A stretch of DNA of 64,000 nucleotides, from IMG/VR virus record IMGVR_UViG_3300028864_000016, positions 62,001 through 126,000 of that record, one strand, 5' to 3'. Of the stretch, positions 1-64,000 are shown one piece after another; the first letter of the stretch is position 1; each line of letters starts with the position of its first letter. The translations under genes were made by a program, and so were the position numbers. Under the pieces are notes generated by a model. It made no database searches. It had not been told where the DNA came from and saw nothing but the letters and a program-made list of their open reading frames with translations.

Positions 1-55
1 TTTACATGCCCTTCTAAATAAAATAAATAAATTAAAATTCAAGGAGAGATAAAAT

Positions 56-676
56 ATGGAAATGATAAAAGATACTGATTATGTTGAAGTATACCACGAT
101 TATGATTATAAAACATACATAGCAAGTGAAAACCCATTAGATGCAGGATATGAATTGCCACCTAAGATTGATGGTGAACCTTATTATGTATCTGTATTAT
201 GGAAAGATATTATGAAAGCTAATATGAAATCAGACAATTTTAAAAATCAAGCTATTAGATTTTCACCAAGTATTGAAGAACAAGTCTATAAACAATTAAG
301 AATAGACGTTAATAAAGACAAGAACTCTTATTCAAGAGATGAAATAGAAAGAATGATATTACAACCAAACGATACAATTTTAAAGAAAATAACACAAATA
401 GATAAATTAGCAACAATTGATGCTTTCTTATCTCTATTAGTATATTTGAAAAATACTAATAAATATCTTATTGCTGAAAAAGTAGAACTATATATAAGAG
501 CAAGAAAAGAAGAAATAGAAGAAGGTATAAGAAAGTCAGAATTAGAAGTTGACGAAACTGAAAATATTGAATTAGCAGTAGTTCCAGAAAGCGAAAATGT
601 TGAATTAGTAGAAGCGTCTAATGAAGAAGTAAAGGAAGCTAAAATAGCTAAAAAGACTACTACACCTAAAAAATAA
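56..676 (+). CDS. Hypothetical protein, head/head-tail region of phage structural operon
   Basis: 206-aa ORF with GGAG RBS, at the start of a run of co-oriented virion genes; acidic/lysine-rich tail; no recognised motif. Confidence 0.45.
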   Translation: MEMIKDTDYVEVYHDYDYKTYIASENPLDAGYELPPKIDGEPYYVSVLWKDIMKANMKSDNFKNQAIRFSPSIEEQVYKQLRIDVNKDKNSYSRDEIERMILQPNDTILKKITQIDKLATIDAFLSLLVYLKNTNKYLIAEKVELYIRARKEEIEEGIRKSELEVDETENIELAVVPESENVELVEASNEEVKEAKIAKKTTTPKK

Positions 677-720
677 TAAGGGAGATATATAAATCTTCCT
701 TTAATAAATTATAGAAAGGA

Positions 721-1200
721 ATGATTATCTTGACCCCTTATTCAAAAGTAATAGATAGATTTGAACGTAAAATAAAAGAATATAAAGAATTTTTTTGTTA
801 TGAAAATGTTACTGACGAACAATTTATAGAGATTACAAATAGAAGAGAAATGGGATTATTAGAAGATGCAATAAGTGAATTACAGTTGGTTGTATCTATT
901 TCTCAGAATGTAAATTTTTTAGACAAAGATGATAATTTAGAAGCATTTAATTTTGATTTAGTACCAATCGAAGAAGATTTAATTAGTGATTATATGGTTG
1001 TAAAGATGTTCGATGAAGGAATAGTAAGACTAAAACAATATCAGAAATATTTTGGTGATGATATAAAAATGCCCAATTCTAATACAGAAAGGACTACTTA
1101 TTTAAAAGTTGCTGAATATAGACAAGCACAAATTGATAAAAAAGTTGCTAGTTATAACAGTAAGGACAGAAAAACTGGTAGTCATTTAATGGCATATTGA
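721..1200 (+). CDS. Putative head-tail adaptor/connector protein
   Basis: 159-aa ORF; size and position upstream of closure, terminator and tail-tube genes as in SPbeta-like siphoviruses (positional inference). Confidence 0.45.
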   Translation: MIILTPYSKVIDRFERKIKEYKEFFCYENVTDEQFIEITNRREMGLLEDAISELQLVVSISQNVNFLDKDDNLEAFNFDLVPIEEDLISDYMVVKMFDEGIVRLKQYQKYFGDDIKMPNSNTERTTYLKVAEYRQAQIDKKVASYNSKDRKTGSHLMAY

Positions 1201-1201
1201 T

Positions 1202-2497
1202 ATGAAGAAAGAAGATTTACAATATTATAGAATAATAAATAAAATTTCTGAAAATCAATCTTGTAAAGAATCATATATTTCTGAAATGTCTCAAGACTAC
1301 AACAAGGCAAGAGAAAATGCTATATATAGATTTGATGTATTAATAAATTCAATTGATGCAAAAGATGTATTTATAAATGAATTAGAAACTTCAATCAAAG
1401 GAGTTATCGACATCTCAAGGAAACAAACTGCTGATACTGAAATGGAAGAAAGATTGCAAGTATATCCTAATCTAATTAAGCGAGGCGATTATGTTAAGTT
1501 CAAAGTCAATGATACTGATACTCTTAGAACATATCTTATTAAATCTAAAATAGATAAGAAAAATGGATATGATGAAGGAATATTTGAGGAATGTAATTAT
1601 AATGTGAAGTTTATTTCAAGTAATGAATTAAATAAAATTATGGCAATTGTATCTAATAATACAAAATATACATTAGGGATTAAATCTTTAGTTTCAGGTA
1701 TTATTGAAGCAAATGGAATGTTTGGATTAATAATGTCAGATAATTCAATATCACAAAAAATAAGTTTAGGACAAAGATTTATAATTAACAAACAGGCTTG
1801 GAAGGCGACTCAAACGGACAGAGTGACGGTACCGGGAATATTAATAGTTTTATTAGGTGAGTCTAATATTAATGTAGAGACAGATGATGTAGTAAATGAA
1901 ATAGCAGATGCTCTTACGCATAATTATACAATTGCATTAAATTCAACATCACAATCAATAGTTGAAAACGGCACATATGAAATCAATCCAATAGTTAAAG
2001 ATAATGGAAAAGAAGTAGATAATTCTAATGTTACATATTTATCAAGTAATCCTGAAATAGCTACAATTGACTCAAAAGGTTTAGTTACTGCTTTAAAAAC
2101 AGGAACTTGTATTATAACTTGTAGTATTGGAACTGAAAAAATTGATTTATCGTTAAGTGTAATTGCTAAGACAACAATACCTGTAATAAATTATACAACA
2201 AGTTGGACAAATAATAATGGAAGTTTATTAAAGTTAATGAGTTCTACAACTACCTCAATAGTTAAGACAGTTGATGGTATAGCTGATAATTCTTTAGTTG
2301 TTAATTACAATTTTGATTCAATAGGGCAAAGTTTAATATCACAAAAGAAATTAACTATAACAAAAGTTTCAGATACAAGTTTTACAATTAAGAATACTAA
2401 TACCAGTGTTGTTACAAATATTAGTATAGATTTAATTGATTCTAGTAATGGAACTATCATTGAGACTAAAAATATTCAATTAAAAGGAGTGAGTTAA
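1202..2497 (+). CDS. Putative head-closure/neck protein with Ig-like (Big_2-type) domain
   Basis: Segment VTYLSSNPEIATIDSKGLVTALKTGTCIITCS is a typical bacterial Ig-like group 2 motif; position in head-tail module. Confidence 0.6.
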   Translation: MKKEDLQYYRIINKISENQSCKESYISEMSQDYNKARENAIYRFDVLINSIDAKDVFINELETSIKGVIDISRKQTADTEMEERLQVYPNLIKRGDYVKFKVNDTDTLRTYLIKSKIDKKNGYDEGIFEECNYNVKFISSNELNKIMAIVSNNTKYTLGIKSLVSGIIEANGMFGLIMSDNSISQKISLGQRFIINKQAWKATQTDRVTVPGILIVLLGESNINVETDDVVNEIADALTHNYTIALNSTSQSIVENGTYEINPIVKDNGKEVDNSNVTYLSSNPEIATIDSKGLVTALKTGTCIITCSIGTEKIDLSLSVIAKTTIPVINYTTSWTNNNGSLLKLMSSTTTSIVKTVDGIADNSLVVNYNFDSIGQSLISQKKLTITKVSDTSFTIKNTNTSVVTNISIDLIDSSNGTIIETKNIQLKGVS

Positions 2498-2605
2498 AGT
2501 ATGAAAATAAATATTTTAATAACTCCTAATAAATTAAAAGCCAATAAAAACGTAATTTTAAATGGACAAGTAATTAATTTAATTAAGTAAAGGAGGGTAA
2601 TAAGT

Positions 2606-3178
2606 ATGACATTAGATGATTTAGAAACAATTAACAATTTTCAAGTATTTGAAGATTTCATTCGTGAATTTATAATTTTAGATACTGACTTATTTAAAAT
2701 GATTTATTATCCTCAAAAAAATCCGTTAATTCAAGCAGATGAGGAAAATCCTTATAAAATATTTGAAGAAAGTGAAAGTAATGAGCATGGGGTAGTCTTA
2801 TTTGGTGCGAAAAATAATGAAATTTTGAATACTTCTAATATTGTTATTTTGATAGATTTTGAACAAACTCCTAAAGGAAATTTACAAGAATATAATACAG
2901 TATATATTATAATTCGTACAATTCTAAAAGGAGATGTGCAAAAATTAGGTAATGGATTAGATAGAGCATTTATAATTGATAAACTTATCGAAAATCAATT
3001 AGATAGGTCTACTTTGACAGGATTGGGTGAAATAAAAAAGACAAGTTTTAAACCACTTCCATTGAATGAGCAGAATCAAGGTTATATAGCTATGTATAAG
3101 GCAACATCATTTGCTTATGATTTTTTGAACAATAAGAATATACAAAAGAAATATTTTGGTGGTGAATATAATGAATAG
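2606..3178 (+). CDS. Putative tail terminator/completion protein
   Basis: 190-aa ORF two genes upstream of the tail tube; positional inference. Confidence 0.4.
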   Translation: MTLDDLETINNFQVFEDFIREFIILDTDLFKMIYYPQKNPLIQADEENPYKIFEESESNEHGVVLFGAKNNEILNTSNIVILIDFEQTPKGNLQEYNTVYIIIRTILKGDVQKLGNGLDRAFIIDKLIENQLDRSTLTGLGEIKKTSFKPLPLNEQNQGYIAMYKATSFAYDFLNNKNIQKKYFGGEYNE

Positions 3179-4043
3179 CGATTACTTAAAATTTCAGTTG
3201 AATAGGGGACTGGATATTATATTTAAAGATAAGAACCATCAACAAATTAAAGTTAAACAATCTAGAATTTCTGATATTGATGAAATAGGATTGCTAACTT
3301 ATTTAACTTTAACTTATATCTTTAGAATTCAAAAAGAACAGTTGAAATTATATGAAGATATTCAAGATCAATTGAAAAGCAAATCACTATTTGAATCTAT
3401 TGTAATACATGAAAATATATTAAATAGCAAAAAAGATTTTAACATTTCGGAATCAATGGTTATGTTACTAATACAATCATTGGCTTTCTTTTTAGATATT
3501 AAAGATTTTAATAGGATTGGAGTTTCTAATAATGTAGACGCTATAATTGTTTATGATTTTAAAGAACTTGAAGGACAAGTATATAAAGTTCCTATATTTG
3601 AATTAAATAATGATAACTTTGAAGAATTTAGTGAATTAATAAGAACGATAACTTGTACAGATGTAATTCAAGAAGAAAAAGAAGAAATGGATATGTTAGA
3701 ACATTATGACGATGAAGAACTACAGAGACTTCTAGAAGAACAATATAGAATATACAAAGAAGATAAGAAAAAGGAAGAAAATGAAAATAAAATAACTATT
3801 GATGAAGTTATAGCTTCAGTTTGTATGAGTGAGAATAGTAAATATAATTTTACTAATATTTCAGATTTAACAATTTGGCAACTTAACTTCTATTTTAATT
3901 TCTTGTTAGAAAAAGAAAATATTGAGATAGTTAAATCTCAATTTACTTCTGGAAATTATAACTTTGAAAAAGCTCCAGACTTAAATTGGATTAAGAAAAC
4001 TAAAATTAAATTAACAAAATGTAAAAAATTATTAAATGAATAA
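3171..4043 (+). CDS. Hypothetical tail-region protein
   Basis: ATG at 3171 preceded by GGTGGTG RBS, overlapping the previous stop region; in frame with ORF 3156..4043. Confidence 0.45.
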   Translation: MNSDYLKFQLNRGLDIIFKDKNHQQIKVKQSRISDIDEIGLLTYLTLTYIFRIQKEQLKLYEDIQDQLKSKSLFESIVIHENILNSKKDFNISESMVMLLIQSLAFFLDIKDFNRIGVSNNVDAIIVYDFKELEGQVYKVPIFELNNDNFEEFSELIRTITCTDVIQEEKEEMDMLEHYDDEELQRLLEEQYRIYKEDKKKEENENKITIDEVIASVCMSENSKYNFTNISDLTIWQLNFYFNFLLEKENIEIVKSQFTSGNYNFEKAPDLNWIKKTKIKLTKCKKLLNE

Positions 4044-4113
4044 ATTAAGTTCCTATAATTTCCATAGGAACTTTTTTATTATATAAAAATGTAAAATTTA
4101 AGGAGGAATATTA

Positions 4114-5217
4114 ATGGCAACTATTAATGAAAGATTTGGTATTTTAAATGCGAGTCAAGTAAAATTGAGAAATAGAACAACAAATAAATTATTACTTAAG
4201 ATACCACAAGCAAACAAATGTACATTTGAATACAAAACTACGGATAAATCAGCAAAGGAACAAGGTATAGAAAAACTATTTTGGTCAACAACACCAGTAG
4301 CAACCTACAAAATGGAAACTGAAACTATATCTTTTGCTCAACTTGCAGAAGCATTAGGTAGTGATGGATTAGTATTAAATACTGAAAATGAATCTTACTA
4401 TAAGGAAGAAGTATTTGTAGTAACAACAGATGGAACTTTAGTTCTTAATTTAAAATCTGAACCTATGAATGGAACAGTGATTAATTTTAATAAATTATCA
4501 CTTGGTGGAGAATTAGACATATCACTAGTTGGTGTAGTAGATGCTACTGATAAAAAGAAATTTACTATTACTAATTCAGAGTTAAGAATTGGGGATAAAG
4601 TTGAAGTAAATTATACAGAAGTTTTATCAGCAGGACAAGTTTATACATTTAAAGTATATGGTAATAAACAAGTAGATGCTAAAGAACTACAAGCAACCGT
4701 ATTAAGAAAAAATGTTGCTACAAATAAAATAGAATTAATGGATATGATTATTCCAAATGTAGTTATTCAATCTGGTGTAACATTATCATTTGACGCTGAA
4801 AACCCATCAAAATTTGAACTGAATTTCAAAGTACTTGGAGATCCGTTTAATACTGATGATGAAGGTAATCCATTATTCTGTGAATTTAAAGCAAAAGCAC
4901 CAAAAATTCCTGTAACTCCAATTGCTGATTTAGCAGGAGTATCAAATGTATCAACAAAAATTGATTTAACATTTACAGCACCAACTTCTTCAACATCAGT
5001 AGTATTAATGTATAAATTAAGTACAGATAGTACTTATAGTGCAGTGGCTACTAGTGGAACAACTGGGGTAAGAATAGCTTCTCCATTAACTGATACAAGT
5101 ACTTCAACTCAAGTATTAGGGCTAACGGCTTCAACATCTTACAATTTAAAAATTGTAGTAACAGGTGGTATTCATGAAGGTGAATCTAATCTTGTAACAA
5201 TTGTAACTATACCCTAG
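4114..5217 (+). CDS. Major tail tube protein with C-terminal FN3/Ig-like domain
   Basis: 367 aa, strong AAGGAGG RBS; beta-rich core ending ENPSKFELNFKVL; C-terminal FN3-like segment (IDLTFTAP...GLTASTSYNLKIVV). Confidence 0.7.
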   Translation: MATINERFGILNASQVKLRNRTTNKLLLKIPQANKCTFEYKTTDKSAKEQGIEKLFWSTTPVATYKMETETISFAQLAEALGSDGLVLNTENESYYKEEVFVVTTDGTLVLNLKSEPMNGTVINFNKLSLGGELDISLVGVVDATDKKKFTITNSELRIGDKVEVNYTEVLSAGQVYTFKVYGNKQVDAKELQATVLRKNVATNKIELMDMIIPNVVIQSGVTLSFDAENPSKFELNFKVLGDPFNTDDEGNPLFCEFKAKAPKIPVTPIADLAGVSNVSTKIDLTFTAPTSSTSVVLMYKLSTDSTYSAVATSGTTGVRIASPLTDTSTSTQVLGLTASTSYNLKIVVTGGIHEGESNLVTIVTIP

Positions 5218-5272
5218 TAATCCTACTAATATAGTAGGTCAATCAATACTAGGAGAAATGATTGTTGGATAA
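5212..5272 (+). other. Candidate +1 programmed frameshift (CCC-UAG) adding 18 aa SNPTNIVGQSILGEMIVG to the tail tube protein
   Basis: CCC TAG at 5212-5217; +1 frame open to TAA 5270-5272; 7-bp hairpin cctacta/tagtagg at 5222-5238. Confidence 0.6.
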
Positions 5273-5408
5273 AAATATAATCCAATATATTGTTGATTGA
5301 CAAAAGAATAAATTAAATGAATATTAAGAATGAGTATCTATATGGTACTCATCTATTAGTATTATAACAAATAAATTAAAACAATATATAAGGGAAGTGA
5401 ATATATAA

Positions 5409-5846
5409 ATGGACTTTAATTCAATAGGAGAAATGTATGCTGAATTAGAAAAACAAATTAAAACGGATTTGATGATAGAAGCACAAAAAATACATTTGGC
5501 AATTCAAGATTATATTATATCAGATATATACCAAACGTATAGTCCAAAATTCTATGACAGAACAGGAACTCTTTTAAATAGTATTGAAGTATCTCCTGTT
5601 AAGAAAAATGGAGATGAATATACTATTGAGATATATGTAAAAGATGAATTACATGATATAGCTTTTTGGGAAACAGGTGAACAAAGAACATTGACCGAAA
5701 TACTAGAATATTTTGCTGAAGGGCATGGATATGGTCGAGGTGGAATTAAATTAAATCCAATGCAATCAGTATGGGAAAATGAGTGTAAAGATGTAATTAA
5801 TAATCTTTTAGACTATCTTAAAAGGCGTGGTTTTGATTTTACATAA
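5409..5846 (+). CDS. HK97 gp10-like tail/neck component
   Basis: Motif YSPKFYDRTGTLLNSI typical of gp10-like proteins; 145 aa. Confidence 0.55.
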   Translation: MDFNSIGEMYAELEKQIKTDLMIEAQKIHLAIQDYIISDIYQTYSPKFYDRTGTLLNSIEVSPVKKNGDEYTIEIYVKDELHDIAFWETGEQRTLTEILEYFAEGHGYGRGGIKLNPMQSVWENECKDVINNLLDYLKRRGFDFT

Positions 5847-6026
5847 TAAGAAAATAAATTGTTCATTTTATTGCAATATAAATTATTTAAACAAATTAAA
5901 AGAAATAGTATTGACTTTATTTTTAAAATGGAGTAATATTACATTAAAGATAATTTAATGTATAAATAAATAAAGTCAATACATAATTTGAAAAACGTAT
6001 ATTTTAATGATGTTCTCCGACATCAA

Positions 6027-6155
6027 AATTTATTTAATGTATGTATGAGTAGTTATGACTAGGGGTAGCTCCCTTAGTCAGATTATTCTAATTAAATAAA
6101 TAATGGGGAATATGATTAAAATGTATGTGAAATTAATACATACATTAAATAAATT
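6027..6155 (+). promoter_or_regulatory. Structured 5-prime leader of the antirepressor gene
   Basis: Perfect 20-bp inverted repeat 6027-6046/6136-6155 enclosing hairpin tgactaggggtagctcccttagtca (6056-6080); TTGACT-17-TAATAT upstream at 5911-5939. Confidence 0.55.
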
Positions 6156-6179
6156 AAAATAAAAAGGAGATGTTTCATT

Positions 6180-7142
6180 ATGGAACAAAATAAAATTATT
6201 AAACTATTTACAGATGAAAAAGTAGAAGTAAAGGAACGAGAATTCACAAAAATTTTAGGTGGTTTTTCAGAAACAAGTCCCGTAATTACTGATAAACAAA
6301 TCGGAGATTTACTTGGATATGCAAAAGGTGCTAGGCAGGTTAGAGATCAAGTTAATAGTAATTTACAACATTTTACGAGAGATGATATTATTGATTTACA
6401 ACGTGGAGATGGGAGCGACACGTTTGCTGAAGTATTGAAAACACTAGGCTACGCAAAACAATCTATAACACAAGCTAAAAATATTTATGTGTTTTCTGAA
6501 GCAGGTTTTCTATTATATTTAAAGTTTGCCGAAGGTGATAAATCAGTAGAATTATACAAAGATTTTATTGAAGACTACTTTAAAACAAAAGCTGAGAATA
6601 TAGTAATGGAAAAGACATTAGAAGAAACTAAGCAAGCACTAATTGATGAAAGAAAATACATATTAGGTAGTGTTATTTTTGAAACTGATACAACTAAGAA
6701 AATGCAACTGTTACAAAGAGATAAAAAATTAGAAGAACAAATAAATGAAATAGAAAAGACTTTAGCTAAGGAAGAATTAATGGAACAATTAAAAGATAAA
6801 TTAGCTATTGCATATGCATTTGAACAATCTAATAAAGAATATAGTATTGGTACATTTGCTAGATTCTTAAATATTAAGAATTTCGGACAAAATAAATTAT
6901 TTGAATGGATGAGAGATAGCGAAATATTAATGAAAAACAATGAGCCATATCAAAGATTTATGAATAATTTTCATGTTATACCAGTTAAGAAAAATAAATT
7001 TACTGGTAGTAAAACTTTGATTAAAGCAAATGGAGTATCATACATAGTAAAGAGATTAATAAAAGATGGTAAAATTCAATCTAAAACTTACGAGGAAATT
7101 ATAAATGATATCAATGAAAATTTACAATCAGAAGCTAGTTAG
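6180..7142 (+). CDS. Phage antirepressor, C-terminal KilA-C/ANT domain
   Basis: C-terminal SIGTFARFLNIKNFGQNKLFEWMRDSEILMKNNEPYQRFM...KTLIKANGVSYI matches the ANT/KilA-C pattern; central coiled coil. Confidence 0.8.
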   Translation: MEQNKIIKLFTDEKVEVKEREFTKILGGFSETSPVITDKQIGDLLGYAKGARQVRDQVNSNLQHFTRDDIIDLQRGDGSDTFAEVLKTLGYAKQSITQAKNIYVFSEAGFLLYLKFAEGDKSVELYKDFIEDYFKTKAENIVMEKTLEETKQALIDERKYILGSVIFETDTTKKMQLLQRDKKLEEQINEIEKTLAKEELMEQLKDKLAIAYAFEQSNKEYSIGTFARFLNIKNFGQNKLFEWMRDSEILMKNNEPYQRFMNNFHVIPVKKNKFTGSKTLIKANGVSYIVKRLIKDGKIQSKTYEEIINDINENLQSEAS

Positions 7143-7214
7143 AAATAAATTAATATAAATAAAAATAAATGACTACATAGAAATGGACTAAATTAAATAT
7201 GAATAAAATTATTA

Positions 7215-7247
7215 GACTAGATACTAAAAAGGTATTCTAGTCTTTTT
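7215..7247 (+). terminator. Intrinsic terminator after antirepressor
   Basis: agactagatac...gtattctagtct hairpin followed by T-run. Confidence 0.7.
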
Positions 7248-7362
7248 ATGTAGAAATTACAAAGGAATTATTGACTCTATCCGAAAATAGTATTATTATA
7301 TATCTATAACCAATACATGAAAATAATGGTATGGAATAATAATACTAAGGGGATGAATAATT

Positions 7363-8097
7363 ATGAATAAAATCTTTAAAAAGTTTATTGTAATGGGAAT
7401 AATAGCTAGTTCGATAAGTATATTGCCTTTGACAGGAGCAAGTGCAGAGTGGAAACAAGACTCTAAAGGTTGGTGGAATACTGAAGGAAGTTCATGGTCA
7501 GTAGGTTGGAAGCAAATCGATTCTAAATGGTACTATTTTGGACAAGACGGTTATATGGCACATGATACTATTGTTGATGGATATAAAATTGATAATAATG
7601 GAGTATGGATTCAAAATAACACTGTAAACAATACAACAGAAACAAGTACAAATGTTTCGAATACGGCTAACAGTAATAATAGTTCTAATACTAATTTAAC
7701 TAATAACATAGATAATAGTACAAGTAGTAATTCAAGCGTTACATTAAATAATACTGGTGTGATTAATGCTAATACAACTAATAATGTTGCTGTTGATAAC
7801 ACTAGTAAAGAAGAAAAAGATTATTATAAAGAATTGAAGAAAAGTCAACAAAATGCACAAGATGATTTAAAAGCATATTATCAAAAACAATTAAATCAAG
7901 CTAAAGATGATTTAGCAGAAGCGAAAAAAGGATTAGATAATGTTAAAAGTCAATTAACTATTAAGACATTAGCAAAACAATCGGATGGAACTTGGCAATA
8001 TGTACCTTCTGTCGATACTTCAAAAGTTGCTCAATATGAAAAGAAAGTGAAAACTTATCAAGATTTAGTTGATTATTATGGGAAATTAGTTAAATAA
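7363..8097 (+). CDS. Secreted cell-wall-binding-repeat protein (moron) with a C-terminal tape-measure-like segment
   Basis: Signal peptide ending GASA; choline-binding-type repeats (GWKQIDSKWYYFGQDGYM); Asn/Thr linker; own promoter TTGACT-17-TATTAT (7271-7299) and terminators on both sides; C-terminus 29/63 identical to TMP segment 19693-19881. Confidence 0.85.
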   Translation: MNKIFKKFIVMGIIASSISILPLTGASAEWKQDSKGWWNTEGSSWSVGWKQIDSKWYYFGQDGYMAHDTIVDGYKIDNNGVWIQNNTVNNTTETSTNVSNTANSNNSSNTNLTNNIDNSTSSNSSVTLNNTGVINANTTNNVAVDNTSKEEKDYYKELKKSQQNAQDDLKAYYQKQLNQAKDDLAEAKKGLDNVKSQLTIKTLAKQSDGTWQYVPSVDTSKVAQYEKKVKTYQDLVDYYGKLVK

Positions 8098-8179
8098 TTA
8101 TAAACTTAAAAGACTTTAGAGATTATTAAATTAATTCTAAGGTCTTTTATTTTTATATAAGTAAAGTAAATAAAATGTG

Positions 8180-8207
8180 TTGACAGATAATAGTAAAAGA
8201 GTATAAT
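8180..8207 (+). promoter_or_regulatory. Sigma-A-type promoter driving a short non-coding transcript
   Basis: TTGACA (8180-8185)-16 nt-TATAAT (8202-8207) with no + strand ORF downstream. Confidence 0.75.
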
Positions 8208-8213
8208 AGAAAT

Positions 8214-8291
8214 TGTAAAGAAGTTAAAACTAAATTATATAAATGTTTCATGCGATAAGATGCTTAGTTCCAGTAAGTATCTTATTTTTTT
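8214..8291 (+). ncRNA. Candidate type I antitoxin sRNA (locus 1)
   Basis: Consensus promoter, terminator ataagatgctta...taagtatcttat plus T-run; carries a 12-nt copy (8242-8253) of the toxin start region (8523-8534). Confidence 0.55.
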
Positions 8292-8409
8292 ATATGTAAA
8301 AAGAACTTTCTATATTGCTTCATTACCACCTCACATGAGTTCCAGTCACGCTTTTTAACTCCACAATATTTACTCGTTCTTATTTCCAACTATTAAATTT
8401 TTCTATTTG

Positions 8410-8532
8410 TTATTTAATTATTGGGATATGTATATTTAAAACTGATGCTATCATATTAAAAAGTCCACCTAAGAAGATAAGTACTGATTTCAACAATTCG
8501 TTATCTATAGTAAATTTCTTGCAATGTTTCAT
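8410..8532 (-). CDS. Candidate type I toxin, 40 aa MKHCKKFTIDNELLKSVLIFLGGLFNMIASVLNIHIPIIK
   Basis: Translated by hand (below ORF-track cutoff); GGGAGGGAGG RBS inside a tgccatc/gatggca hairpin; single hydrophobic helix; convergent with sRNA. Confidence 0.65.
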   Translation of the reverse strand: MKHCKKFTIDNELLKSVLIFLGGLFNMIASVLNIHIPIIK

Positions 8533-8663
8533 GCCATCGCCTCCCTCCCAATTAGGAATATTCGAGATGGCAATATAATTATAACATTGTATGGAAGTAA
8601 TTACAATTTAATGGAAAATATATTTGGTTGTAAATAAGTATACAATTGTGATATAATGGAGAT

Positions 8664-8810
8664 AATAAATAAGAAAAAGCCTAGTGTTGAAGCACTAAGC
8701 CAGTCCTATAAACAATATCACGTTTTTACAGGTTTCAAAGGACTATTGAATCGATATGTAAATGAATACTAAATCACTGATAAAGCACTACTTGGATGGG
8801 GTGCTTTTTT
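8664..8810 (+). ncRNA. Candidate type I antitoxin sRNA (locus 2)
   Basis: TTGTAA-18-TG-n-TATAAT promoter (8628-8657); terminator aaagcactacttggatggggtgctttttt overlapping the last codons of the - strand peptide gene. Confidence 0.55.
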
Positions 8811-8937
8811 CAGTTGTCTCAAAATCAAAATCTTTGTAATGAATTTTAACTAGGTTTTCGGAATTCAGTGCTTTATATAAAACTAATATAATACCTAATA
8901 TTTCAATTACCTTAATAATAAAATCAAACATATCCAA
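8788..8937 (-). CDS. Candidate type I toxin, 49 aa (M)DMFDFIIKVIEILGIILVLYKALNSENLVKIHYKDFDFETTEKSTPSK
   Basis: GGAGGTG RBS 6 nt before a TTG start; N-terminal transmembrane helix with charged tail; anti-SD ccacct in a structured upstream leader. Confidence 0.65.
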   Translation of the reverse strand: MDMFDFIIKVIEILGIILVLYKALNSENLVKIHYKDFDFETTEKSTPSK

Positions 8938-9275
8938 CAGCAACACCTCCTAGAATTATATTTTCAATAACCCTTTGAGGTGGAAAACGTATAACCACCG
9001 TCTCATCCATAACGGCATATATGATAGAATAGTTTTACTATATTTTATAGATTTAAATGTTAAGTAGATTAATAAACCCCTTTATTTATATTAACTTTTC
9101 TCTACAGAATATAGTAAGATTATTATACCATAAAATTGGAAATATGGATATTATTATTTTGATTAATTGATTGTATTAAGAATAGAAGATTTTAGAAGTG
9201 TATTCAATGATATGATTAATTAGATTAATTACAGAATTTGATTTAAAAATATGTAAGACTAGCGATTTTTAGTTG

Positions 9276-9731
9276 CTAGTCTTTTTTTATAGGATAATAT
9301 TGATTTATATAAATTAACGTTTGTGCATTTATATCATTTACTGATAATCTCAAACATTCAATAAATAGTTGTTGTTTACTATCAGTTATCTTTTTATTAC
9401 GCATTACCATTTCAATAACCTTTTCATCTATGTTTTCACCTTTAAATATTTGTATAAACGACGAAGTTTTATGGTTTTGTGTTATTGAAAAGGACGTCAA
9501 CCAAGTTATAATTCTTTCTGCTAATTGTTTTGGTTTATATGTTTCTTCATAATAATTATCATAATCTTCTATAGGAAAACGACCCTCTAATCTTTCAAAA
9601 TATTGTTCCATCATATATTCAATTTCTTTACTTGGAGTTCTTTTATCAGTAATGCTTAAAAATTCTATATCACTTTTCATTCTATCCGGAAGTGTAATTA
9701 TTATCCTTGACTTATCATTTGGGATTGCCAT
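9276..9731 (-). CDS. Ribbon-helix-helix (Arc/CopG-like) transcriptional regulator
   Basis: N-terminal RIIITLPDRMKSDIEFLSITDKRTPSKEIEYMM fits the RHH strand-helix-helix pattern. Confidence 0.65.
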   Translation of the reverse strand: MAIPNDKSRIIITLPDRMKSDIEFLSITDKRTPSKEIEYMMEQYFERLEGRFPIEDYDNYYEETYKPKQLAERIITWLTSFSITQNHKTSSFIQIFKGENIDEKVIEMVMRNKKITDSKQQLFIECLRLSVNDINAQTLIYINQYYPIKKD

Positions 9732-9982
9732 AATGCTCTCTCCTTTAATATGTTTATTTTGTACACTTATATTGTAACATATTTATTTAGAAAATAAAAG
9801 TGAATATTAATTATATATTCTGAAACTTTTATATTGACAAGGTGTACACCTAGGTAGTATTATAAATACATAAGGTTGGTAAACAAAACCAATCAAATAA
9901 AAATAAGGCAACAACATAGAAGTTATCACCTAGTGTCTCGCAAATACTAGTATAACACATGTTTCAGCCTTAATCAAGGGAG

Positions 9983-10447
9983 ATGTGTATTGTGGGACAA
10001 GTATTAACAAATCAATATCCAAGGGAAGATTATTATGTAGGAATGCAAATTGACTGTAGGAATATTTTTATCAATTATGGTCACTGGTTAGAAAAGCAAG
10101 GTATTGAAAACGAAGGTGATATATCAGATTATGAAACATTTTTAAAGAAATGGAATGAAGAAAAAGAATTACAAAGGGATTTAGAATATAGTGATTTGAT
10201 GGCTTTTATAAGAGAAAATGAATTTGATAACTTGAATTTGTACAAGCAAGAAGATTATTACGATGAAGAGTATGATAAAGTCACCTGTATATATGGAGAA
10301 GAATTCTTCGATATAATAGGTATTAAAGAAAAGAAGTTTAGAAATTTGTTCGTGAAAAGCGAATACATAAGTGAGTATGAAGACAGAATGAATATAGTTA
10401 TTGAAACAAATGGCGGAAGACAAGGATATATATTAGAAGTTTCTTAA
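9983..10447 (+). CDS. Hypothetical protein, divergent from the RHH regulator
   Basis: 154-aa ORF downstream of TTGACA-18-TATTAT (9834-9863). Confidence 0.5.
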   Translation: MCIVGQVLTNQYPREDYYVGMQIDCRNIFINYGHWLEKQGIENEGDISDYETFLKKWNEEKELQRDLEYSDLMAFIRENEFDNLNLYKQEDYYDEEYDKVTCIYGEEFFDIIGIKEKKFRNLFVKSEYISEYEDRMNIVIETNGGRQGYILEVS

Positions 10448-10831
10448 AGTGTAATGTTGTTAATTTATAGGGTTTATTTTGATATATGTAAGACTAGATG
10501 ACTTCGTAAGTATGTCATACATAGATGAAGGTAAAAATGATATAGAATTGATGGTTAAGTTTAATAGAATTAATCAAAGATATATTATCGGAGTTTAGAT
10601 AATATATATAAGGGAGATATATAAATAGAGTTGTTAGTTATATCTGTTATTGTATTTCATATTCTAAATTATGGTATAATAACAGATATAATATTAATAT
10701 AGAAGGTGATTATTTTGAAAGTCAAAAGAAAACGAGGATGCCCAATTAAATCTATTAAATCAGATAAGCATAAAAGAATAATAAAAGCAACTATAATAGA
10801 ATCAAAGACTAAAAAAATTGGGGGTGTTGTT

Positions 10832-10984
10832 ATGATTGAATTAACTAGACCGTTAAGTTATGGATTTATTGTAAGAGAAGATAAAGTGGAAGATTTTTTA
10901 AACCATAAAAGAGACAAAAGTAAACTAGAAAGAGTTTTAAGAAAAGCTAATAAACTAAGAAAAAATATGGGAGTACACGAATAG
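10832..10984 (+). CDS. Small putative antitoxin partner of GNAT (50 aa)
   Basis: ATG 10832 with GGGGTG RBS; stop TAG abuts the GNAT ATG; size and order typical of GNAT type II TA pairs. Confidence 0.5.
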   Translation: MIELTRPLSYGFIVREDKVEDFLNHKRDKSKLERVLRKANKLRKNMGVHE

Positions 10985-11521
10985 ATGTTGTATGGGGAGA
11001 GTATTAACTTTAATATATTTAAATTGACTAAAGAGTACTTATCAATGGTTGAAAATTTTACATGTGGTAATGATGAAATAGATAAATATTTAAAAACAAA
11101 AGCTTTTGAAGACTTAGAGTTTGGTAATAGCTTTACTAGAATTATTATTAATAAAGATAATAATGAATTGATAGGTTATTATTCTATTAATTGTTCATCT
11201 ATAGTAATGGAAAATTACAATCATAGGTATTTTTCTCCTGCAATAGAAATTAAAATGTTTGCATTGAGTGAAAAATATCAAGGGATTAGACTTTCTAATG
11301 AAGACGATGATATGTTTAGTGACCAAATTCTATGTGAAATAATAAGTAAAATAGTTGGAATTACTGAAGCGTATATATCAGCAAGGAGTATAATACTATA
11401 TTCAGTTCCAAAAGCTAAAAGTTTTTATGAAAGAAATGGATTTGAAGCGTTTGTGGAATATATGCTTAGTAGTGACGATATGTATATTAAAGATTGTATT
11501 CCGATGTGGTTTCAATTATAA
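10985..11521 (+). CDS. GNAT-family acetyltransferase (AtaT/TacT-like putative toxin)
   Basis: FTCGNDEIDKYL, IKMFALSEKYQGI (motif A) and AKSFYERNGF (motif B) are typical of GNAT toxins. Confidence 0.75.
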   Translation: MLYGESINFNIFKLTKEYLSMVENFTCGNDEIDKYLKTKAFEDLEFGNSFTRIIINKDNNELIGYYSINCSSIVMENYNHRYFSPAIEIKMFALSEKYQGIRLSNEDDDMFSDQILCEIISKIVGITEAYISARSIILYSVPKAKSFYERNGFEAFVEYMLSSDDMYIKDCIPMWFQL

Positions 11522-11682
11522 AGTTGATTATAATTTGCTCTTATGAGTGTTATAATATATATAGGAACAAGTTAGTTAATGGGGTTGCAAACCTGTTAAT
11601 TTAATTAAAGGAGATTTTACTAACCGTCTCCGTTCCTATTTTTTAATATGGTTAGTAAATAAATTAAAGCGAGGTTAGTGTT

Positions 11683-13521
11683 ATGAGCAATGAAGAATAT
11701 CATAGAATTATAGAAAAATTCAAAGATGAAAATAAGGAATTAATTGAAAGTGGTAAATATAAAAAAATGTTTACTGAGAATTTACCAAAATGGAATAATG
11801 GGTGTTATATAGGTAAAATAAATTGGGAAAAAAGTATTGGATATAAAGTATTTTTTATATACGATAATTTAATAGGATGGATAAATATTATTAAATATAT
11901 TAAAGGAAAACAGCCAAAAGTAAAAATTTTATACAAAAGTAAGGAAGCTATGTTATTAACAAGTTGCTTTAGTAATTGCATAATAGGTGAGATACTAGGA
12001 AAGAAAACAAAAGATTTTAAAATAGAAATCGGAACTCATTATAAAGATAGTCAAAGGGATATAACTATTACGGATATGAAGAGAGAACAAAATGAAAATG
12101 GTAAATGGAGTAAATTATATAAATACACTTGCAATGTTTGTGGGTTTGACTGTGGAGAACACTACTATCCTAGAGATAAAAAATACAAAGACGAATTATG
12201 GATAGGGGAAAGTAATTTATTAAAACATAAACAAGGTTGTTCGTGTTGTCATAGTGTTATAGTAGTAAATGGAATAAACGACGTTATAACAACCGATCCT
12301 TGGATGATACCATATATAGGTAAAGAATGTGCTAAGACTCATACGCATGGGAGTAATGACAAAGTTCAAGTAACTTGCACTGACTGCGGAAGAATTAGAG
12401 ATAAGAAAATAGAAATAAATAAGATATACACTTACAAATCTATCGGGTGTTCTTGTAGCGATTCAGTTAGTTACCCAAACAAAATCGCATATTCTTTACT
12501 AGAACAATTAAATCAAATATATAAGTTTGATTATTTAGAACATGAATATTCGCCTGAATGGATAGGATTAAAAAGATATGATAATTATTTTATTTATCAA
12601 AAAAAACAATATATACTTGAAATGGATGGCAAGTGGCATTCTAAAGACAATAAAATGAGTGGACAAACCAAATATAAATCCAAAGCTATAGATGATTATA
12701 AAGATGAACAAGCTAGATTACATGGTATTGAAGTTATTAGAATTGATTGTACGATAAGCGATTTAAATTTTATTAAACAAAACGTATTGAGTAACAATAA
12801 TATAAATAATTTATTTGATTTACGCAAAATAGATTGGCAAAAGTGTGAAGATTTTGCTTTATCTAACTTAGTCAAAGTGGTTTGTGAATACAAAAGAAAC
12901 AATTCTAATATAACTGCTTTTAAAATTGCAAAAATAATGAAATTATCTCAAGGAACAATAAGAACCTATCTCAAAAAAGGCAGAGAATTATATTGGTGTG
13001 ATTATGATGCTAAAGAAGAGCAAAGAAAGAGTATAGAAAAATATAGATTAGATAAAAGTAAAGAAGTAAAAATATTTAAAGACGGAGTTTATTTAGGGAA
13101 ATTTATTTCATGTTCAGATTTAGCTAGAAAGTCAGAAAAATTATTTGGTGTTAAATTAAAAGGTGGAGGAATTATTAGAGTTTGTAATGGCAAAGCAATA
13201 CATTATAAAGGATATAAATTTGAATATGCAAATATAACAGACAAGGAACATATAATTATAGAACAAAATAAGTCTATTTTAAAGACAAAACATGTTATAT
13301 GTTTAAATAATAGAATTATAACATATAATGTAACACAATGTGCTAAGAATAGTTTACAATTATTTGGGATTAAAATATCATATTCATCAATATATAATAT
13401 TTGTAATAATAAACAAAAAGAGATAAAAGGCTTTATGTTTAAATATATTCAAGATTTAACAGAAGAAGACTATATAACATATGATATAACTAATAAGCTA
13501 AAAGAATTAAAAGCTATATAA
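11683..13521 (+). CDS. Free-standing homing-endonuclease-like protein (Cys-rich zinc ribbons, PD-(D/E)xK/Vsr-like core, NUMOD1-like repeats)
   Basis: CxxC pairs; RYDNYF...YILEMDGKWH nuclease core; C-terminal IIRVCNGK...YKGYKFEY and IYNICNNK...IKGFMFKY repeats. Confidence 0.7.
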   Translation: MSNEEYHRIIEKFKDENKELIESGKYKKMFTENLPKWNNGCYIGKINWEKSIGYKVFFIYDNLIGWINIIKYIKGKQPKVKILYKSKEAMLLTSCFSNCIIGEILGKKTKDFKIEIGTHYKDSQRDITITDMKREQNENGKWSKLYKYTCNVCGFDCGEHYYPRDKKYKDELWIGESNLLKHKQGCSCCHSVIVVNGINDVITTDPWMIPYIGKECAKTHTHGSNDKVQVTCTDCGRIRDKKIEINKIYTYKSIGCSCSDSVSYPNKIAYSLLEQLNQIYKFDYLEHEYSPEWIGLKRYDNYFIYQKKQYILEMDGKWHSKDNKMSGQTKYKSKAIDDYKDEQARLHGIEVIRIDCTISDLNFIKQNVLSNNNINNLFDLRKIDWQKCEDFALSNLVKVVCEYKRNNSNITAFKIAKIMKLSQGTIRTYLKKGRELYWCDYDAKEEQRKSIEKYRLDKSKEVKIFKDGVYLGKFISCSDLARKSEKLFGVKLKGGGIIRVCNGKAIHYKGYKFEYANITDKEHIIIEQNKSILKTKHVICLNNRIITYNVTQCAKNSLQLFGIKISYSSIYNICNNKQKEIKGFMFKYIQDLTEEDYITYDITNKLKELKAI

Positions 13522-13581
13522 AATAATTGGAATAATTAACTAAATCATGTTATAATCTTCTTATAAAGGGGTGATTGTAAC

Positions 13582-14133
13582 ATGAAAGAAAAATTATATC
13601 TTTATAAGAAGAAAATTATTTTAACCATACTTAGTATAATGATATGTATAAGTATTGGATTTGGTGGATTATATATTAAAAGTGTTAATAGTGTAAAAGA
13701 TTACAAATCATTTTGCAATAGTTATTTTGAAATAGATAAAAATATTTCAAAGAATGAAGAAGCATATTTAATGTATGTTAAGGCGATAAAAAATTATGTA
13801 ACCGTATTTACCAAATATGAAGGTCATGCGAAGCTTTCTGATGATAATAAAGTTAATATAGAAAAAGAAACTGAAGAGTATAATGGTTATATTAATGAAT
13901 TGAAAAAATTAAATCCACCACAAGAATTTAAAGATGATTATAAAAAACTAATAGACTTATATGATAAAGATAGTATTCGTAAAGAAAATATTAATAGAGA
14001 TTTTACAAATAACAATGCAAATAATATTAAAGATGATTATTTGATCGATAATAAAGATTTAACTCAATTAAGAAATGATTTTCAAAGCAAAATAACTATA
14101 ATATCAAAACAAAAAGACATAAAATTAAATTAA
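13582..14133 (+). CDS. Membrane-anchored hypothetical protein (moron)
   Basis: N-terminal basic stretch plus hydrophobic helix; own -10 TGTTATAAT upstream and hairpin/T-run downstream. Confidence 0.55.
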   Translation: MKEKLYLYKKKIILTILSIMICISIGFGGLYIKSVNSVKDYKSFCNSYFEIDKNISKNEEAYLMYVKAIKNYVTVFTKYEGHAKLSDDNKVNIEKETEEYNGYINELKKLNPPQEFKDDYKKLIDLYDKDSIRKENINRDFTNNNANNIKDDYLIDNKDLTQLRNDFQSKITIISKQKDIKLN

Positions 14134-14201
14134 TAAAGCAAAAAAGAACAACATCTCACTATATTGTTGTTCTTTTTTTGTATAATGAAGGAGATAATGT
14201 A

Positions 14202-14795
14202 ATGGGAATTAAATTAAAAGAAAAATACATAAAAAACAAATTAAAAGATAAGTTTGGAGAATTAGAAGTTTATAACCCACAACATAACAATAAAATACTG
14301 ATAGAATTAACAAAACTGATTGCTGATAATTCAAAAGAAATTCAATTAGATAATAAACAATCTGATATAGAAGTAATAAATACAATTAAAATTATGCGTT
14401 TTTTAATTATTAACTGTACAAATTTAGAAAATGAAGAATATTGGAATAATATTGATGATATTAGATTAGAAGAAATGTTAAACTTTGCCGATGGTGATTT
14501 TAAAAAAGCAGTTAATTCATTATTAGATATAATGTTAGAAATAGGAAATGATGTTAGAATTCAAAGTATTAGAAAATTAGATATTTTACAGAATAAATTA
14601 AATGAACTAGTTGAATCGGTAAAGGCTGATAATAATATTAATAAAACTTTAGCTAAGTTTGGATTGGATAAAGAGAAACTAATTAAATTACAAAATGGTG
14701 ATGAACACATTGCGAAAGAATTTCAAGAAAATATGATAAAAAGCATTGAAAGAGAAGTAAAACCCAAAAGACAATATAATAAAAAGAAAAAATAA
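14202..14795 (+). CDS. Putative tail assembly chaperone
   Basis: Immediately upstream of the tape measure; ATG 14202 with AAGGAGA RBS. Confidence 0.55.
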   Translation: MGIKLKEKYIKNKLKDKFGELEVYNPQHNNKILIELTKLIADNSKEIQLDNKQSDIEVINTIKIMRFLIINCTNLENEEYWNNIDDIRLEEMLNFADGDFKKAVNSLLDIMLEIGNDVRIQSIRKLDILQNKLNELVESVKADNNINKTLAKFGLDKEKLIKLQNGDEHIAKEFQENMIKSIEREVKPKRQYNKKKK

Positions 14796-14861
14796 TGGAG
14801 AGTGATTTTATTTATTGCTCTCTTTTTTATGTGTAAATATGAAAGGAGAGAATAATAAGAT

Positions 14862-16947
14862 ATGGCTGGTGAATATAAAAGTTCGATACGTCTTGGCGTT
14901 CAGTTAGAAAGTGAAAAAGATGTTAGTGGAAGATTACAAACTTTAATAAATACTTTACAAAAAGAAAAAATTAATTTAGATATAAATATTGCAAATTCAG
15001 ATGTAGCTAAACAATTAGAAACTTTAACTACTTTAGCAAATAATTTTAAAAATAGTTTGGGTAGTAATGTTTCATTAGGTAACGTGAATGAGATTATTAA
15101 TCAAGTTACCTCTGCAATGGTTAGTATGAATGACCAAGTATTAAAGACATCAAGAGTTGATATAGGTGATGGAATAACCAAACAATTAAAACAAACTGCT
15201 GAAGGTATTGGTGTAGTTAAAAGAGAATTACAATTATTAGATAAAGATGATAATAACACTTCTAAAATAAAACCTACAACTACAACAGATTATAATAAAA
15301 TAAGACAATCAATAGAAGATATAACAAAAGCACAAAAGCAATTAAATGCCTTAGAATCTAATGGATTTTCTGATATTAATAAGATTGCTTACTTAAAAAC
15401 TATGCTAAGTAATCCAAATAGTATAGGTTCAGATAATGAATTAAAAGGTTATTTAAATCAAGTTAAAGAATTGTTAGCAACTGAATCAAAAGTTATTGAA
15501 TATTCAAATAAATTAAATTCTCTGAAGTCTAATATGACTAATTTAACCGATGAGAAATATTCAAATGTTTTAAATACACAATCATTTGAACAAATAATTA
15601 ATGAGATAAATAATGCTCAAAATGGATTGAAAAACTTCGATGGTATAAATTTAAACGGCTTAAAACAACAATTTGATGAGTTGAGTGGAACTGTTTCTAA
15701 GTTTAGCACTGAAACTATAAGTTCTCAAAAAGCAGAACAAGATAATATAAAACAAAGAGAAAAATTAGAATCAGATAGGATATCTCAAATTCAGAAAGAA
15801 ATAGATTTAAGCAATAAATTAGTTGAAAATGAACAAAAGAGACAAGTAAAAGATGATTCAGCTAATTTAAAGCAATTAGAACAAGAACAGACTCTGTTAC
15901 AAAAACAAGCAGAAGCATACCAACATATAGACGCATTAAAATCAAACGGAATAGTAAATGAATCAGATATATCTAAACTTGAACAAATGGTTAAGAATTC
16001 TAAATCACTTCAAGATGTACGTAATGCAATTAATTCTATTATGAATACATCAATGATGAAAGAATCGTCTATTGTTACTATGTCTAAACAATTAGATGAT
16101 GCACAAATTAAATTGGATAAAATGAAGCAGAGTTTCGGAAATAAGTTGCCACAAGGCTTCGTAGAATCTACACAATCTGAAATTAATAAATTAAAAGAAG
16201 ATTTAACTAAAGTAGATAGTATGGGATTCAATGGTCTTAAAAATAGCTTGAATCAAGTTAATACTAATATGAAAGTAACCACTAACGAAACTCAACAATT
16301 AGTTAATTCTTTGAAAGAAACTAACAATGGTTCATTCTTTAGTGGAATCTCTAATTTTTTAGGTAAAGTTGGTATTTTTTATGGTGTTCAACAGGTAGTT
16401 CAAGAGATTAGTCAGCAGTTTAAAGATGCTAGTGAATATACTCAATCTTTAGATAAAAATGTGACAAATATTGAAATGATCACCTCGAAGAGTAAGGAAG
16501 AAGTTATTGGATTAACTAATCAATTTAAGGAATTAGGTGCTCAATTACATATAACTAATCAAGAAATGTTAGCAGGGTCAGAAGAACTTTTAAGGGCAGG
16601 TTTTGACAATAACACTACCAATAAAATGCTGGAAGCAAGTTCGATGGCTAGTAAGATTTCAGGTCAAACTACACAGGCAACAACAGAACAATTAATTGCA
16701 ATTAAGAATTCTTTCAATATGACTGGCGACCAAATGCAACATGTAATTGATGTTATTTCTAAATTAGATAATTCTAGTGCTACAAGTTTCGCTGAAATTT
16801 CTTCAGCAATTATGAGAACTAGTTTTAGTGCCCAACAAGCCGGAACAAGCTTTGATACGCTTTCAAGCTATGTAACTACAGTAAGTGAGAAGACTCGTAG
16901 ATCGGCAGAGACTATTGGAGAAGCATTTAAGAGTATTTATAGCAGAT
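14862..16947 (+). CDS. Tape measure protein, exon 1
   Basis: Long coiled coil, then TP901-type TMP core (LGAQLHITNQEMLAGSEELLRAG...TIGEAFKSIYSR); ends at a U typical of a group I 5-prime splice site. Confidence 0.85.
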
Positions 16948-17260
16948 TAATGATAAAAATAGTCTGCCTATACAGTAATGTATAGATAAAAACTAGGTGA
17001 ACCTGTAAATATAGGGTGTGCTATTAAATATAGTGCTAACGATGAAAGTCTAAGTTATTTAATAAAATAAATAATATGATAATATCGTGCCAAGTCTAAG
17101 TAATTAGAAAGGTGTAACGACTAAATTGGATTAATAATCCTAAGAGGTTTGAGGTGAAATTCCTTATTCCGTAGTGCCTAGCCCTCATGTGAGGTGAAGA
17201 GATAGTCTACTCCCACTTTTTAATAAGTGTTAAAGTATAGTGAAAACTAGGGTAAAAAGG
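16948..17260 (+). mobile_element. Group I self-splicing intron (313 nt, no ORF) in the tape measure gene
   Basis: P1: exon GCAGAU pairs with intron GUCUGC with terminal U-G; P2 ctatacagtaatgtatag; R element aacgacta; S element aagagatagtct; terminal G17260; splicing restores the frame SRYYNIKLGNIDEDG. Confidence 0.85.
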
Positions 17261-20200
17261 ATTATAACATAAAGTTAGGGAATATTGATGAGGATGGTAA
17301 AAACATAAATGACGTTGAGAAGGCAATGAATAACGTCGGTATTGCAATTCGTTCATCTAAGGGTGAGTTTAAGGATTTCGATGAGGTTTTAAATGAATTT
17401 GTGAATAAATATAAAAAAGGAACAATGAGTCAAGTTGATTTCTTAGCTGGAATAAACACGCTCGGTGGTTCTAGACAGAAAGAGACGATACTTAGTTTAG
17501 TCGAGAATTTCGACCAAGTTAAAAAACATCAAGATGATTTAACAAAAGCTACTGGTTCAGCTAAACAAATGTATGATGTTTATTCTCAATCTTTAGAAGC
17601 AAGAATATCTGATCTAAAAAGAGCATTTGAAGGATTGTATGAAAAAATAATGTCTTCGGATTCTTTAAAATGGCTAGTTTCAGAAGCTACTAATTTAATA
17701 ACTGCACTATCAAATCTAGATGGAAAATCAATAACATATATAGCAACAATTGGAACATTAAGTTTAGCATTGTCAAAATTAGTTAAAATTAACAAAGAAT
17801 TGATGCTATTAACTACAGAAGGTGGAATAGTAACTGGATTAACTAAATTTATTGGATTAGCTTCGGGAATGGTATCTTTAGAGAATGGGGCTACCGGTGT
17901 AGCAACTGCATTTGGTGTATTAGGAACTAGTATTAAAGGAGCTACTGCATCCGCTATGGGTTTTATAGCTACGCCAATTGGTTTAGCTATAACTTCAATC
18001 ACTGCTGTTATAGGAGTTGCAATTTATGGATTTGTTTCGTATCAACAACATCAAGCTGAGTTAACAGAACAATCTAAGTCTCTTAAATCAGCACTCGATG
18101 GCGTTAATAATTCTCTAAAGGGTGGAGACACTACTAAGGCACAAGAAGAAGCTAACAAAATGAAATCAGCACAAGAAAAGTTACAACAATATATTGAGTT
18201 AAGAAAGAAAGCACAAGATACTGATTCTAAATCATTAAATCCTACTGCAAGCGGTACAAACCAAACATCTGTAATAGAAGGGTTTAATCAAAAAATTAAA
18301 GAACAAATAAAAGTACTTACCGATGCTGGTTATACAGTTGAAGAAACTACTGGGAAAATAAAAGAATTTACTGACGCACAAGATAAAATATATAATACTA
18401 AAATAATAAATAGTATTAAAGAACAAACAAAATCACAATTAGAACATAGAGAAAATTTAGACAAAGTACAAGCTGAATATAATAATTATATTTCAACAGT
18501 TAAAAATTTGTATACAGAATATCAAAACTTATCTGCACAAGAAAATTTGTCGGCGGAACAAAAAACTAAACTACAGGGTACAGTAGAACAATTACAAGGT
18601 AAAATGAGTGGATTGAATGTCTCTATTGATGAAAATGGAAAAGTATTAATTTCAAATTCACCATTAATAGAAGCAAATATTCAGAAATTAATATCAGAAG
18701 GACTTACAGTTGATAATTTATCAGCTATTCGTATAACAGATTCTAAGGTAAATTCTCAATGGCAAGTAGGGAATTCTCAAGTTACATATAATGAAATAAC
18801 AAATAGAATTGAAATGTATAAAGCTGAGATAAAAGCGATACAATCTGTTATTCAAGCAAGAATGGCTGGGGCATCTGATTATTCAACGATGAGTATAGGT
18901 AAAGCACAAAGTCTAGAAGCTGGTTCACCAGAATTTGATAAACTAAAAGAAGAAACTGACCAATTACATGCGTATGAGAAAGCGAAAAAAGAAGCAGATG
19001 ATTTATATGCTGGGATAGGAAGTGTTGCATATTCTGCTCCTAGTGGAGGTGGTGTACAAACACCATCTAATGGAGATTATATGCCTTCTGGTGGGGATTC
19101 TAGCGAGAAAAAAAAGGCAGAAAAAGAACTTGAAGATTCAGAAAAGAAAATGTTATCTAATATCACAGATGCTTATAAACAAGCAAAAGATACTATATCG
19201 AATAATATTGAAGAAATAGATGCAAAGATAACTGGATTAGGTGATATAGATGATTCTAATTTTACTCAAAAAGTTTCACTTGTAAATGATAAAATAGGTG
19301 AACAAAAGCAAATAGTTGAAAAAGCACAAGAACAGTTAGACTCTTTAAAAAATACAACGGTAACAACGGCAGATGCACAAAAGGAACTTGAATCTGCAAC
19401 TTTATCTGCATCGAAGGAATTACGACAAGAAAGTTTAGAAGTAGCAAAATTACAATCAGAAATTGAAAAAACTGATATTGATGAACTAAAGAAAATGTAT
19501 GAAGATCAACAAAAGATTGAAACAGAAACTTTAGAAGCTAATCAAAAAGCACAAACAGATAAAATAGAATCTATTAAGAAAGCACAAGAAGATGCACATA
19601 ATGAGATAATGGATGACTATGAGGATGAATTAGATGCTTTAGATAAAAAATCTAAGAAATTAGATGAAGATAATGACAAGATAGATAGAGCTAATGAATT
19701 AGAAAAAGAGAAAAATGATTTAACAGAAAAACAAAAAGAGTTAAATAATGTTAAAAGTCAATTAACTAATCAAGTATATCAAAAGCAAGCAGATGGAACA
19801 TGGCAATTTGAGTATGTTGCAGATACTCAAAAGATTGCAGAAAAACAAAAAGAAGTTACAGAAGCACAAAAAACTCTTGATGATACAAATAGAAAAAATT
19901 CACTAGATGATGCTAAAAAAGAAATAGAAGATAAAAAAAGTGTTATTGAAGCTGATAAAAAAGCAGAAGATGAAGCATATACAAAGAAGAAAGCATATTT
20001 AGATGAGTATTCCTCTTATTTGAAAGAATCACAAGAGAGAGACACGAAACGTCTCGAGAATCATTATTCAGATATTGAAAAAATGGCAAAAGATACATTA
20101 AAGAAATTAGAAGAAGAGCATAACAATGATTGGAATGCTATTTCAGATTCAATTTCAGCTACACTAACTAGAACTAAAAAAGCATTAGAAGACTTAACTA

Positions 20201-21180
20201 CATTAAGAGCTAATTTTACAACTTCGGAAGCAAATGATGCTATTAATAGTGGGGATGTATCAGGATATTTAACAAAAAATAAAGATAAAATGAATTTAAA
20301 AGCAAGTGTAGATGAAAGTGATATAGATTCTCATTTAAATTCTATTAGTGACAAAGCAGATAAGGCTAACAATTCAGTTACTATATTGAATAAAACTTAT
20401 GACGAATTATTATCAAAGAAAAGCATTAATATAACCGAAGCTGATATTAATAATAAGAAAGTTCAAGTTCAAAAGCAAGTAGATATAGATAATGAAGGTT
20501 TAACAACTACTTTGAATAATTTAAAAGCTATTAATCTAGCAATTGAAACAGAAATAGACTCTCATTATTCAAAGGTAATTGACAAGCAAACTCAAGCACA
20601 ACAAAATGAGATGACTAGCTTACAAAACTTTGCAAAAGAATATACTATTTATTATAATAAATTCCTAGAATTAGTACAAACAGTTAATGACTTTAGATTT
20701 AATAATATTGTAGTGAATGTACAAGCATCTGTAGACAATGTATTACAAGGATTAGAAGTTATAGCAAAGGCTTATGAAAAATATGCTAAGGCATATAATA
20801 AAATGCACCCAGACGATACTATTTCTTCTAGTATTGATATATCAGATGTACAAAGTGCGAATACATCCTATAAAAAATCCGTAAGTGATTATCAAGCTAA
20901 TGTATTGTCATCATATTCTGCCGAAGCTTTTGAAAAATATGCAAGTCAAATTGGAAGTGGAATAGGAGATAGTTTATTGAGTAAGTTAAATAATTATAGT
21001 AGTTCTACTAGTAATATTAATAACACAAATAACGCTTCCACAACTAATAATAGTAATAAATCTACAACATCTAATACAACTAATGTAAATATAAATCAAC
21101 TTGATGTAAATACAAAGGACGCACAAAATTTATTAAATCAATTGTTAACAATAGTTAAAAATAAAACAAATTTGAGTTAG
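17261..21180 (+). CDS. Tape measure protein, exon 2 (spliced product 2001 aa)
   Basis: Frame is open upstream of ATG 17326 back to 17261; hydrophobic membrane segments, then long coiled coil; 2086+3920=6006 nt. Confidence 0.85.
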
Positions 21181-21226
21181 GATGTTTATTTGTCCTAACT
21201 CCTTTTTATATGTGAGGTGATAATTA

Positions 21227-21514
21227 ATGAATATTAATTTAAATGAAGGTGCTGAAATTCTTATAAATGCAATGCAAACTCATTCAAAAAATGAAGTAAA
21301 TAGAAACTCAATTCAAAGTATGAATAGACAAGGATATATAAAAACAGTATTAGGAAATGATTTATATACAGTAGTCATAGATGAAGAAGAATATACAATA
21401 GAAGCAAGGCAAGGTTTAACTTTATCTGTAAAAGATTTAGTAGTAATAATGCTATACAATGGAGATATTAGTAGACCTTGGATAATAGATAAAAAACCGA
21501 AGAATTGGAAATAA
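21227..21514 (+). CDS. Small tail-tip/baseplate protein
   Basis: 95 aa directly after TMP; OB-fold-like GYIKTVLGNDLYTVVIDEEEYTI. Confidence 0.45.
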   Translation: MNINLNEGAEILINAMQTHSKNEVNRNSIQSMNRQGYIKTVLGNDLYTVVIDEEEYTIEARQGLTLSVKDLVVIMLYNGDISRPWIIDKKPKNWK

Positions 21515-21540
21515 TAAATTAAAATAAAATTGAAAAGGAG

Positions 21541-22737
21541 ATGCTTATAATGGAAACTAATAATCAACAACTATGTGGGCTATCAAGAATTCGCAATCTC
21601 TCATGTAGAGTTGAATTACTAGATATAAATTATAACATAGTAGATACATTACAAGGAGAAATTACAACAGGAAGTATAACATTGAATAATAATCATTCAA
21701 GTACAGATGATAATGATAATAGTAATTTTGCTAGAATTACTGGAAGTATGGAGTTTATTCTAACATCTGATTTGGCAACAGATTATTTTAAATTGGACTT
21801 AAAACACTTGATACGTATATTTATGATAATTACGGATAAGGCTAGTGGAGTATTTGCAGAATATAATATAGGTGTATGTTTAATCAATTCTCCAAACATT
21901 ATTAGAGGAATAGACGGTAATAATAAAATAACGATAAGCCTAAATGATTTAATGTCAAATTATAATGGAGATTTCAATGGAGAAATTGAAAAGAAAATTA
22001 CAATAAAAACTAGTAAAGATTCAAGTTCAAACTTATCTCAAACAATATATGATGTAGCTACTAATGCAAATTTAATGGGCTTAGATTCAAGTAGAGTAAT
22101 GTTTGAATCTAATCCATATCAAATATTATCTGAAGTTACTTGTGAATCAGGAAATAAGATAACTGACTTATTAAAATCATTAATGGATTTATATAAAGGT
22201 TATGAATTATTTTTTAATCCTGATGGAATTCTTATATATCAAAGAATAAAAAATCATAATACTGATGCAATAATTCAAGAGTATGATAATAGCCCTAATA
22301 TTGTAAGTTATTCTATCAAAAAAGAATATACAAATGTAAGAAATCATATTGTCGTACTTGGTTGTACAGAGAGTGATACGACTAATAACAATGTGGGAAT
22401 ACAATATAGAGGTGAGGTAAAGCAAGAAAATATAAATCATCCTTTAAGTATAATAAATATAGGTGATAAAAAAAAAGTTATTTCAGATGATAAACAGTTA
22501 ACTAATGAATCATGTTTGTCAGAAGCTGAATATTGGTTAGACAAATATTCAAATTATGCTGATACACTTGAAATGCAAATGATACCAGATTTTAGATTAG
22601 TTCCTAATAGAGTTATTAAAGTTGTGTATTCAGACGATAGTATTACTATTAATGGAAGATATCTAATAAATAGTATAACATTTGGGCTTAAAGCTTCAGA
22701 TTTATCTACTGTAAGTTGTTCATTATTATATAATTAG
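21541..22737 (+). CDS. Putative baseplate hub/tail-tip protein
   Basis: YELFFNPDGILIYQ and NVRNHIVVLG motifs typical of hub proteins; position after TMP. Confidence 0.55.
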   Translation: MLIMETNNQQLCGLSRIRNLSCRVELLDINYNIVDTLQGEITTGSITLNNNHSSTDDNDNSNFARITGSMEFILTSDLATDYFKLDLKHLIRIFMIITDKASGVFAEYNIGVCLINSPNIIRGIDGNNKITISLNDLMSNYNGDFNGEIEKKITIKTSKDSSSNLSQTIYDVATNANLMGLDSSRVMFESNPYQILSEVTCESGNKITDLLKSLMDLYKGYELFFNPDGILIYQRIKNHNTDAIIQEYDNSPNIVSYSIKKEYTNVRNHIVVLGCTESDTTNNNVGIQYRGEVKQENINHPLSIINIGDKKKVISDDKQLTNESCLSEAEYWLDKYSNYADTLEMQMIPDFRLVPNRVIKVVYSDDSITINGRYLINSITFGLKASDLSTVSCSLLYN

Positions 22738-22855
22738 TTTTATAAATAAATATAAATAGTATATTAAACTGAGGCTTGGGTAAATCCAAGTCTTTTATCA
22801 TGTATATAATATTAAATTAAAACAAAATAAATCATAGATTTTAAAAGGAAGGTAG

Positions 22856-23785
22856 GTGAATAAATATATGGCTTTTATAACTCGTTTTGGTTTTAACGGT
22901 AGTCCATTCGTTGAAGCTTGTCATGTATCTCGAAAAGTTTCATACCTGATGGCTAGTAATGGTGTTTTTGATGAGATAAAAATAGATGAAACCTTAGATT
23001 CTACGAATTCCATCAAAAAAGAATCTTGGACGTTAGATACTACCTTTTTATCTAAATTTCAAAATTCACTTGAAGCAGGTAACATAATAGCTGGTGGAAT
23101 TAAAATTCAAAAAATAAGATTCAAGAGAAGAAAAATTGGGGAGTTATCTTGGCAAACAATGATAGATGTCCCTTTTAGTGATGATATAGAAAATTATGAT
23201 ACCCAAGATTTTTTTGTGGAGAATACTACAGATTATGAATATTCTCTTGTACCAGTAATTCAAAATTTTGAGGGGGTAGGAGTTACTGAACAAATAACAA
23301 CTGATTATCAATCTTTGTTTTTAACTGGCTTAAATTCAAAAGGAGAATTATGCAATTATCCATTGCGTTTTGATTTACATACTACAGATATTAGTTTAAA
23401 TTTTGACCAAACAATCCAAAAGACATTATCTTCTCAATATCCTGCTTTATTATGTGGAGAAAGCAAGTATTATAGCGGAAATATAGCAGTTAAATTAATA
23501 TCTCCAACAACAGAAGCCAATGGTGGGAAAGTGGACATGAAAGCTGAAAAAGCATATAGAGAAGCATTTGAAGATTTTATACATGGTGGTAAGCCTATGC
23601 TAATTAGAAATCATTCTATGTATATTTTGGGTGTCTTAACTGACCCTAAAAAGAATCCAGCTTTTGATGAAGAAGTTGCATTTGGTATATATGACTATAG
23701 TTTAGCTTTCAATGAGGTTAATAACGCAAAAGATATGGAAGTATTAAAGCAATATGGACTAACCTATGATGTTAGTGCAAGTTAA
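22856..23785 (+). CDS. Putative distal tail (Dit-like) protein
   Basis: DFFVENTTDYEYSLVPV FN3-like motif and LCGESKYYSGNI; position in tail-tip module. Confidence 0.45.
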   Translation: MNKYMAFITRFGFNGSPFVEACHVSRKVSYLMASNGVFDEIKIDETLDSTNSIKKESWTLDTTFLSKFQNSLEAGNIIAGGIKIQKIRFKRRKIGELSWQTMIDVPFSDDIENYDTQDFFVENTTDYEYSLVPVIQNFEGVGVTEQITTDYQSLFLTGLNSKGELCNYPLRFDLHTTDISLNFDQTIQKTLSSQYPALLCGESKYYSGNIAVKLISPTTEANGGKVDMKAEKAYREAFEDFIHGGKPMLIRNHSMYILGVLTDPKKNPAFDEEVAFGIYDYSLAFNEVNNAKDMEVLKQYGLTYDVSAS

Positions 23786-23852
23786 TCTATGAATATAAAA
23801 TCTTATAATTTGAACTAAATTAAAAATATAAAAGAAAGGAGGGTGATATTTT

Positions 23853-26498
23853 ATGGCTGTTCAAAAAATAGTACAAGGAAGTTTGTATCAAAATGGTCAA
23901 CAAATACAGTTCTCATCTGCACCTGCAACATATACAAGCAATGCTGTTTTAGAATTAAGATCAAGTGGAACGGATATAGAATGGTTAGTTATAAAAAGTG
24001 GAGCACATGAATATTTATTATCCACTAAAAATTTATTGAGTGGTATAAGTTATAATCAATTAAATATCCAAGGGTTCGTTAGTGGAAATTCATTGATTGC
24101 AATTGGAGATTCACAGTATAAGATTAGATTAATTACTAGTCAAGAATGGGATAATTTTGTATTAAATCAAATAAATTTAAATTCATTATTAACACCGAAT
24201 GCAGATGATTTAAGTGGAAATTATAATTCTATAACTATTACTAGTTCTGATACAAACAACTTATTACATTGGTGGAACTCCCCTTCATTAACTAAAAATA
24301 TCAGTGGAAGTAGTGTAATTGTAAGAGGTGGGAATGCAATTGGAACATCTAATAATATATCAATAACAGATAATTCGAATTACAGAATTGTATTAGAAAA
24401 ATATAATCTACCACCAGTTATTAGTGATAGTGATAGGTTTTTAGGTAATTTTACATCAAGTATTATACAAGAATATTCTATAGTAGACCCTGAAAATGAT
24501 TTATTTAAAATAGAAGAAATTTTAGATGGAACAGTGACTAAAACTCTAGAAAATCAAACAAGTAAAACTAAATTTACATATAGTTTATCAGGAACTCCGT
24601 GGAACAACCTATTAGCTGGTCAACATAATGTAAAAATAAGAGTTACGGATACATGTGATAACATTGTAATTAGAAATTGGACTTTTAATAAAATAGTAGA
24701 TACATCAACTGGTACGTCTGCAAATCTAACTAGACCAGTTATAACAACACCTATTAACTCCCTTTCTTTAAGTCCTATAAATGCTTTAGTAGATAATAAA
24801 ATAAATTTCACAGTAACAGGTGGTGAACTTGTTTACACAAATGAAATTAGTATAGTAGATAATTCTGATTCATCGGTAATTGTTTATAATAAAAAGTTAC
24901 CTGAATTATTTGATTTTTATAATACTATTCCATTAAATACATTAATTAATGGAAAAACATATCAAATAAAAATTCGAACATATAACTCAAGTGGACAATA
25001 TTCGGCATGGTCTGATACTGTACTGGTAAAATGTTTAACTCCACCAAATTTAATAATAACAACAATAATTGATGGAATGATAAAGAGTCCAAACCCTGTA
25101 ATGATGGCAACTTACAATCAAAGTGACAATGATGAATTGTATAGTTATGTCTATAATTTGTATAAAGATGGTGCTTTAATTTTATCTAGTGGTGTTCTAT
25201 TAGATAAATTAAGACAATATCAATTTTCAAATTTAGATAATAAAACAAATTATACAATAGAATTAAAGGTTAGAACTGCAAGTGGAATGGAAACTAGTAT
25301 TTCACAAGATTTTTATTGTGTATTTTTACAATCGAAATTACCAGCAGTTATAAAACTAGAAAATAGTCCAACCACTGGTAGTGTAAAAATAACGAGTTAT
25401 GTAAGGCAGATACGAGGAAGGATTTATAGTGGCGATAATATAAATTATATTGATGATGAGTGGGCAGATTTGCATAATACGGTAGTAATATGGGATAAAG
25501 ATGGAGCATTTCGTATAGAAGGTGATTGGACTGCTAAAATATGGGCAAGAGACTTGGAAGACAATGATGTAATGTTAGTCAAATTTAGTTTAGACGATGG
25601 TACATATATTCAATTAACTAGGTTTGAAAATATGTTTTCATTAACAAAAATAGTTGCTGGAGTAAAACTATATGAATTACACTCATTTGTTTTAGGAGAT
25701 ATATTACTTACAGACCAACTATATTTCTTTATTCAAAATGATACAAATTTAGGATTAATGAATTTTGATGTAAAAAGAGTTACAGAAGGAAGAACTACTT
25801 GGTTTTCTAAAACATATAATGATGATACTATGCCAGATTACGCTAGTGAAAATGGATTTTTAAGTGGTATAAATGACAATTTAAAAAATTCACTACTTAA
25901 TAATAATATTGATGGGAATGTAATTAAAGCTTACATTCCAACACTTGACGAATTATTACAATTAGATAATAATGCAAAGCTGGGAGAAGCAATAGTAGGA
26001 GCAATGGTTTTAGGAAATAGTGCAAGTTCTATAGATATTAATTCTGATGTAGATTATTTTACAAGAACGATTGATAGTATGAATAATAATAAATTAAAAG
26101 TAGTAAAAGCTGATGGGACTATTGGTAGTGATTATCCTAGTAGTAAATTAGGAATAAGATTTATAATTAAAATTTCAAATATAACAAAAGTATCAACTTA
26201 TAAAGATGTTGAAGATGATTGTTACAATTTAACTTTTAAAATATTAAAATTATTTAGTATACAAAATATTAGTAATTTAAAAGTAGGAGATAAAATAAAA
26301 ACAAATTCAGTTAAATATAAAAACAAAATAATTAAGTTTACTATTTGTAAGAAAGATGATACATCAGTTTATTTGCTATCAGATGTCATAACTGAAAAGG
26401 AATTTGACAATTCAGAATCAGTATATACAAATGGAAATCCAAATTGGAGTTTATCAAATATAAATCAATGGCTAAATAGCAATATAAAAATAGGCTAG
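23853..26498 (+). CDS. Large tail/baseplate protein with FN3-like and DUF6273-like segments
   Basis: LINGKTYQIKIRTYNSSGQYSAWS (FN3-like); NGNPNWSLSNINQWLNS and YIPTLDEL resemble DUF6273-type domains. Confidence 0.55.
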   Translation: MAVQKIVQGSLYQNGQQIQFSSAPATYTSNAVLELRSSGTDIEWLVIKSGAHEYLLSTKNLLSGISYNQLNIQGFVSGNSLIAIGDSQYKIRLITSQEWDNFVLNQINLNSLLTPNADDLSGNYNSITITSSDTNNLLHWWNSPSLTKNISGSSVIVRGGNAIGTSNNISITDNSNYRIVLEKYNLPPVISDSDRFLGNFTSSIIQEYSIVDPENDLFKIEEILDGTVTKTLENQTSKTKFTYSLSGTPWNNLLAGQHNVKIRVTDTCDNIVIRNWTFNKIVDTSTGTSANLTRPVITTPINSLSLSPINALVDNKINFTVTGGELVYTNEISIVDNSDSSVIVYNKKLPELFDFYNTIPLNTLINGKTYQIKIRTYNSSGQYSAWSDTVLVKCLTPPNLIITTIIDGMIKSPNPVMMATYNQSDNDELYSYVYNLYKDGALILSSGVLLDKLRQYQFSNLDNKTNYTIELKVRTASGMETSISQDFYCVFLQSKLPAVIKLENSPTTGSVKITSYVRQIRGRIYSGDNINYIDDEWADLHNTVVIWDKDGAFRIEGDWTAKIWARDLEDNDVMLVKFSLDDGTYIQLTRFENMFSLTKIVAGVKLYELHSFVLGDILLTDQLYFFIQNDTNLGLMNFDVKRVTEGRTTWFSKTYNDDTMPDYASENGFLSGINDNLKNSLLNNNIDGNVIKAYIPTLDELLQLDNNAKLGEAIVGAMVLGNSASSIDINSDVDYFTRTIDSMNNNKLKVVKADGTIGSDYPSSKLGIRFIIKISNITKVSTYKDVEDDCYNLTFKILKLFSIQNISNLKVGDKIKTNSVKYKNKIIKFTICKKDDTSVYLLSDVITEKEFDNSESVYTNGNPNWSLSNINQWLNSNIKIG

Positions 26499-26546
26499 GA
26501 GAATTTCTCTTGGCTTATTTTATTGAAAAAATAAGGAGGAAAAAGT

Positions 26547-28883
26547 ATGGCAACTTATATGACTGACGATTTAGTGCCAAGATGGTCAACTTTTACAACA
26601 GATAATGATTTAAACCCTGATACTTTTATAGTATTTCAAGATGTTGATAAATCACATTCTGATATGATTGAGAGATATTATACATTAAAGAATAAAACTT
26701 ATACAACGGATGCTGAAAAAACTGAAATGACACAATTGGCAGTAAATTTACAAGAATATCTACCAACGAGTGATACATGGAATAAATTATGTGCATGTAT
26801 ACGAGGAATGCAAATATATATGAGAGATGGTGTTGTAGTTTTTTATGAACAAAAAAAACAAGAGTTTGAAAATTTACTTAAACAATACAAAGATAGAGGC
26901 GATTGGAATGCAACTACAACTTTTGTTTTAGGTAATTTAGTAAAACATAATGGATATGGGTTCATGAGTACATTTGATGGAAGCAATTTAAATCATGAAC
27001 CAAATGAAAATGTGTCTAGTGATACATATTGGACAAGATATACCATCAAGGGAGATAAAGGAGACCCAAGTTTGAATATAAATTATAAAGGTGAATATTC
27101 ATCAACTACAACTTATGCAATAGGAGATGCTTGTAGTTTAAATCAGATAATGTATTATGCGAAACAAAATGCAACAATAGGAATATCACCAACTGATAAT
27201 ACAAAATGGGCATGTGTTGATAAATTTATTGTTAGTGGGGCACAACCAACAGATATACATATTGTGTGGTGGGATACTACTGTTAATAAATTAAAAAGAT
27301 ATAATGGGAATGATTGGATAATTCCAACAATTAATGCAAGTGATGTGTTAATAACTGATAGTGCTAATTATTTTATAAGTACAAATGTAGAAGGCGCATT
27401 AAGTGAATTAGGCTCAATTTATACAACAACAAATGTGGGTAATGTTTATTCAATAACTGTTCCTAATTTAATATCATTAACAGATGGATATCCAATAACG
27501 GTTAAATTTAATGTGGCTAGTACAGGCAGTATTGCGTTAAAAGTTAATAATTTAGTTTCTAGAAGTATAGTAGATTATTTTGGAAGTTCAGTTACAAATG
27601 TCCGTGCTAATTTAATAGTAAATTTAAGATATGAAATTATAAGTAATTCTTTTATATTACAGGGTAAAGGAGGTGATGGGAACGCAACACCAAATCAATT
27701 GTTATTAAATGCAACTGCAACAACTAAAAATGGACAAATTGTTGGTACAATGCCAAATAAGGGAGATATGATTATAACACCTACAAGTCAAAATATATCT
27801 ATTCCTATGGGATTTCATGGGGGAAATGGATATGTTCAAGGTGTTACTCCCAAAAGTCTAGGAGGATATGGTGTCTCAGATTATATATTATCTAATAATA
27901 TTGAAAGACAAATTATAGAAAAGTTCACTATTAATATTACCACTGGTACAGGGATTATTCGTACTCAAACAGATGGTTTAAACAATTGTTATATATTCAA
28001 TACTTCCGGATTGATTAAGTATGATTTTATTGGTAATCAGATATGGAAAAAAGATATATCAAACAACTATTACAAGAATTTATGTACCGATAATTCTAAT
28101 AATGTTATTATATCAATTACTAATACAGTAACAAAGTATGATGCTAATGGTTCTCAGTTATGGACATACACACCTCCAACTTGTGAATCTATAGATAGAA
28201 TGAAAACAGATGTTTTTGGTAATATTATATTAGCAGTATATAACTATACAAATCCATGCAGAATTGTTAAATTAAATACTAATGGCTCAGTGGTATGGGA
28301 TATATCTATGACATATGCTAATGTTAGTTCTAGTGGAATCACTACAGATGAGTTCGGAAATGTATATTATATGGCTAGTATGCCACAGGATAAATACGGA
28401 AATTCATTCTATTATTTCACACGTAAGATTGGTTCTTCTGGTAATATAATAATTTCAACTAGTACATCATCTGCTCCTATTGACAATGCTAGTTTAGTCT
28501 ATGTTAATAATTATTTGTATGAGGCTACAAATGGTACTTACGATTATGGTACAGACCCAGCAGGCATTGGTAAATCACAAAATGATTTCACAGCTCTGCC
28601 TACTGATTCCTATACTTATCATGCGTATGATGGATTTAATATATATATAGGTGCTTGTGCTAAAGATGGAAAATATCTTTATTTAATTAAGAGACCCGGA
28701 GAATTCACAATGACGGGTAATCAAATAATAAAAATGAATGTTAGTGATCTTACAGAGTTATGGTCATATACTGTGCCTGATAATATACAGGATATAACTG
28801 TAGATAATAACGGGGAAGTATGGTATGTGACATCATCAAATAAAATAGGAGTAATCTCAGAAAGATATCTTATATTAAAATAA
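26547..28883 (+). CDS. Tail fibre/receptor-binding protein with C-terminal beta-propeller-like region
   Basis: YKGEYSSTTTYAIGD-type carbohydrate-binding repeats; ILQGKGGDGNATPNQLL; repeated KYDxNGxQxW propeller blades. Confidence 0.6.
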   Translation: MATYMTDDLVPRWSTFTTDNDLNPDTFIVFQDVDKSHSDMIERYYTLKNKTYTTDAEKTEMTQLAVNLQEYLPTSDTWNKLCACIRGMQIYMRDGVVVFYEQKKQEFENLLKQYKDRGDWNATTTFVLGNLVKHNGYGFMSTFDGSNLNHEPNENVSSDTYWTRYTIKGDKGDPSLNINYKGEYSSTTTYAIGDACSLNQIMYYAKQNATIGISPTDNTKWACVDKFIVSGAQPTDIHIVWWDTTVNKLKRYNGNDWIIPTINASDVLITDSANYFISTNVEGALSELGSIYTTTNVGNVYSITVPNLISLTDGYPITVKFNVASTGSIALKVNNLVSRSIVDYFGSSVTNVRANLIVNLRYEIISNSFILQGKGGDGNATPNQLLLNATATTKNGQIVGTMPNKGDMIITPTSQNISIPMGFHGGNGYVQGVTPKSLGGYGVSDYILSNNIERQIIEKFTINITTGTGIIRTQTDGLNNCYIFNTSGLIKYDFIGNQIWKKDISNNYYKNLCTDNSNNVIISITNTVTKYDANGSQLWTYTPPTCESIDRMKTDVFGNIILAVYNYTNPCRIVKLNTNGSVVWDISMTYANVSSSGITTDEFGNVYYMASMPQDKYGNSFYYFTRKIGSSGNIIISTSTSSAPIDNASLVYVNNYLYEATNGTYDYGTDPAGIGKSQNDFTALPTDSYTYHAYDGFNIYIGACAKDGKYLYLIKRPGEFTMTGNQIIKMNVSDLTELWSYTVPDNIQDITVDNNGEVWYVTSSNKIGVISERYLILK

Positions 28884-29228
28884 AGTTAAATTTATAATTA
28901 GTATATCACTAGTTAAGAGTTAGTTTTTTAGTTGTATAAATATTTAACTCCATTATTAATACAAAGATAAGATAATAAAAATAAATTAAGACAAATAAAA
29001 TTATCTATGAACTCAAGATGTTTAAGATAAGTGATGTTTAAATTATCATTTATTGAATACAGATACACAAAAGATATAAGAGTATTAAATCAATGTTAAT
29101 TAACTTATGATGTTAGCTTAGATTAAGTAAATTTAATAATGAATTAATAAAAAGACTTAGAGTTAGATTTATTCTCTAGGTCTTTTATTATGTAAAAAAA
29201 ATACAATAAAGAAAGGAATGAGTTTAAA

Positions 29229-31190
29229 ATGGCAGATATAATTTTAGACCAATTAGGACTTAAAGCAGGTGATATATTTAAACAAAGTGATGTCGAAAAA
29301 ATTGATTCAAACGCAACTAAAACTCAAGATGCAATTAATTTGAATTTTAATAAAATTGGAGTTTTAACTACTAACGGAATAACAGAACCAGACTTAGCTA
29401 CTGCTATAAAAAATGACCGTACACAATTATCAGGTATTCCGAACCAAACATATATAACCGAAAAGGCAAAAACAATAGATGTAAATAATGCACTTGCATT
29501 AAAAGCAGATAAAACATCATTGGATTCTACTAATGCTAATGTAACAAATAATACAAATTCTATAGCAACACATACATCACAAATAGCAAGTTTATCAAGT
29601 GGATCTCCAAAAGGTGTATATGCAACATTATCTGCATTACAAACTGCTTATCCAACTGGAAATGCAAATACTTATATAGTAAATGGAGATATAAAAGAAG
29701 TTGATACATTAACAGTTACTGCTATTCCAACTGTGGCAGGAAATATCACTATTACTCTTAATGGAGTTGCTTTTACAGTAGCATTAACTTTAGCAATGAC
29801 AACAACAGATTTAGTAGCTACAGCTATAAGAGGAACTACTTTTAGTGGATGGACAACAGGTGGAAGTGGTTCAAATATTACATTTACAAAGGTAACTAGC
29901 GGAACAAATACATCACCTATTTTTAGTGGTGGTACTACAACTTCAACGGCTACATTTACAATTACAACATCAGGTGTTAATGCAGATTATGGTTGGTATT
30001 ATTGGAGTTTAAGTGCATGGAATAGAGGCAATACTTACCAAAGTACAAGTTTAGCAGATGGAGCAGTAACACCAGTAAAAACATCTTTTTTCGTACTCAA
30101 TGCTATCAACCTTTTAGACCCAACTAAATTTGTCGCAGGAACATCAGTCAATTCAGTCAATGGTGCAGTAGTAAACGATGCAAACTATTGTGCAAGTGGC
30201 TGGAGAATAATTAGCCCAAGTACATCATATTGTGGATATAAAACAAAATTTTATGCTTTTTTTGATTCGGCTTTTGCTTATATTTCTGGTGGTGCGACAT
30301 TAGATTCATACGTTACGTCACCATCAAATGCTACATATATGCGTGTGGCATTTTTAACCGCTGACACAAATAAGGCAATATTAGTGCAAGGTACGTCATG
30401 CCCTGAAAAAATAGTTTATAAATTTCAAATCGAAACGGAAGTCAATGAAAATATTATTAAAATGCAATCAGATATTATTGGACTTAAAGGGAAATGGTAT
30501 GGCAAAAACGCATTATGTATAGGTGATAGTTTAACAGCCGCAGGGGTGTGGCAACAAAAACTGAATACCATACTTGGAATGACTGTAACAACTCACGCAC
30601 TGGGTGGATTAGGATTAATAGAAATGGTTGATGGTGGTACAAATTCAAACGGTACTTTAGCACCTCTTACGAGTAGTGATGTAGCAAATAAAGACTTAAT
30701 AATAGTTTATGGAGGATATAATAACCGAGGAACAGCAGATGGTATTATTGGAGATATTTATCCTACAAACAACACGATAGCAGGATTATTGCAGTATGTT
30801 GTTAATAAGATTTATAGCCTATTAACAACAGCAAACAACTTAAAATGTAGAATTGCAATTGTAACACCACATTGTGCAGGTAAATATCAATTTATTGACG
30901 CTGACGGATATACTGAATATGCACCCGGTACAGGCAGAACAATGAAAACACTTGCAAAAAAGATTGAGGAAATTGCAAATCTCAACTCACTACCATGTTA
31001 CAATGCTTGGGAAAACAGTGGTATTAATAAATTTACTTGGAATGTATTTTCTGCATCTCCTAATGCTTATGATGCAAGTGGTAGCCAAGGTGGTACATAT
31101 CCTAACAATTATGACCAGTTACATCTTAATTCTTCAGTTGGTTATCCACATTTAGGAGAAAGAATTACTAGTTTTATTGAAACAATATAA
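29229..31190 (+). CDS. Tail-associated SGNH/GDSL hydrolase (spike/esterase)
   Basis: Block I CIGDSLT, block III GGYNN, block V DQLH; N-terminal coiled-coil anchor. Confidence 0.7.
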   Translation: MADIILDQLGLKAGDIFKQSDVEKIDSNATKTQDAINLNFNKIGVLTTNGITEPDLATAIKNDRTQLSGIPNQTYITEKAKTIDVNNALALKADKTSLDSTNANVTNNTNSIATHTSQIASLSSGSPKGVYATLSALQTAYPTGNANTYIVNGDIKEVDTLTVTAIPTVAGNITITLNGVAFTVALTLAMTTTDLVATAIRGTTFSGWTTGGSGSNITFTKVTSGTNTSPIFSGGTTTSTATFTITTSGVNADYGWYYWSLSAWNRGNTYQSTSLADGAVTPVKTSFFVLNAINLLDPTKFVAGTSVNSVNGAVVNDANYCASGWRIISPSTSYCGYKTKFYAFFDSAFAYISGGATLDSYVTSPSNATYMRVAFLTADTNKAILVQGTSCPEKIVYKFQIETEVNENIIKMQSDIIGLKGKWYGKNALCIGDSLTAAGVWQQKLNTILGMTVTTHALGGLGLIEMVDGGTNSNGTLAPLTSSDVANKDLIIVYGGYNNRGTADGIIGDIYPTNNTIAGLLQYVVNKIYSLLTTANNLKCRIAIVTPHCAGKYQFIDADGYTEYAPGTGRTMKTLAKKIEEIANLNSLPCYNAWENSGINKFTWNVFSASPNAYDASGSQGGTYPNNYDQLHLNSSVGYPHLGERITSFIETI

Positions 31191-31610
31191 TTCGTAATAT
31201 GAATAAATGATGTACAAGCTTAATAAGAAGGTGAAGTAATTTTTACCTTCTTATTTTATACTCAAAAATTAAAATAGTGAGTTGATAAATTGGACTTTTT
31301 ATCAAGAGTTTATGCATTTAAAATAACCATTTTAAGTTAACTTTGACTTTTAAGAATGGCTCTATGACTAGGTTTGAAGATTTAGTTTCCGTAACAAATG
31401 TTATGTCACTCACTCAAGATAAGACTTAATTCGTAGTTTATCTATTAACTCAAAAATCAATAAGAAAAGCTAATTTTAAAGGTTTGAATGAAAATTTCAA
31501 GCCTTTTTATTATGTAAAAAATTAAAAAGGAAGCGATGTATAAATGAATGAAGACTTAGGTGAAAATCTAGGTCTTTTACTATGTCCAAATTTAGAAAGG
31601 ATGGTTAATT

Positions 31611-31790
31611 ACGAACAAATATTTTGCGATAAATCAAAGAAGTTTAGCTGACGCACTTGTATTTTTAGGATTCAATTACATGAAGTTTGATGATGAAAAA
31701 TATGGAAAAGTTTATTCTTTTGTTAATTCTGAGAAGTTGCAATCATCAATTCATGAATTAAATAATTTAAAAAATATGACAAATAATTAA
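31611..31790 (+). CDS. Small DUF5659-like protein with non-ATG (ACG/ATT) start
   Basis: Open frame TNKYFAINQRSLADALVFLGFNYMKFDDEKYGKVYSFVNSEKLQSSIHEL...; AAGGATGG RBS 6 nt before ACG; same size and pattern as 48965..49159. Confidence 0.5.
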   Translation, partial: TNKYFAINQRSLADALVFLGFNYMKFDDEKYGKVYSFVNSEKLQSSIHELNNLKNMTNN

Positions 31791-31805
31791 GGAGTGTGGA
31801 TAATT

Positions 31806-32735
31806 ATGAAAATAGGAAACTTAGAAGTATATGGAGTTGTATATAAAATAACAAATTTAGTTAATGGAAAAGTTTATATTGGACAAACTATAAATGGATT
31901 TGATAAGAGATATGAAAGTAAAGGAATAGATATTGAAAGAGTTTATAACTATTATAATGGACGTGAAAGTAGAAAAAATGAAAATGAGTATATAAATATT
32001 CATCTATTAAAATCAATAAAAAGATATGGATTAAATAAATTTAATGTAGATAAAGTTTTTGATATTGCTTTTTCTAGAAATGAATTAAATATAAAAGAAC
32101 AATGTTGGATTAGTTTCTATAACTCCACTGATATAAATTTTGGTTATAATAGGGACAGTGGAGGAAATAATTTTAAACGTTTAAACGAAACCAAAAGAAA
32201 AATTAGTGAATATCAAAAAGGGGAAAGCAATGTAAATTCTATAAAAGTCATTTGTTTAAATACAAAAGAATTATTTATATCTGCAAGTGATGCAGGAAGA
32301 AAATTAAAAATTATTCAAACAAATATTTGTAGATGTTGTATAGGAACATTGAATTATGTATCTTCTCAAAATGGTGAAAAATTAGTTTTTTGTTATTATA
32401 ATAATTATTTAAAAATGAATGAATATGAAATAAATAAATTAATATCAAAAGCTTCTAATGGCAATAGTTCTAGTAAACCTAAAATAGTTATTTGTGTAAA
32501 TACTTTGAAAGTATATTATAGTATTGGAAAAGCCAGCAAACAAACAAATGTTAATAAAGGGCATATTGTTGATTGTTGTAAAGGTAAAAGACAATGTGCG
32601 GGAAAGCTTGAAGATGGTACTAAATTAGTGTGGAGATATGTAGAAAATTTAAGTCCAGAAGAATACATAAAATATGATATAGAAAATAAATTAAAAGGAG
32701 GAAATAGCGATGAACCAGTGGAAATGGTGCGTTGA
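31806..32735 (+). CDS. GIY-YIG homing endonuclease with NUMOD1-like repeats
   Basis: GVVYKITNLVNGKVYIGQT motif; two VICxNT...CCxG repeats. Confidence 0.85.
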   Translation: MKIGNLEVYGVVYKITNLVNGKVYIGQTINGFDKRYESKGIDIERVYNYYNGRESRKNENEYINIHLLKSIKRYGLNKFNVDKVFDIAFSRNELNIKEQCWISFYNSTDINFGYNRDSGGNNFKRLNETKRKISEYQKGESNVNSIKVICLNTKELFISASDAGRKLKIIQTNICRCCIGTLNYVSSQNGEKLVFCYYNNYLKMNEYEINKLISKASNGNSSSKPKIVICVNTLKVYYSIGKASKQTNVNKGHIVDCCKGKRQCAGKLEDGTKLVWRYVENLSPEEYIKYDIENKLKGGNSDEPVEMVR

Positions 32736-33522
32736 AATTGATGGAAAAGTTATTAAAGGATGGTATCAAGATACTAATAACGATAAATGGTATCATTTAA
32801 ATGAGTCAACTGGTGTTTTAGATACTGGATGGTTTCAAGATAAAGACTCTAGATGGTACTATCTTGATGAACAAAATGGAGATTTAAAAACAGGATGGAT
32901 TCAATTAAAATCTGTATGGTTTTATCTTGAATCTTCTAGCAATGGCTATATGGGAGAGTGTTATATTAATAGAACTGCAATAATTGATAGTAGGTCTTAC
33001 ACATTTAATGAAAATGGACATATTATTGAAGATAGTAATGTTAGTGATTCTTTAGTTTCAGAAGATTGTATTTCATTCGTGAAATCTTTTGAAGGATTTT
33101 TCCCGAACAAATACTACGATTGCGTTGGTGTTTTGACCCAAGGATATGGACTTACCGGAAAAGAAATTGCTAATTTGCCCGATGAAATTACAGAAGAACA
33201 AGCTAGTAATTTATTAAAAGAATTAATTAACTCTAATTATGCTCAAGTAATAAAAGATGATTTAGATTCTAAAGGCATAACATTAACTCAAAATGAATTT
33301 GATGCATTATGTTCATTTGCATATAATTGTGGAACGGATGCTCTTTTACATCAATCTACATTATATAGAAACGTGTGTAATGGAATTAAAGATGCAGATA
33401 CTATTACTTCTAATTTTAAAGCATGGTCTAATGGTGGAGGTAAAAGAATAGAAGGTTTATATCGTAGAAGAACTAAAGAAGCTAACATTTTTAATAATGC
33501 AGATTATACAGGAAACAATTAA
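32710..33522 (+). CDS. Endolysin: N-terminal cell-wall-binding repeats plus C-terminal GH24 lysozyme
   Basis: GWYQD/KWYHL repeats; FEG...YYDCVGVLTQGYG (E-x8-D-x5-T); QNEFDALCSFAYNCG; GLYRRRTKE. Confidence 0.9.
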   Translation: MNQWKWCVEIDGKVIKGWYQDTNNDKWYHLNESTGVLDTGWFQDKDSRWYYLDEQNGDLKTGWIQLKSVWFYLESSSNGYMGECYINRTAIIDSRSYTFNENGHIIEDSNVSDSLVSEDCISFVKSFEGFFPNKYYDCVGVLTQGYGLTGKEIANLPDEITEEQASNLLKELINSNYAQVIKDDLDSKGITLTQNEFDALCSFAYNCGTDALLHQSTLYRNVCNGIKDADTITSNFKAWSNGGGKRIEGLYRRRTKEANIFNNADYTGNN

Positions 33523-33557
33523 ATAAATTAAAACAAAATTTTAAGGAGGAATATATT

Positions 33558-33890
33558 ATGGACAGTTTTTTAACATGGGAATACGTTGCGACATTTGCAG
33601 GTGTGGTATTTGCTACAAATTTATTTGTTAATTTTACAAAAGAACTACCTTATATTAAAAATATATCAACTAAATATTATACATCTTTAGTTGCTTTTGT
33701 ATTAATAATATTATCTAGTTTGACATTATCTACTTTTAATTTCAAAGATTTACCTTTAGTAATATTAAACAGTATATTAGTTACTTTTACTGCCACTGGG
33801 GGATATGATTTTACATATAAGAAAGTTACTAATACTGAAATTGTAAATGATAAAACTGCCACAGTTCAAGAAACTAAAACAGTAGAATAA
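33558..33890 (+). CDS. Holin
   Basis: Three hydrophobic helices with charged C-tail, directly after the endolysin. Confidence 0.75.
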   Translation: MDSFLTWEYVATFAGVVFATNLFVNFTKELPYIKNISTKYYTSLVAFVLIILSSLTLSTFNFKDLPLVILNSILVTFTATGGYDFTYKKVTNTEIVNDKTATVQETKTVE

Positions 33891-34128
33891 TAAATTATAA
33901 GTAAGAAAAACACTTTAAATCAATTCTTTTAAAAGGACTTAGATGCAATATTCTAGGTCTTTTTATTATATTTATTTTTAATGGAGTTCATCTATATATG
34001 GTGAATTACTAAAAAATAAATCAAATTGGATAGATAGGAAGTCATGAGCCTATTGATAAGGGGTAAATTCCTACACCCTTTCCAATGTATTAAAAGTAGG
34101 AAAATAAATCAAGAAAGTAGGAATAAAC

Positions 34129-35796
34129 ATGTATAGTAAAGAAGAACTAAAAACAATGGATAAGGATATTAAAGTAAAGAAATTCCTTAAATTAATTTAT
34201 AGGGGTTTTGATGAAGATGAAGAATATATAAGGATATTTCAAAATAATGAAACTAGAAATACTCCAGCAACAGAAACTAAAGTAAAATTCTATAATGATA
34301 TTGATAGTGTTGTTAATTATGTTACAAGTGGTACTAAATACAATAAAAATACATATTTTCAACTAGCAACAGTTGATGATAGTGGTGAAGGTAAAATTGA
34401 AAATTTGCTTTATCGATATTGTATTGGACTTGATTTTGATAAAAAGGAATTAGGTGAAGATTTTGACCATTTAGATATATTAAACTTGTTCAAGCAATAT
34501 AAAATTCATTTTCATTGTCTCATAGATTCAGGTAATGGATTTCATGTATATATTTGTATTAATAAAACAAATAAACTTGATATGGTTAATGAAGTTCAAA
34601 AAGCATTATGTGAGAAGTTTGGAGCGGATAAATTTGCTATTAAGAAAACACAGATTTTGCGAATTCCATATTCATATAATATTAAAGATGAGGATAAAAC
34701 AAAATTAGTAAAGATAGTTGCAATGGATAACAGAGATGAAATTAGACCATATGATATAGAATTTTTATATGAAAAGAATTGTAAAAATACAGTTATAAAT
34801 AATCCTAGTGAAAAGAAAATTACCTATATGATTAATAATACTAATATTCCAAAATGTATAACTAAAATATTAGAAAATGGAACTATTGAAGGAGATAGAT
34901 ATTTAGATCTCCAAAAAATAGTTATTAATCTAAGACAAAGAAATAAAACAGTTGAAGAAATAATATTAGTATGTAAATCATGGGCAGAAAAGAGTAGCTA
35001 TAATGACAACTTAGAGTATAGAATCAAAAATATATATGACAATTTAAAATATGTACATATGGAATGCAAAGAATGTGATAATAAAAGTGAATGCTTTAAT
35101 TTTACAGAATCGGAATTTGACTTTAATTCATTAGCTGATGAAGATGGAGTAATTTATGAAACTTATCAATTAGAAGATAAAATAACAAAGAAAATTAGAA
35201 ATAAACAAAATGGAGGGATTAACATGTTAAATGGAAATGAAATTTTAATATTAAATGTATTAAGGTTAGAATATGATAATCCAAGACCACTTACCAAAAA
35301 TGGTACAGATATGAAATTATTAATGAGAAGTATAACTCATAAAAATAAATCTTGTTTATCTGAAAATACAGTAAGAGAAACTTTGATTAGTTTAATTGAG
35401 AAAAAATATGTATTAGAAGAGATTGGGTTAAGAAATAAAAAACATTATAAATTTAATCCAATAAGAACTACTTTAGATAAAACAATAAAAATAAGTTATA
35501 TGGCAACAGTATTATGTATTTGTAAACAAATTAGTACAAATGAATTAGCATTATACATATTAATGAGATACTTACATAAGCAACAATTATTAGAAAATAA
35601 AACAAAAGGAAATCTATTCACAATGACTCAATCTGATTTAGCTAAAGCATATTATGGAAATAGTACAACTGAAAATCAAACACATATAAGTAAAATGATA
35701 AAGAATTTATTAGATTGTCATATTATTGATATTTATGATATTGAACAAAGTAAGAATAATGGATTTGAATATTATAGATATAGACTTAATAGCTAG
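34129..35796 (+). CDS. RepB-type (AEP superfamily) primase/replication initiator with C-terminal winged helices
   Basis: IGLDFD (DxD), DSGNGFHVY (SGxGxH) and QILRIPYSYN motifs; C-terminal HTH-like SQSDLAKAYY-type segment. Confidence 0.75.
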   Translation: MYSKEELKTMDKDIKVKKFLKLIYRGFDEDEEYIRIFQNNETRNTPATETKVKFYNDIDSVVNYVTSGTKYNKNTYFQLATVDDSGEGKIENLLYRYCIGLDFDKKELGEDFDHLDILNLFKQYKIHFHCLIDSGNGFHVYICINKTNKLDMVNEVQKALCEKFGADKFAIKKTQILRIPYSYNIKDEDKTKLVKIVAMDNRDEIRPYDIEFLYEKNCKNTVINNPSEKKITYMINNTNIPKCITKILENGTIEGDRYLDLQKIVINLRQRNKTVEEIILVCKSWAEKSSYNDNLEYRIKNIYDNLKYVHMECKECDNKSECFNFTESEFDFNSLADEDGVIYETYQLEDKITKKIRNKQNGGINMLNGNEILILNVLRLEYDNPRPLTKNGTDMKLLMRSITHKNKSCLSENTVRETLISLIEKKYVLEEIGLRNKKHYKFNPIRTTLDKTIKISYMATVLCICKQISTNELALYILMRYLHKQQLLENKTKGNLFTMTQSDLAKAYYGNSTTENQTHISKMIKNLLDCHIIDIYDIEQSKNNGFEYYRYRLNS

Positions 35797-35976
35797 TTAG
35801 TGTCAGTTGATTGTTAGCCAACTAATATATAATGTACTATATAATATAGACCAAAGTTGAGGTGGTAAAGTTTAATAATGGCTATATCACTAGGTTTAAA
35901 TAGTATCATAGAATGTAATTTATCTATACCAAAAACATGAAACTGAATAAATTAATATAAATTAAGGGGTAATTAA

Positions 35977-36279
35977 ATGAGTGGAGTATATATTTTAAAT
36001 AATGTTAATAAAAATAAATCAGACAAGCTATATGTAAAAATTGGATGTAGTAAAGACATTTTAAAAAGAATATCTCAGATAAGAAGTTCATTTAGGTTTA
36101 ATGGTAACTTAGATGAACTTTATTTATATAAAACTATAGAATGTACGGAATATAAACAACTTGAGAAAATTTTACATCAAATAATGAAGTCAAGAAAGAT
36201 AACTAATGAGTGGTTTCTTACTGAGGAAAGCTTTTTACTGAATAGGTTAAATATGGTTGATTTAGGTAGATACAAGTAA
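35977..36279 (+). CDS. T5orf172/GIY-YIG-like small protein
   Basis: GVYIL...YVKIGCSKDILKRISQI...LEKILHQ...NEWF. Confidence 0.7.
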   Translation: MSGVYILNNVNKNKSDKLYVKIGCSKDILKRISQIRSSFRFNGNLDELYLYKTIECTEYKQLEKILHQIMKSRKITNEWFLTEESFLLNRLNMVDLGRYK

Positions 36280-36481
36280 ATAAATTAAGAGAATGATAAA
36301 AGGAGATTGAATAAGAAATCTAGTCTCCTTTTATTAAATGAAAAAATCCACTTCAAATTCATCTTTTAACAACAGTTATTTTTATAAGATTTATTAAAAT
36401 TAGTAAGTCTTATAAAATAACTATTGCAAATATTATAAAAGAGTCAACTAAACGAATAAAAATATAAAGGAGGAATTAATT

Positions 36482-37291
36482 ATGGGATTTGATGAAGTAC
36501 AATACGCTTTAGGTAAAAAAAATAGAAAAGTAACATTGCCGAGTAATACAAATGTTCCAGTTGGTGGAATAGATATTAATACAAAAATTAAAGATGTAGA
36601 TATCAATGATTTATTTACAAATATGCTAATAAGAAGTTTAGCCCCAAAAACAAATCTTAAATTTTATGATTCATTAGGTGATATTATAGATACTAGCTTA
36701 ATAAGAACCACAGGAGTTCCACTATTAATAAAAACAATAAAAGCAATATCAGAAAAGTCTACTGAATCCGATATTATAGTAAGTATGCAAACATATTCAA
36801 ATCCCATAATAAATGATTTCTCTAAAATAGACATAGAACCAAATTCAAGTTTAAATGAATGGACTTTTAATAATATAACAATAGATGAAACAACAACATT
36901 TTCTGTTACAACAAGTAATGAAAAAGGTTTTATTGGAAAATATAATACAGTTTTTAATTTTGTAAATTGTTGTTATGTGGGACTAATGCCTATTGAAACT
37001 ACAATAGAAACAATAACTCAAGAAGAAATAAAAAATGGTACAACTATATTACAACAAAAAAATACTATAAACAATTTGTTTAATGGAATTGGTAAAATAT
37101 TTTTTGCATATGACTCTACTTGGGGAAATGCTAAAACAATAGTTGATGTGATGAACAACGTTAATATTATAAGTGCATTTGAAAAAAAGAATTTAGTGAT
37201 TTCTAATGAAAGTGGAACTGTAACATATATCCTTTATCTAGCCAATGTAAGAGGTAATTATAGTGATAGTGAAGTATCATTAAAATTTTAG
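36482..37291 (+). CDS. Virion-associated hypothetical protein (second fibre cassette)
   Basis: First gene of the co-oriented cassette; beta-rich; CYVG...IFFAYDSTWG pattern seen in tail-associated proteins. Confidence 0.4.
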   Translation: MGFDEVQYALGKKNRKVTLPSNTNVPVGGIDINTKIKDVDINDLFTNMLIRSLAPKTNLKFYDSLGDIIDTSLIRTTGVPLLIKTIKAISEKSTESDIIVSMQTYSNPIINDFSKIDIEPNSSLNEWTFNNITIDETTTFSVTTSNEKGFIGKYNTVFNFVNCCYVGLMPIETTIETITQEEIKNGTTILQQKNTINNLFNGIGKIFFAYDSTWGNAKTIVDVMNNVNIISAFEKKNLVISNESGTVTYILYLANVRGNYSDSEVSLKF

Positions 37292-37318
37292 AAGATATTG
37301 AGAGGTGAATAATATTAG

Positions 37319-37870
37319 ATGAGAAGCATTAAAAATTATATAAAAGAATACATTAAAAAATTTATATTACTTTTATTACATGATTATATTGAAAAAACTA
37401 AACGAGATATAAAAGAAGAGTTAATAGAAAATGGTAGAGTATATATTGAAGAAAATATATCTAATAAGATACAAAGCAACATAGAAGATATAAATAAAAA
37501 TAAAAAGAGTATTGAAGAATTGAAAGAAAAAGAATCTAACAACCACTATGTATCACTTCCTAATGAAAAAATTATAGGGAGTCAAGAAAATATAAAAGAT
37601 GGAACTATTTCATACGATTATTTAGGTAGTAAAATTATTGAAAATATATATTTGGACGGGAAATGGATACAACTGAACAACAATAATAATATAAAAGAAG
37701 TACAAACAGTGAAAAATTATGTGAATATAGATAATGGTTTAAGAGAATTTGATAAAGATTTAATATTTTCTAAGGATAAATCTATCGTTATTACAGATAG
37801 TTTGAACCACGATGATAAATACAAAATAACAATAAAAAGTTCAAATCTATTTTTAGAAAAGATAACATAG
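37319..37870 (+). CDS. Hypothetical protein (second fibre cassette)
   Basis: 183-aa ORF with coiled-coil N-half; RBS GAGGTG. Confidence 0.4.
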   Translation: MRSIKNYIKEYIKKFILLLLHDYIEKTKRDIKEELIENGRVYIEENISNKIQSNIEDINKNKKSIEELKEKESNNHYVSLPNEKIIGSQENIKDGTISYDYLGSKIIENIYLDGKWIQLNNNNNIKEVQTVKNYVNIDNGLREFDKDLIFSKDKSIVITDSLNHDDKYKITIKSSNLFLEKIT

Positions 37871-37887
37871 AAAGGAGGTGTTTATAA

Positions 37888-40578
37888 ATGAGTGATTTTT
37901 TAAAAGGTAATCCGTTAATAATGCCAAATTATTTTCTCGGAGATGTACCAATGGACACAAAAACAAAAGCATCATCAGTATCAGAAGTTTTAACAACTCT
38001 TACAAAAGAAAATAGATATACAGGATTAAAAATATATTGTGAGTCGGAAAGAGAATTTTATTGTTTTAAATATGGAATCGAAGACACTGATTTTATAAAA
38101 ATTAGCGAAGTAATTCCACATATTAAGGTTGATAATTATGCGTCATTACCTACTATCAATCAAGATACAACAGTTGTATACATAACATCAGATACAATGA
38201 TTGAATATACATGGGATGGTAGTGATTGGAGTACATTTAAAAATATAGCAGATAATATATCGTTTAACAATAATCCAAATGGAACTGACATATACCCAAA
38301 TGATTATCAAACTGTTCAAAAGGTATTGGAACAAAATAAAAAAGAAGTTGATTCAAAAGTAGATAAAGAAATTGGTAAATCTTTAATACTAGATACCGAA
38401 ATAGCAAGACTTCAAGGAATTTCAACAAATTCAAATAAAGTTGAAATTTCTAATATAAATGGGAATATTAAAATAGATGGTGTAGAAAATATAGTTTATA
38501 CTTTACCAAGTAATACTGAAACTGTAGAAGGTAGTAACTCTAAAGTAGATATAGCTATTAATAATATTAAAGATAATGTTACTAATGATGGTAATACCTT
38601 AGCTAAACTTAGAAACCTAATAGGTGGGATACAAACATTATTAAATTCTGACGATATAAACTTAGATAGCTTACAGGAAATAGTAGGTTATATAAAAAAT
38701 AACAAATCATTGATTGATGGTATTACTATTAATAAAATAAATTATACAGATATAGTAAATGTTTTAACAAGCATAGAAATAAATAAACCTTTATCAGCCA
38801 ATCAAGGAAAGATTTTAAATGATTTAATTACAACTTTAGCTACTACTACTCAATCAGCTTTAAATTTAAAATCTGATATATCTTATGTAAATCAACAAGA
38901 CGCCACAAAAGTAGATAAGGTTACAGGCAAGAGTTTAGTTTTAGATACAGAAATATCTAAGTTGGCTACTATTTCAACTGGGGCAGAAGTAAATGTACAA
39001 TCTGATTGGAGTACTGATAGTGAAATAGATGACAGTTACATAAAGAATAAACCTGATTTAACCTTAAAACAAGATATAGTAGATAATCAATTAAATACTG
39101 CAAATAAATCTATAGTATATAGTATAAATGAAGTAAATAGTGACTTAATAAATAATGGCATAAAACCAATTTATCAATCAAATCCATTTGGATTCGATTC
39201 ACCTGTCACAGAGTCACGAATCCAACAATGGTTTAGTGACAACGGTTCTCCTATTAATTGGCAAGGATATGATACTAATAATCCATATAAAGACTGCAAA
39301 ATGACAATGGGAGTTAATGAGAGTTATGTTCTTTGGATAGGAACTAATTATTGGTACTACGGAAAATTCGAAAATGGTAACTATTGGGAGAATATGACAC
39401 AAATGACTCCTAGTGATTTTACTCTAGGATATATTAGTATGATTGCAACAGGGAATAAGTTTTTATCTGATAAAGCTGATTTAATTCATACTCACACTAA
39501 AACTGATATCACTAATTTTACGCACACACATTTAAAATCAGATGTAACAGACTTTCCTCATATTCATGTTAAAACGGATATAACTAATTTCTCACACACG
39601 CATGTTAAAAATGATATAAGTGATTTAGCAAATGCAACTACTACTGTAAGTGGATTGATGAGCAATACTGATAAAACTAAACTAGATAATATTTACTCAT
39701 CATCTTCTCCCAGTAGAGATTTTAAAACTGCATATAGTGCTAGTGGCGTATATAGGATAACAAACCCACTTAGTAATATTCCCCCAGGTTATGAGCAAGT
39801 ATACGGTGATTTTTGGGTAGATGTTAAATATCTTGATGCTAATAATCAAAACCTGACTGCTTATGATATTAAATCTTCTGCTATTTGGAGATTATCTTGC
39901 GTTGCTGGAACATGGAGTGAATGGTCTAGATTAGACTATGGTAATTCAGCTTCTTCTGATAAAATAAATTCACCTGATACTAGATCACTATCTGGGTATT
40001 CACTTCCATCTGAATACATATCAAAAGGAAAAGGTGTTATATATGAATTTAAAAACATTACAAATATAGCATTAAGTCCTACAACTTTTCCAGTAATAGG
40101 TACAATGTCATATTGTCAAGTAGAAACAAAAATACCTTGGAATGACGCTAGTGGCGGTTATCCTACACAAACAGCTACTTGTTTAGGATATGTTTTCACA
40201 AGAACTGGTACTAGTAATTCAACTTGGAGTGCTTGGAGTCAATTTATGACAGTTCCATCTAGTATTGACTATGTTATAGAAACATGGCGTAGTGGAACAG
40301 AATGGAGAAGAACATATAAGAGTGGTTGGGTAGAACAAGGTGGATATGTTACTATTAAATCAGATGATTGGACGTCGATTACTTTGCCTGTCACTATGAT
40401 AGATGTTAACTATAGTGTTAGTGTATCTGTACGTGCTGACTCTGGTGTTGGCAGTAATGGTTCAGATACTTGCTACTATGGTAATATCGCTACTACAGGG
40501 TTTAATATAGCCAGTGACTATAGTGGTGCGTCATATAAAAATGGAATAAGATGGGAAGTTAAAGGACAAAAAGCATAA
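37888..40578 (+). CDS. Fibre protein with HxH repeats, knob-like segments and gp53-like C-terminal domain
   Basis: KVDKxxGKSL repeats, VQSDW...YIKNKP, four HxH repeats, WSEW/WSAWS knob ends, RTYKSGWVEQGG...WEVKG C-terminus. Confidence 0.7.
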   Translation: MSDFLKGNPLIMPNYFLGDVPMDTKTKASSVSEVLTTLTKENRYTGLKIYCESEREFYCFKYGIEDTDFIKISEVIPHIKVDNYASLPTINQDTTVVYITSDTMIEYTWDGSDWSTFKNIADNISFNNNPNGTDIYPNDYQTVQKVLEQNKKEVDSKVDKEIGKSLILDTEIARLQGISTNSNKVEISNINGNIKIDGVENIVYTLPSNTETVEGSNSKVDIAINNIKDNVTNDGNTLAKLRNLIGGIQTLLNSDDINLDSLQEIVGYIKNNKSLIDGITINKINYTDIVNVLTSIEINKPLSANQGKILNDLITTLATTTQSALNLKSDISYVNQQDATKVDKVTGKSLVLDTEISKLATISTGAEVNVQSDWSTDSEIDDSYIKNKPDLTLKQDIVDNQLNTANKSIVYSINEVNSDLINNGIKPIYQSNPFGFDSPVTESRIQQWFSDNGSPINWQGYDTNNPYKDCKMTMGVNESYVLWIGTNYWYYGKFENGNYWENMTQMTPSDFTLGYISMIATGNKFLSDKADLIHTHTKTDITNFTHTHLKSDVTDFPHIHVKTDITNFSHTHVKNDISDLANATTTVSGLMSNTDKTKLDNIYSSSSPSRDFKTAYSASGVYRITNPLSNIPPGYEQVYGDFWVDVKYLDANNQNLTAYDIKSSAIWRLSCVAGTWSEWSRLDYGNSASSDKINSPDTRSLSGYSLPSEYISKGKGVIYEFKNITNIALSPTTFPVIGTMSYCQVETKIPWNDASGGYPTQTATCLGYVFTRTGTSNSTWSAWSQFMTVPSSIDYVIETWRSGTEWRRTYKSGWVEQGGYVTIKSDDWTSITLPVTMIDVNYSVSVSVRADSGVGSNGSDTCYYGNIATTGFNIASDYSGASYKNGIRWEVKGQKA
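39484..39627 (+). repeat. Four tandem 36-bp (12-aa) repeats xHxHxKxD(I/V)xxF
   Basis: IHTHTKTDITNF/THTHLKSDVTDF/PHIHVKTDITNF/SHTHVKNDISDL. Confidence 0.85.
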
Positions 40579-40680
40579 CACCTATATTAACATAAATTAA
40601 AGACTTTAGTTTAAAATTAATTTACCACTATGATAAAAATGTATTTATTAAAAATTGAAAATAGAAAGGATTGATAATTA

Positions 40681-40878
40681 ATGGCATTAGATTTAAATCA
40701 ACAAGGACACTTGATTAATTACCCAGTAAAGCAATGGACAGCACATTCATTAGATGAGTTTCCAATAGAAAGTGACTCATTATCTATACCTCATGGAAGT
40801 TTTTGTACATTAGTAGCAAAGCCAGATTATATTGTGTATGTTTATGATTCGATATTAAAAGAATGGTATGAATTATAA
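40681..40878 (+). CDS. Small hypothetical protein (fibre cassette)
   Basis: 65 aa with AAAGGA RBS. Confidence 0.5.
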   Translation: MALDLNQQGHLINYPVKQWTAHSLDEFPIESDSLSIPHGSFCTLVAKPDYIVYVYDSILKEWYEL

Positions 40879-40906
40879 AAAATAGCAAAGAAAGGAGTGA
40901 TAATTA

Positions 40907-43048
40907 ATGGAGGGAATAGTTGTTTATGCTTTACTTAATAAAAAGTTAAAAGCACTTGCAAGTGGAATATCAAGCATTGTACCAATATCAAATGGATTAA
41001 GATTTACAACTACTAATGGTACGAATATAGATGTAACATTGCCAACTCATACACATTCTAATTTAGATACCATTTTAGAGAAATTTACTTTAGATGGAAG
41101 TAATAAATTATTATTTGATGGACAATCTTTAGATAAGCAATTAGATTTAACAAATTATGTTCAAAAAGAAACTGGAAAAGGATTATTTACAGGAAATTAT
41201 AATGATTTAATAAATAAACCAGCCTCACAACAACCTAATAAATCAATTTCTTTTACTTCAAGTGATTGGGTTCAAGATGCAGTTGATTTAGATAAATATA
41301 CTTTAGAAATAACACATGGATTAAAAACCATTGATATTGTAGGAGTTATATATAATTCTTCAGGGGAAGAAGAAACAATAGGCTTTAAACCATTGGATAT
41401 TGACAGAGTAAGATTAACAAATATCTCACCTACCGATGGAAGGGCAGTTCTAAATTACACTAGCACAATAAATACTGGTACGAATACAGGAATTTCAGAC
41501 TTATCAGGATTTACAAGTGATGATTTATCAGAAGGGACAAATAATAAATACTTAACACCTTCCGAAAAAACAATAGTTGGCTCAATAAATTTAACATCTC
41601 CTAGTGATAAACAGGTGTTATCTTATGATAGTGCTACTGGAAATTTAGTTAATGAAACTATTAATGATGAAAAGGTTAAGTTAACTTCATCTAGTACAAC
41701 GGCAGAATATATTGGAGATTTAATAGATAATTCAACCATACAAATATCTGGAAATAAAATAGTTGCGAAGAGTTTACAAGGGCAAACGGTAACTTTAACA
41801 GAATTGAATTATATTAGTGGTCTTAATGAGAATATTATGACTAAATTCTCTAACTTTCTAAATGGTGGGATTCAGGTTTATACAACTAAAACTTTTAGTT
41901 CTTATAGTGAATTATTAAGTTTTAATTATGCAACCTTGACAACAGGAAAAATATATTTAATGTATGTTTCAAAAGATGAAACACATAGCAATAATGGAAC
42001 TACATATATGTGCCATTCTACTACTAACACTACAACTAATCTACCATATTATTGTGGTTTATCTACAGCTACTCAAAGGGATTTCGGTGTTGATAAAGTT
42101 GATTTGACTAGTGAAGTAAAAAATCAACTTCCCCAAGCCAATATAGATATGATAGGAATTTTAAAGACAATTGATATAATTGATGATTTAACTCATACTG
42201 ATACAGATAAGCCATCTAGTGCAAATCAAGTAAAAATTTTAAAAGGATTAGTTGATAGTAAGACTCAAACTAATGATATTGGTATTGCCGGAAATTTAAC
42301 TGATACATATTCTATTGATAAGATTATTGAATTGTTGAACAATAAACAAAATAAAATATATACACAAAGTACACAACCTAGTTCTCCAACTATAAATACA
42401 ATATGGATTGATACAACAAATAGTACAAATTATACGATTAAATGTTATAATGGCACAGGATTTATCCAAGTAGGTAGTTCTGGTGGAATTACAATTGAAA
42501 ATTGGTCTAGTTTAACATCATATATAAGTAATTCAAGTTTTGTTATATACAATAGTAATTTATATAGATGTAAGACAACACATATAAGTACAATGACTTT
42601 TGAATCTGCAAATTGGGATTTAGTAGGTGGTGATGTTACTAAAACATATCTTGAAACAATAATTAATACAATATATCCAGTTGGGCATATATTAATGACA
42701 GAAAATAGTGCAAATCCAAATACATATTTAGGCGTAGGAACTTGGGTAGCTTATGGAGCTGGTAGAGTTCCGGTTGGTATAGATGGAACACAAACTGAAT
42801 TTAATGCCATTGGTAAAACTGGTGGAACTACGAAACATACGCTTTCTATTGAAGAACTTCCAAATCATACTCATGGTTATTATTATCCAAGTAACACTAC
42901 AGTTGGGCGAGAAGGTGGTGTTGTAGCTGAGGATACGGCAAAAGGTACAAGTTATACTACTTTACAAACAAGTGCCATAGGCTTAGGACAAGCACATAAT
43001 AATTTATCTCCATATGTCGTATGTTATATGTGGAAACGTACAGTATGA
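40907..43048 (+). CDS. Fibre/baseplate protein with T4 gp10-like C-terminal domain
   Basis: C-terminal IYPVGHILMTENSANPNTYLGVGTWVAYGAGRVPVG...HTLSIEELPNHTH...HNNLSPYVVCYMWKRT. Confidence 0.7.
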   Translation: MEGIVVYALLNKKLKALASGISSIVPISNGLRFTTTNGTNIDVTLPTHTHSNLDTILEKFTLDGSNKLLFDGQSLDKQLDLTNYVQKETGKGLFTGNYNDLINKPASQQPNKSISFTSSDWVQDAVDLDKYTLEITHGLKTIDIVGVIYNSSGEEETIGFKPLDIDRVRLTNISPTDGRAVLNYTSTINTGTNTGISDLSGFTSDDLSEGTNNKYLTPSEKTIVGSINLTSPSDKQVLSYDSATGNLVNETINDEKVKLTSSSTTAEYIGDLIDNSTIQISGNKIVAKSLQGQTVTLTELNYISGLNENIMTKFSNFLNGGIQVYTTKTFSSYSELLSFNYATLTTGKIYLMYVSKDETHSNNGTTYMCHSTTNTTTNLPYYCGLSTATQRDFGVDKVDLTSEVKNQLPQANIDMIGILKTIDIIDDLTHTDTDKPSSANQVKILKGLVDSKTQTNDIGIAGNLTDTYSIDKIIELLNNKQNKIYTQSTQPSSPTINTIWIDTTNSTNYTIKCYNGTGFIQVGSSGGITIENWSSLTSYISNSSFVIYNSNLYRCKTTHISTMTFESANWDLVGGDVTKTYLETIINTIYPVGHILMTENSANPNTYLGVGTWVAYGAGRVPVGIDGTQTEFNAIGKTGGTTKHTLSIEELPNHTHGYYYPSNTTVGREGGVVAEDTAKGTSYTTLQTSAIGLGQAHNNLSPYVVCYMWKRTV

Positions 43049-43200
43049 TAAAATATTACATAACAAATTAAAAGAAACAAAAACCCATTAAATGACTCAT
43101 TTTAATAATTGCATAAACCAAAGATTAGAAGGAGGATTCAGATGAAATATTTTGAGTCCTTTTATCTTATAAAAATAAAGATAGAAAGGAATGATGAATA

Positions 43201-44544
43201 TTGGAGAACTTTGAAATAAACAAACAAGTTCAGTTAGTAAAAGAAAAAGAAACTATATTATCTAAATTAACATTAGGTAATAATGAAAAGGTCTTAATAG
43301 ATGGCGAAGCAATTTTAACTAGCAGTTCTAGTGATTTAACTGAATATATAAAAACGGCAGATGCTGATTTAAAATATGAACTAAAAGATATAGCTGGGTA
43401 TGTTCATACTGATAATAATTATAATGACGTAGAAAAGGCTAAGGTAGAAGCAATGACTAATGGTTCAAAATATATTGGATTATTTCCTACTTTAGCTGAA
43501 AGAGATATTGTTACAACTTTAAATATTGGCAATTGGTGTACAGTAGATGTAGATTCTAGTCATAGTAATAAAAAAACTAAATTTTATTATGATGGAACTC
43601 AGTGGATTTACGATGGAGAATATCAAGAAGATTCTTTTGGTATTGATGATAATTCCATAGACAGTACACAAAATGGGTGGTCTGCTTCAAAATTAAGGAA
43701 TGAGTTAGCTTTAAAAGCAAATAAAGATGGAACAGATATTGATTTAACAACATTCCAAGGAGATATAATTCCAATTACTAATGGAATACAAAATATTGGT
43801 TCTCCAACTAATAGGTTTGGTACTATATACGTAAACGAAGCAAAATTAAGCACAAACACTTTATATATAGGTGATACGCCTGTAATCGGAACGAATCAAG
43901 ATACTATAATGGTTAAAGCAGATTTAGATCAGAGTTTAACAGTTAAAACTACAGGAGTAGGAACTACAAAAGTCATATCAGCGAGTGGAGTTGAATTATC
44001 AACATCAGGAATGAATGCAAATATAAATGTACAAGCAACAGGACAAGGTGCTAATGCGAATTTAAGTGCAACCAATCAAGTTAATTTGAACTCACCAAAT
44101 GTAAATATTCAAGGTTCTACAAATGTAACTGGTGGTATTTCAGTTGATAATTTAACGGTACGTGGAAATGTAGTAATGAATGGAGAAAGTTTTATATCTA
44201 ATGCTACAACGGTTCAAATTGAAGATAATATAATAGAATTAAATAAAAATGAAGTTGGGTATGGAGTTACTTCTGGCAGGGCTGGTATAAAAATTAATAG
44301 GGGCGATGCTGACGATTATTTGTTAATATTTGATGAAACTGATGATAAAGCTAAAATAGGAACAGATTCAACATTGAAAGCAATTGCAACTGAAGACTAT
44401 GTAAATGCATTATTAAATAACAAATTATCTTCTAGTAATATAAAAGCTGGTTCAAATATTACTATAACAACAAATGGTAATGATATAACGTTAAATGCTA
44501 CAGGTGGTTCTGGATTATCTGCTTATTCTGAATTCGTAATATAA
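43201..44544 (+). CDS. Fibre-like structural protein
   Basis: TTVQIEDNIIELNKNE...AGIKINRG beta-helix-like motif common in phage fibres; TTG start with AAAGGA RBS. Confidence 0.55.
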   Translation: MENFEINKQVQLVKEKETILSKLTLGNNEKVLIDGEAILTSSSSDLTEYIKTADADLKYELKDIAGYVHTDNNYNDVEKAKVEAMTNGSKYIGLFPTLAERDIVTTLNIGNWCTVDVDSSHSNKKTKFYYDGTQWIYDGEYQEDSFGIDDNSIDSTQNGWSASKLRNELALKANKDGTDIDLTTFQGDIIPITNGIQNIGSPTNRFGTIYVNEAKLSTNTLYIGDTPVIGTNQDTIMVKADLDQSLTVKTTGVGTTKVISASGVELSTSGMNANINVQATGQGANANLSATNQVNLNSPNVNIQGSTNVTGGISVDNLTVRGNVVMNGESFISNATTVQIEDNIIELNKNEVGYGVTSGRAGIKINRGDADDYLLIFDETDDKAKIGTDSTLKAIATEDYVNALLNNKLSSSNIKAGSNITITTNGNDITLNATGGSGLSAYSEFVI

Positions 44545-44563
44545 AAAAGGGTGTGAGAATAAA

Positions 44564-44716
44564 ATGGCAGATATAACTTTAGATAAAATAGATAAAAAAG
44601 ATGGACAAGTAGTCACACAAGAAGATATTGCAAAAATAGATAAAAATATGTCAACCATAGAAACAGTAATTAAAGACATTGGAACGACGTTGACTTATTC
44701 AGAATTTGTAATATGA
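44564..44716 (+). CDS. 50-aa mini-protein MADITLDKIDKKDGQVVTQEDIAKIDKNMSTIETVIKDIGTTLTYSEFVI
   Basis: Translated by hand; AAGGGTG RBS; N-terminus 15/36 identical to the N-terminus of 29229..31190; C-terminal YSEFVI identical to that of 43201..44544. Confidence 0.8.
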   Translation: MADITLDKIDKKDGQVVTQEDIAKIDKNMSTIETVIKDIGTTLTYSEFVI

Positions 44717-44749
44717 AAAACAAATTAAATAAAAAGGAGATGATGCTAA

Positions 44750-46750
44750 ATGGCAAATCCAAATATTAATATAGGTGTTATAAATGAATCTTCGGTAGCG
44801 TCTCAAACACAAGTCGGAAAAATCCTTTTTACGGAACAAGGAAATCAATACATAATAAAATCAGATGGTAGCAAATTAAAAATTAGCGATATTATAGTAG
44901 TTGATACACTTCCTAGCACAAACATTCAATCACATAAAATATACATTTTAAGCACCCAAAATTACAGTATGAACTATTATGACGGGTCAGCTTGGCATAT
45001 ATTAGGTGGTAGTTCAGACAGTCAAATTTCAATAGGTACAACACCACCAACAGATACAAATAAATTATTCATAGATATTACAGATAAAACTAAACCAATA
45101 CTTAAATGGTACGATTCTACAACTACTTCATGGATTAATATTAGTTCAACTCAAATTCAAAGTGATTGGAATCAAACTGATAATTCAAAAGCAGATTTTA
45201 TTAAAAATAAACCTAGTGGAAGCAATGCAACTTCTATAAATAATATTCTAGTTGATGATACAACTAGAACTAATGGTACAGGTTTGTTTTACAACTCAGG
45301 TACTGGAAAATATGAGAATGCAACAGTTAATATTGCTGGCATTGTTGGTTCTAGCCAAATCACAAAGGCTGGAGAAAATGTTACAATAGCTAGTGGCTCT
45401 GAAGTTATTTTTAATCATATTGCAAGTGAGAATATAGTCCCAAGTATAGAAGAACAAATTGCAGGAAGTTCTGTTACAGATACACATGTTGATTTTTCAG
45501 ATAGTAGTAAATATACATTACAAGATAGTGGAAAAATACTAGTTGGAAATAATAAATCCGAATTAGATATTTATACTAAATTATTAATGCATATGGACGA
45601 TAGTAATTTTACAGATGTTTGTGGACATACTGTTACAAATAATGGTGTTACTTTAGATACTAGTATTAAAAAATTTGGAACAGGAAGTGCTAAATTTAAT
45701 GGAACTAGTTCTTATTTAAGTTTACCAACTTCAATAGATTGGAATTTAGGAAATAGAGATTTTGAAATAAAAGCTAATGTGACATTAAATTCAATAGCTA
45801 GTACAGGAACATTGTGTGGTATTTGGAATTCTAATAAATATTCTTTTATCATACAATTTTCATCAAATGGTCTAAGCTTTGTTGTAACAACTGATGGTAC
45901 TGGTAGCACAGTTACAAATTATACGGCAACTTATACATGGGCAGTTGGTGAAAATTATCATATAGCAATAGAAAGGTATTCTAATAATTTATATATGTTC
46001 GTAAATGGAGTACTAATATCTACTTATTCAATTACAAAAACTATATATGCATCAACTTCTCCTTTAGATATTGGTAGGAGCACCGATTCTGGTGGATTAG
46101 CATATTTAAATGGAAATATAGATGAATTTATATTAAAAAAGGGTAAAGCTTCTAATATAACAAGTTTTTCACCACCAACTTCGATATCCCCTATTCCATA
46201 TTTAACATCAAATATACCAACATACTTAAAAACAACAGGAACAAGTAATTTTAGTTTAACAACAATAGATACAATAACATCGTTAACTATACCGGTAACA
46301 TTGCCGAGTGCCAATACAACTTGTAAGTGCTTAGTATCACTTGATAATGGTATAAATTGGTTATATAGGTCTAGTGGAATCTTGTATAAATATACTGGAG
46401 ATTTAACCACAAGTTGGACAAGTTCGAATTTAAATACTGATTTACAAACTTACTTTTCGAATATAAATTTAAATACTTTAACTAATGATTTAAGTAGTTT
46501 AGGTATAACTCCTATTAGTTTAAATTTCGCTTTCCAACTTTCAACTTCTGATTTAGCTCAAACACCTTCAGTATCTGCAATTACAATGGTTTATGTTAAT
46601 AAATCACATAATGAATTTGCAAGTTTCGGAAGTTACTCAGATAGTTATAGCATGTACGGAGTAAAGAGAATAAATTCTTCTAGTATAGGTGTAAAGAATA
46701 AATCGGCAGTTACTAAAGTAATTAAGGTGAATTTAGTTACTAGTATATAA
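44750..46750 (+). CDS. LamG/concanavalin-like domain virion protein
   Basis: KKFGTGSAKFNGTSSYL...DFEI...NYHIAIERYSNNLYMFVNG...NGNIDEFILKKG LamG pattern. Confidence 0.75.
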   Translation: MANPNINIGVINESSVASQTQVGKILFTEQGNQYIIKSDGSKLKISDIIVVDTLPSTNIQSHKIYILSTQNYSMNYYDGSAWHILGGSSDSQISIGTTPPTDTNKLFIDITDKTKPILKWYDSTTTSWINISSTQIQSDWNQTDNSKADFIKNKPSGSNATSINNILVDDTTRTNGTGLFYNSGTGKYENATVNIAGIVGSSQITKAGENVTIASGSEVIFNHIASENIVPSIEEQIAGSSVTDTHVDFSDSSKYTLQDSGKILVGNNKSELDIYTKLLMHMDDSNFTDVCGHTVTNNGVTLDTSIKKFGTGSAKFNGTSSYLSLPTSIDWNLGNRDFEIKANVTLNSIASTGTLCGIWNSNKYSFIIQFSSNGLSFVVTTDGTGSTVTNYTATYTWAVGENYHIAIERYSNNLYMFVNGVLISTYSITKTIYASTSPLDIGRSTDSGGLAYLNGNIDEFILKKGKASNITSFSPPTSISPIPYLTSNIPTYLKTTGTSNFSLTTIDTITSLTIPVTLPSANTTCKCLVSLDNGINWLYRSSGILYKYTGDLTTSWTSSNLNTDLQTYFSNINLNTLTNDLSSLGITPISLNFAFQLSTSDLAQTPSVSAITMVYVNKSHNEFASFGSYSDSYSMYGVKRINSSSIGVKNKSAVTKVIKVNLVTSI

Positions 46751-46783
46751 ATAATAAATTAATATAGATAGGAAGTGGTCTAA

Positions 46784-47143
46784 TTGGTTGGATATGTATA
46801 TTTTTCTCAATCAAAAATTATAAATAACAAAATAAATAATGTTGAATATATAGATTCAGGTTGTAAAGAAATTAAGGGAACGAATGATAATGGAGATTCT
46901 ATATGTTCTTTATTTAATGGAGGTTCAGATTTTATAATTCTTGAAAGTGATACTATTAATAAAAATATAGGTGAAGAAATTAATTTAGATAGTTTGATAG
47001 ATACTAGAGATTTTTTCTTAAAAGGTAAGGATTATTGGTATCAAGAACAAATTAAAAACAATAAAGAAACTATTAATAATCAAACTGAATTAGTTAATTC
47101 ATTAATAGAAATGGTAATAACAACAACATTACCAACTACTTAA
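46784..47143 (+). CDS. Putative fibre-assembly/chaperone-like protein
   Basis: 119 aa after the fibre genes, C-terminal coiled coil; positional inference. Confidence 0.35.
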   Translation: MVGYVYFSQSKIINNKINNVEYIDSGCKEIKGTNDNGDSICSLFNGGSDFIILESDTINKNIGEEINLDSLIDTRDFFLKGKDYWYQEQIKNNKETINNQTELVNSLIEMVITTTLPTT

Positions 47144-47159
47144 TAGGAGGTGAAAGGAG

Positions 47160-47354
47160 GTGATACAAATGGCAAGTTTTAAAAAAGTTTTAGAATATGA
47201 CATAAATACTAATCATGCAAAACATGATAGAAGTTATTATGAAACTGTTATTGCAACATGGTTATTAAAAAATTATTTAACTTCTGATGAAGCAGATTCT
47301 TTATTAGCTTTATTAGATACATGTTATCCACAAACAGAAACTCAAGCTCAATAA
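47160..47354 (+). CDS. Small hypothetical protein ending the fibre cassette
   Basis: 64 aa, GGAGG RBS; followed by terminator 47395-47427. Confidence 0.45.
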   Translation: MIQMASFKKVLEYDINTNHAKHDRSYYETVIATWLLKNYLTSDEADSLLALLDTCYPQTETQAQ

Positions 47355-47394
47355 ATTAATAAGGCATTGTAAAACTAGCATTTTATTCAAAAAT

Positions 47395-47427
47395 AAAATA
47401 GAGTAGTCGATATCACTACTCTATTTT
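47395..47427. terminator. Bidirectional intrinsic terminator
   Basis: aaaatagagtagt-cgatatc-actactctatttt. Confidence 0.75.
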
Positions 47428-47901
47428 CTACAAATATAAACAAATTAACTAAATAATAAAAGAAGTTGATTAAATAAAATCAATCTTTATTACTCTTTTA
47501 GTTTAACACAAATTAATGTGTTTGTAAAGTGTAAAATTTTATAAAATAAAAAGCAAGGGCTTGAATCTTGCTTTTTAAATGGAGACTTAAGACTGTGGTT
47601 TATATCTTAAGTCATTGTTATTATAACATATATTTAATCATTTGTAAATACTGTAAATAAAGAGTAAGACGAGCCATCGTGGGTTAACTCTTTCCTACTC
47701 TTTATTTTGTGCAATTTAGTATTAAATAATTATTATATCATAAAACTAGTTATTCGTATATGGGTTTTAAATTTAATTTAAAATTTTAAAAACCTATTAT
47801 ACCTATAGTTGTGTTATAAAAATACGTTCAAATTCATCACTAATAGTAAAAGATAGTCAAAGTCAGTATAAAATAAGTAGAAAAGTTTAATACTCTCCTA
47901 C

Positions 47902-48114
47902 TTAATATTTTCTAACCATATCCATAAAATTATCGAATGTTTCTTGGCTTTGTAAATGTGGTTGCATAGCTACTTCTATAAGTTTAGATATTGGTATTCC
48001 CGTATTGTCTTTTATGTATTTAAGTTCATCGATCAATTGTTTGTCCAAAGTAGTGTTAAAAGATTTTCTGATTGAATTTTTACAATAATTGAATTTAAAT
48101 TTAAAATTTAGCAT
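47902..48114 (-). CDS. Ribbon-helix-helix DNA-binding protein
   Basis: RKSFNTTLDKQLIDELKYIKDNTGIPISKLIEVAM is a classic RHH pattern. Confidence 0.75.
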   Translation of the reverse strand: MLNFKFKFNYCKNSIRKSFNTTLDKQLIDELKYIKDNTGIPISKLIEVAMQPHLQSQETFDNFMDMVRKY

Positions 48115-48382
48115 TTGTACCCCACCTTTTAAGGGAATTATACCATAATTTTAATGAGGATACAATAAGGACTTATATGCTTATTTGCGAAACGTCAATT
48201 TAGAAAACAAGGATGTTATAAGGATTAACATGAGGATATATTTTTAAAATGAGGTGAATAGGAGGGTGTAGTGGGATATATTATGAGGATAATTTGCTAT
48301 TAAATATTATTACTTTGAGTTTGTACGAAATTGTACAGGCTCTTTTATTATGACAAAAATAGAAATTAGAAAGGAGAAATAT

Positions 48383-48952
48383 ATGGAAGAAAAACAAGTA
48401 TTAAAGTTGACATTGCCTTTACCAAGTTCAATTAATCATATTTATGGTAGAAATAAGTTTGGATCAACTTATTTAAAAAAAGAAGGAAAAGATTATAAAA
48501 GTATAAATGGAGAATACATAAAGCAAGAAGTCATTAAACAAGGTTGGGAAAAGTTATTAGAATTTGAATATTGTTATCTTGATGAAGTTGTATATATGAA
48601 TAAAAAAGGAAGAGATTCTGATAACTTAAAAAAATTAACACAAGATACAATTACAGAATGTGAAGTAGTTTGGTTCGATGATACTTATTGTATGCCTAGA
48701 ACTAATAGGATATACATAGATAAGAACAATCCTAGAATTGAAATTACTTTAACTCCTACTAATACTGTAGGAATATTTGATAACAAGGCTGACTTTGAAT
48801 GTTTCGAAACTCAATGCAAAATATGTAGTAGTTATAAAGAAGGAAGATGCTCTGTATTCATAGAAAGTAAGGAAAATAAAATAAATGAACATGTTGAGTT
48901 AGTTTATAACAAATGGAATTGTAATAAATTTAGAGTTAGCAAAAAGAAATAA
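48383..48952 (+). CDS. rusA: RusA-family Holliday junction resolvase
   Basis: LPLPSSINHIY N-terminus; RDSDNLKKLTQD...FDD catalytic aspartate pattern; NPRIEITL. Confidence 0.75.
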   Translation: MEEKQVLKLTLPLPSSINHIYGRNKFGSTYLKKEGKDYKSINGEYIKQEVIKQGWEKLLEFEYCYLDEVVYMNKKGRDSDNLKKLTQDTITECEVVWFDDTYCMPRTNRIYIDKNNPRIEITLTPTNTVGIFDNKADFECFETQCKICSSYKEGRCSVFIESKENKINEHVELVYNKWNCNKFRVSKKK

Positions 48953-48964
48953 ATTAAATGGAGA

Positions 48965-49159
48965 GTGGAATTGATGGACTATAAAAATCAATTATATGTA
49001 TGTAAAACTTTGAGAATGATGAACTTTTTATGTAAGAAATATGATTGTATTAAACTTGCAGATGATAAGGATAATACTAAGTTTAAAGTATTTTTGTTTA
49101 AAGATAGCAATGAACTTAGAGAATATTTAAAAGAATATGATAATGAAATAAATAAGTAG
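48965..49159 (+). CDS. Small DUF5659-like protein
   Basis: YVCKTLRMMNFL...DKDNTKFKVFLFKDSNELREYL; precedes an endonuclease, as at 31611. Confidence 0.5.
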   Translation: MELMDYKNQLYVCKTLRMMNFLCKKYDCIKLADDKDNTKFKVFLFKDSNELREYLKEYDNEINK

Positions 49160-49244
49160 ATTAGGCATTTCTAAGAGAATTAGAGTGCCTTTTATTATGT
49201 CTAAAAATAAATGAATTATAAATAAGAAAGAAGGAATTTATATT

Positions 49245-50897
49245 ATGGGAAAGAAAAAAAGAACACATGAACAATTTGTAGAAGAAGTATTAAATATTGT
49301 AGGTCATGAAAAGTATGAATTTTTAACTGAGTATCAAGGGTGTGATAAGAAAATAACAATTAAATGTAAAGAAGACGCATATAGTTGGAGTATACAAGCA
49401 AATGGATTTTTAAATAATGGTTGTCATTGCCCTAAATGTAATAATAAAGTAATGAATAAAGATACTGATTATTTTAAAACTCAATTAAAAGAATTATATG
49501 AAGATGAATACATTTGCTTAGGTGAATATACTGGAGCTAAGAATAAGGTTCTGATAAAACATAATATTGAAAATTGTGGTAATGAATTTATGACAACTCC
49601 TGACAGTATAGTAAATAAAAAGAATGGCTGTCCAATTTGTAATCACAGAAAAGGTGCAGATAAATTATTTATAAGTCATGAAGAGTTTTGTGATAGAACT
49701 TCTAAACTGTTTAATAATGAGTTTGAATTATTATCACTATATAAAGGTGGTAAAGAAAATATTACTGTAAAACATATCCCTTGCGGTAGAGTATATGATA
49801 GACAAGCAGGAGATATTTTACAAGGAAAAGGTTGTAAATTTTGTGGATTTGGAGCTACAAAAGATACTCAGTGGTTTAAAGAAAAGGTATATGAAATGTA
49901 TCAAGAAGAATATACTGTTCTAGGTGAATACATAAGTACAGACACAACGATATTAATGAGACATAACAAATGTGGAAAAATGTATTCAATTAGACCAATA
50001 GATTTTATACGAGGAACTAGATGTAAATGTGAGTCAACATCTAAAGGAGAAAAAATAATTGAAATATTTTTAAGGTTTAATAGGATAGAATTTAAACAAC
50101 AATATACGTATGAAGATTGTAAAAATAAAGCAAGATTGCCTTTTGATTGTGCCGTAAAAGATAATAATGGACAAGTTATATTTCTGATTGAATTTGATGG
50201 GATTCAACATTATGAACCTATATATGGAGAAGAACAATTTGCAGATACAAAGTATAATGACGCAACAAAGAACTCTTATTGTGAGGATAATAATATTCCA
50301 CTAATAAGAATACCATTTTGGGATATGGACAAGATAAATAATATTTTAATAGATTATTTTAAAATTATAAATATTGATACAAATATGCCTACGGAAGGTT
50401 TAAATATTTGGGAAGAAGGTAATCAATTTAAATTGATTAAACTTTTAAAAGAATTACCTAATGGAATATATCCTAAAAGCTATGTAATAGAACAGTTGAA
50501 TTCTACAACAGTAATAAGTAGTTTAGCTAATATATTAAGGATAGATTGTATAAAAGAGGTTTGTAATAAATTAAATATACAATATAATAATAAAACTATT
50601 ACAATATTAAATAATTATACAAATTATGATAAATACAATAACTTAATTGAAACAATTAAAACATATAGAATTACAAAATCAATAAATATGTTTGCAGATT
50701 TATATACTAATATGAGTAAAATATTGGATAAATGTTATAAAAAAGATATATTCTGTAGTATGAATTGTTTTCATGGATTAGATAAACAATCGTCTGAATA
50801 TAAATTTATAGAAAATTTTATGGAAGAAAATAATTTATATTTTGAACACAATTATGTTTGTAAAAAACAAATTAAAAATAGAAAGGACTTGATTTAA
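49245..50897 (+). CDS. Free-standing endonuclease-like protein (tandem Zn-ribbon repeats plus PD-(D/E)xK/Vsr-like core)
   Basis: Repeated EYxG...HxxCG...CPxC units; RLPFDCAV...LIEFDGIQHY...LIRIPFW core. Confidence 0.75.
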   Translation: MGKKKRTHEQFVEEVLNIVGHEKYEFLTEYQGCDKKITIKCKEDAYSWSIQANGFLNNGCHCPKCNNKVMNKDTDYFKTQLKELYEDEYICLGEYTGAKNKVLIKHNIENCGNEFMTTPDSIVNKKNGCPICNHRKGADKLFISHEEFCDRTSKLFNNEFELLSLYKGGKENITVKHIPCGRVYDRQAGDILQGKGCKFCGFGATKDTQWFKEKVYEMYQEEYTVLGEYISTDTTILMRHNKCGKMYSIRPIDFIRGTRCKCESTSKGEKIIEIFLRFNRIEFKQQYTYEDCKNKARLPFDCAVKDNNGQVIFLIEFDGIQHYEPIYGEEQFADTKYNDATKNSYCEDNNIPLIRIPFWDMDKINNILIDYFKIINIDTNMPTEGLNIWEEGNQFKLIKLLKELPNGIYPKSYVIEQLNSTTVISSLANILRIDCIKEVCNKLNIQYNNKTITILNNYTNYDKYNNLIETIKTYRITKSINMFADLYTNMSKILDKCYKKDIFCSMNCFHGLDKQSSEYKFIENFMEENNLYFEHNYVCKKQIKNRKDLI

Positions 50898-50898
50898 T

Positions 50899-51813
50899 AT
50901 GGGCAAAAGAGTACATATACATTATTTCACAAAGGAGAAAAACGATTTAGTAAATAAAGATAACAGAAAAAAATATGACAAATATCTAAAGAGTAATATT
51001 ATAAAGAACAAGGATGTTAAGGAAACAACTTATCTCGTTTACGAGAATTATTTCAACCAATTTTTGGTTTATCTTGCTGAGGAATGGGAAAACCTTGATT
51101 TATATTCAGAAGATTTTAGTGATAATGCTATTGATATTATGGAGGGGTTCATGTCTTTTTGTCAAGATACACTTCAAAATAATAAGAAAATAATTAATAC
51201 TAAAATATCAGCAGTATCTAGTTTCTTTTTATGGAGCGTTAAAAGAAAGGAAATTAAATTTCATCCCTTTCAAGGTCAATTAGATCGCATGAAGGGGGCG
51301 AGAGAAGAACATATTATAGGTAATTATTTTTTAAATGATGAACAAATATTAGCTATTCAAACTGGACTAATAGAAAATCCAGACAATAAATTTGATTTAT
51401 TAGATATAGTTCTATGGAACGTTATGTTGGATTCAGCTAATAGAATTGGTGCAATTGATAGATTAACACTATCTAGCTATGATGTAGACGAATGTTGTTT
51501 TAGAGATATACGTGAAAAAGAAGGCTATATTATTGACGTATCTGTAAATGAAAATACAGTGGAATTAATTCATACGTGGTTAGAATATAGAAAAGAACAT
51601 ATGGATAATTTAGAAATAGACGCTTTATTTATTAGTAGATACGGTGGAGTTTATAAAAAAATGTCTAAAGGAACTTTACAAGCAAGAATTAAAAAGATGG
51701 GTACTATTATAGGGATTGATGACTTTAGGTCTCACTGCGTCAGAAAAACCGCATCTAATAGTATGTTATCTAAGGGTATAGATCCTTCTTTAGTTAGTAA
51801 ATATTTAAACCAT
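50899..51813 (+). CDS. Tyrosine recombinase/integrase, exon 1
   Basis: DSANRIGAI (catalytic R), FRSHCVRKT (HxxR), YLNH (H); lacks the catalytic Tyr. Confidence 0.85.
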
Positions 51814-52102
51814 AAACTACAACTTGTGGCTTAATGGAGTAATCCATTTCGAATAACTCGCTTAATACGGGGAAGGCTAAATCTTTAAAGAGACATGCTA
51901 ACCTACCGTGCTAAATTATTCTATATAAATAAATTATTAGAATATAAAAGCCTAACGACTATTCCTTCGGGAAGTACCTATAAGTATAGGGAAATGGTGA
52001 GTCTCCTACTAGGAGAGTGATATAGTCTAATCTTATGGGAAATCATAAGCAGTTCATAAGAGAACGGTATAGGAATTAACGAACCTATATGAATATAAAA
52101 TG
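51814..52102 (+). mobile_element. Group I self-splicing intron (289 nt, no ORF) in the tyrosine recombinase gene
   Basis: P1: exon UUAAACCAU pairs with GUGGCUUAA with terminal U-G; P10: exon-2 AAG pairs with CUU; R aacgacta; S gatatagtcta; terminal G52102; splicing gives YLNH-KDVSTTLAFY. Confidence 0.85.
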
Positions 52103-52288
52103 AAGGATGTTTCAACCACATTAGCATTTTATCAAAAGCCTAAATCTTCAGTTGAGATAAGAGATGCTATAAAGAAACAAATTAAATTACTATCTAAAAA
52201 GAAAGAAGAAGGTATGGAAGATGAAATTGAAATACCAGTAGTAGTTGAATCACAGTCTAATTCATTTGGGAATAAAAGAAACTTCTAA
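52103..52288 (+). CDS. Tyrosine recombinase, exon 2 (carries the catalytic Tyr; spliced product 366 aa)
   Basis: KDVSTTLAFYQK matches the H-x-x-x-x-T-T-x-x-Y box II end of tyrosine recombinases. Confidence 0.85.
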   Translation, partial: KDVSTTLAFYQKPKSSVEIRDAIKKQIKLLSKKKEEGMEDEIEIPVVVESQSNSFGNKRNF

Positions 52289-52671
52289 CTCTGTTTAAAA
52301 CACGAGTTTTAGAACAACCACATAAAAAGCCAATTTTAAAAGGAAATATATCTATATATTGTGGTTTTATATATAATAACATACTGCATATAGTGTATAA
52401 AACCAATCTCATAGTCAGTCTATCCAAAAATTCTGATAAAAAATATTGGGTGAATGTTTTGCCTAATTAAATAACTATGAGATTAATCTATAACTAAAAA
52501 TAAATATAAAGGTAAATTATTATGGAACTAAATTTAACAATACCATGCATAATATTAATTTAATTCTATAATTAATATTATTTACATAAACCAAAAATTT
52601 TATACAATACTACAGAAAAATAAAATAAAATAGGAGGAGATTTTATTCATTAACTAGGAGGTGTCATAATT

Positions 52672-52986
52672 ATGGATAGTACAGACCTAATTAAAATATT
52701 ATTAAATCAAGTAAAAGAAAGAGATGATTTAATAAAAATCCTTTCAGACAATATAACAAAGTTATCTGATGCTTATATAGTAAAAGATAAAGAGAAGGAA
52801 AAAAGATATAACAACACATTAAGAATATCAATTATATCTTGTTTAATAGCAATGACTGTAATAATAAGTATTTTTGTATGTTCGTATTTTTGGAGTGATT
52901 ATCCAATAAGCACGATAAATGGTAATGGAAATTCTACTATATCAGGAAATAATAATACAAATAATCAGAATGGAGGTGCAAATTAA
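52672..52986 (+). CDS. Small membrane protein (coiled coil, TM helix, Asn/Gly-rich tail)
   Basis: GGAGGTG RBS; hydrophobic ISIISCLIAMTVIISIFVCSYFW; promoter TTTACA-16-TACAAT at 52581-52608. Confidence 0.65.
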   Translation: MDSTDLIKILLNQVKERDDLIKILSDNITKLSDAYIVKDKEKEKRYNNTLRISIISCLIAMTVIISIFVCSYFWSDYPISTINGNGNSTISGNNNTNNQNGGAN

Positions 52987-53063
52987 TGAGTTGGTGGAGT
53001 GATTTATGGTCAAAAGCAAAAAAACCTAAGAAGCCTAAAGAAGATGATGATAATAATAACTAG
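52986..53063 (+). CDS. 25-aa micropeptide MSWWSDLWSKAKKPKKPKEDDDNNN
   Basis: TAATG stop/start overlap with the upstream gene and GGAGGTG RBS; its own stop TAG overlaps the next RBS. Confidence 0.6.
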   Translation: MSWWSDLWSKAKKPKKPKEDDDNNN

Positions 53064-53077
53064 GAGGTGTATTAATT

Positions 53078-53383
53078 ATGAGTGAAAACGAAAGAATGGC
53101 AATTATTGAGACAACATTAGATACAATTAAAGGTGATATACATTTATTATATAAAAAAACCGATGAAATAAATTCATTAAATACTGCTATAGCACTTCTT
53201 ACTGCAAGTGTAAATGAATTAAAAATAACAGTTAATGCTTTAAATGGGAAACTGGATCTTGCTACAAATGAGCCAATAAAAGAAAAAGCAAAGAATTGGA
53301 ATAATATAATTAATACAGGAATAAGTACAGTTGTCGGTGGACTAATTGCATATATATTAATGAAACTAGGATTAAGCAAATAA
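53078..53383 (+). CDS. XhlA/haemolysin-like or holin-like small protein (coiled coil plus C-terminal TM)
   Basis: ERMAIIETTLDTIKGDI coiled coil; C-terminal ISTVVGGLIAYILMKLGL. Confidence 0.55.
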   Translation: MSENERMAIIETTLDTIKGDIHLLYKKTDEINSLNTAIALLTASVNELKITVNALNGKLDLATNEPIKEKAKNWNNIINTGISTVVGGLIAYILMKLGLSK

Positions 53384-53385
53384 AA

Positions 53386-53462
53386 AGAAGTCAACTTTTA
53401 CAAGCTAACTTCTAACAAAATACCATCAAGAGAAATACCAATTACAAATTAAAATTTCTCTT
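53386..53462 (-). ncRNA. Candidate convergent sRNA
   Basis: - strand TTGACA (53496-53491)-16-TATAAT (53474-53469); hairpin aagagaaa/tttctctt, then a terminator shared with the end of 53078..53383. Confidence 0.45.
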
Positions 53463-53502
53463 AATAATATTATACAACATTCACCATAAATGTCAATGGA
53501 TT

Positions 53503-53561
53503 AAATGAGGTACTATACAATAATTTCTAATTAATTTTAGAATTTGTATAGTACCTCATTT
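53503..53561. repeat. Long inverted repeat (perfect 18-bp arms) at the + / - strand convergence
   Basis: aaatgaggtactatacaa...ttgtatagtacctcattt with inner ttctaa/ttagaa pairing. Confidence 0.8.
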
Positions 53562-53656
53562 TTTCTGATTTTCTGAAAAGCAAATGGTTAATCACTAATA
53601 TTAAAACTTTCTACCTTATTAATATCTACAAATATATGGATATTATACATGGTTAT

Positions 53657-53902
53657 TTAAATTTTGAATAATATCCATTTACAGTCTTCAATCATGTACT
53701 TTATTTCGCAAATCTTTTGTAATCCATCAATATTAACGTTACAAGTAAATACCCAAGACCTGTTTCCGCACAACCTTATTACCTTTACTATATTTATAAC
53801 CTTAAATCCATTATCTTCTTCAATTTTAAATCTAATAGGTTTAATCTTTCCAATCTTGTCAAAGTGGCAAATAACCTCAATATTTTGGGATAATACCTTC
53901 AC
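53657..53902 (-). CDS. Small clostridial SOS-associated protein
   Basis: GTG start with AAGGAAG RBS; VKVLSQNIEVICHFDKIGKIKPIRFKI...CEIKYMIEDCKWILFKI; LexA-type box upstream. Confidence 0.55.
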   Translation of the reverse strand: MKVLSQNIEVICHFDKIGKIKPIRFKIEEDNGFKVINIVKVIRLCGNRSWVFTCNVNIDGLQKICEIKYMIEDCKWILFKI

Positions 53903-53942
53903 AAAATGCACTTCCTTTTATATTATATATTAATATTATACA

Positions 53943-53954
53943 GAACATTTGTTT
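53943..53954. promoter_or_regulatory. LexA/DinR-type SOS box
   Basis: GAAC-ATTT-GTTT fits the Firmicute GAAC-N4-GTTY consensus; lies between the -35 and TATAAT of the - strand promoter. Confidence 0.6.
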
Positions 53955-53990
53955 GTTTGGGAAGTGCAAATTAGTGTTAAATTTATCCTT

Positions 53991-54689
53991 TTATAAAGAC
54001 TTTAATCTCTCATAATCATTTTCTATTCCACAGAAAATTAATTCTTTAGAATAAGGTAATGTTGTACACCACTTACAGAATACTTCTTGCCATTCATATT
54101 TTAATCTATGATGTTTTCTTTGTTGTATAATATTACTTATAGTAGCATAATTTGTATTAACAGTTCTTTTATTCTGATAAGATTCTGGTAGTATTCTTTT
54201 AGCTGAAGATAATACTTCGTCTTTTTGTCCTTGAGTATCACATTCTTCAAAAAATATATCTCTTAAAATATTTAAATCTTCTATTATATTTGACAAATGT
54301 CCATTTTCAAATGCATCAGCAGAATGACATTCAAACATATCTAATGTAATCTCAGTATTTTTATCAAATAGCTTATGCATTGTTGAAGTTGAATTTGCAG
54401 ATGTTCCTATTTTATAAGTATCAAATTCTGACCACCAATACCTAGGTGCTGTTATATCACACCAAACTTGTATTTGTCTAAAGAATTTGCAATGTTCTGT
54501 ACCAGCTTTAATTAATGTTTGTGCTAGTTTTAAATCTTTGTCACCCATAATAAATTCCTCTATATTAATGTTTGGGCTATTTAATAGTAACCCTTTGTAA
54601 CTATCACTTAAATTCCAACTATTTTTTGGATTTCTCATTCCTCTAAAACTTGCTTTAAATCCATAAACCTCTGTATTTTCTATTTTCAT
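53991..54689 (-). CDS. ThyX-like (FAD-dependent thymidylate synthase-like) phage protein
   Basis: LIKAGTEHCKFFRQIQVWCDITAPRYWWSEFDTYK...STSTMH...AKRILPESY...NYATISNIIQQRKHH parallels ThyX architecture. Confidence 0.55.
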   Translation of the reverse strand: MKIENTEVYGFKASFRGMRNPKNSWNLSDSYKGLLLNSPNINIEEFIMGDKDLKLAQTLIKAGTEHCKFFRQIQVWCDITAPRYWWSEFDTYKIGTSANSTSTMHKLFDKNTEITLDMFECHSADAFENGHLSNIIEDLNILRDIFFEECDTQGQKDEVLSSAKRILPESYQNKRTVNTNYATISNIIQQRKHHRLKYEWQEVFCKWCTTLPYSKELIFCGIENDYERLKSL

Positions 54690-54725
54690 ATCATATCATT
54701 CTCCTTATCTATATTAATTTATTTA

Positions 54726-55064
54726 TTATACAATTTTAAAATATTTATCAGCTATTGCATAAGCATTCGTCAATTCATATTCACTATATTCATCATTTAA
54801 TTCTGATGATTCTCTTTCAAATAAGGTTTTATCATAACTTCCAACTTCTAATTCATTATGTAATACTTCAATGTCATTTCTTAACTGGTCATTTTCTTTC
54901 ATTAATTCTAATTTATCGGCTTTCAACATTTCATTTTCTAGTTTGAGCCTATTCAATTCTGCTAATATCTCCATAAAGGTTGATTGTTGAAACCCTATTT
55001 TACACTCTTCTATTTCTTCTACTTTACATTCACACATATTACTCATTTTAATTCGCTCCCTCAT
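54726..55064 (-). CDS. Coiled-coil hypothetical protein
   Basis: Heptad pattern LAELNRLKLENEMLKADKLELMKENDQLRNDIEVL. Confidence 0.5.
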   Translation of the reverse strand: MRERIKMSNMCECKVEEIEECKIGFQQSTFMEILAELNRLKLENEMLKADKLELMKENDQLRNDIEVLHNELEVGSYDKTLFERESSELNDEYSEYELTNAYAIADKYFKIV

Positions 55065-55103
55065 AATTTATTTATATTAATTTATTTGCATTGAAGATTT
55101 ATA

Positions 55104-55886
55104 CTAAACATTAGTATATTTATCGTCACTTCCTTTTATTAAATTACATAAATTATCATTATTCATGTATAGTTTATAATCTTCATTAAGCCATTTATGT
55201 ATTTTATTTAATCTTACTTCATTATAGAAATCTTGTCTTATATACCAATCTTCTAATTTATCCGTACACTTACTACTATTACAAGTTTTACAACTAGGTA
55301 CACAATTGGATAAATTGTTAGCTCCATTATGGTCTACGTGTTCCCTATGAAAATCAGTATGTTTTAATTTCCCTGCAAATGTATTAAAATGTTCTTCAAT
55401 TGGCAACCCACAATAGGCACAACAATTATTGAAATATTCCTTACAAGACAACCATTCTTCTTTTGTAATTGTATGTTGTTTATTCATTTCTCGATATTCT
55501 CTATATTCTTTCAACTTGTCAGGATTATTTCTTTGCCAGTTCTTTAAGTTGCCTTTTGCGCGACTTCTTCTTGACACTTCTCTAAAATATTCTCTTTTAT
55601 CAGGGGTATATTTTCTTTTATGTTCATTTCTTTTGTATTCTAAGTAATGTTCTCTATTATCAATTTGTTGATATTTACTACTATTTCTTACATTACATTT
55701 TTTACAATAAGGGAATAAACCATCTGAACTTCCTTTGTTCTTATAAAAATGTTCAGTATCATACAATATCCATTCATCTTCATCTGGAAAATATTCATTA
55801 TGCTTACTACAATATTTATAAATAACTCCATCTATTTCTTTATGATTCTGTTCATAATATATACGGTTTTTCTCTTCTTGATTCAT
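55104..55886 (-). CDS. HNH endonuclease
   Basis: CCAYCG...HREHVDHNGANNLSNCVPSCKTCNSSK. Confidence 0.85.
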   Translation of the reverse strand: MNQEEKNRIYYEQNHKEIDGVIYKYCSKHNEYFPDEDEWILYDTEHFYKNKGSSDGLFPYCKKCNVRNSSKYQQIDNREHYLEYKRNEHKRKYTPDKREYFREVSRRSRAKGNLKNWQRNNPDKLKEYREYREMNKQHTITKEEWLSCKEYFNNCCAYCGLPIEEHFNTFAGKLKHTDFHREHVDHNGANNLSNCVPSCKTCNSSKCTDKLEDWYIRQDFYNEVRLNKIHKWLNEDYKLYMNNDNLCNLIKGSDDKYTNV

Positions 55887-55935
55887 TTAATCACTCACTT
55901 TCTTTTATTATAAAAATTCCAATAATATTTAACTT

Positions 55936-56112
55936 TTATATTCTTTTAATTTGTTGATTATCTAATTTTGTTTCTAGTTCGTTTACCTTATTAATCAATT
56001 CATTGATTTTTTCAGTTTGTGCATTGCATACCTTGCAAGCAAGTATAATTGCTTCAGATTTATTAAACATACCTACAGAACCTATAATTTTTGTTTTTAA
56101 TTTTCCAATCAT
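55936..56112 (-). CDS. 58-aa hypothetical protein
   Basis: Translated by hand (MIGKLKTKIIGSVGMFNKSEAIILACKVCNAQTEKINELINKVNELETKLDNQQIKRI); AAGGAG RBS. Confidence 0.55.
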   Translation of the reverse strand: MIGKLKTKIIGSVGMFNKSEAIILACKVCNAQTEKINELINKVNELETKLDNQQIKRI

Positions 56113-56124
56113 ATCTAATGCTCC

Positions 56125-58212
56125 TTAATTACCTTTTATTATTTGTAAGAATTCATTTTCATTTATAATTGTTATATTACTTTTACCACTTGCATTGTCA
56201 TCCATTGCTTTTTTATCTTTGCCACTCTTAGACATATCATGTCCACAAATAAGGTAGTCTAGTTTGACTTTGTATCCTGTTTCTACTATAGCTCCTAAAC
56301 TTTCAAGTAATTCTTTTAATTCTTGTTTTTTTATATTAAAGCTACCAGTCGGATACACTTTTTTGCCTTGGAAGGGCGTTTGTTGAGTTATTATTACTTC
56401 TTTAGGTTTATCTTCAATAAATGTTAATTCTATTTGTGTTAGATATCCTAATACTTCTATATTGCTTGAATCATGAAACCAGTTATAAATACTATTTGCA
56501 ACGACTTCTCCACAGTCATCCATTTTTATTAAGTCTTTAATTTTCAATTGTAATATATTATTTATTGTATCTAATGGAGTTTCACCTTTTACAAATTCAA
56601 CTAAAGTTTGTGCAGTTTTAATTCCTACATTCGCTATACCTAATGCAAATATAAAGCTAGGTAATTTACATTTTTTAGATTCTTCTATAGCTTTGATTAG
56701 TTTATTATATGAAGGTAATTGAAATCCTTCTTGTTTAAGTATTAGTTCTTTATTATTATCTTTCTTTAGAATATAAATATCTGCTATTGATTTTAATATA
56801 CCTAATTCAATAAATTTTTCAATTGTCTTTTCTGATAAACCTACTATATTCATGGCTTGTCTAGAACAATAGTGGTCAATAGATTTTGATAGTTGTGATT
56901 TACAACTCATAGTATTTGTACAATATACATATCGAGTTTTATTATCTTGTCTTATTTCTGTATCAGCACCACAAGAAGGACATTTGCTAGGTGGTATAAT
57001 ATCTTCAACATCTAAATTATTTAAACTTTCTTCAACTACTCCCATAACTTCTGGAATTACATCATTACTTCTTCTTATGAAAATTTCAGAATTAATCTTA
57101 ACTACTTTTCTTTCAATATCATCTAAATTATTTAAAGTAGCACGTTTTACTGTTGTTCCTCCTAATTCTACTGGTTCTAATAATCCTGTTGGTACAGTCT
57201 TTCCTTGTCTACTAGTATTCCATTCAACTCCTATTAGCTTGGTTGTAGTTTCTTCTGCTTCATATTTATAAGCCAACGAAAACTTAGGAAATTTAATTGT
57301 GTAACCCATAGCTTGTTGTGTCATTAAATCATTTATAGTTATTACCGACCCATCAATGTCATAAGCTAGATATGGTCTTTCTTTCTCTATATTATTGATA
57401 GCTTGAATAACTTCTTCATATGTATTACAAATATCATAGTCTGCAACGGGAAGCCCTCTAAATTTTATATAATCTAATTGTTCTTGATAAGTTTTAAAAC
57501 AACCGAATCCAATTTCATCATTAATTTCATTTATATTATAAAAATATATGATTGGTTTTCTTTTGGCAGTTTCCGATACGTCTAAATTTCTTAATGCTCC
57601 AGCTATACCATTTCTTAAATTTTTAAGTGGAGTTTGTGCAGTTTTGTTATATTCTTCAAATGATTTTTTAGTCATTAATTCTTCACCATGAAATGATATA
57701 TCTTCTATTCTATTATCATTATGATTTAATTCTAATGGTAAATTTATAGTAGTTTTAACTTGTTTTGTAAAGTCGTCTCCAATTATACCTGTTCCCCTGC
57801 TAGATGCTTGTTCATAACTATCTTTTACATATTTTGTTTTAACAGTTAAACCATCAAATTTCTTGAGTACAAGATATTTTGGTTGTGGTAATTTTATATT
57901 ATGTGTTTTGTTATACTCCTTAACAAAGTTTTCACAAATAATCAACCATTGTCTTACTTCTTCTAAGGACTGTCTTTTATCCAATGACCATAGTTTATTT
58001 TTATGTTGTACTTTTTCAAACCCTTTTAAAGTTTCACTACCAATTTTTTGTGAAGGACTATTTGGTAATATAACTCCTGTTTCTTTTTCTAGTTTTAATA
58101 ATTTAGAATATTCTTCATCCCATAGTTTATCACTTACAGGTGCATTTCCTAATGTATAATACTCATAATTCCATCTATTTAGCTTATTTACTAATTCTTT
58201 TATATCTTCCAT
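56125..58212 (-). CDS. ligA: NAD-dependent DNA ligase
   Basis: KFDG adenylation motif, LAYK, ATLNN, RRSNDVIPEV, C-x2-C zinc finger, HhH repeats, C-terminal BRCT. Confidence 0.95.
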   Translation of the reverse strand: MEDIKELVNKLNRWNYEYYTLGNAPVSDKLWDEEYSKLLKLEKETGVILPNSPSQKIGSETLKGFEKVQHKNKLWSLDKRQSLEEVRQWLIICENFVKEYNKTHNIKLPQPKYLVLKKFDGLTVKTKYVKDSYEQASSRGTGIIGDDFTKQVKTTINLPLELNHNDNRIEDISFHGEELMTKKSFEEYNKTAQTPLKNLRNGIAGALRNLDVSETAKRKPIIYFYNINEINDEIGFGCFKTYQEQLDYIKFRGLPVADYDICNTYEEVIQAINNIEKERPYLAYDIDGSVITINDLMTQQAMGYTIKFPKFSLAYKYEAEETTTKLIGVEWNTSRQGKTVPTGLLEPVELGGTTVKRATLNNLDDIERKVVKINSEIFIRRSNDVIPEVMGVVEESLNNLDVEDIIPPSKCPSCGADTEIRQDNKTRYVYCTNTMSCKSQLSKSIDHYCSRQAMNIVGLSEKTIEKFIELGILKSIADIYILKKDNNKELILKQEGFQLPSYNKLIKAIEESKKCKLPSFIFALGIANVGIKTAQTLVEFVKGETPLDTINNILQLKIKDLIKMDDCGEVVANSIYNWFHDSSNIEVLGYLTQIELTFIEDKPKEVIITQQTPFQGKKVYPTGSFNIKKQELKELLESLGAIVETGYKVKLDYLICGHDMSKSGKDKKAMDDNASGKSNITIINENEFLQIIKGN

Positions 58213-58244
58213 TTCATATCTCCTTTATTTATATTAATTTGTTA

Positions 58245-58397
58245 TTAAATAGCTTCTTTTAATTCACATTTACTATTTTCTTGCCTATTATAAGCTTTGG
58301 TCATTTCAGCATACTCTATTGAATAACTCCAATCATTATAATCTCCTTCTTTTTCACAACCTAATTCACCAGTATTATTGAATTCATTCTTTAACAT
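58245..58397 (-). CDS. 50-aa hypothetical protein
   Basis: Translated by hand (MLKNEFNNTGELGCEKEGDYNDWSYSIEYAEMTKAYNRQENSKCELKEAI); AAGGAGTG RBS. Confidence 0.4.
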   Translation of the reverse strand: MLKNEFNNTGELGCEKEGDYNDWSYSIEYAEMTKAYNRQENSKCELKEAI

Positions 58398-58534
58398 AAC
58401 ATTCACTCCTTATTTAATTTATTAATATTTATGTAATTTACTCTGGGAAGTTTGTCCTATTTACCTTAACTCTTCCTTTAAATTAATAATACTACTTTAT
58501 GGATAAACTGTCAATGCCTATTTCTATTAATTTA

Positions 58535-60130
58535 TTAATTTAATTGTAAGGAAATATATTGACCTGTATTGGTGGCAACTAACTCATCATATTCAAAAGG
58601 TTTAAATCCAAATTCTTTTACTAAATCTTTTTCTTTGTCAGACATATTATTATATCTTTTAGCCATAAAATCATCGGGCAACCAATTTTTACCCTTTCCA
58701 GCTAAGATATTAAATTGCTTTAATAAATTTTCATCTTTATACTTTATATGTATTGTCCCTTTTTGATAAACATCGAGATAAAAGAATTCCCCATCTATAT
58801 TCTTTTCACAAGATTGTATCTTTTTTCTTATCACATCAGTATCTAATATAAATTTCTTCCCTGTTAAATTATTAAATATTATAGTTAAATCTTTTAATAC
58901 ATCTGGAACGCATTGATATGAATATTCTAAATAACAAGGTATTATATTTTTACCTTTTATCATATAAGCATTGTTTGTCTTCCAGCCACTATACATATGT
59001 ATATTTTTATTCCATGAGGCATAGGAATAACTATATTTACTAGTTAATTTATCAAATACTTCTGCAACAGTCTGCTCATAAGATTTTGGAATAGAACTCA
59101 TAATGTTTTCATAAAAATATCTACAATTTTCTATCGTAAAAGGTATGTCTGCTTGTCGCTCCATATTATACGAAAAATCATTTTTTAACTTAGATGGAAG
59201 TTTTGACTTAAAATCTGTTTCGTTTATAAATTTCTCCCAGTATTCTAGTGTCAATTGTGATATATAATCATTAATTTTAATATGTGTTTTTGGTAATGTC
59301 TCGCTACACATTATTCCTATTTCTTGCTTTATACTTAAACCTTGAAATAAATATTTAATACGTTCTCTTTCTTCATATATTTTTATTATTGAATTCTTAC
59401 AAATATTAAACTCTAATAAAAGTTGTTGCAATTTATTCATTTTAGGAATAACAGACTTAAAACTATAATCTGAGTCAATATTTACATTTTCTCTTTTGAA
59501 TTCTTGTTCAAACATTGTTTCAGTATTTTTCATTGGTATTTTTAAATATATTAATGCAATTTCAACATCGGTTTTTCTTTCTGCATAAATAAACGCTTCT
59601 TGTATATATTCTATATCTGCATTATATTCTCTTAATTTATTTGACAACTCTATTCTTTCTTTAGAATAAGGATTTTTAATCGTTTCTGCATTTATTATAC
59701 AAAGTATCTTACCACCTATTCTTTCTTGAATACATATTGATTTTAATAAATGTTTTGCTCCATTACTAAAAGGAACGTTTTGAATTATTAAGTCATAAAA
59801 TCTTGGTGGATCAAAAGTTAAATAGTCATTCCATATAATATTATAATTTTGTCCTCTTAACAAACTATTTAATGTTTTGTCATATTCTATAACATCAAAT
59901 TTTATATATTTATCTGTATTTGTTTCTATATTGCTATATTTTGTGTTATATTTGTTTCTATCTTTTAAATAGTATTCTTTATAGGCATTAACAATATCCC
60001 CCTTTCCACACTCTGGTTCTAATATGTATTTACATTTATTAAGTCCATAGTTATCAGATTGTAACTTATCTAGCATTTTGAAAACAAGTTCTTTTGGAGT
60101 CGGATAAAAATCTTGAGTATCATTAAACAT
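58535..60130 (-). CDS. Class I SAM-dependent methyltransferase with DUF4942-like C-terminal domain
   Basis: DFYPTP, ILEPECGKGDI (motif I), YDLIIQNVPF (motif IV variant); C-terminal YQKGTIHIKYKDENLLKQFNILAGKGKNWLP. Confidence 0.7.
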   Translation of the reverse strand: MFNDTQDFYPTPKELVFKMLDKLQSDNYGLNKCKYILEPECGKGDIVNAYKEYYLKDRNKYNTKYSNIETNTDKYIKFDVIEYDKTLNSLLRGQNYNIIWNDYLTFDPPRFYDLIIQNVPFSNGAKHLLKSICIQERIGGKILCIINAETIKNPYSKERIELSNKLREYNADIEYIQEAFIYAERKTDVEIALIYLKIPMKNTETMFEQEFKRENVNIDSDYSFKSVIPKMNKLQQLLLEFNICKNSIIKIYEERERIKYLFQGLSIKQEIGIMCSETLPKTHIKINDYISQLTLEYWEKFINETDFKSKLPSKLKNDFSYNMERQADIPFTIENCRYFYENIMSSIPKSYEQTVAEVFDKLTSKYSYSYASWNKNIHMYSGWKTNNAYMIKGKNIIPCYLEYSYQCVPDVLKDLTIIFNNLTGKKFILDTDVIRKKIQSCEKNIDGEFFYLDVYQKGTIHIKYKDENLLKQFNILAGKGKNWLPDDFMAKRYNNMSDKEKDLVKEFGFKPFEYDELVATNTGQYISLQLN

Positions 60131-60295
60131 CTTTTAACAATCCTTTCATATTTATTTATATAATTTGTTATTTAACTTTCTATATCATCTTACCACTAGT
60201 TCCAAATTAATGCAATAGATATATGGAACTATTTTAATTTATTCCCATATAAAAAGAAGCAGTTTTTGTTACTGCTTCTAAAGATAAATATGTAT

Positions 60296-61012
60296 TTATT
60301 TGATTATTTGAATGTCAGACTGCTGAACAACATCGAAATCACTTATATCAAAATGAATTGAAGTATCCTTTCCAACAACACCTTGCAATAAGTCTTTTAT
60401 ATCTCCTTGAGTGTTCTCTAATGCTTTATACCGTAAATCTTCATTGGAAAGGACTGAATTGTAAGCTAATTGCCTAACTCTGTAATTTATATTATTAATT
60501 TCAGTAGGAGTAAATTTACTTGTTAACCACCCTATCCTTTCTTTACTTTGTACACTTGATAACTCGCATTTGGTTAATGAAAGTCTATTGGGACTAAGTT
60601 TAATATTTATAGTGTTGTTGTAAATATGTATTGGGATATCTTTTAATGAATAAGAATACATAAAATCAAATTGCGATTCAACACTAATATCTTTACTATT
60701 CCATTCCGATAATTTAGTTCTTAGCCATGTAATATTTGGGTCATTGCTTGATAGATTGTTGTTACTAAAAGTAGCATTTGTGTTGGTTGTACCACTTAGA
60801 CAATTTAAACTATTCTCTAAATTTAATTTATCAATAACAATTTGTTTATCAATAACTTTGAAGGTTCGCTCTTGCTTATTTTGATTATTTAAATTTTGTT
60901 GAACTTTAAGTTGTTGGTTGCTTTTATTATATAGGTTGTTAGTAAATATACTCAGAATACTAAGACTTATGAGTAATCCTGCAATAATAAACTTGATTAA
61001 CTTATTCTTCAT
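60296..61012 (-). CDS. Membrane-anchored DUF4230-like protein
   Basis: N-terminal TM helix; FMYSYSLKDI...KLSPNRLSL...ALENTQGDIKDLL pattern. Confidence 0.45.
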   Translation of the reverse strand: MKNKLIKFIIAGLLISLSILSIFTNNLYNKSNQQLKVQQNLNNQNKQERTFKVIDKQIVIDKLNLENSLNCLSGTTNTNATFSNNNLSSNDPNITWLRTKLSEWNSKDISVESQFDFMYSYSLKDIPIHIYNNTINIKLSPNRLSLTKCELSSVQSKERIGWLTSKFTPTEINNINYRVRQLAYNSVLSNEDLRYKALENTQGDIKDLLQGVVGKDTSIHFDISDFDVVQQSDIQIIK

Positions 61013-61346
61013 CTTCTTCAACCTCATCATTTGTATTGCTTAAGTATCTTACCATTTCGTCTCTAGCCTTTATAATGAGTTGCTTATCATCTTCAGTTAA
61101 ATCTTTCATTTTTAAAAATTTATTATATTGTCTTTTAACCCAAAATATATCTATTTTATTTTTAATTGTTGGGATTAAAAAGTTATCAATGTAAATTATG
61201 AAATCTATAGCAATTCCAAACATTAATACTAAGTAATAATAAAGCATTAATATTCCACTGTTTTTAGTATGTAAATTTTGTCCTATGAGGTAAACTATCG
61301 CGCCTAATAATTGGTAGATTAATATTGAATATAACATTATTAACAT
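61002..61346 (-). CDS. Small membrane protein
   Basis: Two hydrophobic helices; GGAAGTG RBS; overlaps the downstream gene. Confidence 0.55.
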   Translation of the reverse strand: MLIMLYSILIYQLLGAIVYLIGQNLHTKNSGILMLYYYLVLMFGIAIDFIIYIDNFLIPTIKNKIDIFWVKRQYNKFLKMKDLTEDDKQLIIKARDEMVRYLSNTNDEVEEDEE

Positions 61347-61495
61347 TTTAATACACTTCCTTTATTTAATTTATTATCACCTACTTTCTATACTTTTGTT
61401 TTTGGGAAGGTAGAAATAAATCTACCTTATTTAATTTTTACTTACTTTTCCATAGCTTTAAAACTTGATTCCGAATCAGTTTACATTATTGTCAC

Positions 61496-62044
61496 CTACT
61501 TTATTTTATTTATATATTCATCTGTAATTACTTTTGCAAATCTACCAAATGCACTAACTTCTTGCAATGTTAAATCTACTGTTTTTAAATTATTTTTATC
61601 TGAAATTTTATAATATGATGGAAGATTCACATACTCACCTAAATTAACATCATTTTTATCTAATACTACCCAAGAGTTTTTATTTTCTGTATTTATTTTA
61701 AATAAAGTATATGGTTTTTTCTCATGTTCTATATAAACCATACATTTATTTAAAGTTTCTGAATTCAAATCAGATTCATATTTTCCACTTAATAATTTAG
61801 TAATTTCCATAATATTATCTGAATTAATGTTTTCTATAGGAATAATTTTATCCATAAAATCTAGTGTAGAATTAGTAATGTTTGCAGTTCCAACATGTGC
61901 TATGTCAGATAATAAATCTCCATATACAACATAGCAATAGCAACTGTTAGATAAAACTTTAATGAGAATATCTCCAGTTTTTATTCCTCTTTGTCTTAAT
62001 TCTTTTTGAGTAATTGATTTTAAATTTGTAATATTCATATTCAT
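61496..62044 (-). CDS. Hypothetical protein
   Basis: 182-aa ORF with AAGGAGAG RBS. Confidence 0.5.
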   Translation of the reverse strand: MNMNITNLKSITQKELRQRGIKTGDILIKVLSNSCYCYVVYGDLLSDIAHVGTANITNSTLDFMDKIIPIENINSDNIMEITKLLSGKYESDLNSETLNKCMVYIEHEKKPYTLFKINTENKNSWVVLDKNDVNLGEYVNLPSYYKISDKNNLKTVDLTLQEVSAFGRFAKVITDEYINKIK

Positions 62045-62174
62045 TCTCTCCTTTAATATTTTTATATTATTTTAATTTATTGCATCATTTTAAAAGTATG
62101 ATTTTAACTGAGTATTGGGAAATCGAGGCTAGTGATAGCCTCATTCTTAAATCTAGTTTTTTGGTATTTTCTGA

Positions 62175-62666
62175 TTATTTTGTTCCAGAACTTCCAAATC
62201 CCTTTTCATTTCTTTCACTTTCATCTAGTTCATCTACAACAATTACTTCATCAGTTGATATATAACCTATAACCATTTGTGCTAACTTTGTTTTAGCAGG
62301 GATGTCAACTTCATAATCTTCTTGATTATAGACTATGATTCCTATATCTCCTCTATAATTGGAATCTAAAGTTCCTAATTGTACTCTTAAATATGGTGAG
62401 CATTCTGTATAAGTAGGTGGCATTTCAGTAGGAGGATACATAGTACCAAAACATCCACTACATCCTTTTAATGTAATCCCACTTCTAGGTCTTATAGTTG
62501 CTTCTTGATTAGTTTCTAATTGTACTGATATTCCTGTAGGTATTACAATTGTTTGATTGGGTTGTATTGTCGCTTCATTTAAGGTAAATAAATCAAAACC
62601 AGCATCGCCTACTTTACCTTTGCATGGAATTATTGCATTTTCATTTAATTTTTTAAATTTTATCAT
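62175..62666 (-). CDS. dut: Trimeric dUTPase
   Basis: AGFDL, RPRSG, GTLDSNYRGDIG, LAQMVI, RNEKGFGSSG (motifs 1-5). Confidence 0.92.
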   Translation of the reverse strand: MIKFKKLNENAIIPCKGKVGDAGFDLFTLNEATIQPNQTIVIPTGISVQLETNQEATIRPRSGITLKGCSGCFGTMYPPTEMPPTYTECSPYLRVQLGTLDSNYRGDIGIIVYNQEDYEVDIPAKTKLAQMVIGYISTDEVIVVDELDESERNEKGFGSSGTK

Positions 62667-62763
62667 TATATATCTCTCCTTCAAATTCTTATTATTTTAT
62701 ATTTTTAATTTATTTCGTTTTAGCAACTGCACTTGTGAATAAGTGTGTCGGTCAAGTTGATAA

Positions 62764-62943
62764 TTATCTTAAATCATCTAAAGCATTTTCAATAACGTAT
62801 AATTTATCATCAATAGTATTTGATAAGTCTTGTATTTGTTCTATTAATTTTTGTGATTCTTCTAAATCAACATAGTCACCATTTAGAATATTTGACAAGC
62901 TATTTATCTTATCATCTAATTCGCTAATTAATTTTGTTCTCAT
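62764..62943 (-). CDS. 59-aa coiled-coil hypothetical protein
   Basis: Translated by hand (MRTKLISELDDKINSLSNIL...ENALDDLR); AAAGGAG RBS. Confidence 0.55.
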   Translation of the reverse strand: MRTKLISELDDKINSLSNILNGDYVDLEESQKLIEQIQDLSNTIDDKLYVIENALDDLR

Positions 62944-62999
62944 TTTAATATCTCCTTTATAATTTATTTAACAGTTGATAAATTGTAGTATTTAACAAC

Positions 63000-63218
63000 T
63001 TATCTCACATCAAATTCAATCATCATTTCATGTATAATAGCTAATCTATGTGATGTACTTTCCCAATCATCAGTTATACAAAAATGATATTTGATTGCAT
63101 TTAATTGTTCTTTTATTAATTCTTTTTGTTCTTTAGACAAGTTCAAATTTTCTCTAAACTCTTTAATAGAACAACCTTTATATTTACTTTTTAATTCTTT
63201 TAACTCATCTGTATCCAA
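63000..63218 (-). CDS. Hypothetical protein
   Basis: 72 aa with AGGAGG RBS. Confidence 0.5.
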   Translation of the reverse strand: MDTDELKELKSKYKGCSIKEFRENLNLSKEQKELIKEQLNAIKYHFCITDDWESTSHRLAIIHEMMIEFDVR

Positions 63219-63297
63219 TAAACTACCTCCTTTAACTTGGTATAAAATATCTGTTTTAATAACTCTGTAAGTGTCTTATATCCTTATTCTTAAATTA

Positions 63298-63939
63298 CTA
63301 TTTCTTGATATAATATAGCAATAATCCACCTAATACATTAGATATTGTTACTATCACTAATGATATAATTACATTTATAATATTTAAATTCATTCCACTA
63401 CAAAATCCTAAAGTATAATAAGTCATATCTGCAATACTGTGATTAAATCCACATATTACAAACACAGTGATAAAGAATCCACTTATTAAATGATTACTAT
63501 ACATTTTGTAATTAGCTACTGCACAACATACAAGAAAATTACATACAATACCACCAATGATTAATTGTATTGGATTAAGTGCTAATTTAGTATTTACTAT
63601 TTGTTCTACATTTGGATGTAATACTTGAAATAATGCTATAGTCGTTATTACTGATCCTATTAAATTTCCAATCCAAGTTTTAGTTAATGTTTTAATATAT
63701 TCTTTAATTGATATATTACTTTTTGAAAAATATTGTTGTGTATATGTATCTGTTTTTAAACTTAATACTTGTCCAGTAAATAAATCGAATCCAAAAATCA
63801 TAACTAAACTTAAACCTAAATAGAACATAATACTTGCTATAAATGGACTATTTGTCTTTTGTAATGTTATTAAGTAAGCAAATGTACCTAATGATATAGA
63901 AACACCTGCCATTATAGAATTTTTATACTTACTTATCAT
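63298..63939 (-). CDS. Formate/nitrite transporter (FNT) family channel
   Basis: SIMAGVSISLG, GFDLFTG, TWIGNLIGS, GIVCNFLVCCAV, FVICGFNHSIADM, VTISNVLGG. Confidence 0.85.
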   Translation of the reverse strand: MISKYKNSIMAGVSISLGTFAYLITLQKTNSPFIASIMFYLGLSLVMIFGFDLFTGQVLSLKTDTYTQQYFSKSNISIKEYIKTLTKTWIGNLIGSVITTIALFQVLHPNVEQIVNTKLALNPIQLIIGGIVCNFLVCCAVANYKMYSNHLISGFFITVFVICGFNHSIADMTYYTLGFCSGMNLNIINVIISLVIVTISNVLGGLLLYYIKK

Positions 63940-64000
63940 ATATAACTACTTCACCTTTCTTTAATGATTTTTGAACATCAATTATTCTTTGATTATAACT

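What the first reader, a model, noticed from the sequence alone, without database searches (positions are those of the whole stretch)
51814..52102. Group I intron inserted between the catalytic His and Tyr of a tyrosine recombinase
Seen: exon 1 ends ...YLNH (U at 51813), exon 2 begins KDVSTTLAFY; P1, P10, R/S elements and the terminal G are all recognisable. Unspliced mRNA yields a 311-aa protein with R, HxxR and H but no Tyr nucleophile. Inference: splicing gates recombination, and the unspliced product could bind sites as a dominant-negative, linking excision or resolution to conditions that affect ribozyme folding. Automated annotation would call this a pseudogene.
Basis: partly seen in the sequence, partly recalled or inferred. 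Interest (0 to 1): 0.8.

Follow-up and report, generated by a model that had tools for sequence, protein, structure and literature searches.

The report
Mobile group I intron splitting phage integrase
A 289-base self-splicing-type (group I) intron really does interrupt a phage tyrosine recombinase gene between its catalytic histidine and tyrosine, but the evidence says it is a wandering selfish element, also found in tail genes and missing from near-identical phages, not a purpose-built switch for recombination.

Summary
[quoted passage not shown] It sits between the His codon (CAT, 51811-51813) and the next codon of a tyrosine recombinase gene in a 218-kb peat phage. Intron-less alleles, up to about 99% identical in protein, align up to 51813-51815 and resume at 52103. 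Splicing CAU|AAG would restore ...YLNHKDVSTTLAFY.... Six sequence variants keep the fold, with 98.9% of cells paired and 11 compensatory pairs. Exon 2 is under the same purifying selection as exon 1 (dN/dS about 0.15).

The "splicing gates recombination" reading has no support:
- The intron comes and goes among near-identical alleles (at least 4-6 gains or losses).
- Exon co-conversion-like tracts accompany it.
- The same intron lineage (85-97% identical) sits at two sites in tape-measure genes of related phages. These sites share only CCAU|, the complement of the guide sequence.
- A free-standing homing-endonuclease gene (49245-50897) lies directly upstream, in a slot that holds different endonuclease genes in relatives.

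Splicing was not observed directly, because no metatranscriptome contig crosses the junction. Verdict: a new member of a known kind, in a host gene absent from the intron lists I checked. Its mobility footprint is useful.

The parts
49245..50897 (+). Free-standing homing-endonuclease-like gene (550 aa). Its stop codon lies one base before the recombinase start codon.
   Evidence: PHROG phrog_559 'HNH endonuclease' E 1.6e-75, phrog_9084 'homing endonuclease' 3e-24, phrog_7140 'intron encoded nuclease' 1e-15. Weak Pfam hits to DUF2726 and DUF4379. ESM Atlas neighbours are DUF723/DUF4379/NUMOD1 viral proteins. The phrog_559 family is reported as an intron-encoded endonuclease in terminase introns of Bastillevirinae (PMC11878797). 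The gene is absent from intron-less L005, L042, L054 and from intron-bearing L053; it is present in L006 and L049.
50899..51813 (+). Exon 1 of the tyrosine recombinase (305 codons). It carries R182, K207, H279, R282 and H305.
   Evidence: PF00589 E 4e-17. These residues are nearly invariant across 16 aligned homologues. The alignment to E. coli XerD (1a0p) places H305 on the XerD box II His.
51811..51813 (+). His305 codon (CAT). U51813 is the last exon base and forms the U.G pair of P1.
   Evidence: Sequence, P1 pairing check, invariant in 6 intron variants.
51814..52102 (+). ORF-less group I intron, 289 nt, with subgroup IA features (P7.1, P7.2, P9.1, P9.2).
   Evidence: RF00028 61.8 bits against a gathering score of 50. 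Exact insertion relative to intron-less alleles. Helices P1-P9.2 are 98.9% paired with 11 compensatory pairs in 6 variants, against 0-1 in the slid controls. The nested MFE fold recovers P1, P2, P4-P6, P7.1 and P9.2, z = -2.4.
51824..51829 (+). Internal guide sequence, 3' strand of P1 (UUGUGG). GUGG pairs with exon CCAU; the neighbouring CUU (51823-51825) can pair with exon 2 AAG as P10.
   Evidence: All three insertion sites of this intron lineage end in CCAU|.
51832..51834 (+). In-frame UAA that ends translation of the unspliced message after 6 intron codons, giving the 311-aa product.
   Evidence: ORF list. Other variants stop within 11 intron codons but in another frame.
51957..51961 (+). 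P7 5' strand (GACUA, part of element R). It pairs with 52023-52027.
   Evidence: Rfam alignment. 5 of 5 pairs are invariant in 6 variants.
52023..52027 (+). P7 3' strand (UAGUC, part of element S).
52102..52102 (+). Terminal G of the intron (omega G).
   Evidence: All 6 variants end ...AAAUG directly before the exon. Breakpoint against intron-less alleles.
52103..52288 (+). Exon 2 (61 codons plus stop): KDVSTTLAFYQKPKSS...
   Evidence: Collinear with intron-less P0001, P0131 and others. dN/dS is 0.15 for window against L006 over the first 31 codons, against 0.16 in exon 1.
52130..52132 (+). Codon of the presumed nucleophile Tyr (Y315 of the spliced protein), 10 residues after H305.
   Evidence: Y is conserved at this column in all full-length homologues aligned. 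In the XerD alignment the XerD Tyr falls one residue earlier, on F314, so the assignment rests on family conservation.

Best explanation
Window 51814-52102 is a mobile, ORF-less group I intron of the phage IA type. It has invaded the most conserved C-terminal motif (N-H-K) of a tyrosine recombinase gene in a roughly 218-kb peat phage.

Proposed mechanism:
1. The gene is transcribed through the intron.
2. Ribosomes that run past His305 stop at UAA 51832-51834, just 3' of P1.
3. The ribozyme folds. Exogenous guanosine attacks after U51813, which is paired to G51826 in P1.
4. The freed exon 1 attacks after G52102. The joined message CAU|AAG encodes a 366-aa recombinase with Tyr315.

The intron is there because it is selfish, not because the recombinase needs it. 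Among recombinase alleles it spreads or is lost by DNA recombination that drags flanking exon sequence along. This may be helped by the free-standing endonuclease gene immediately upstream (49245-50897), if that enzyme cuts intron-less alleles at or near the insertion site (collaborative homing). It has also jumped between unrelated genes, to two tape-measure sites that share only CCAU|. That pattern is what guide-sequence-directed reverse splicing would produce.

Shown: the intron's identity and boundaries, fold conservation, selection on exon 2, presence/absence polymorphism, the copies in other genes, and the endonuclease neighbour. Inferred: actual splicing, the endonuclease's target, and the reverse-splicing route.
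For: - **Identity.** RF00028 at 61.8 bits, E 2.5e-15.
- **Boundaries and restored frame.** Exact 289-nt insertion relative to intron-less alleles.
- **P1 and P10.** P1 with the U.G pair, P10 and the terminal G all check out.
- **Fold under selection.** 76 pairs are 98.9% paired, with 11 compensatory pairs in P5a, P6a, P7.1, P7.2 and P9, against 0-1 in the slid controls. The intron is 90.5% identical between two lineages whose exons are 70-76% identical and whose synonymous divergence is about 1.
- **Exon 2 translated in frame.** dN/dS is 0.15 in exon 2 and 0.16 in exon 1.
- **Dispensable and mobile.** 14 intron-bearing and 14 intron-less alleles interleave on the tree, needing 6 changes, of which at least 4 are forced by strongly supported branches.
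- **Closest pair.** The window allele P0123 and the intron-less P0131 differ at 3 of 305 exon 1 residues.
- **Synonymous sites track the intron.** All 4 intron-bearing alleles read AAC CAT|; all 5 intron-less alleles read AAT CAY|.
- **Co-conversion-like tract.** Window-L054 identity falls from 89-97% to 76-84% in the 150 nt around the site, where intron-bearing alleles agree with each other.
- **Copies in another gene.** Tape-measure copies in L046 (96.5% identical, 67.2 bits) and L052 (85.5%, 62 bits) splice in frame.
- **Endonuclease neighbour.**. The phrog_559-type gene accompanies 3 of 4 intron-bearing lineages and 0 of 6 intron-less ones.
- **Transcription.** Metatranscriptome contigs 100% identical to exon 1 exist.
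- **Literature.** Phage introns target conserved catalytic codons; collaborative homing and reverse splicing are described in PMC3984707 and PMC2504315.
Against: - No RNA contig or read crosses either splice junction or shows the ligated exons, so splicing is inferred and not observed.
- L053 carries the intron without any endonuclease gene upstream. Intron-less L054, L055, L043 and L044 carry other endonuclease genes in the same slot. The endonuclease-intron link is therefore only a tendency, and the lineages are not independent.
- The higher conservation of the intron compared with the exons can be explained by structural constraint alone.
- Reverse splicing needs a reverse transcription step for which no gene was identified. 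Illegitimate DNA recombination could also move the intron.
- The Tyr lies 10 residues after the His, not the 9 seen in XerD.
Confidence: 0.85

Rival explanations
1. Regulatory switch. Splicing efficiency varies with conditions such as GTP level, Mg2+, translation load or temperature, and so sets the ratio of active recombinase to a Tyr-less 311-aa protein. That protein occupies recombination sites as a dominant negative, which times integration, excision or resolution.
For: The unspliced product keeps R, K, H-x-x-R and H but lacks Tyr and the last 61 residues. Group I splicing needs guanosine, and a 'molecular on-switch' idea has been floated for phage introns (PMC11878797). An allosteric group I ribozyme exists in C. 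difficile (PMC3984707). No splicing data exclude the idea.
Against: The intron is absent from near-identical alleles and from 109 of the 127 homologues that could be scored. The same intron sits in tape-measure genes, where this logic does not apply. The intron-encoded tail differs in frame between variants. No aptamer or riboswitch was found next to it. Any intron in a catalytic motif yields a truncated by-product, so the feature is not specific. The truncation also removes the C-terminal segment, so stability and site binding of the product are unknown.
Confidence: 0.07
2. Dead or decaying gene. The insertion has inactivated the recombinase, the ribozyme no longer splices, and the two ORF pieces are remnants.
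For: Gene callers report only a 311-aa truncated product (P0123 and others). No spliced RNA was seen.
Against: Exon 2 has stayed open and in frame in four intron-bearing lineages, with dN/dS 0.15, equal to exon 1. The ribozyme core is invariant and its peripheral hairpins change by compensatory pairs. The CM score is above the curated threshold in all copies tested.
Confidence: 0.04
3. Split enzyme without splicing. Exon 2 is translated on its own from the ATG at 52100-52102, and the 62-aa Tyr-bearing peptide complements the 311-aa fragment in trans.
For: An ATG lies in frame directly before exon 2, giving ORF 52100-52288 (62 aa). It is conserved in all integrase-site copies.
Against: The AAAUG end is also conserved in the tape-measure copies. 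In L046 that AUG is out of frame with exon 2 and runs into a stop after two codons, so it is a feature of the ribozyme's 3' end. No Shine-Dalgarno-like sequence precedes it. This idea would not explain why the ribozyme fold is conserved.
Confidence: 0.02

Closest known systems
ORF-less subgroup IA2 group I introns of phages of Gram-positive hosts (Staphylococcus phage Twort orf142 and nrdE introns; introns of Bacillus phages SPO1, AR9 and PBS1)
   Same: The size is similar (about 250-300 nt) and there is no internal ORF. P7.1/P7.2 and P9.1/P9.2 peripheral hairpins are present. The intron sits in a conserved protein-coding gene, and several introns occur in one genome. The 3' half (51954-52103) is 73-74% identical in DNA to introns of Twort-like, AR9/PBS1 and Lak phages. 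The RF00028 match is above threshold.
   Different: The host gene is a tyrosine recombinase. That gene is absent from the compiled list of split phage genes that I could read (supplement of PMC11878797; the file was cut when stored) and from two reviews or surveys. No close relative (>75% identity) exists in isolated phages. Subgroup assignment rests on helix inventory only.
Collaborative homing: an ORF-less intron plus a free-standing homing endonuclease that cuts the intron insertion site (cyanophage S-PM2 F-CphI with the psbA intron; T4 mobE with the nrdB intron)
   Same: An ORF-less intron sits in a conserved gene and a free-standing endonuclease gene lies immediately next to that gene. 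The endonuclease gene is variably present among relatives. Exon co-conversion-like tracts flank the intron (concept in PMC3984707, and PMC2790892).
   Different: The endonuclease's cleavage site is unknown. One intron-bearing lineage (L053) has no endonuclease gene, and intron-less alleles sit next to other endonuclease types. The nuclease belongs to the phrog_559 family (Vsr-like/DUF2726 plus treble-clef fingers), not the Endo VII-like or HNH types of the two known cases.
[quoted passage not shown]
   Same: Closely related introns occupy different sites whose only common feature is 4-6 nt complementary to the guide sequence. Here that is CCAU| at the recombinase site and at two tape-measure sites. 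The concept is in PMC3984707, PMC1299323 and PMC2504315.
   Different: The targets here are protein-coding genes of phages, not rRNA. No reverse transcriptase was identified and the route is untested. Within the recombinase gene, the flanking exon mosaic points to DNA-based transfer.
c-di-GMP-dependent allosteric group I ribozyme of Clostridioides difficile
   Same: It is a group I ribozyme whose splicing outcome controls whether a protein is made.
   Different: That ribozyme is fused to a riboswitch aptamer in a 5' UTR. No aptamer or riboswitch family is detected here, and the intron lies inside the coding region.

Membership tests
Group I intron (Rfam RF00028) | Covariance-model score at or above the curated gathering score | tested here: met
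   61.8 bits against 50, E 2.5e-15; same match from the own-genome search. Related copies score 67.2 and 62 bits. The match is missed when 64 kb is searched at once.
Group I intron (Rfam RF00028) | Conserved core: P3-P8 with the P3/P7 pseudoknot and the R/S elements | tested here: met
   The hand-built structure has P3 (7 bp), P4 (6 bp), P5, P6, P7 (5 bp) and P8. All are 100% paired and invariant in 6 variants, and peripheral helices covary. R and S align to the consensus.
Group I intron (Rfam RF00028) | 5' splice site after a U that forms a U.G pair with the internal guide sequence in P1; 3' terminal G; P10 possible | tested here: met
   U51813.G51826 lies within a 6-bp P1; the terminal G is G52102; P10 is AAG/CUU.
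Group I intron (Rfam RF00028) | Removal restores an uninterrupted host gene (intron-less alleles exist) | tested here: met
   L005, L054, L055 and P0131 read ...YLNHKDVSTTL... with breakpoints at 51813-51815 and 52103.
Group I intron (Rfam RF00028) | Self-splicing (guanosine-dependent) shown on RNA | tested here: inconclusive
   Three metatranscriptome runs hold contigs 100% identical to exon 1 (50695-51158, 51372-51648, 51670-51810), but none reaches the junction. In vitro splicing is not testable with these tools.
Subgroup IA2 (phage-type) group I introns | P7.1 and P7.2 hairpins between P7 and the 3' strand of P3; P9.1/P9.2 extensions | tested here: met
   P7.1 is 51962-51973 and P7.2 is 51977-51990, both with compensatory changes. 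P9.1 is 52052-52065 and P9.2 is 52068-52089. Formal subgroup classification, for example by the P7 logo, was not done.
Mobile intron with an intron-encoded homing endonuclease | Endonuclease ORF inside the intron | tested here: not met
   The intron is 289 nt. The only internal ORF is 41 aa, overlaps the catalytic core, and was not searched against any family.
Collaborative homing system | Free-standing homing endonuclease gene adjacent to the intron-bearing gene | tested here: met
   ORF 49245-50897, phrog_559 E 1.6e-75. A homologue lies upstream in intron-bearing L006 and L049.
Collaborative homing system | The endonuclease cleaves intron-less alleles at or near the intron insertion site, and the intron protects its own genome | not testable with these tools
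   The only evidence is an association: the phrog_559-type gene is present in 3 of 4 intron-bearing lineages and 0 of 6 intron-less ones. The lineages are not independent.
Tyrosine recombinase (Pfam PF00589) | Domain match and the R-K-H-R-H/W-Y catalytic set | tested here: met
   PF00589 gives E 4e-17 for exon 1 alone (profile 13-156) and 4e-21 for the intron-less P0001 (profile 13-167). R182, K207, H279, R282 and H305 are nearly invariant, and Y315 is conserved in exon 2. In the XerD alignment the Tyr is offset by one residue.
Allosteric or riboswitch-coupled group I ribozyme | Ligand-binding aptamer joined to the ribozyme | tested here: not met
   No riboswitch family was found in the window or within 51700-52250, even at E up to 10.
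IStron | IS200/IS605-type transposase genes fused to the 3' part of a group I intron | tested here: not met
   The intron is 289 nt with no coding capacity.

The most novel reading that the evidence does not exclude
Splicing of this intron is conditional and acts as a switch on the phage's recombinase. Under poor-splicing conditions the phage makes a Tyr-less 311-aa site-binding protein that blocks recombination. This would make the intron a domesticated regulator, not a passenger.

A second, more likely novelty is that this ORF-less intron lineage moves between unrelated phage protein genes by guide-sequence-directed reverse splicing. I put that at about 0.35 probability, with about 0.55 interest if shown.
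Probability: 0.07. Interest if true: 0.7.

Novelty: new member of a known kind. Interest (0 to 1): 0.4.

Why it matters
For annotation, this recombinase and at least 14 related database entries of 307-315 aa are called as truncated "XerC" proteins. They are really intron-split genes whose active-site Tyr lies in a second exon.

For biology, the locus is a compact natural system for studying group I intron mobility in phages. One intron lineage shows four things together:
- presence/absence polymorphism among near-identical alleles;
- co-conversion-like exon tracts;
- a neighbouring slot that swaps homing-endonuclease genes;
- copies at three sites in two unrelated genes that share only the 4-nt guide-sequence complement.

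The published circumstantial case for reverse-splicing spread rests mostly on rDNA introns (PMC3984707). A protein-gene case in phages would make that long-open question testable. It does not, on present evidence, reveal a new way of regulating recombination.

Tried and rejected
- **Whole-window Rfam scans.** Gathering and E-value modes found nothing, and a four-locus scan missed known copies. This is a filter artefact, not absence; searches of 600 nt or less recover the matches.
- **Rfam's P1 register (U51818.G51828).** Rejected, because no G-terminated 3' site restores the frame from it.
- **Alternative in-frame 3' site after G52081.** It would add 7 residues. Rejected on the alignment to intron-less alleles.
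- **P0082/L045 (303 aa).** It looked like a second interrupted allele but is a frameshift, not an intron.
- **PDB sequence search of the 550-aa endonuclease.** No hit. Pfam matches are weak only.
- **Strict endonuclease-intron linkage.** Rejected by L053, which has the intron but no endonuclease gene.
- **Recent block transfer of endonuclease gene plus exon 1 plus intron between the window and L006 lineages.** Rejected: the endonuclease gene is 74.5% identical and exon 1 is 75.7%, against 90.5% for the intron.
- **Literature search for an intron in an integrase or recombinase gene.** Nothing found. This covers only the held library.
- **Other introns of the same genome.** They are not close relatives of this one; they share only a 19-nt core match.
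Full report
**1. What is at the coordinates**

The window is bases 62001-126000 of a 218,173-bp linear virus record from a peat metagenome, estimated 88% complete.

- The ORF at 50899-51834 (+) encodes 311 aa ending ...SKYLNHKLQLVA*.
- Its first 305 residues match Pfam PF00589 (Phage_integrase, E 4e-17). The match covers only profile positions 13-156 of 172, so it stops before the Tyr region.
- From 52103 the same strand reads KDVSTTLAFYQKPKSS... to a stop at 52286-52288.
- A local Rfam scan of 51700-52250 gives RF00028 (Intron_gpI) at 51809-52049 with 61.8 bits (gathering 50) and E 2.5e-15. The R and S elements and P3-P9 align to the consensus.
- A search of the phage's own genome gives the same match plus three more group I hits.
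- Whole-window scans missed the intron. A 11.5-kb four-locus scan missed copies that score 62-67 bits when searched alone. This is a speed-filter effect.

**2. Boundaries**

A protein search with exon 1 found 630 homologues, nearly all 335-367 aa. The closest full-length ones read straight through...YLNHKDVSTTL(A/S)FYQKPKSS....

At the DNA level, the intron-less allele L005 aligns to the window up to 51815 and resumes at 52103. L054 and L055 break at the same places. The insertion is therefore 289 nt with a 2-nt (AA) ambiguity. Only 51814-52102 puts a U before the 5' splice site and a G at the 3' end.

- P1 is CCAU|AA (51810-51815) paired with UUGUGG (51824-51829), with the U51813.G51826 wobble pair.
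- P10 is AAG (52103-52105) paired with CUU (51823-51825).
- Rfam's automatic P1 register, five bases further on, cannot restore the frame and is rejected.

**3. Is the ribozyme maintained?**

Pattern scans of viral and metagenome contigs recovered six distinct variants of this intron, 85-100% identical. I drew a structure by hand with P1, P2, P3, P4, P5, P5a, P6, P6a, P7 (pseudoknot), P7.1, P7.2, P8, P9, P9.1 and P9.2.

- 98.9% of 448 cells form standard pairs.
- 11 pairs change on both sides, all in P5a, P6a, P7.1, P7.2 and P9.
- Sliding the partners by 1-3 columns gives 34-45% pairing and 0-1 such pairs.
- Core helices never vary.
- Between the window and the L006 lineage, the intron is 90.5% identical. 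Exon 1, exon 2 and the upstream gene are 75.7%, 70.0% and 74.5% identical, and synonymous divergence is about 1.

P7.1/P7.2 and P9.1/P9.2 are the peripheral elements of subgroup IA2 phage introns (established knowledge; not formally classified here). The 3' half is 73-74% identical to introns of Twort-like Staphylococcus phages, Bacillus phages AR9/PBS1 and Lak phages.

**4. Is it spliced?**

Direct evidence is lacking. Three wetland metatranscriptomes hold short contigs 100% identical to exon 1 (50695-51158, 51372-51648, 51670-51810), but none reaches a junction. The DNA control shows no intron-less form in the source sample.

Indirect evidence is good.
- In two intron-bearing lineages the first 31 codons of exon 2 have dN/dS 0.15, the same as exon 1 at 0.16, with 11 synonymous differences. 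Exon 2 is therefore read in frame.
- The ATG that ends the intron (52100-52102) is not a likely independent start. The same AAAUG end is kept in the tape-measure copies, and in L046 it is out of frame with exon 2. No Shine-Dalgarno-like sequence precedes it.

**5. The protein**

- R182, K207, H279, R282 and H305 are nearly invariant and lie in exon 1. A Tyr 10 residues after H305 is conserved in every full-length homologue and lies in exon 2, at codon 52130-52132.
- The alignment to E. coli XerD (1a0p, E 9e-9) puts H305 on the box II His and the XerD Tyr on F314, one residue before Y315. The Tyr assignment is thus by family conservation.
- The insertion site falls within N304-H305-K306, the most conserved C-terminal motif.
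- Relatives occur in large Bacillota phages (Lysinibacillus LC76P1, Brevibacillus Sundance, Clostridium c-st) and in Bacillus and Paenibacillus genomes.
- In related contigs the gene lies in a DNA-metabolism block, next to a RusA-like resolvase gene and near thymidylate synthase and ligase genes.
- Its biological role (integration or multimer resolution) is not established.

**6. The intron is dispensable and mobile**

- **Polymorphism.** Within the 90%-identity clusters around the window's protein there are full-length (365-367 aa) and truncated (307-315 aa) members. P0131, on a 108-kb contig, differs from the window's exon 1 at 3 of 305 residues and has no intron.
- **Tree.** On a tree of 28 exon 1 proteins (14 with and 14 without the intron), the trait needs 6 changes, of which at least 4 are forced by strongly supported branches. 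Rows shorter than 300 aa were left out.
- **Restricted range.** Outside this clade (below about 77% identity) every homologue that could be scored is uninterrupted.
- **Synonymous sites.** All four intron-bearing lineages read AAC CAT| at the site, and all five intron-less alleles examined read AAT CAY|. Synonymous sites that form P1 thus track the intron.
- **Mosaic identity.** Window against L054 is 89-97% identical over most of exon 1 but 76-84% in the roughly 150 nt around the junction. There the intron-bearing alleles agree with each other (window-L049 95%). L053 switches likewise from L055-like to window-like.

This is what exon co-conversion during DNA-based homing, or recombinational loss, would leave.

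**7. The same intron in another gene**

- In an 85-kb related phage (G001; L046, L017, L051), a copy 96.5% identical (RF00028 67.2 bits) interrupts the tape-measure gene (PF10145; phrog_4211) at ...GAA CUU GCC AU|G AAU AGA.... Splicing restores ...NDTELA-MNRIGIAIR..., which is collinear with the window's own tape-measure protein.
- In L052, a copy 85.5% identical (62 bits) sits about 27 codons upstream at ...GCC GAA ACC AU|A GGU GAA..., restoring ...SAETIGESFKTIY....
- The three sites share only CCAU|, the complement of the guide GUGG. P10 of 2-4 bp can form at each.
- The window's own tape-measure gene has ACUAU and GCAAU at those positions and no copy of this intron.
- Hairpin variants are shuffled among copies. 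The P5a and P7.1 variant is shared by L053 and L052. The P7.2 variants are shared by L049 with L052 and by L053 with L046. This indicates recombination between copies.

Reviews state that reverse splicing needs only 4-6 nt of pairing, and that the best circumstantial cases are rDNA introns at two sites (PMC3984707; PMC2504315). This lineage is a comparable case in phage protein genes. The route is inferred, not shown.

**8. The neighbour**

ORF 49245-50897 (550 aa) ends one base before the recombinase start.

- It matches phrog_559 (E 1.6e-75), phrog_9084 'homing endonuclease' and phrog_7140 'intron encoded nuclease'.
- phrog_559 proteins with a Vsr-like domain are intron-encoded in terminase introns of Bastillevirinae (PMC11878797).
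- The same slot holds a homologue in L006 and L049, a GIY-YIG/NUMOD endonuclease gene in L054, a phrog_4538/9084-type gene in L043 and L055, and a small GIY-YIG-like gene in L044. It holds nothing in L005, L053 and L042.

The phrog_559-type gene goes with the intron in 3 of 3 lineages that have it. One intron-bearing lineage (L053) lacks it. This fits collaborative homing, in which a free-standing endonuclease targets the insertion site and the intron confers immunity. The cleavage site is unknown, and the sample is small and not independent.

**9. Verdict on the interpretation**

The anatomy is right. The regulatory reading is not supported, for four reasons: the enzyme exists without the intron in sister phages; the intron also lives in tail genes; its truncated by-product has no conserved tail; and no sensor element is attached. 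A truncated exon 1 product is an automatic consequence of any intron in a coding region. Conditional splicing cannot be excluded without RNA data.

**10. Novelty**

Group I introns in conserved phage genes, at codons for catalytic residues, are well known. The two surveys and the compiled list of split phage genes that I could read name polymerases, ribonucleotide reductases, thymidylate synthase, terminases, lysins, and tail, capsid and tape-measure genes. They name no integrase or tyrosine recombinase. The supplement was cut when stored, and only the held library was searched. I rate this as a new member of a known kind. Its main value is as a natural system for studying intron mobility and as an annotation correction.

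Noticed in passing
window ~16993-17230 (+), between ORFs 14862-16985 and 17326-21180: A different group I intron (RF00028 38.3 bits, below the gathering score) splits the tape-measure gene (PF10145; phrog_4211) after ...KSIYSR. This is a third tape-measure site, lying between the two sites occupied by the integrase-type intron in related phages.
   Followed up: partly
own genome G000:C1:55038-55278 and 55813-56116 (outside the window; loci L002, L003): Two more group I introns (61.3 and 38.4 bits) split a gene whose first piece weakly matches terminase large subunit (phrog_5989, E 7e-8). The phage therefore carries at least four group I introns.
   Followed up: partly
window 48965-50897, and the same position in L006, L043, L044, L054, L055: The position directly upstream of the recombinase start codon is a swap site for free-standing homing-endonuclease genes of at least three families (phrog_559 type, GIY-YIG/NUMOD, phrog_4538/9084 type). 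It is empty in L005, L053 and L042. Flanks are about 90% identical between the window and L054 while the endonuclease gene itself is replaced.
   Followed up: partly
window 1-64000 (method note): cmscan over the whole window, in both gathering and E-value modes, reports no group I intron. Searches of 600 nt or less give 61.8 bits. AT-rich phage introns can be lost by the speed filters, so other introns in the window may remain undetected.
   Followed up: partly
L045:312-1341 (protein P0082): A 303-aa homologue that looked intron-split is instead frameshifted near the same C-terminal region. It is followed by a 503-aa HNH_repeat protein gene.
   Followed up: partly
window 48350-48952 (+) and 53991-54689 (-): A RusA-like Holliday junction resolvase gene (phrog_34, E 5e-25) lies upstream of the endonuclease gene. 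A conserved 232-aa gene (phrog_6721, E 9.5e-57, function unknown) lies downstream on the other strand, at the position where the related contig L044 has a thymidylate synthase ThyX (Thy1) gene.
   Followed up: no
intron copies in alignment A3 (window, L049, L053, L006, L046, L052): Peripheral hairpins (P5a, P6a, P7.1, P7.2) occur as discrete alternative versions, including a UUCG to GUAA tetraloop swap. These are reshuffled among copies in different genes and phages, which suggests frequent recombination between intron copies.
   Followed up: partly

What the first reader, a model, noticed from the sequence alone, without database searches (positions are those of the whole stretch)
63298..63939. 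Phage-encoded formate/nitrite-family channel with non-canonical pore motifs
Seen: an intact 213-aa six-helix FNT core in the phage - strand gene block, lacking the usual N-terminal cytoplasmic helix, with DLFTGQ and GFNHSIAD in place of the typical ELFTGN and GFEHSxAN. Known: FNT channels pass formate, nitrite or hydrosulfide in anaerobes. Inference: an auxiliary metabolic gene altering acid efflux in a fermenting host, or a constitutively open channel affecting membrane potential.
Basis: partly seen in the sequence, partly recalled or inferred. Interest (0 to 1): 0.6.

Follow-up and report, generated by a model that had tools for sequence, protein, structure and literature searches.

The report
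Phage formate channel beside anaerobic RNR
A 218-kb phage of anaerobic, probably clostridial, bacteria carries a stripped-down formate/nitrite-family channel gene fused into its anaerobic ribonucleotide reductase operon, which suggests the phage secures its own supply of formate, the reductant that this reductase type uses to make DNA building blocks.

Summary
The ORF is real: 213 aa on the minus strand, a confident FNT-family member (Pfam 119 bits; AF2 pLDDT 95.5) with no N-terminal cytoplasmic helix. It is not a recent host fragment. It belongs to a clade of about 35 short (191-220 aa) FNTs under purifying selection (dN/dS 0.07-0.3). The clade separates from canonical cellular FNTs (support 100/98) and was found in only 3 of about 820 cellular genomes searched, all in one Clostridium genus.

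The gene overlaps the stop of nrdG by 11 nt and follows nrdD. This nrdD-nrdG-FNT order recurs in all nine independent phage contexts, even where NrdD is only about 28% identical. All linked NrdDs carry the Met-x-Cys finger loop of the formate-dependent (T4/E. coli) type, and NrdD is the only RNR found in the phage.

All pore residues needed for formate translocation in FocA are invariant. Asn166 and Asp171 are unusual, but they vary within the clade and their positions tolerate exchange in FocA.

Best reading: an ungated formate conduit that feeds the phage's class III RNR. This is a new variant of a known kind.

The parts
63298..63939 (-). Short FNT-family channel gene (213 aa), six-TM core without an N-terminal helix
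   Evidence: ORF; Pfam PF01226, 119 bits; AF2 pLDDT 95.5; Foldseek TM 0.80-0.85 to HSC, FocA, NirC and PfFNT
63929..64000 (-). 3' end of nrdG (anaerobic RNR activase, 165 aa). The rest of nrdG and nrdD (709 aa, with ATP-cone) lie beyond the window end, at genome 125929-126426 and 126469-128598 (L002:5930-6427 and 6470-8599)
   Evidence: PF13353 E 1e-40; PF13597 E 1e-179, plus Gly_radical and ATP-cone
63929..63939 (-). 11-nt overlap of the FNT start codon with the last codons and stop of nrdG (tat-ATG-A..taa)
   Evidence: sequence read. The same overlap or tight spacing occurs in L004, L005 and L011
63951..63955 (-). GGTGA Shine-Dalgarno-like motif 11 nt upstream of the FNT ATG, inside nrdG
   Evidence: a sequence match only, not tested
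63775..63777 (-). Codon of Thr55 (FocA T91, omega loop), invariant in 35/35 clade members
63439..63441 (-). Codon of His167 (FocA H209, central pore His), invariant in 35/35
   Evidence: FocA H209N is efflux-only (PMC12559229)
63586..63588 (-). Codon of Lys118 (FocA K156, vestibule Lys essential for translocation), invariant in 35/35
63718..63759 (-). Residues 61-74: insert of about 12 aa, specific to the window's subclade, predicted as a beta-hairpin in the TM2b-TM3 loop (aligned to the flexible cytoplasmic region of FocA)
   Evidence: alignment, DSSP of the model, FocA alignment, PMC12559229
62175..62684 (-). dUTPase gene, downstream member of the same minus-strand nucleotide-metabolism block
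   Evidence: PF00692 E 1e-25. dUTPase is also downstream of the FNT in L003, L004, L008, L009 and L011
62764..63218 (-). Two small ORFs (59 and 72 aa) between the FNT and dUTPase genes, no family match

Best explanation
The gene encodes a minimal FNT anion/weak-acid channel: pore core only, with no N-terminal gating helix. It is transcribed, and probably translationally coupled, with the phage's nrdD-nrdG operon. Its most likely job is to let formate (as formic acid or formate plus H+) into the infected anaerobic cell, or to equilibrate it across the membrane, so that the phage's only ribonucleotide reductase has its stoichiometric reductant while a 218-kb genome is replicated many times. That reductase is a T4/E. 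coli-type class III enzyme, which oxidises one formate to CO2 per dNTP made. Because the helix through which PflB gates FocA is missing, the channel would work independently of the host's formate-producing enzyme, with NrdD acting as the sink that pulls formate inward.

Shown: family membership, fold, conservation of all translocation residues, operon position, conservation of the linkage, NrdD subtype, purifying selection.

Inferred: that formate is the substrate, that the direction is uptake, and that the channel is ungated.
For: (1) Context. The FNT start overlaps the nrdG stop by 11 nt, and nrdD lies directly upstream.

(2) The nrdD/nrdG-FNT linkage holds in all nine independent phage-like contexts recovered. 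These include loci with an intein-bearing NrdD, a split NrdD and an NrdD-NrdG fusion, and two loci with one or two ORFs inserted in between (L007, L008). The genes outside the triad differ between loci.

(3) Identities are discordant. L013 has NrdD 79%, NrdG 68% and FNT 45% identical to the window's. L005 has FNT 84%, NrdD about 28% and NrdG 36%. The linkage therefore survived replacement of one partner.

(4) All seven distinct linked NrdDs have the PMG-C-R (Met-x-Cys) finger loop of the formate-using NrdDc/NrdD1 type, and none has the SCCR motif of the thioredoxin type (criteria from PMC4493059 and PMC4390871).

(5) No class I/II RNR and no PFL were found in the 218-kb record.

(6) The pore is intact. 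The FFHA central constriction and the LLTV cytoplasmic slit are conserved in 35/35 and 34-35/35 clade members. T91, H209, K156, N172 and N262 equivalents are invariant. In FocA, K156 and N172 are essential, and His209 is required for uptake, since H209N is efflux-only (PMC9380403, PMC12559229).

(7) Position 167 is Ser or Gly, uncharged as in the formate channels FocA and FdhC. It is basic or acidic in NirC and HSC (PMC5525234).

(8) dN/dS is 0.07-0.3.
Against: Sequence and fold cannot assign a substrate. HSC scores slightly better than FocA (56 vs 32 bits), and all NCBIfam equivalog cut-offs are missed. FNTs are promiscuous in vitro.

Most phage NrdDs may be of the Met-x-Cys type anyway, so point (4) is a weak test. 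The related phage contigs share ancestry, so the nine contexts are not fully independent.

The three cellular clade members are not next to nrdDG. Distant FNT-like genes in Phass-1 and in a 192-kb IMG/VR phage are not adjacent to their NrdD genes.
Confidence: 0.55

Rival explanations
1. Formate or weak-acid efflux, or pH homeostasis: the channel vents formate or other fermentation acids from the infected cell to keep the cytoplasm viable during the latent period.
For: FocA's first role in fermenting E. coli is formate efflux (PMC8914244 abstract). The pore is intact. The host is probably a fermenting Clostridium.
Against: Exporting formate would deprive the adjacent, co-translated formate-dependent NrdD of its reductant. 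Efflux does not explain the strict nrdDG linkage across divergent phages. Efflux does not need the central His (H209N FocA still effluxes), yet His is invariant in 35/35. Hosts already carry one to three canonical FNTs.
Confidence: 0.13
2. A channel for another small anion or acid: nitrite, hydrosulfide, bicarbonate (product side of NrdD), acetate or lactate. On this reading the nrdDG neighbourhood is a historical accident of a nucleotide-metabolism gene cluster.
For: The best sequence match among solved structures is the C. difficile hydrosulfide channel. LciA, a bicarbonate FNT, matches structurally as well as FocA does. A cyanophage FNT has been read as a nitrite importer (PMC8115048). Position 93 (Gln/Lys) and position 254 are unlike any characterised subfamily.
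Against: The charged residue at position 167 that typifies NirC and HSC is absent in 34/35 members. No nitrite or sulfite reductase genes lie nearby. CO2 needs no channel. The linkage to nrdDG is conserved despite NrdD replacement.
Confidence: 0.12
3. Formate import for the one-carbon pool (10-formyl-THF via host Fhs, feeding purines and dTMP) rather than for NrdD itself.
For: The gene sits in a nucleotide-metabolism block with dUTPase, and in L007 with dCMP deaminase. Clostridia commonly use formate-THF ligase (general knowledge).
Against: The phage record has no FTHFS gene and only a sub-threshold ThyX-like hit. The tightest and most conserved neighbour is nrdG/nrdD, with start/stop overlap.
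Confidence: 0.08
4. Membrane-perturbing role: a constitutively open pore that dissipates membrane potential (lysis timing, superinfection exclusion or host shut-off).
For: The gating N-terminal helix is lost.
Against: Both hydrophobic constrictions that seal FNT pores are strictly conserved. The gene is in the early nucleotide-metabolism block, not near lysis genes. Conservation of the translocation residues K156, N172, T91 and H209 is not expected for a mere leak.
Confidence: 0.05
5. A non-functional or unexpressed passenger gene.
For: No expression data could be obtained.
Against: Intact ORFs occur in about 35 sequences diverged to 45-50% identity, with dN/dS 0.07-0.3 and invariant catalytic residues. 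The gene is operonic and overlaps nrdG.
Confidence: 0.03

Closest known systems
FocA (E. coli/Salmonella formate channel; FNT family, TC 1.A.16)
   Same: Same fold (TM about 0.80-0.85). It shares the FFHA central constriction, the LLTV slit, F90, T91, H209, K156, N172 and N262, and an Asp before LFT. The gene lies next to, and is co-transcribed with, a glycyl-radical enzyme and its activase (focA-pflB-pflA; here nrdD-nrdG-FNT).
   Different: About 25% identity, and NCBIfam FocA cut-offs are missed by far. It has no N-terminal helix (the PflB-binding gate) and lacks FocA's long loop E and C-terminal tail. Its partner enzyme consumes formate instead of producing it, and the channel gene is last in the operon, not first. 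Gln57 replaces Ser/Thr93, Gly/Ser129 replaces Leu167, Asn166 replaces Glu208 and Asp171 replaces Asn213.
FdhC (formate channels of Firmicutes and methanogens)
   Same: Ser at position 167 in 22/35 clade members, and a non-Glu residue at 208 in half of them (FdhC has Gln). Firmicute distribution.
   Different: FdhC has V/L/I at position 90 and Asn at 93, where the clade has Phe/Tyr and Gln/Lys. FdhC is full-length with an N-terminal region and is linked to formate dehydrogenase, not to an RNR.
HSC (C. difficile FNT3 hydrosulfide channel) and NirC
   Same: Best sequence hits among solved structures (56 and 49 bits). Clostridial origin.
   Different: A basic residue at position 167 is typical of HSC and NirC and is absent here. 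Those genes are linked to sulfite or nitrite reductase operons. They are full-length.
Cyanophage focA-nirA auxiliary metabolic genes (Gazitua et al. 2020, PMC8115048)
   Same: A phage-encoded FNT placed beside the enzyme that consumes its substrate, and under purifying selection.
   Different: That gene is a recent capture, 86% identical to the Prochlorococcus host gene. It is full-length with a regulatory C-terminus, is read as a nitrite importer, and belongs to an aerobic/dysoxic marine host. The present clade is deeply diverged from cellular FNTs, truncated, and linked to an RNR.
T4 NrdD/NrdG (phage class III RNR)
   Same: The neighbouring genes are clear homologues (E 1e-124). They share the PMGCRS finger loop, the bottom Cys and the glycyl-radical motif. 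T4 NrdD uses formate (PMC4390871).
   Different: The nrdDG genes of T4, and of the deposited phages searched, are not accompanied by an FNT. No clade member was found in 50,697 GenBank phage records.

Membership tests
FNT superfamily (Pfam PF01226 / TC 1.A.16) | Profile match above the curated threshold | tested here: met
   119.1 bits against a cut-off of 34.6
FNT superfamily (Pfam PF01226 / TC 1.A.16) | Six-TM aquaporin-like fold with broken TM2 (omega loop) and TM5 (S loop) | tested here: met
   AF2 model pLDDT 95.5 with helices 2-29, 32-49/54-60, 78-104, 123-147, 150-163/168-180 and 187-212. Foldseek probability 1.00 to all solved FNTs. Prediction only.
FNT superfamily (Pfam PF01226 / TC 1.A.16) | Central His (H209), omega-loop Thr (T91), and the two hydrophobic constrictions (F75/F202/A212; L79/L89/V175) | tested here: met
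   H167, T55, F39, F160, A170, L43, L53 and V137 are invariant or nearly so in 35 clade members
FNT superfamily (Pfam PF01226 / TC 1.A.16) | Homopentamer | not testable with these tools
Not attempted.
FNT superfamily (Pfam PF01226 / TC 1.A.16) | N-terminal cytoplasmic region of 25-32 aa (typical of all eight prokaryotic subfamilies, not strictly defining) | tested here: not met
   1-13 residues before TM1 in the clade against 29-58 in canonical FNTs (PMC5525234)
FocA subfamily | NCBIfam equivalog score (TIGR04060 cut-off 290; NF008069 cut-off 440) | tested here: not met
   66.7 and 33.2 bits
FocA subfamily | Ser/Thr at 93, Leu at 167, Glu at 208, long loop E; focA-pflB linkage | tested here: not met
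   Gln57, Gly129 (Ser in most of the clade), Asn166, short loop E. No PFL in the phage.
FocA subfamily | C-terminal I/L-Y-L-R/K cap after TM6 | tested here: inconclusive
   The window protein ends LYYIKK and clade members end in K/R-rich tails, but the automatic alignment does not place them in register
NirC / HSC subfamilies | Charged residue at position 167; equivalog score; linkage to nitrite or sulfite reductase | tested here: not met
   Ser/Gly in 34/35. NirC model 57 bits against a cut-off of 293. No such neighbours.
YfdC subfamilies | Gly at 172, non-Phe at 202, Glu at 92 | tested here: not met
   Asn134, Phe160 and Gly56. By contrast the distant viral L014/L015 proteins have Gly at 172.
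Formate-dependent class III RNR (NrdD1 / NrdDc), for the neighbouring gene | Met-x-Cys finger loop, single bottom Cys, C-terminal glycyl-radical motif, no SCCR | tested here: met
   PMGCRS at 388-393, HNCD at 174-177, RRTCGYIG. The same loop occurs in all seven linked NrdDs.
Formate-dependent class III RNR (NrdD1 / NrdDc), for the neighbouring gene | Turnover with formate as reductant | not testable with these tools
   Biochemical assay needed
Phage auxiliary metabolic gene | Encoded within a bona fide phage genome and maintained by selection | tested here: met
   Tail, tape-measure, neck and virion genes on the same contig. CheckV 88%. dN/dS 0.07-0.3.

The most novel reading that the evidence does not exclude
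The short FNT and the class III RNR form a dedicated reductant-delivery unit. The N-terminus-less pentamer would dock NrdD directly at the membrane, much as FocA docks PflB, perhaps through the subclade-specific cytoplasmic beta-hairpin. Imported formate would then be channelled straight into the radical enzyme's active site. That would be the first virus-encoded transporter-enzyme metabolon for dNTP synthesis, and a mirror image of FocA-PflB, with a consumer in place of a producer.
Probability: 0.12. Interest if true: 0.8.

Novelty: new variant of a known kind. Interest (0 to 1): 0.6.

Why it matters
Class III RNRs of the T4/E. coli type consume one formate per deoxynucleotide. Where that formate comes from during phage infection of anaerobes has not been considered a limiting step.

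A phage-specific channel hard-wired into nrdDG operons suggests that reductant supply can limit viral DNA synthesis in anoxic habitats. This would be a new class of auxiliary metabolic gene that links fermentation-product pools in gut, sediment or digester communities to phage productivity.

For FNT biology, the clade is a natural experiment. It is a minimal pore lacking the N-terminal gate that FocA needs. It also carries, naturally, an E208N plus N213D combination, the closest natural counterpart of the engineered E208Q/N213D double exchange that destabilises E. coli FocA. It could therefore help separate pore chemistry from partner-dependent gating.

All of this is directly testable with existing FocA reporter strains.

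Tried and rejected
- Megablast of 12 kb around the gene against 50,697 GenBank phages gave no match.
- A tblastn search of the protein against the same set found only distant FNTs at 33% identity or less. Several were host focA at prophage borders or bacterial contigs.
- NCBIfam could not assign a subfamily, and it does not resolve the canonical clostridial FNTs either.
- Foldseek against the PDB does not discriminate between FocA, NirC, HSC, PfFNT and LciA.
No expression or environment data were obtained and read laying was not used.
- The primary paper on formate as NrdD reductant (PMC41046) is not held. Secondary sources were cited instead.
- The promoter/terminator scan showed no enrichment over shuffles.
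- No tRNAs were found in the window, so there is no host clue from that source.
- Complex prediction was not run, because I do not claim that FNT and NrdD bind. The pentamer cannot be modelled (4-copy limit).
- The large representative search was not run. Word search, family scans, a GTDB pattern scan and tblastn of about 820 genomes already answered the question.
- Rejected, 'recent host capture': identity to canonical cellular FNTs is at most 41%, and the clade is separated at 100/98 support.
- Rejected, 'the short form is phage-exclusive': three Clostridium species carry chromosomal copies.

Full report
**Observation.** The window is bases 62001-126000 of a 218,173-bp IMG/VR virus record (25.8% GC, CheckV completeness 88%). 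The record is a tailed phage. The plus-strand block of the window encodes tape-measure, tail-fibre, baseplate, neck and virion proteins. The minus-strand block from about 54 kb onward encodes an NAD-dependent ligase and other DNA-metabolism genes. At 63298-63939 (-) there is an intact 213-aa ORF containing the strings DLFTGQ and GFNHSIAD. Only two more sense codons precede a stop, so the ORF cannot be extended. It matches Pfam Form_Nir_trans at 119 bits against a cut-off of 34.6, starting at profile position 24. It stays far below every NCBIfam equivalog threshold for FocA or NirC. With a 34-sequence alignment AlphaFold2 gives pLDDT 95.5 and pTM 0.90. The model is a complete six-TM FNT core with broken TM2 and TM5. 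It superposes on HSC, FocA, NirC, PfFNT and LciA at TM 0.80-0.85.

Directly upstream on the same strand, mostly beyond the window's end, lie nrdG (165 aa, PF13353 E 1e-40) and nrdD (709 aa: ATP-cone, NRDD E 1e-179, glycyl-radical domain). The FNT start codon lies inside the last codons of nrdG, an 11-nt overlap, with a GGTGA motif 11 nt upstream. Downstream lie two small ORFs and a dUTPase gene. No class I/II RNR, no PFL and no formate-THF ligase were found in the 218-kb record, so NrdD is the only RNR detected.

**The family.** A word-based search of 5.8 billion proteins returned about 38 relatives of 179-220 aa at 50-100% identity, all from metagenomes. Identity then drops abruptly to about 30% for 277-278-aa proteins. 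Pairwise dN/dS among phage copies is 0.07-0.3 where synonymous sites are not saturated. In a careful ML tree the 33 canonical FNTs (31 clostridial, plus E. coli FocA and NirC) separate from the short clade at 100/98 support. The short clade itself has 97/93.

Clade-level matches are rare in cellular genomes. They occurred in 1 of 301 Clostridiaceae genomes, 0 of 400 further genomes across the phylum, and 3 of 122 genomes in the genus of Clostridium sp. MSJ-8. The three cellular copies form one subclade (support 99) in a polytomy with the phage lineages. They lie in two different chromosomal, non-phage contexts without nrdDG. The direction of transfer is unresolved. The result does point to this Clostridium group as the likely host range, which fits the low GC content.

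No clade member exists among 50,697 deposited phage genomes. BFVD holds one distant 191-aa viral FNT at 20% identity.

**Linkage to nrdDG.** Every phage-like contig on which a clade member could be examined carries NrdD and/or NrdG immediately upstream:
- L003: NrdD with an intein, fused to NrdG.
- L004: NrdD split by an insert of about 230 nt.
- L005 and L006: NrdD with an intein.
- L009 and L010.
- L011.
- L013.
- L007: NrdD, then dCMP deaminase, then dUTPase, then FNT.
- L008: NrdG, then a 344-aa ORF, then FNT.

The genes outside the triad differ between loci. Identities are also discordant. L013 has NrdD 79% and NrdG 68% identical to the window's but FNT only 45%. L005 has FNT 84% identical but NrdD about 28% and NrdG 36%. 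The adjacency has therefore outlived the exchange of one partner, which argues for selection on the linkage rather than mere inheritance. In contrast, 0 of 29 canonical clostridial FNT loci have nrdD or nrdG within 1.5 kb.

**Why formate.** Class III RNRs of E. coli, phage T4 and L. lactis use formate as electron donor, through a Cys-Met pair in which the Met lies in the finger loop. Thioredoxin-dependent enzymes (N. bacilliformis, T. maritima; subclass NrdDh) carry an SCCR motif and occur in organisms lacking formate metabolism (PMC4493059, PMC4390871). The window's NrdD matches T4 NrdD at E 1e-124 and T. maritima NrdD only at E 8e-9. It has PMGCRS, the bottom Cys (HNCD) and RRTCGYIG. All seven distinct FNT-linked NrdDs have the PMG-C-R loop, in three cases interrupted exactly before the thiyl Cys by an intein or an intron-like insert. 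None has SCCR.

As an inference, one formate per dNTP means about 4.4e5 formate molecules per 218-kb genome copy. A burst of 50-100 therefore needs tens of millions, minus whatever is salvaged from host DNA.

**The pore.** Aligned to E. coli FocA, the equivalences are F39=F75, L43=L79, L53=L89, F54=F90, T55=T91, K118=K156, N134=N172, V137=V175, F160=F202, H167=H209, A170=A212 and N201=N262. All are invariant or nearly so in 35 clade members. This gives the FFHA central constriction and LLTV slit of the FocA, FdhC, NirC-beta/gamma and HSC subfamilies, not the YfdC or NirC-alpha patterns (PMC5525234).

In FocA, K156 and N172 are essential for translocation (PMC9380403). H209N converts the channel to efflux-only (PMC8914244, PMC12559229). 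An invariant His is therefore what an importer needs. Position 167 is Ser or Gly in 34/35 members. It is uncharged, as in the formate channels (Leu in FocA, Ser in FdhC), whereas NirC and HSC have a charged residue there.

Asp52 equals FocA D88 and is ordinary. Gln57 (position 93), Asn166 (E208) and Asp171 (N213) were absent from all 33 cellular sequences compared. They also vary within the clade: Q/K/E/M at position 93, E/N/L/S at 208 and D/N at 213. In FocA these are structural positions where E208Q and N213D are individually tolerated. The engineered double E208Q/N213D is unstable, so the natural N166/D171 pair must be compensated elsewhere in the protein.

**Missing N-terminus.** All eight prokaryotic FNT subfamilies have 25-32 residues before TM1, whereas the clade has 1-13. 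In FocA this helix cross-links to PflB, and deletions in it abolish bidirectional translocation (PMC12559229). The phage protein therefore cannot be gated in the FocA-PflB manner. The window's subclade instead has a 12-residue insert, predicted as a beta-hairpin (residues 61-74). It sits in the TM2b-TM3 loop, which aligns with the flexible cytoplasmic D98-L110 region of FocA. Its role is unknown.

**Prior art and novelty.** A phage FNT has been described once in the literature searched. It is a cyanophage focA beside nirA, 86% identical to the host gene, full-length, and read as a nitrite importer (PMC8115048). Searches that combined nitrite/formate transporter terms, phage and anaerobic RNR, or nrdD/nrdG with focA, returned nothing about an FNT-RNR linkage. 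I therefore rate this as a new variant of a known kind. It is a phage-centred, N-terminally minimal FNT subfamily embedded in class III RNR operons, with a specific and testable rationale.

**Limits.** Substrate, direction, gating, oligomeric state and expression are all inferred. The environment and host are not established. The related contigs share ancestry. The Met-x-Cys test may have low discriminating power if most phage NrdDs are of that type.

Noticed in passing
L003:2328-5951, L005:2261-5503, L004:3108-5492: In three FNT-linked NrdD genes a mobile element interrupts the gene at exactly the same site, between PMG and the thiyl-radical Cys. L003 and L005 carry inteins with LAGLIDADG/Hom_end domains. 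L004 carries a non-coding, relatively GC-rich insert of about 230 nt that looks like a group I intron. In L003 NrdD is also fused to NrdG in one 1207-aa ORF.
   Followed up: partly
L002:12088-12984 (genome 132087-132983, beyond the window); also L004:995-1873: The phage encodes a 298-aa protein with a methyl-accepting chemotaxis signalling domain (PF00015, E 1e-30). It is conserved (44% identity) upstream of nrdD in a related contig. This is an unusual phage gene.
   Followed up: no
L005:7399-8118 and L007:2415-2780: Relatives carry anti-defence genes next to the FNT: an Apyc1-like anti-Pycsar metallo-beta-lactamase-fold protein, and an Acb2/Tad1-hairpin protein.
   Followed up: no
L014:4920-5735 and L015:4920-5735 (IMG/VR contigs of 95 and 192 kb): A second, unrelated viral FNT lineage (271 aa) with YfdC-like pore residues (Gly at 172, Arg at 156, Met at 175) and also almost no N-terminal region. 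The complete 192-kb phage also encodes an NrdD, detected in several pieces at the contig ends and not adjacent to the FNT.
   Followed up: partly
L055:5968-6648 (Phage Phass-1, OQ749652.1): This 'code 15 clade' gut phage has a 226-aa FNT-like gene annotated as hypothetical (33% identity). Its NrdD lies 27 kb away.
   Followed up: partly
window 14862-16985 and 17326-21180 (+): Tape-measure homology is spread over two consecutive large ORFs (707 and 1284 aa) separated by about 340 nt.
   Followed up: no
window 11683-13521 (+): A 612-aa ORF in the structural block carries a homing-endonuclease-like segment (phrog_9084) inside a protein of unknown function.
   Followed up: no
window about 53000-54000: GC and AT skew change sign where gene orientation switches from the plus-strand structural block to the minus-strand DNA-metabolism block.
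   Followed up: no
L061:2415-2999 (Clostridium genome G777): The chromosomal short-FNT copy has a TAA just upstream of the conserved TM1 region, so its start may be displaced or the gene slightly truncated. The syntenic copy in G774 is intact (203 aa).
   Followed up: partly
window 62175-62684 (-): The dUTPase matches its Pfam model in two stretches, with an inserted segment of about 30 residues (Cys/Pro/Thr-rich) between them.
   Followed up: no
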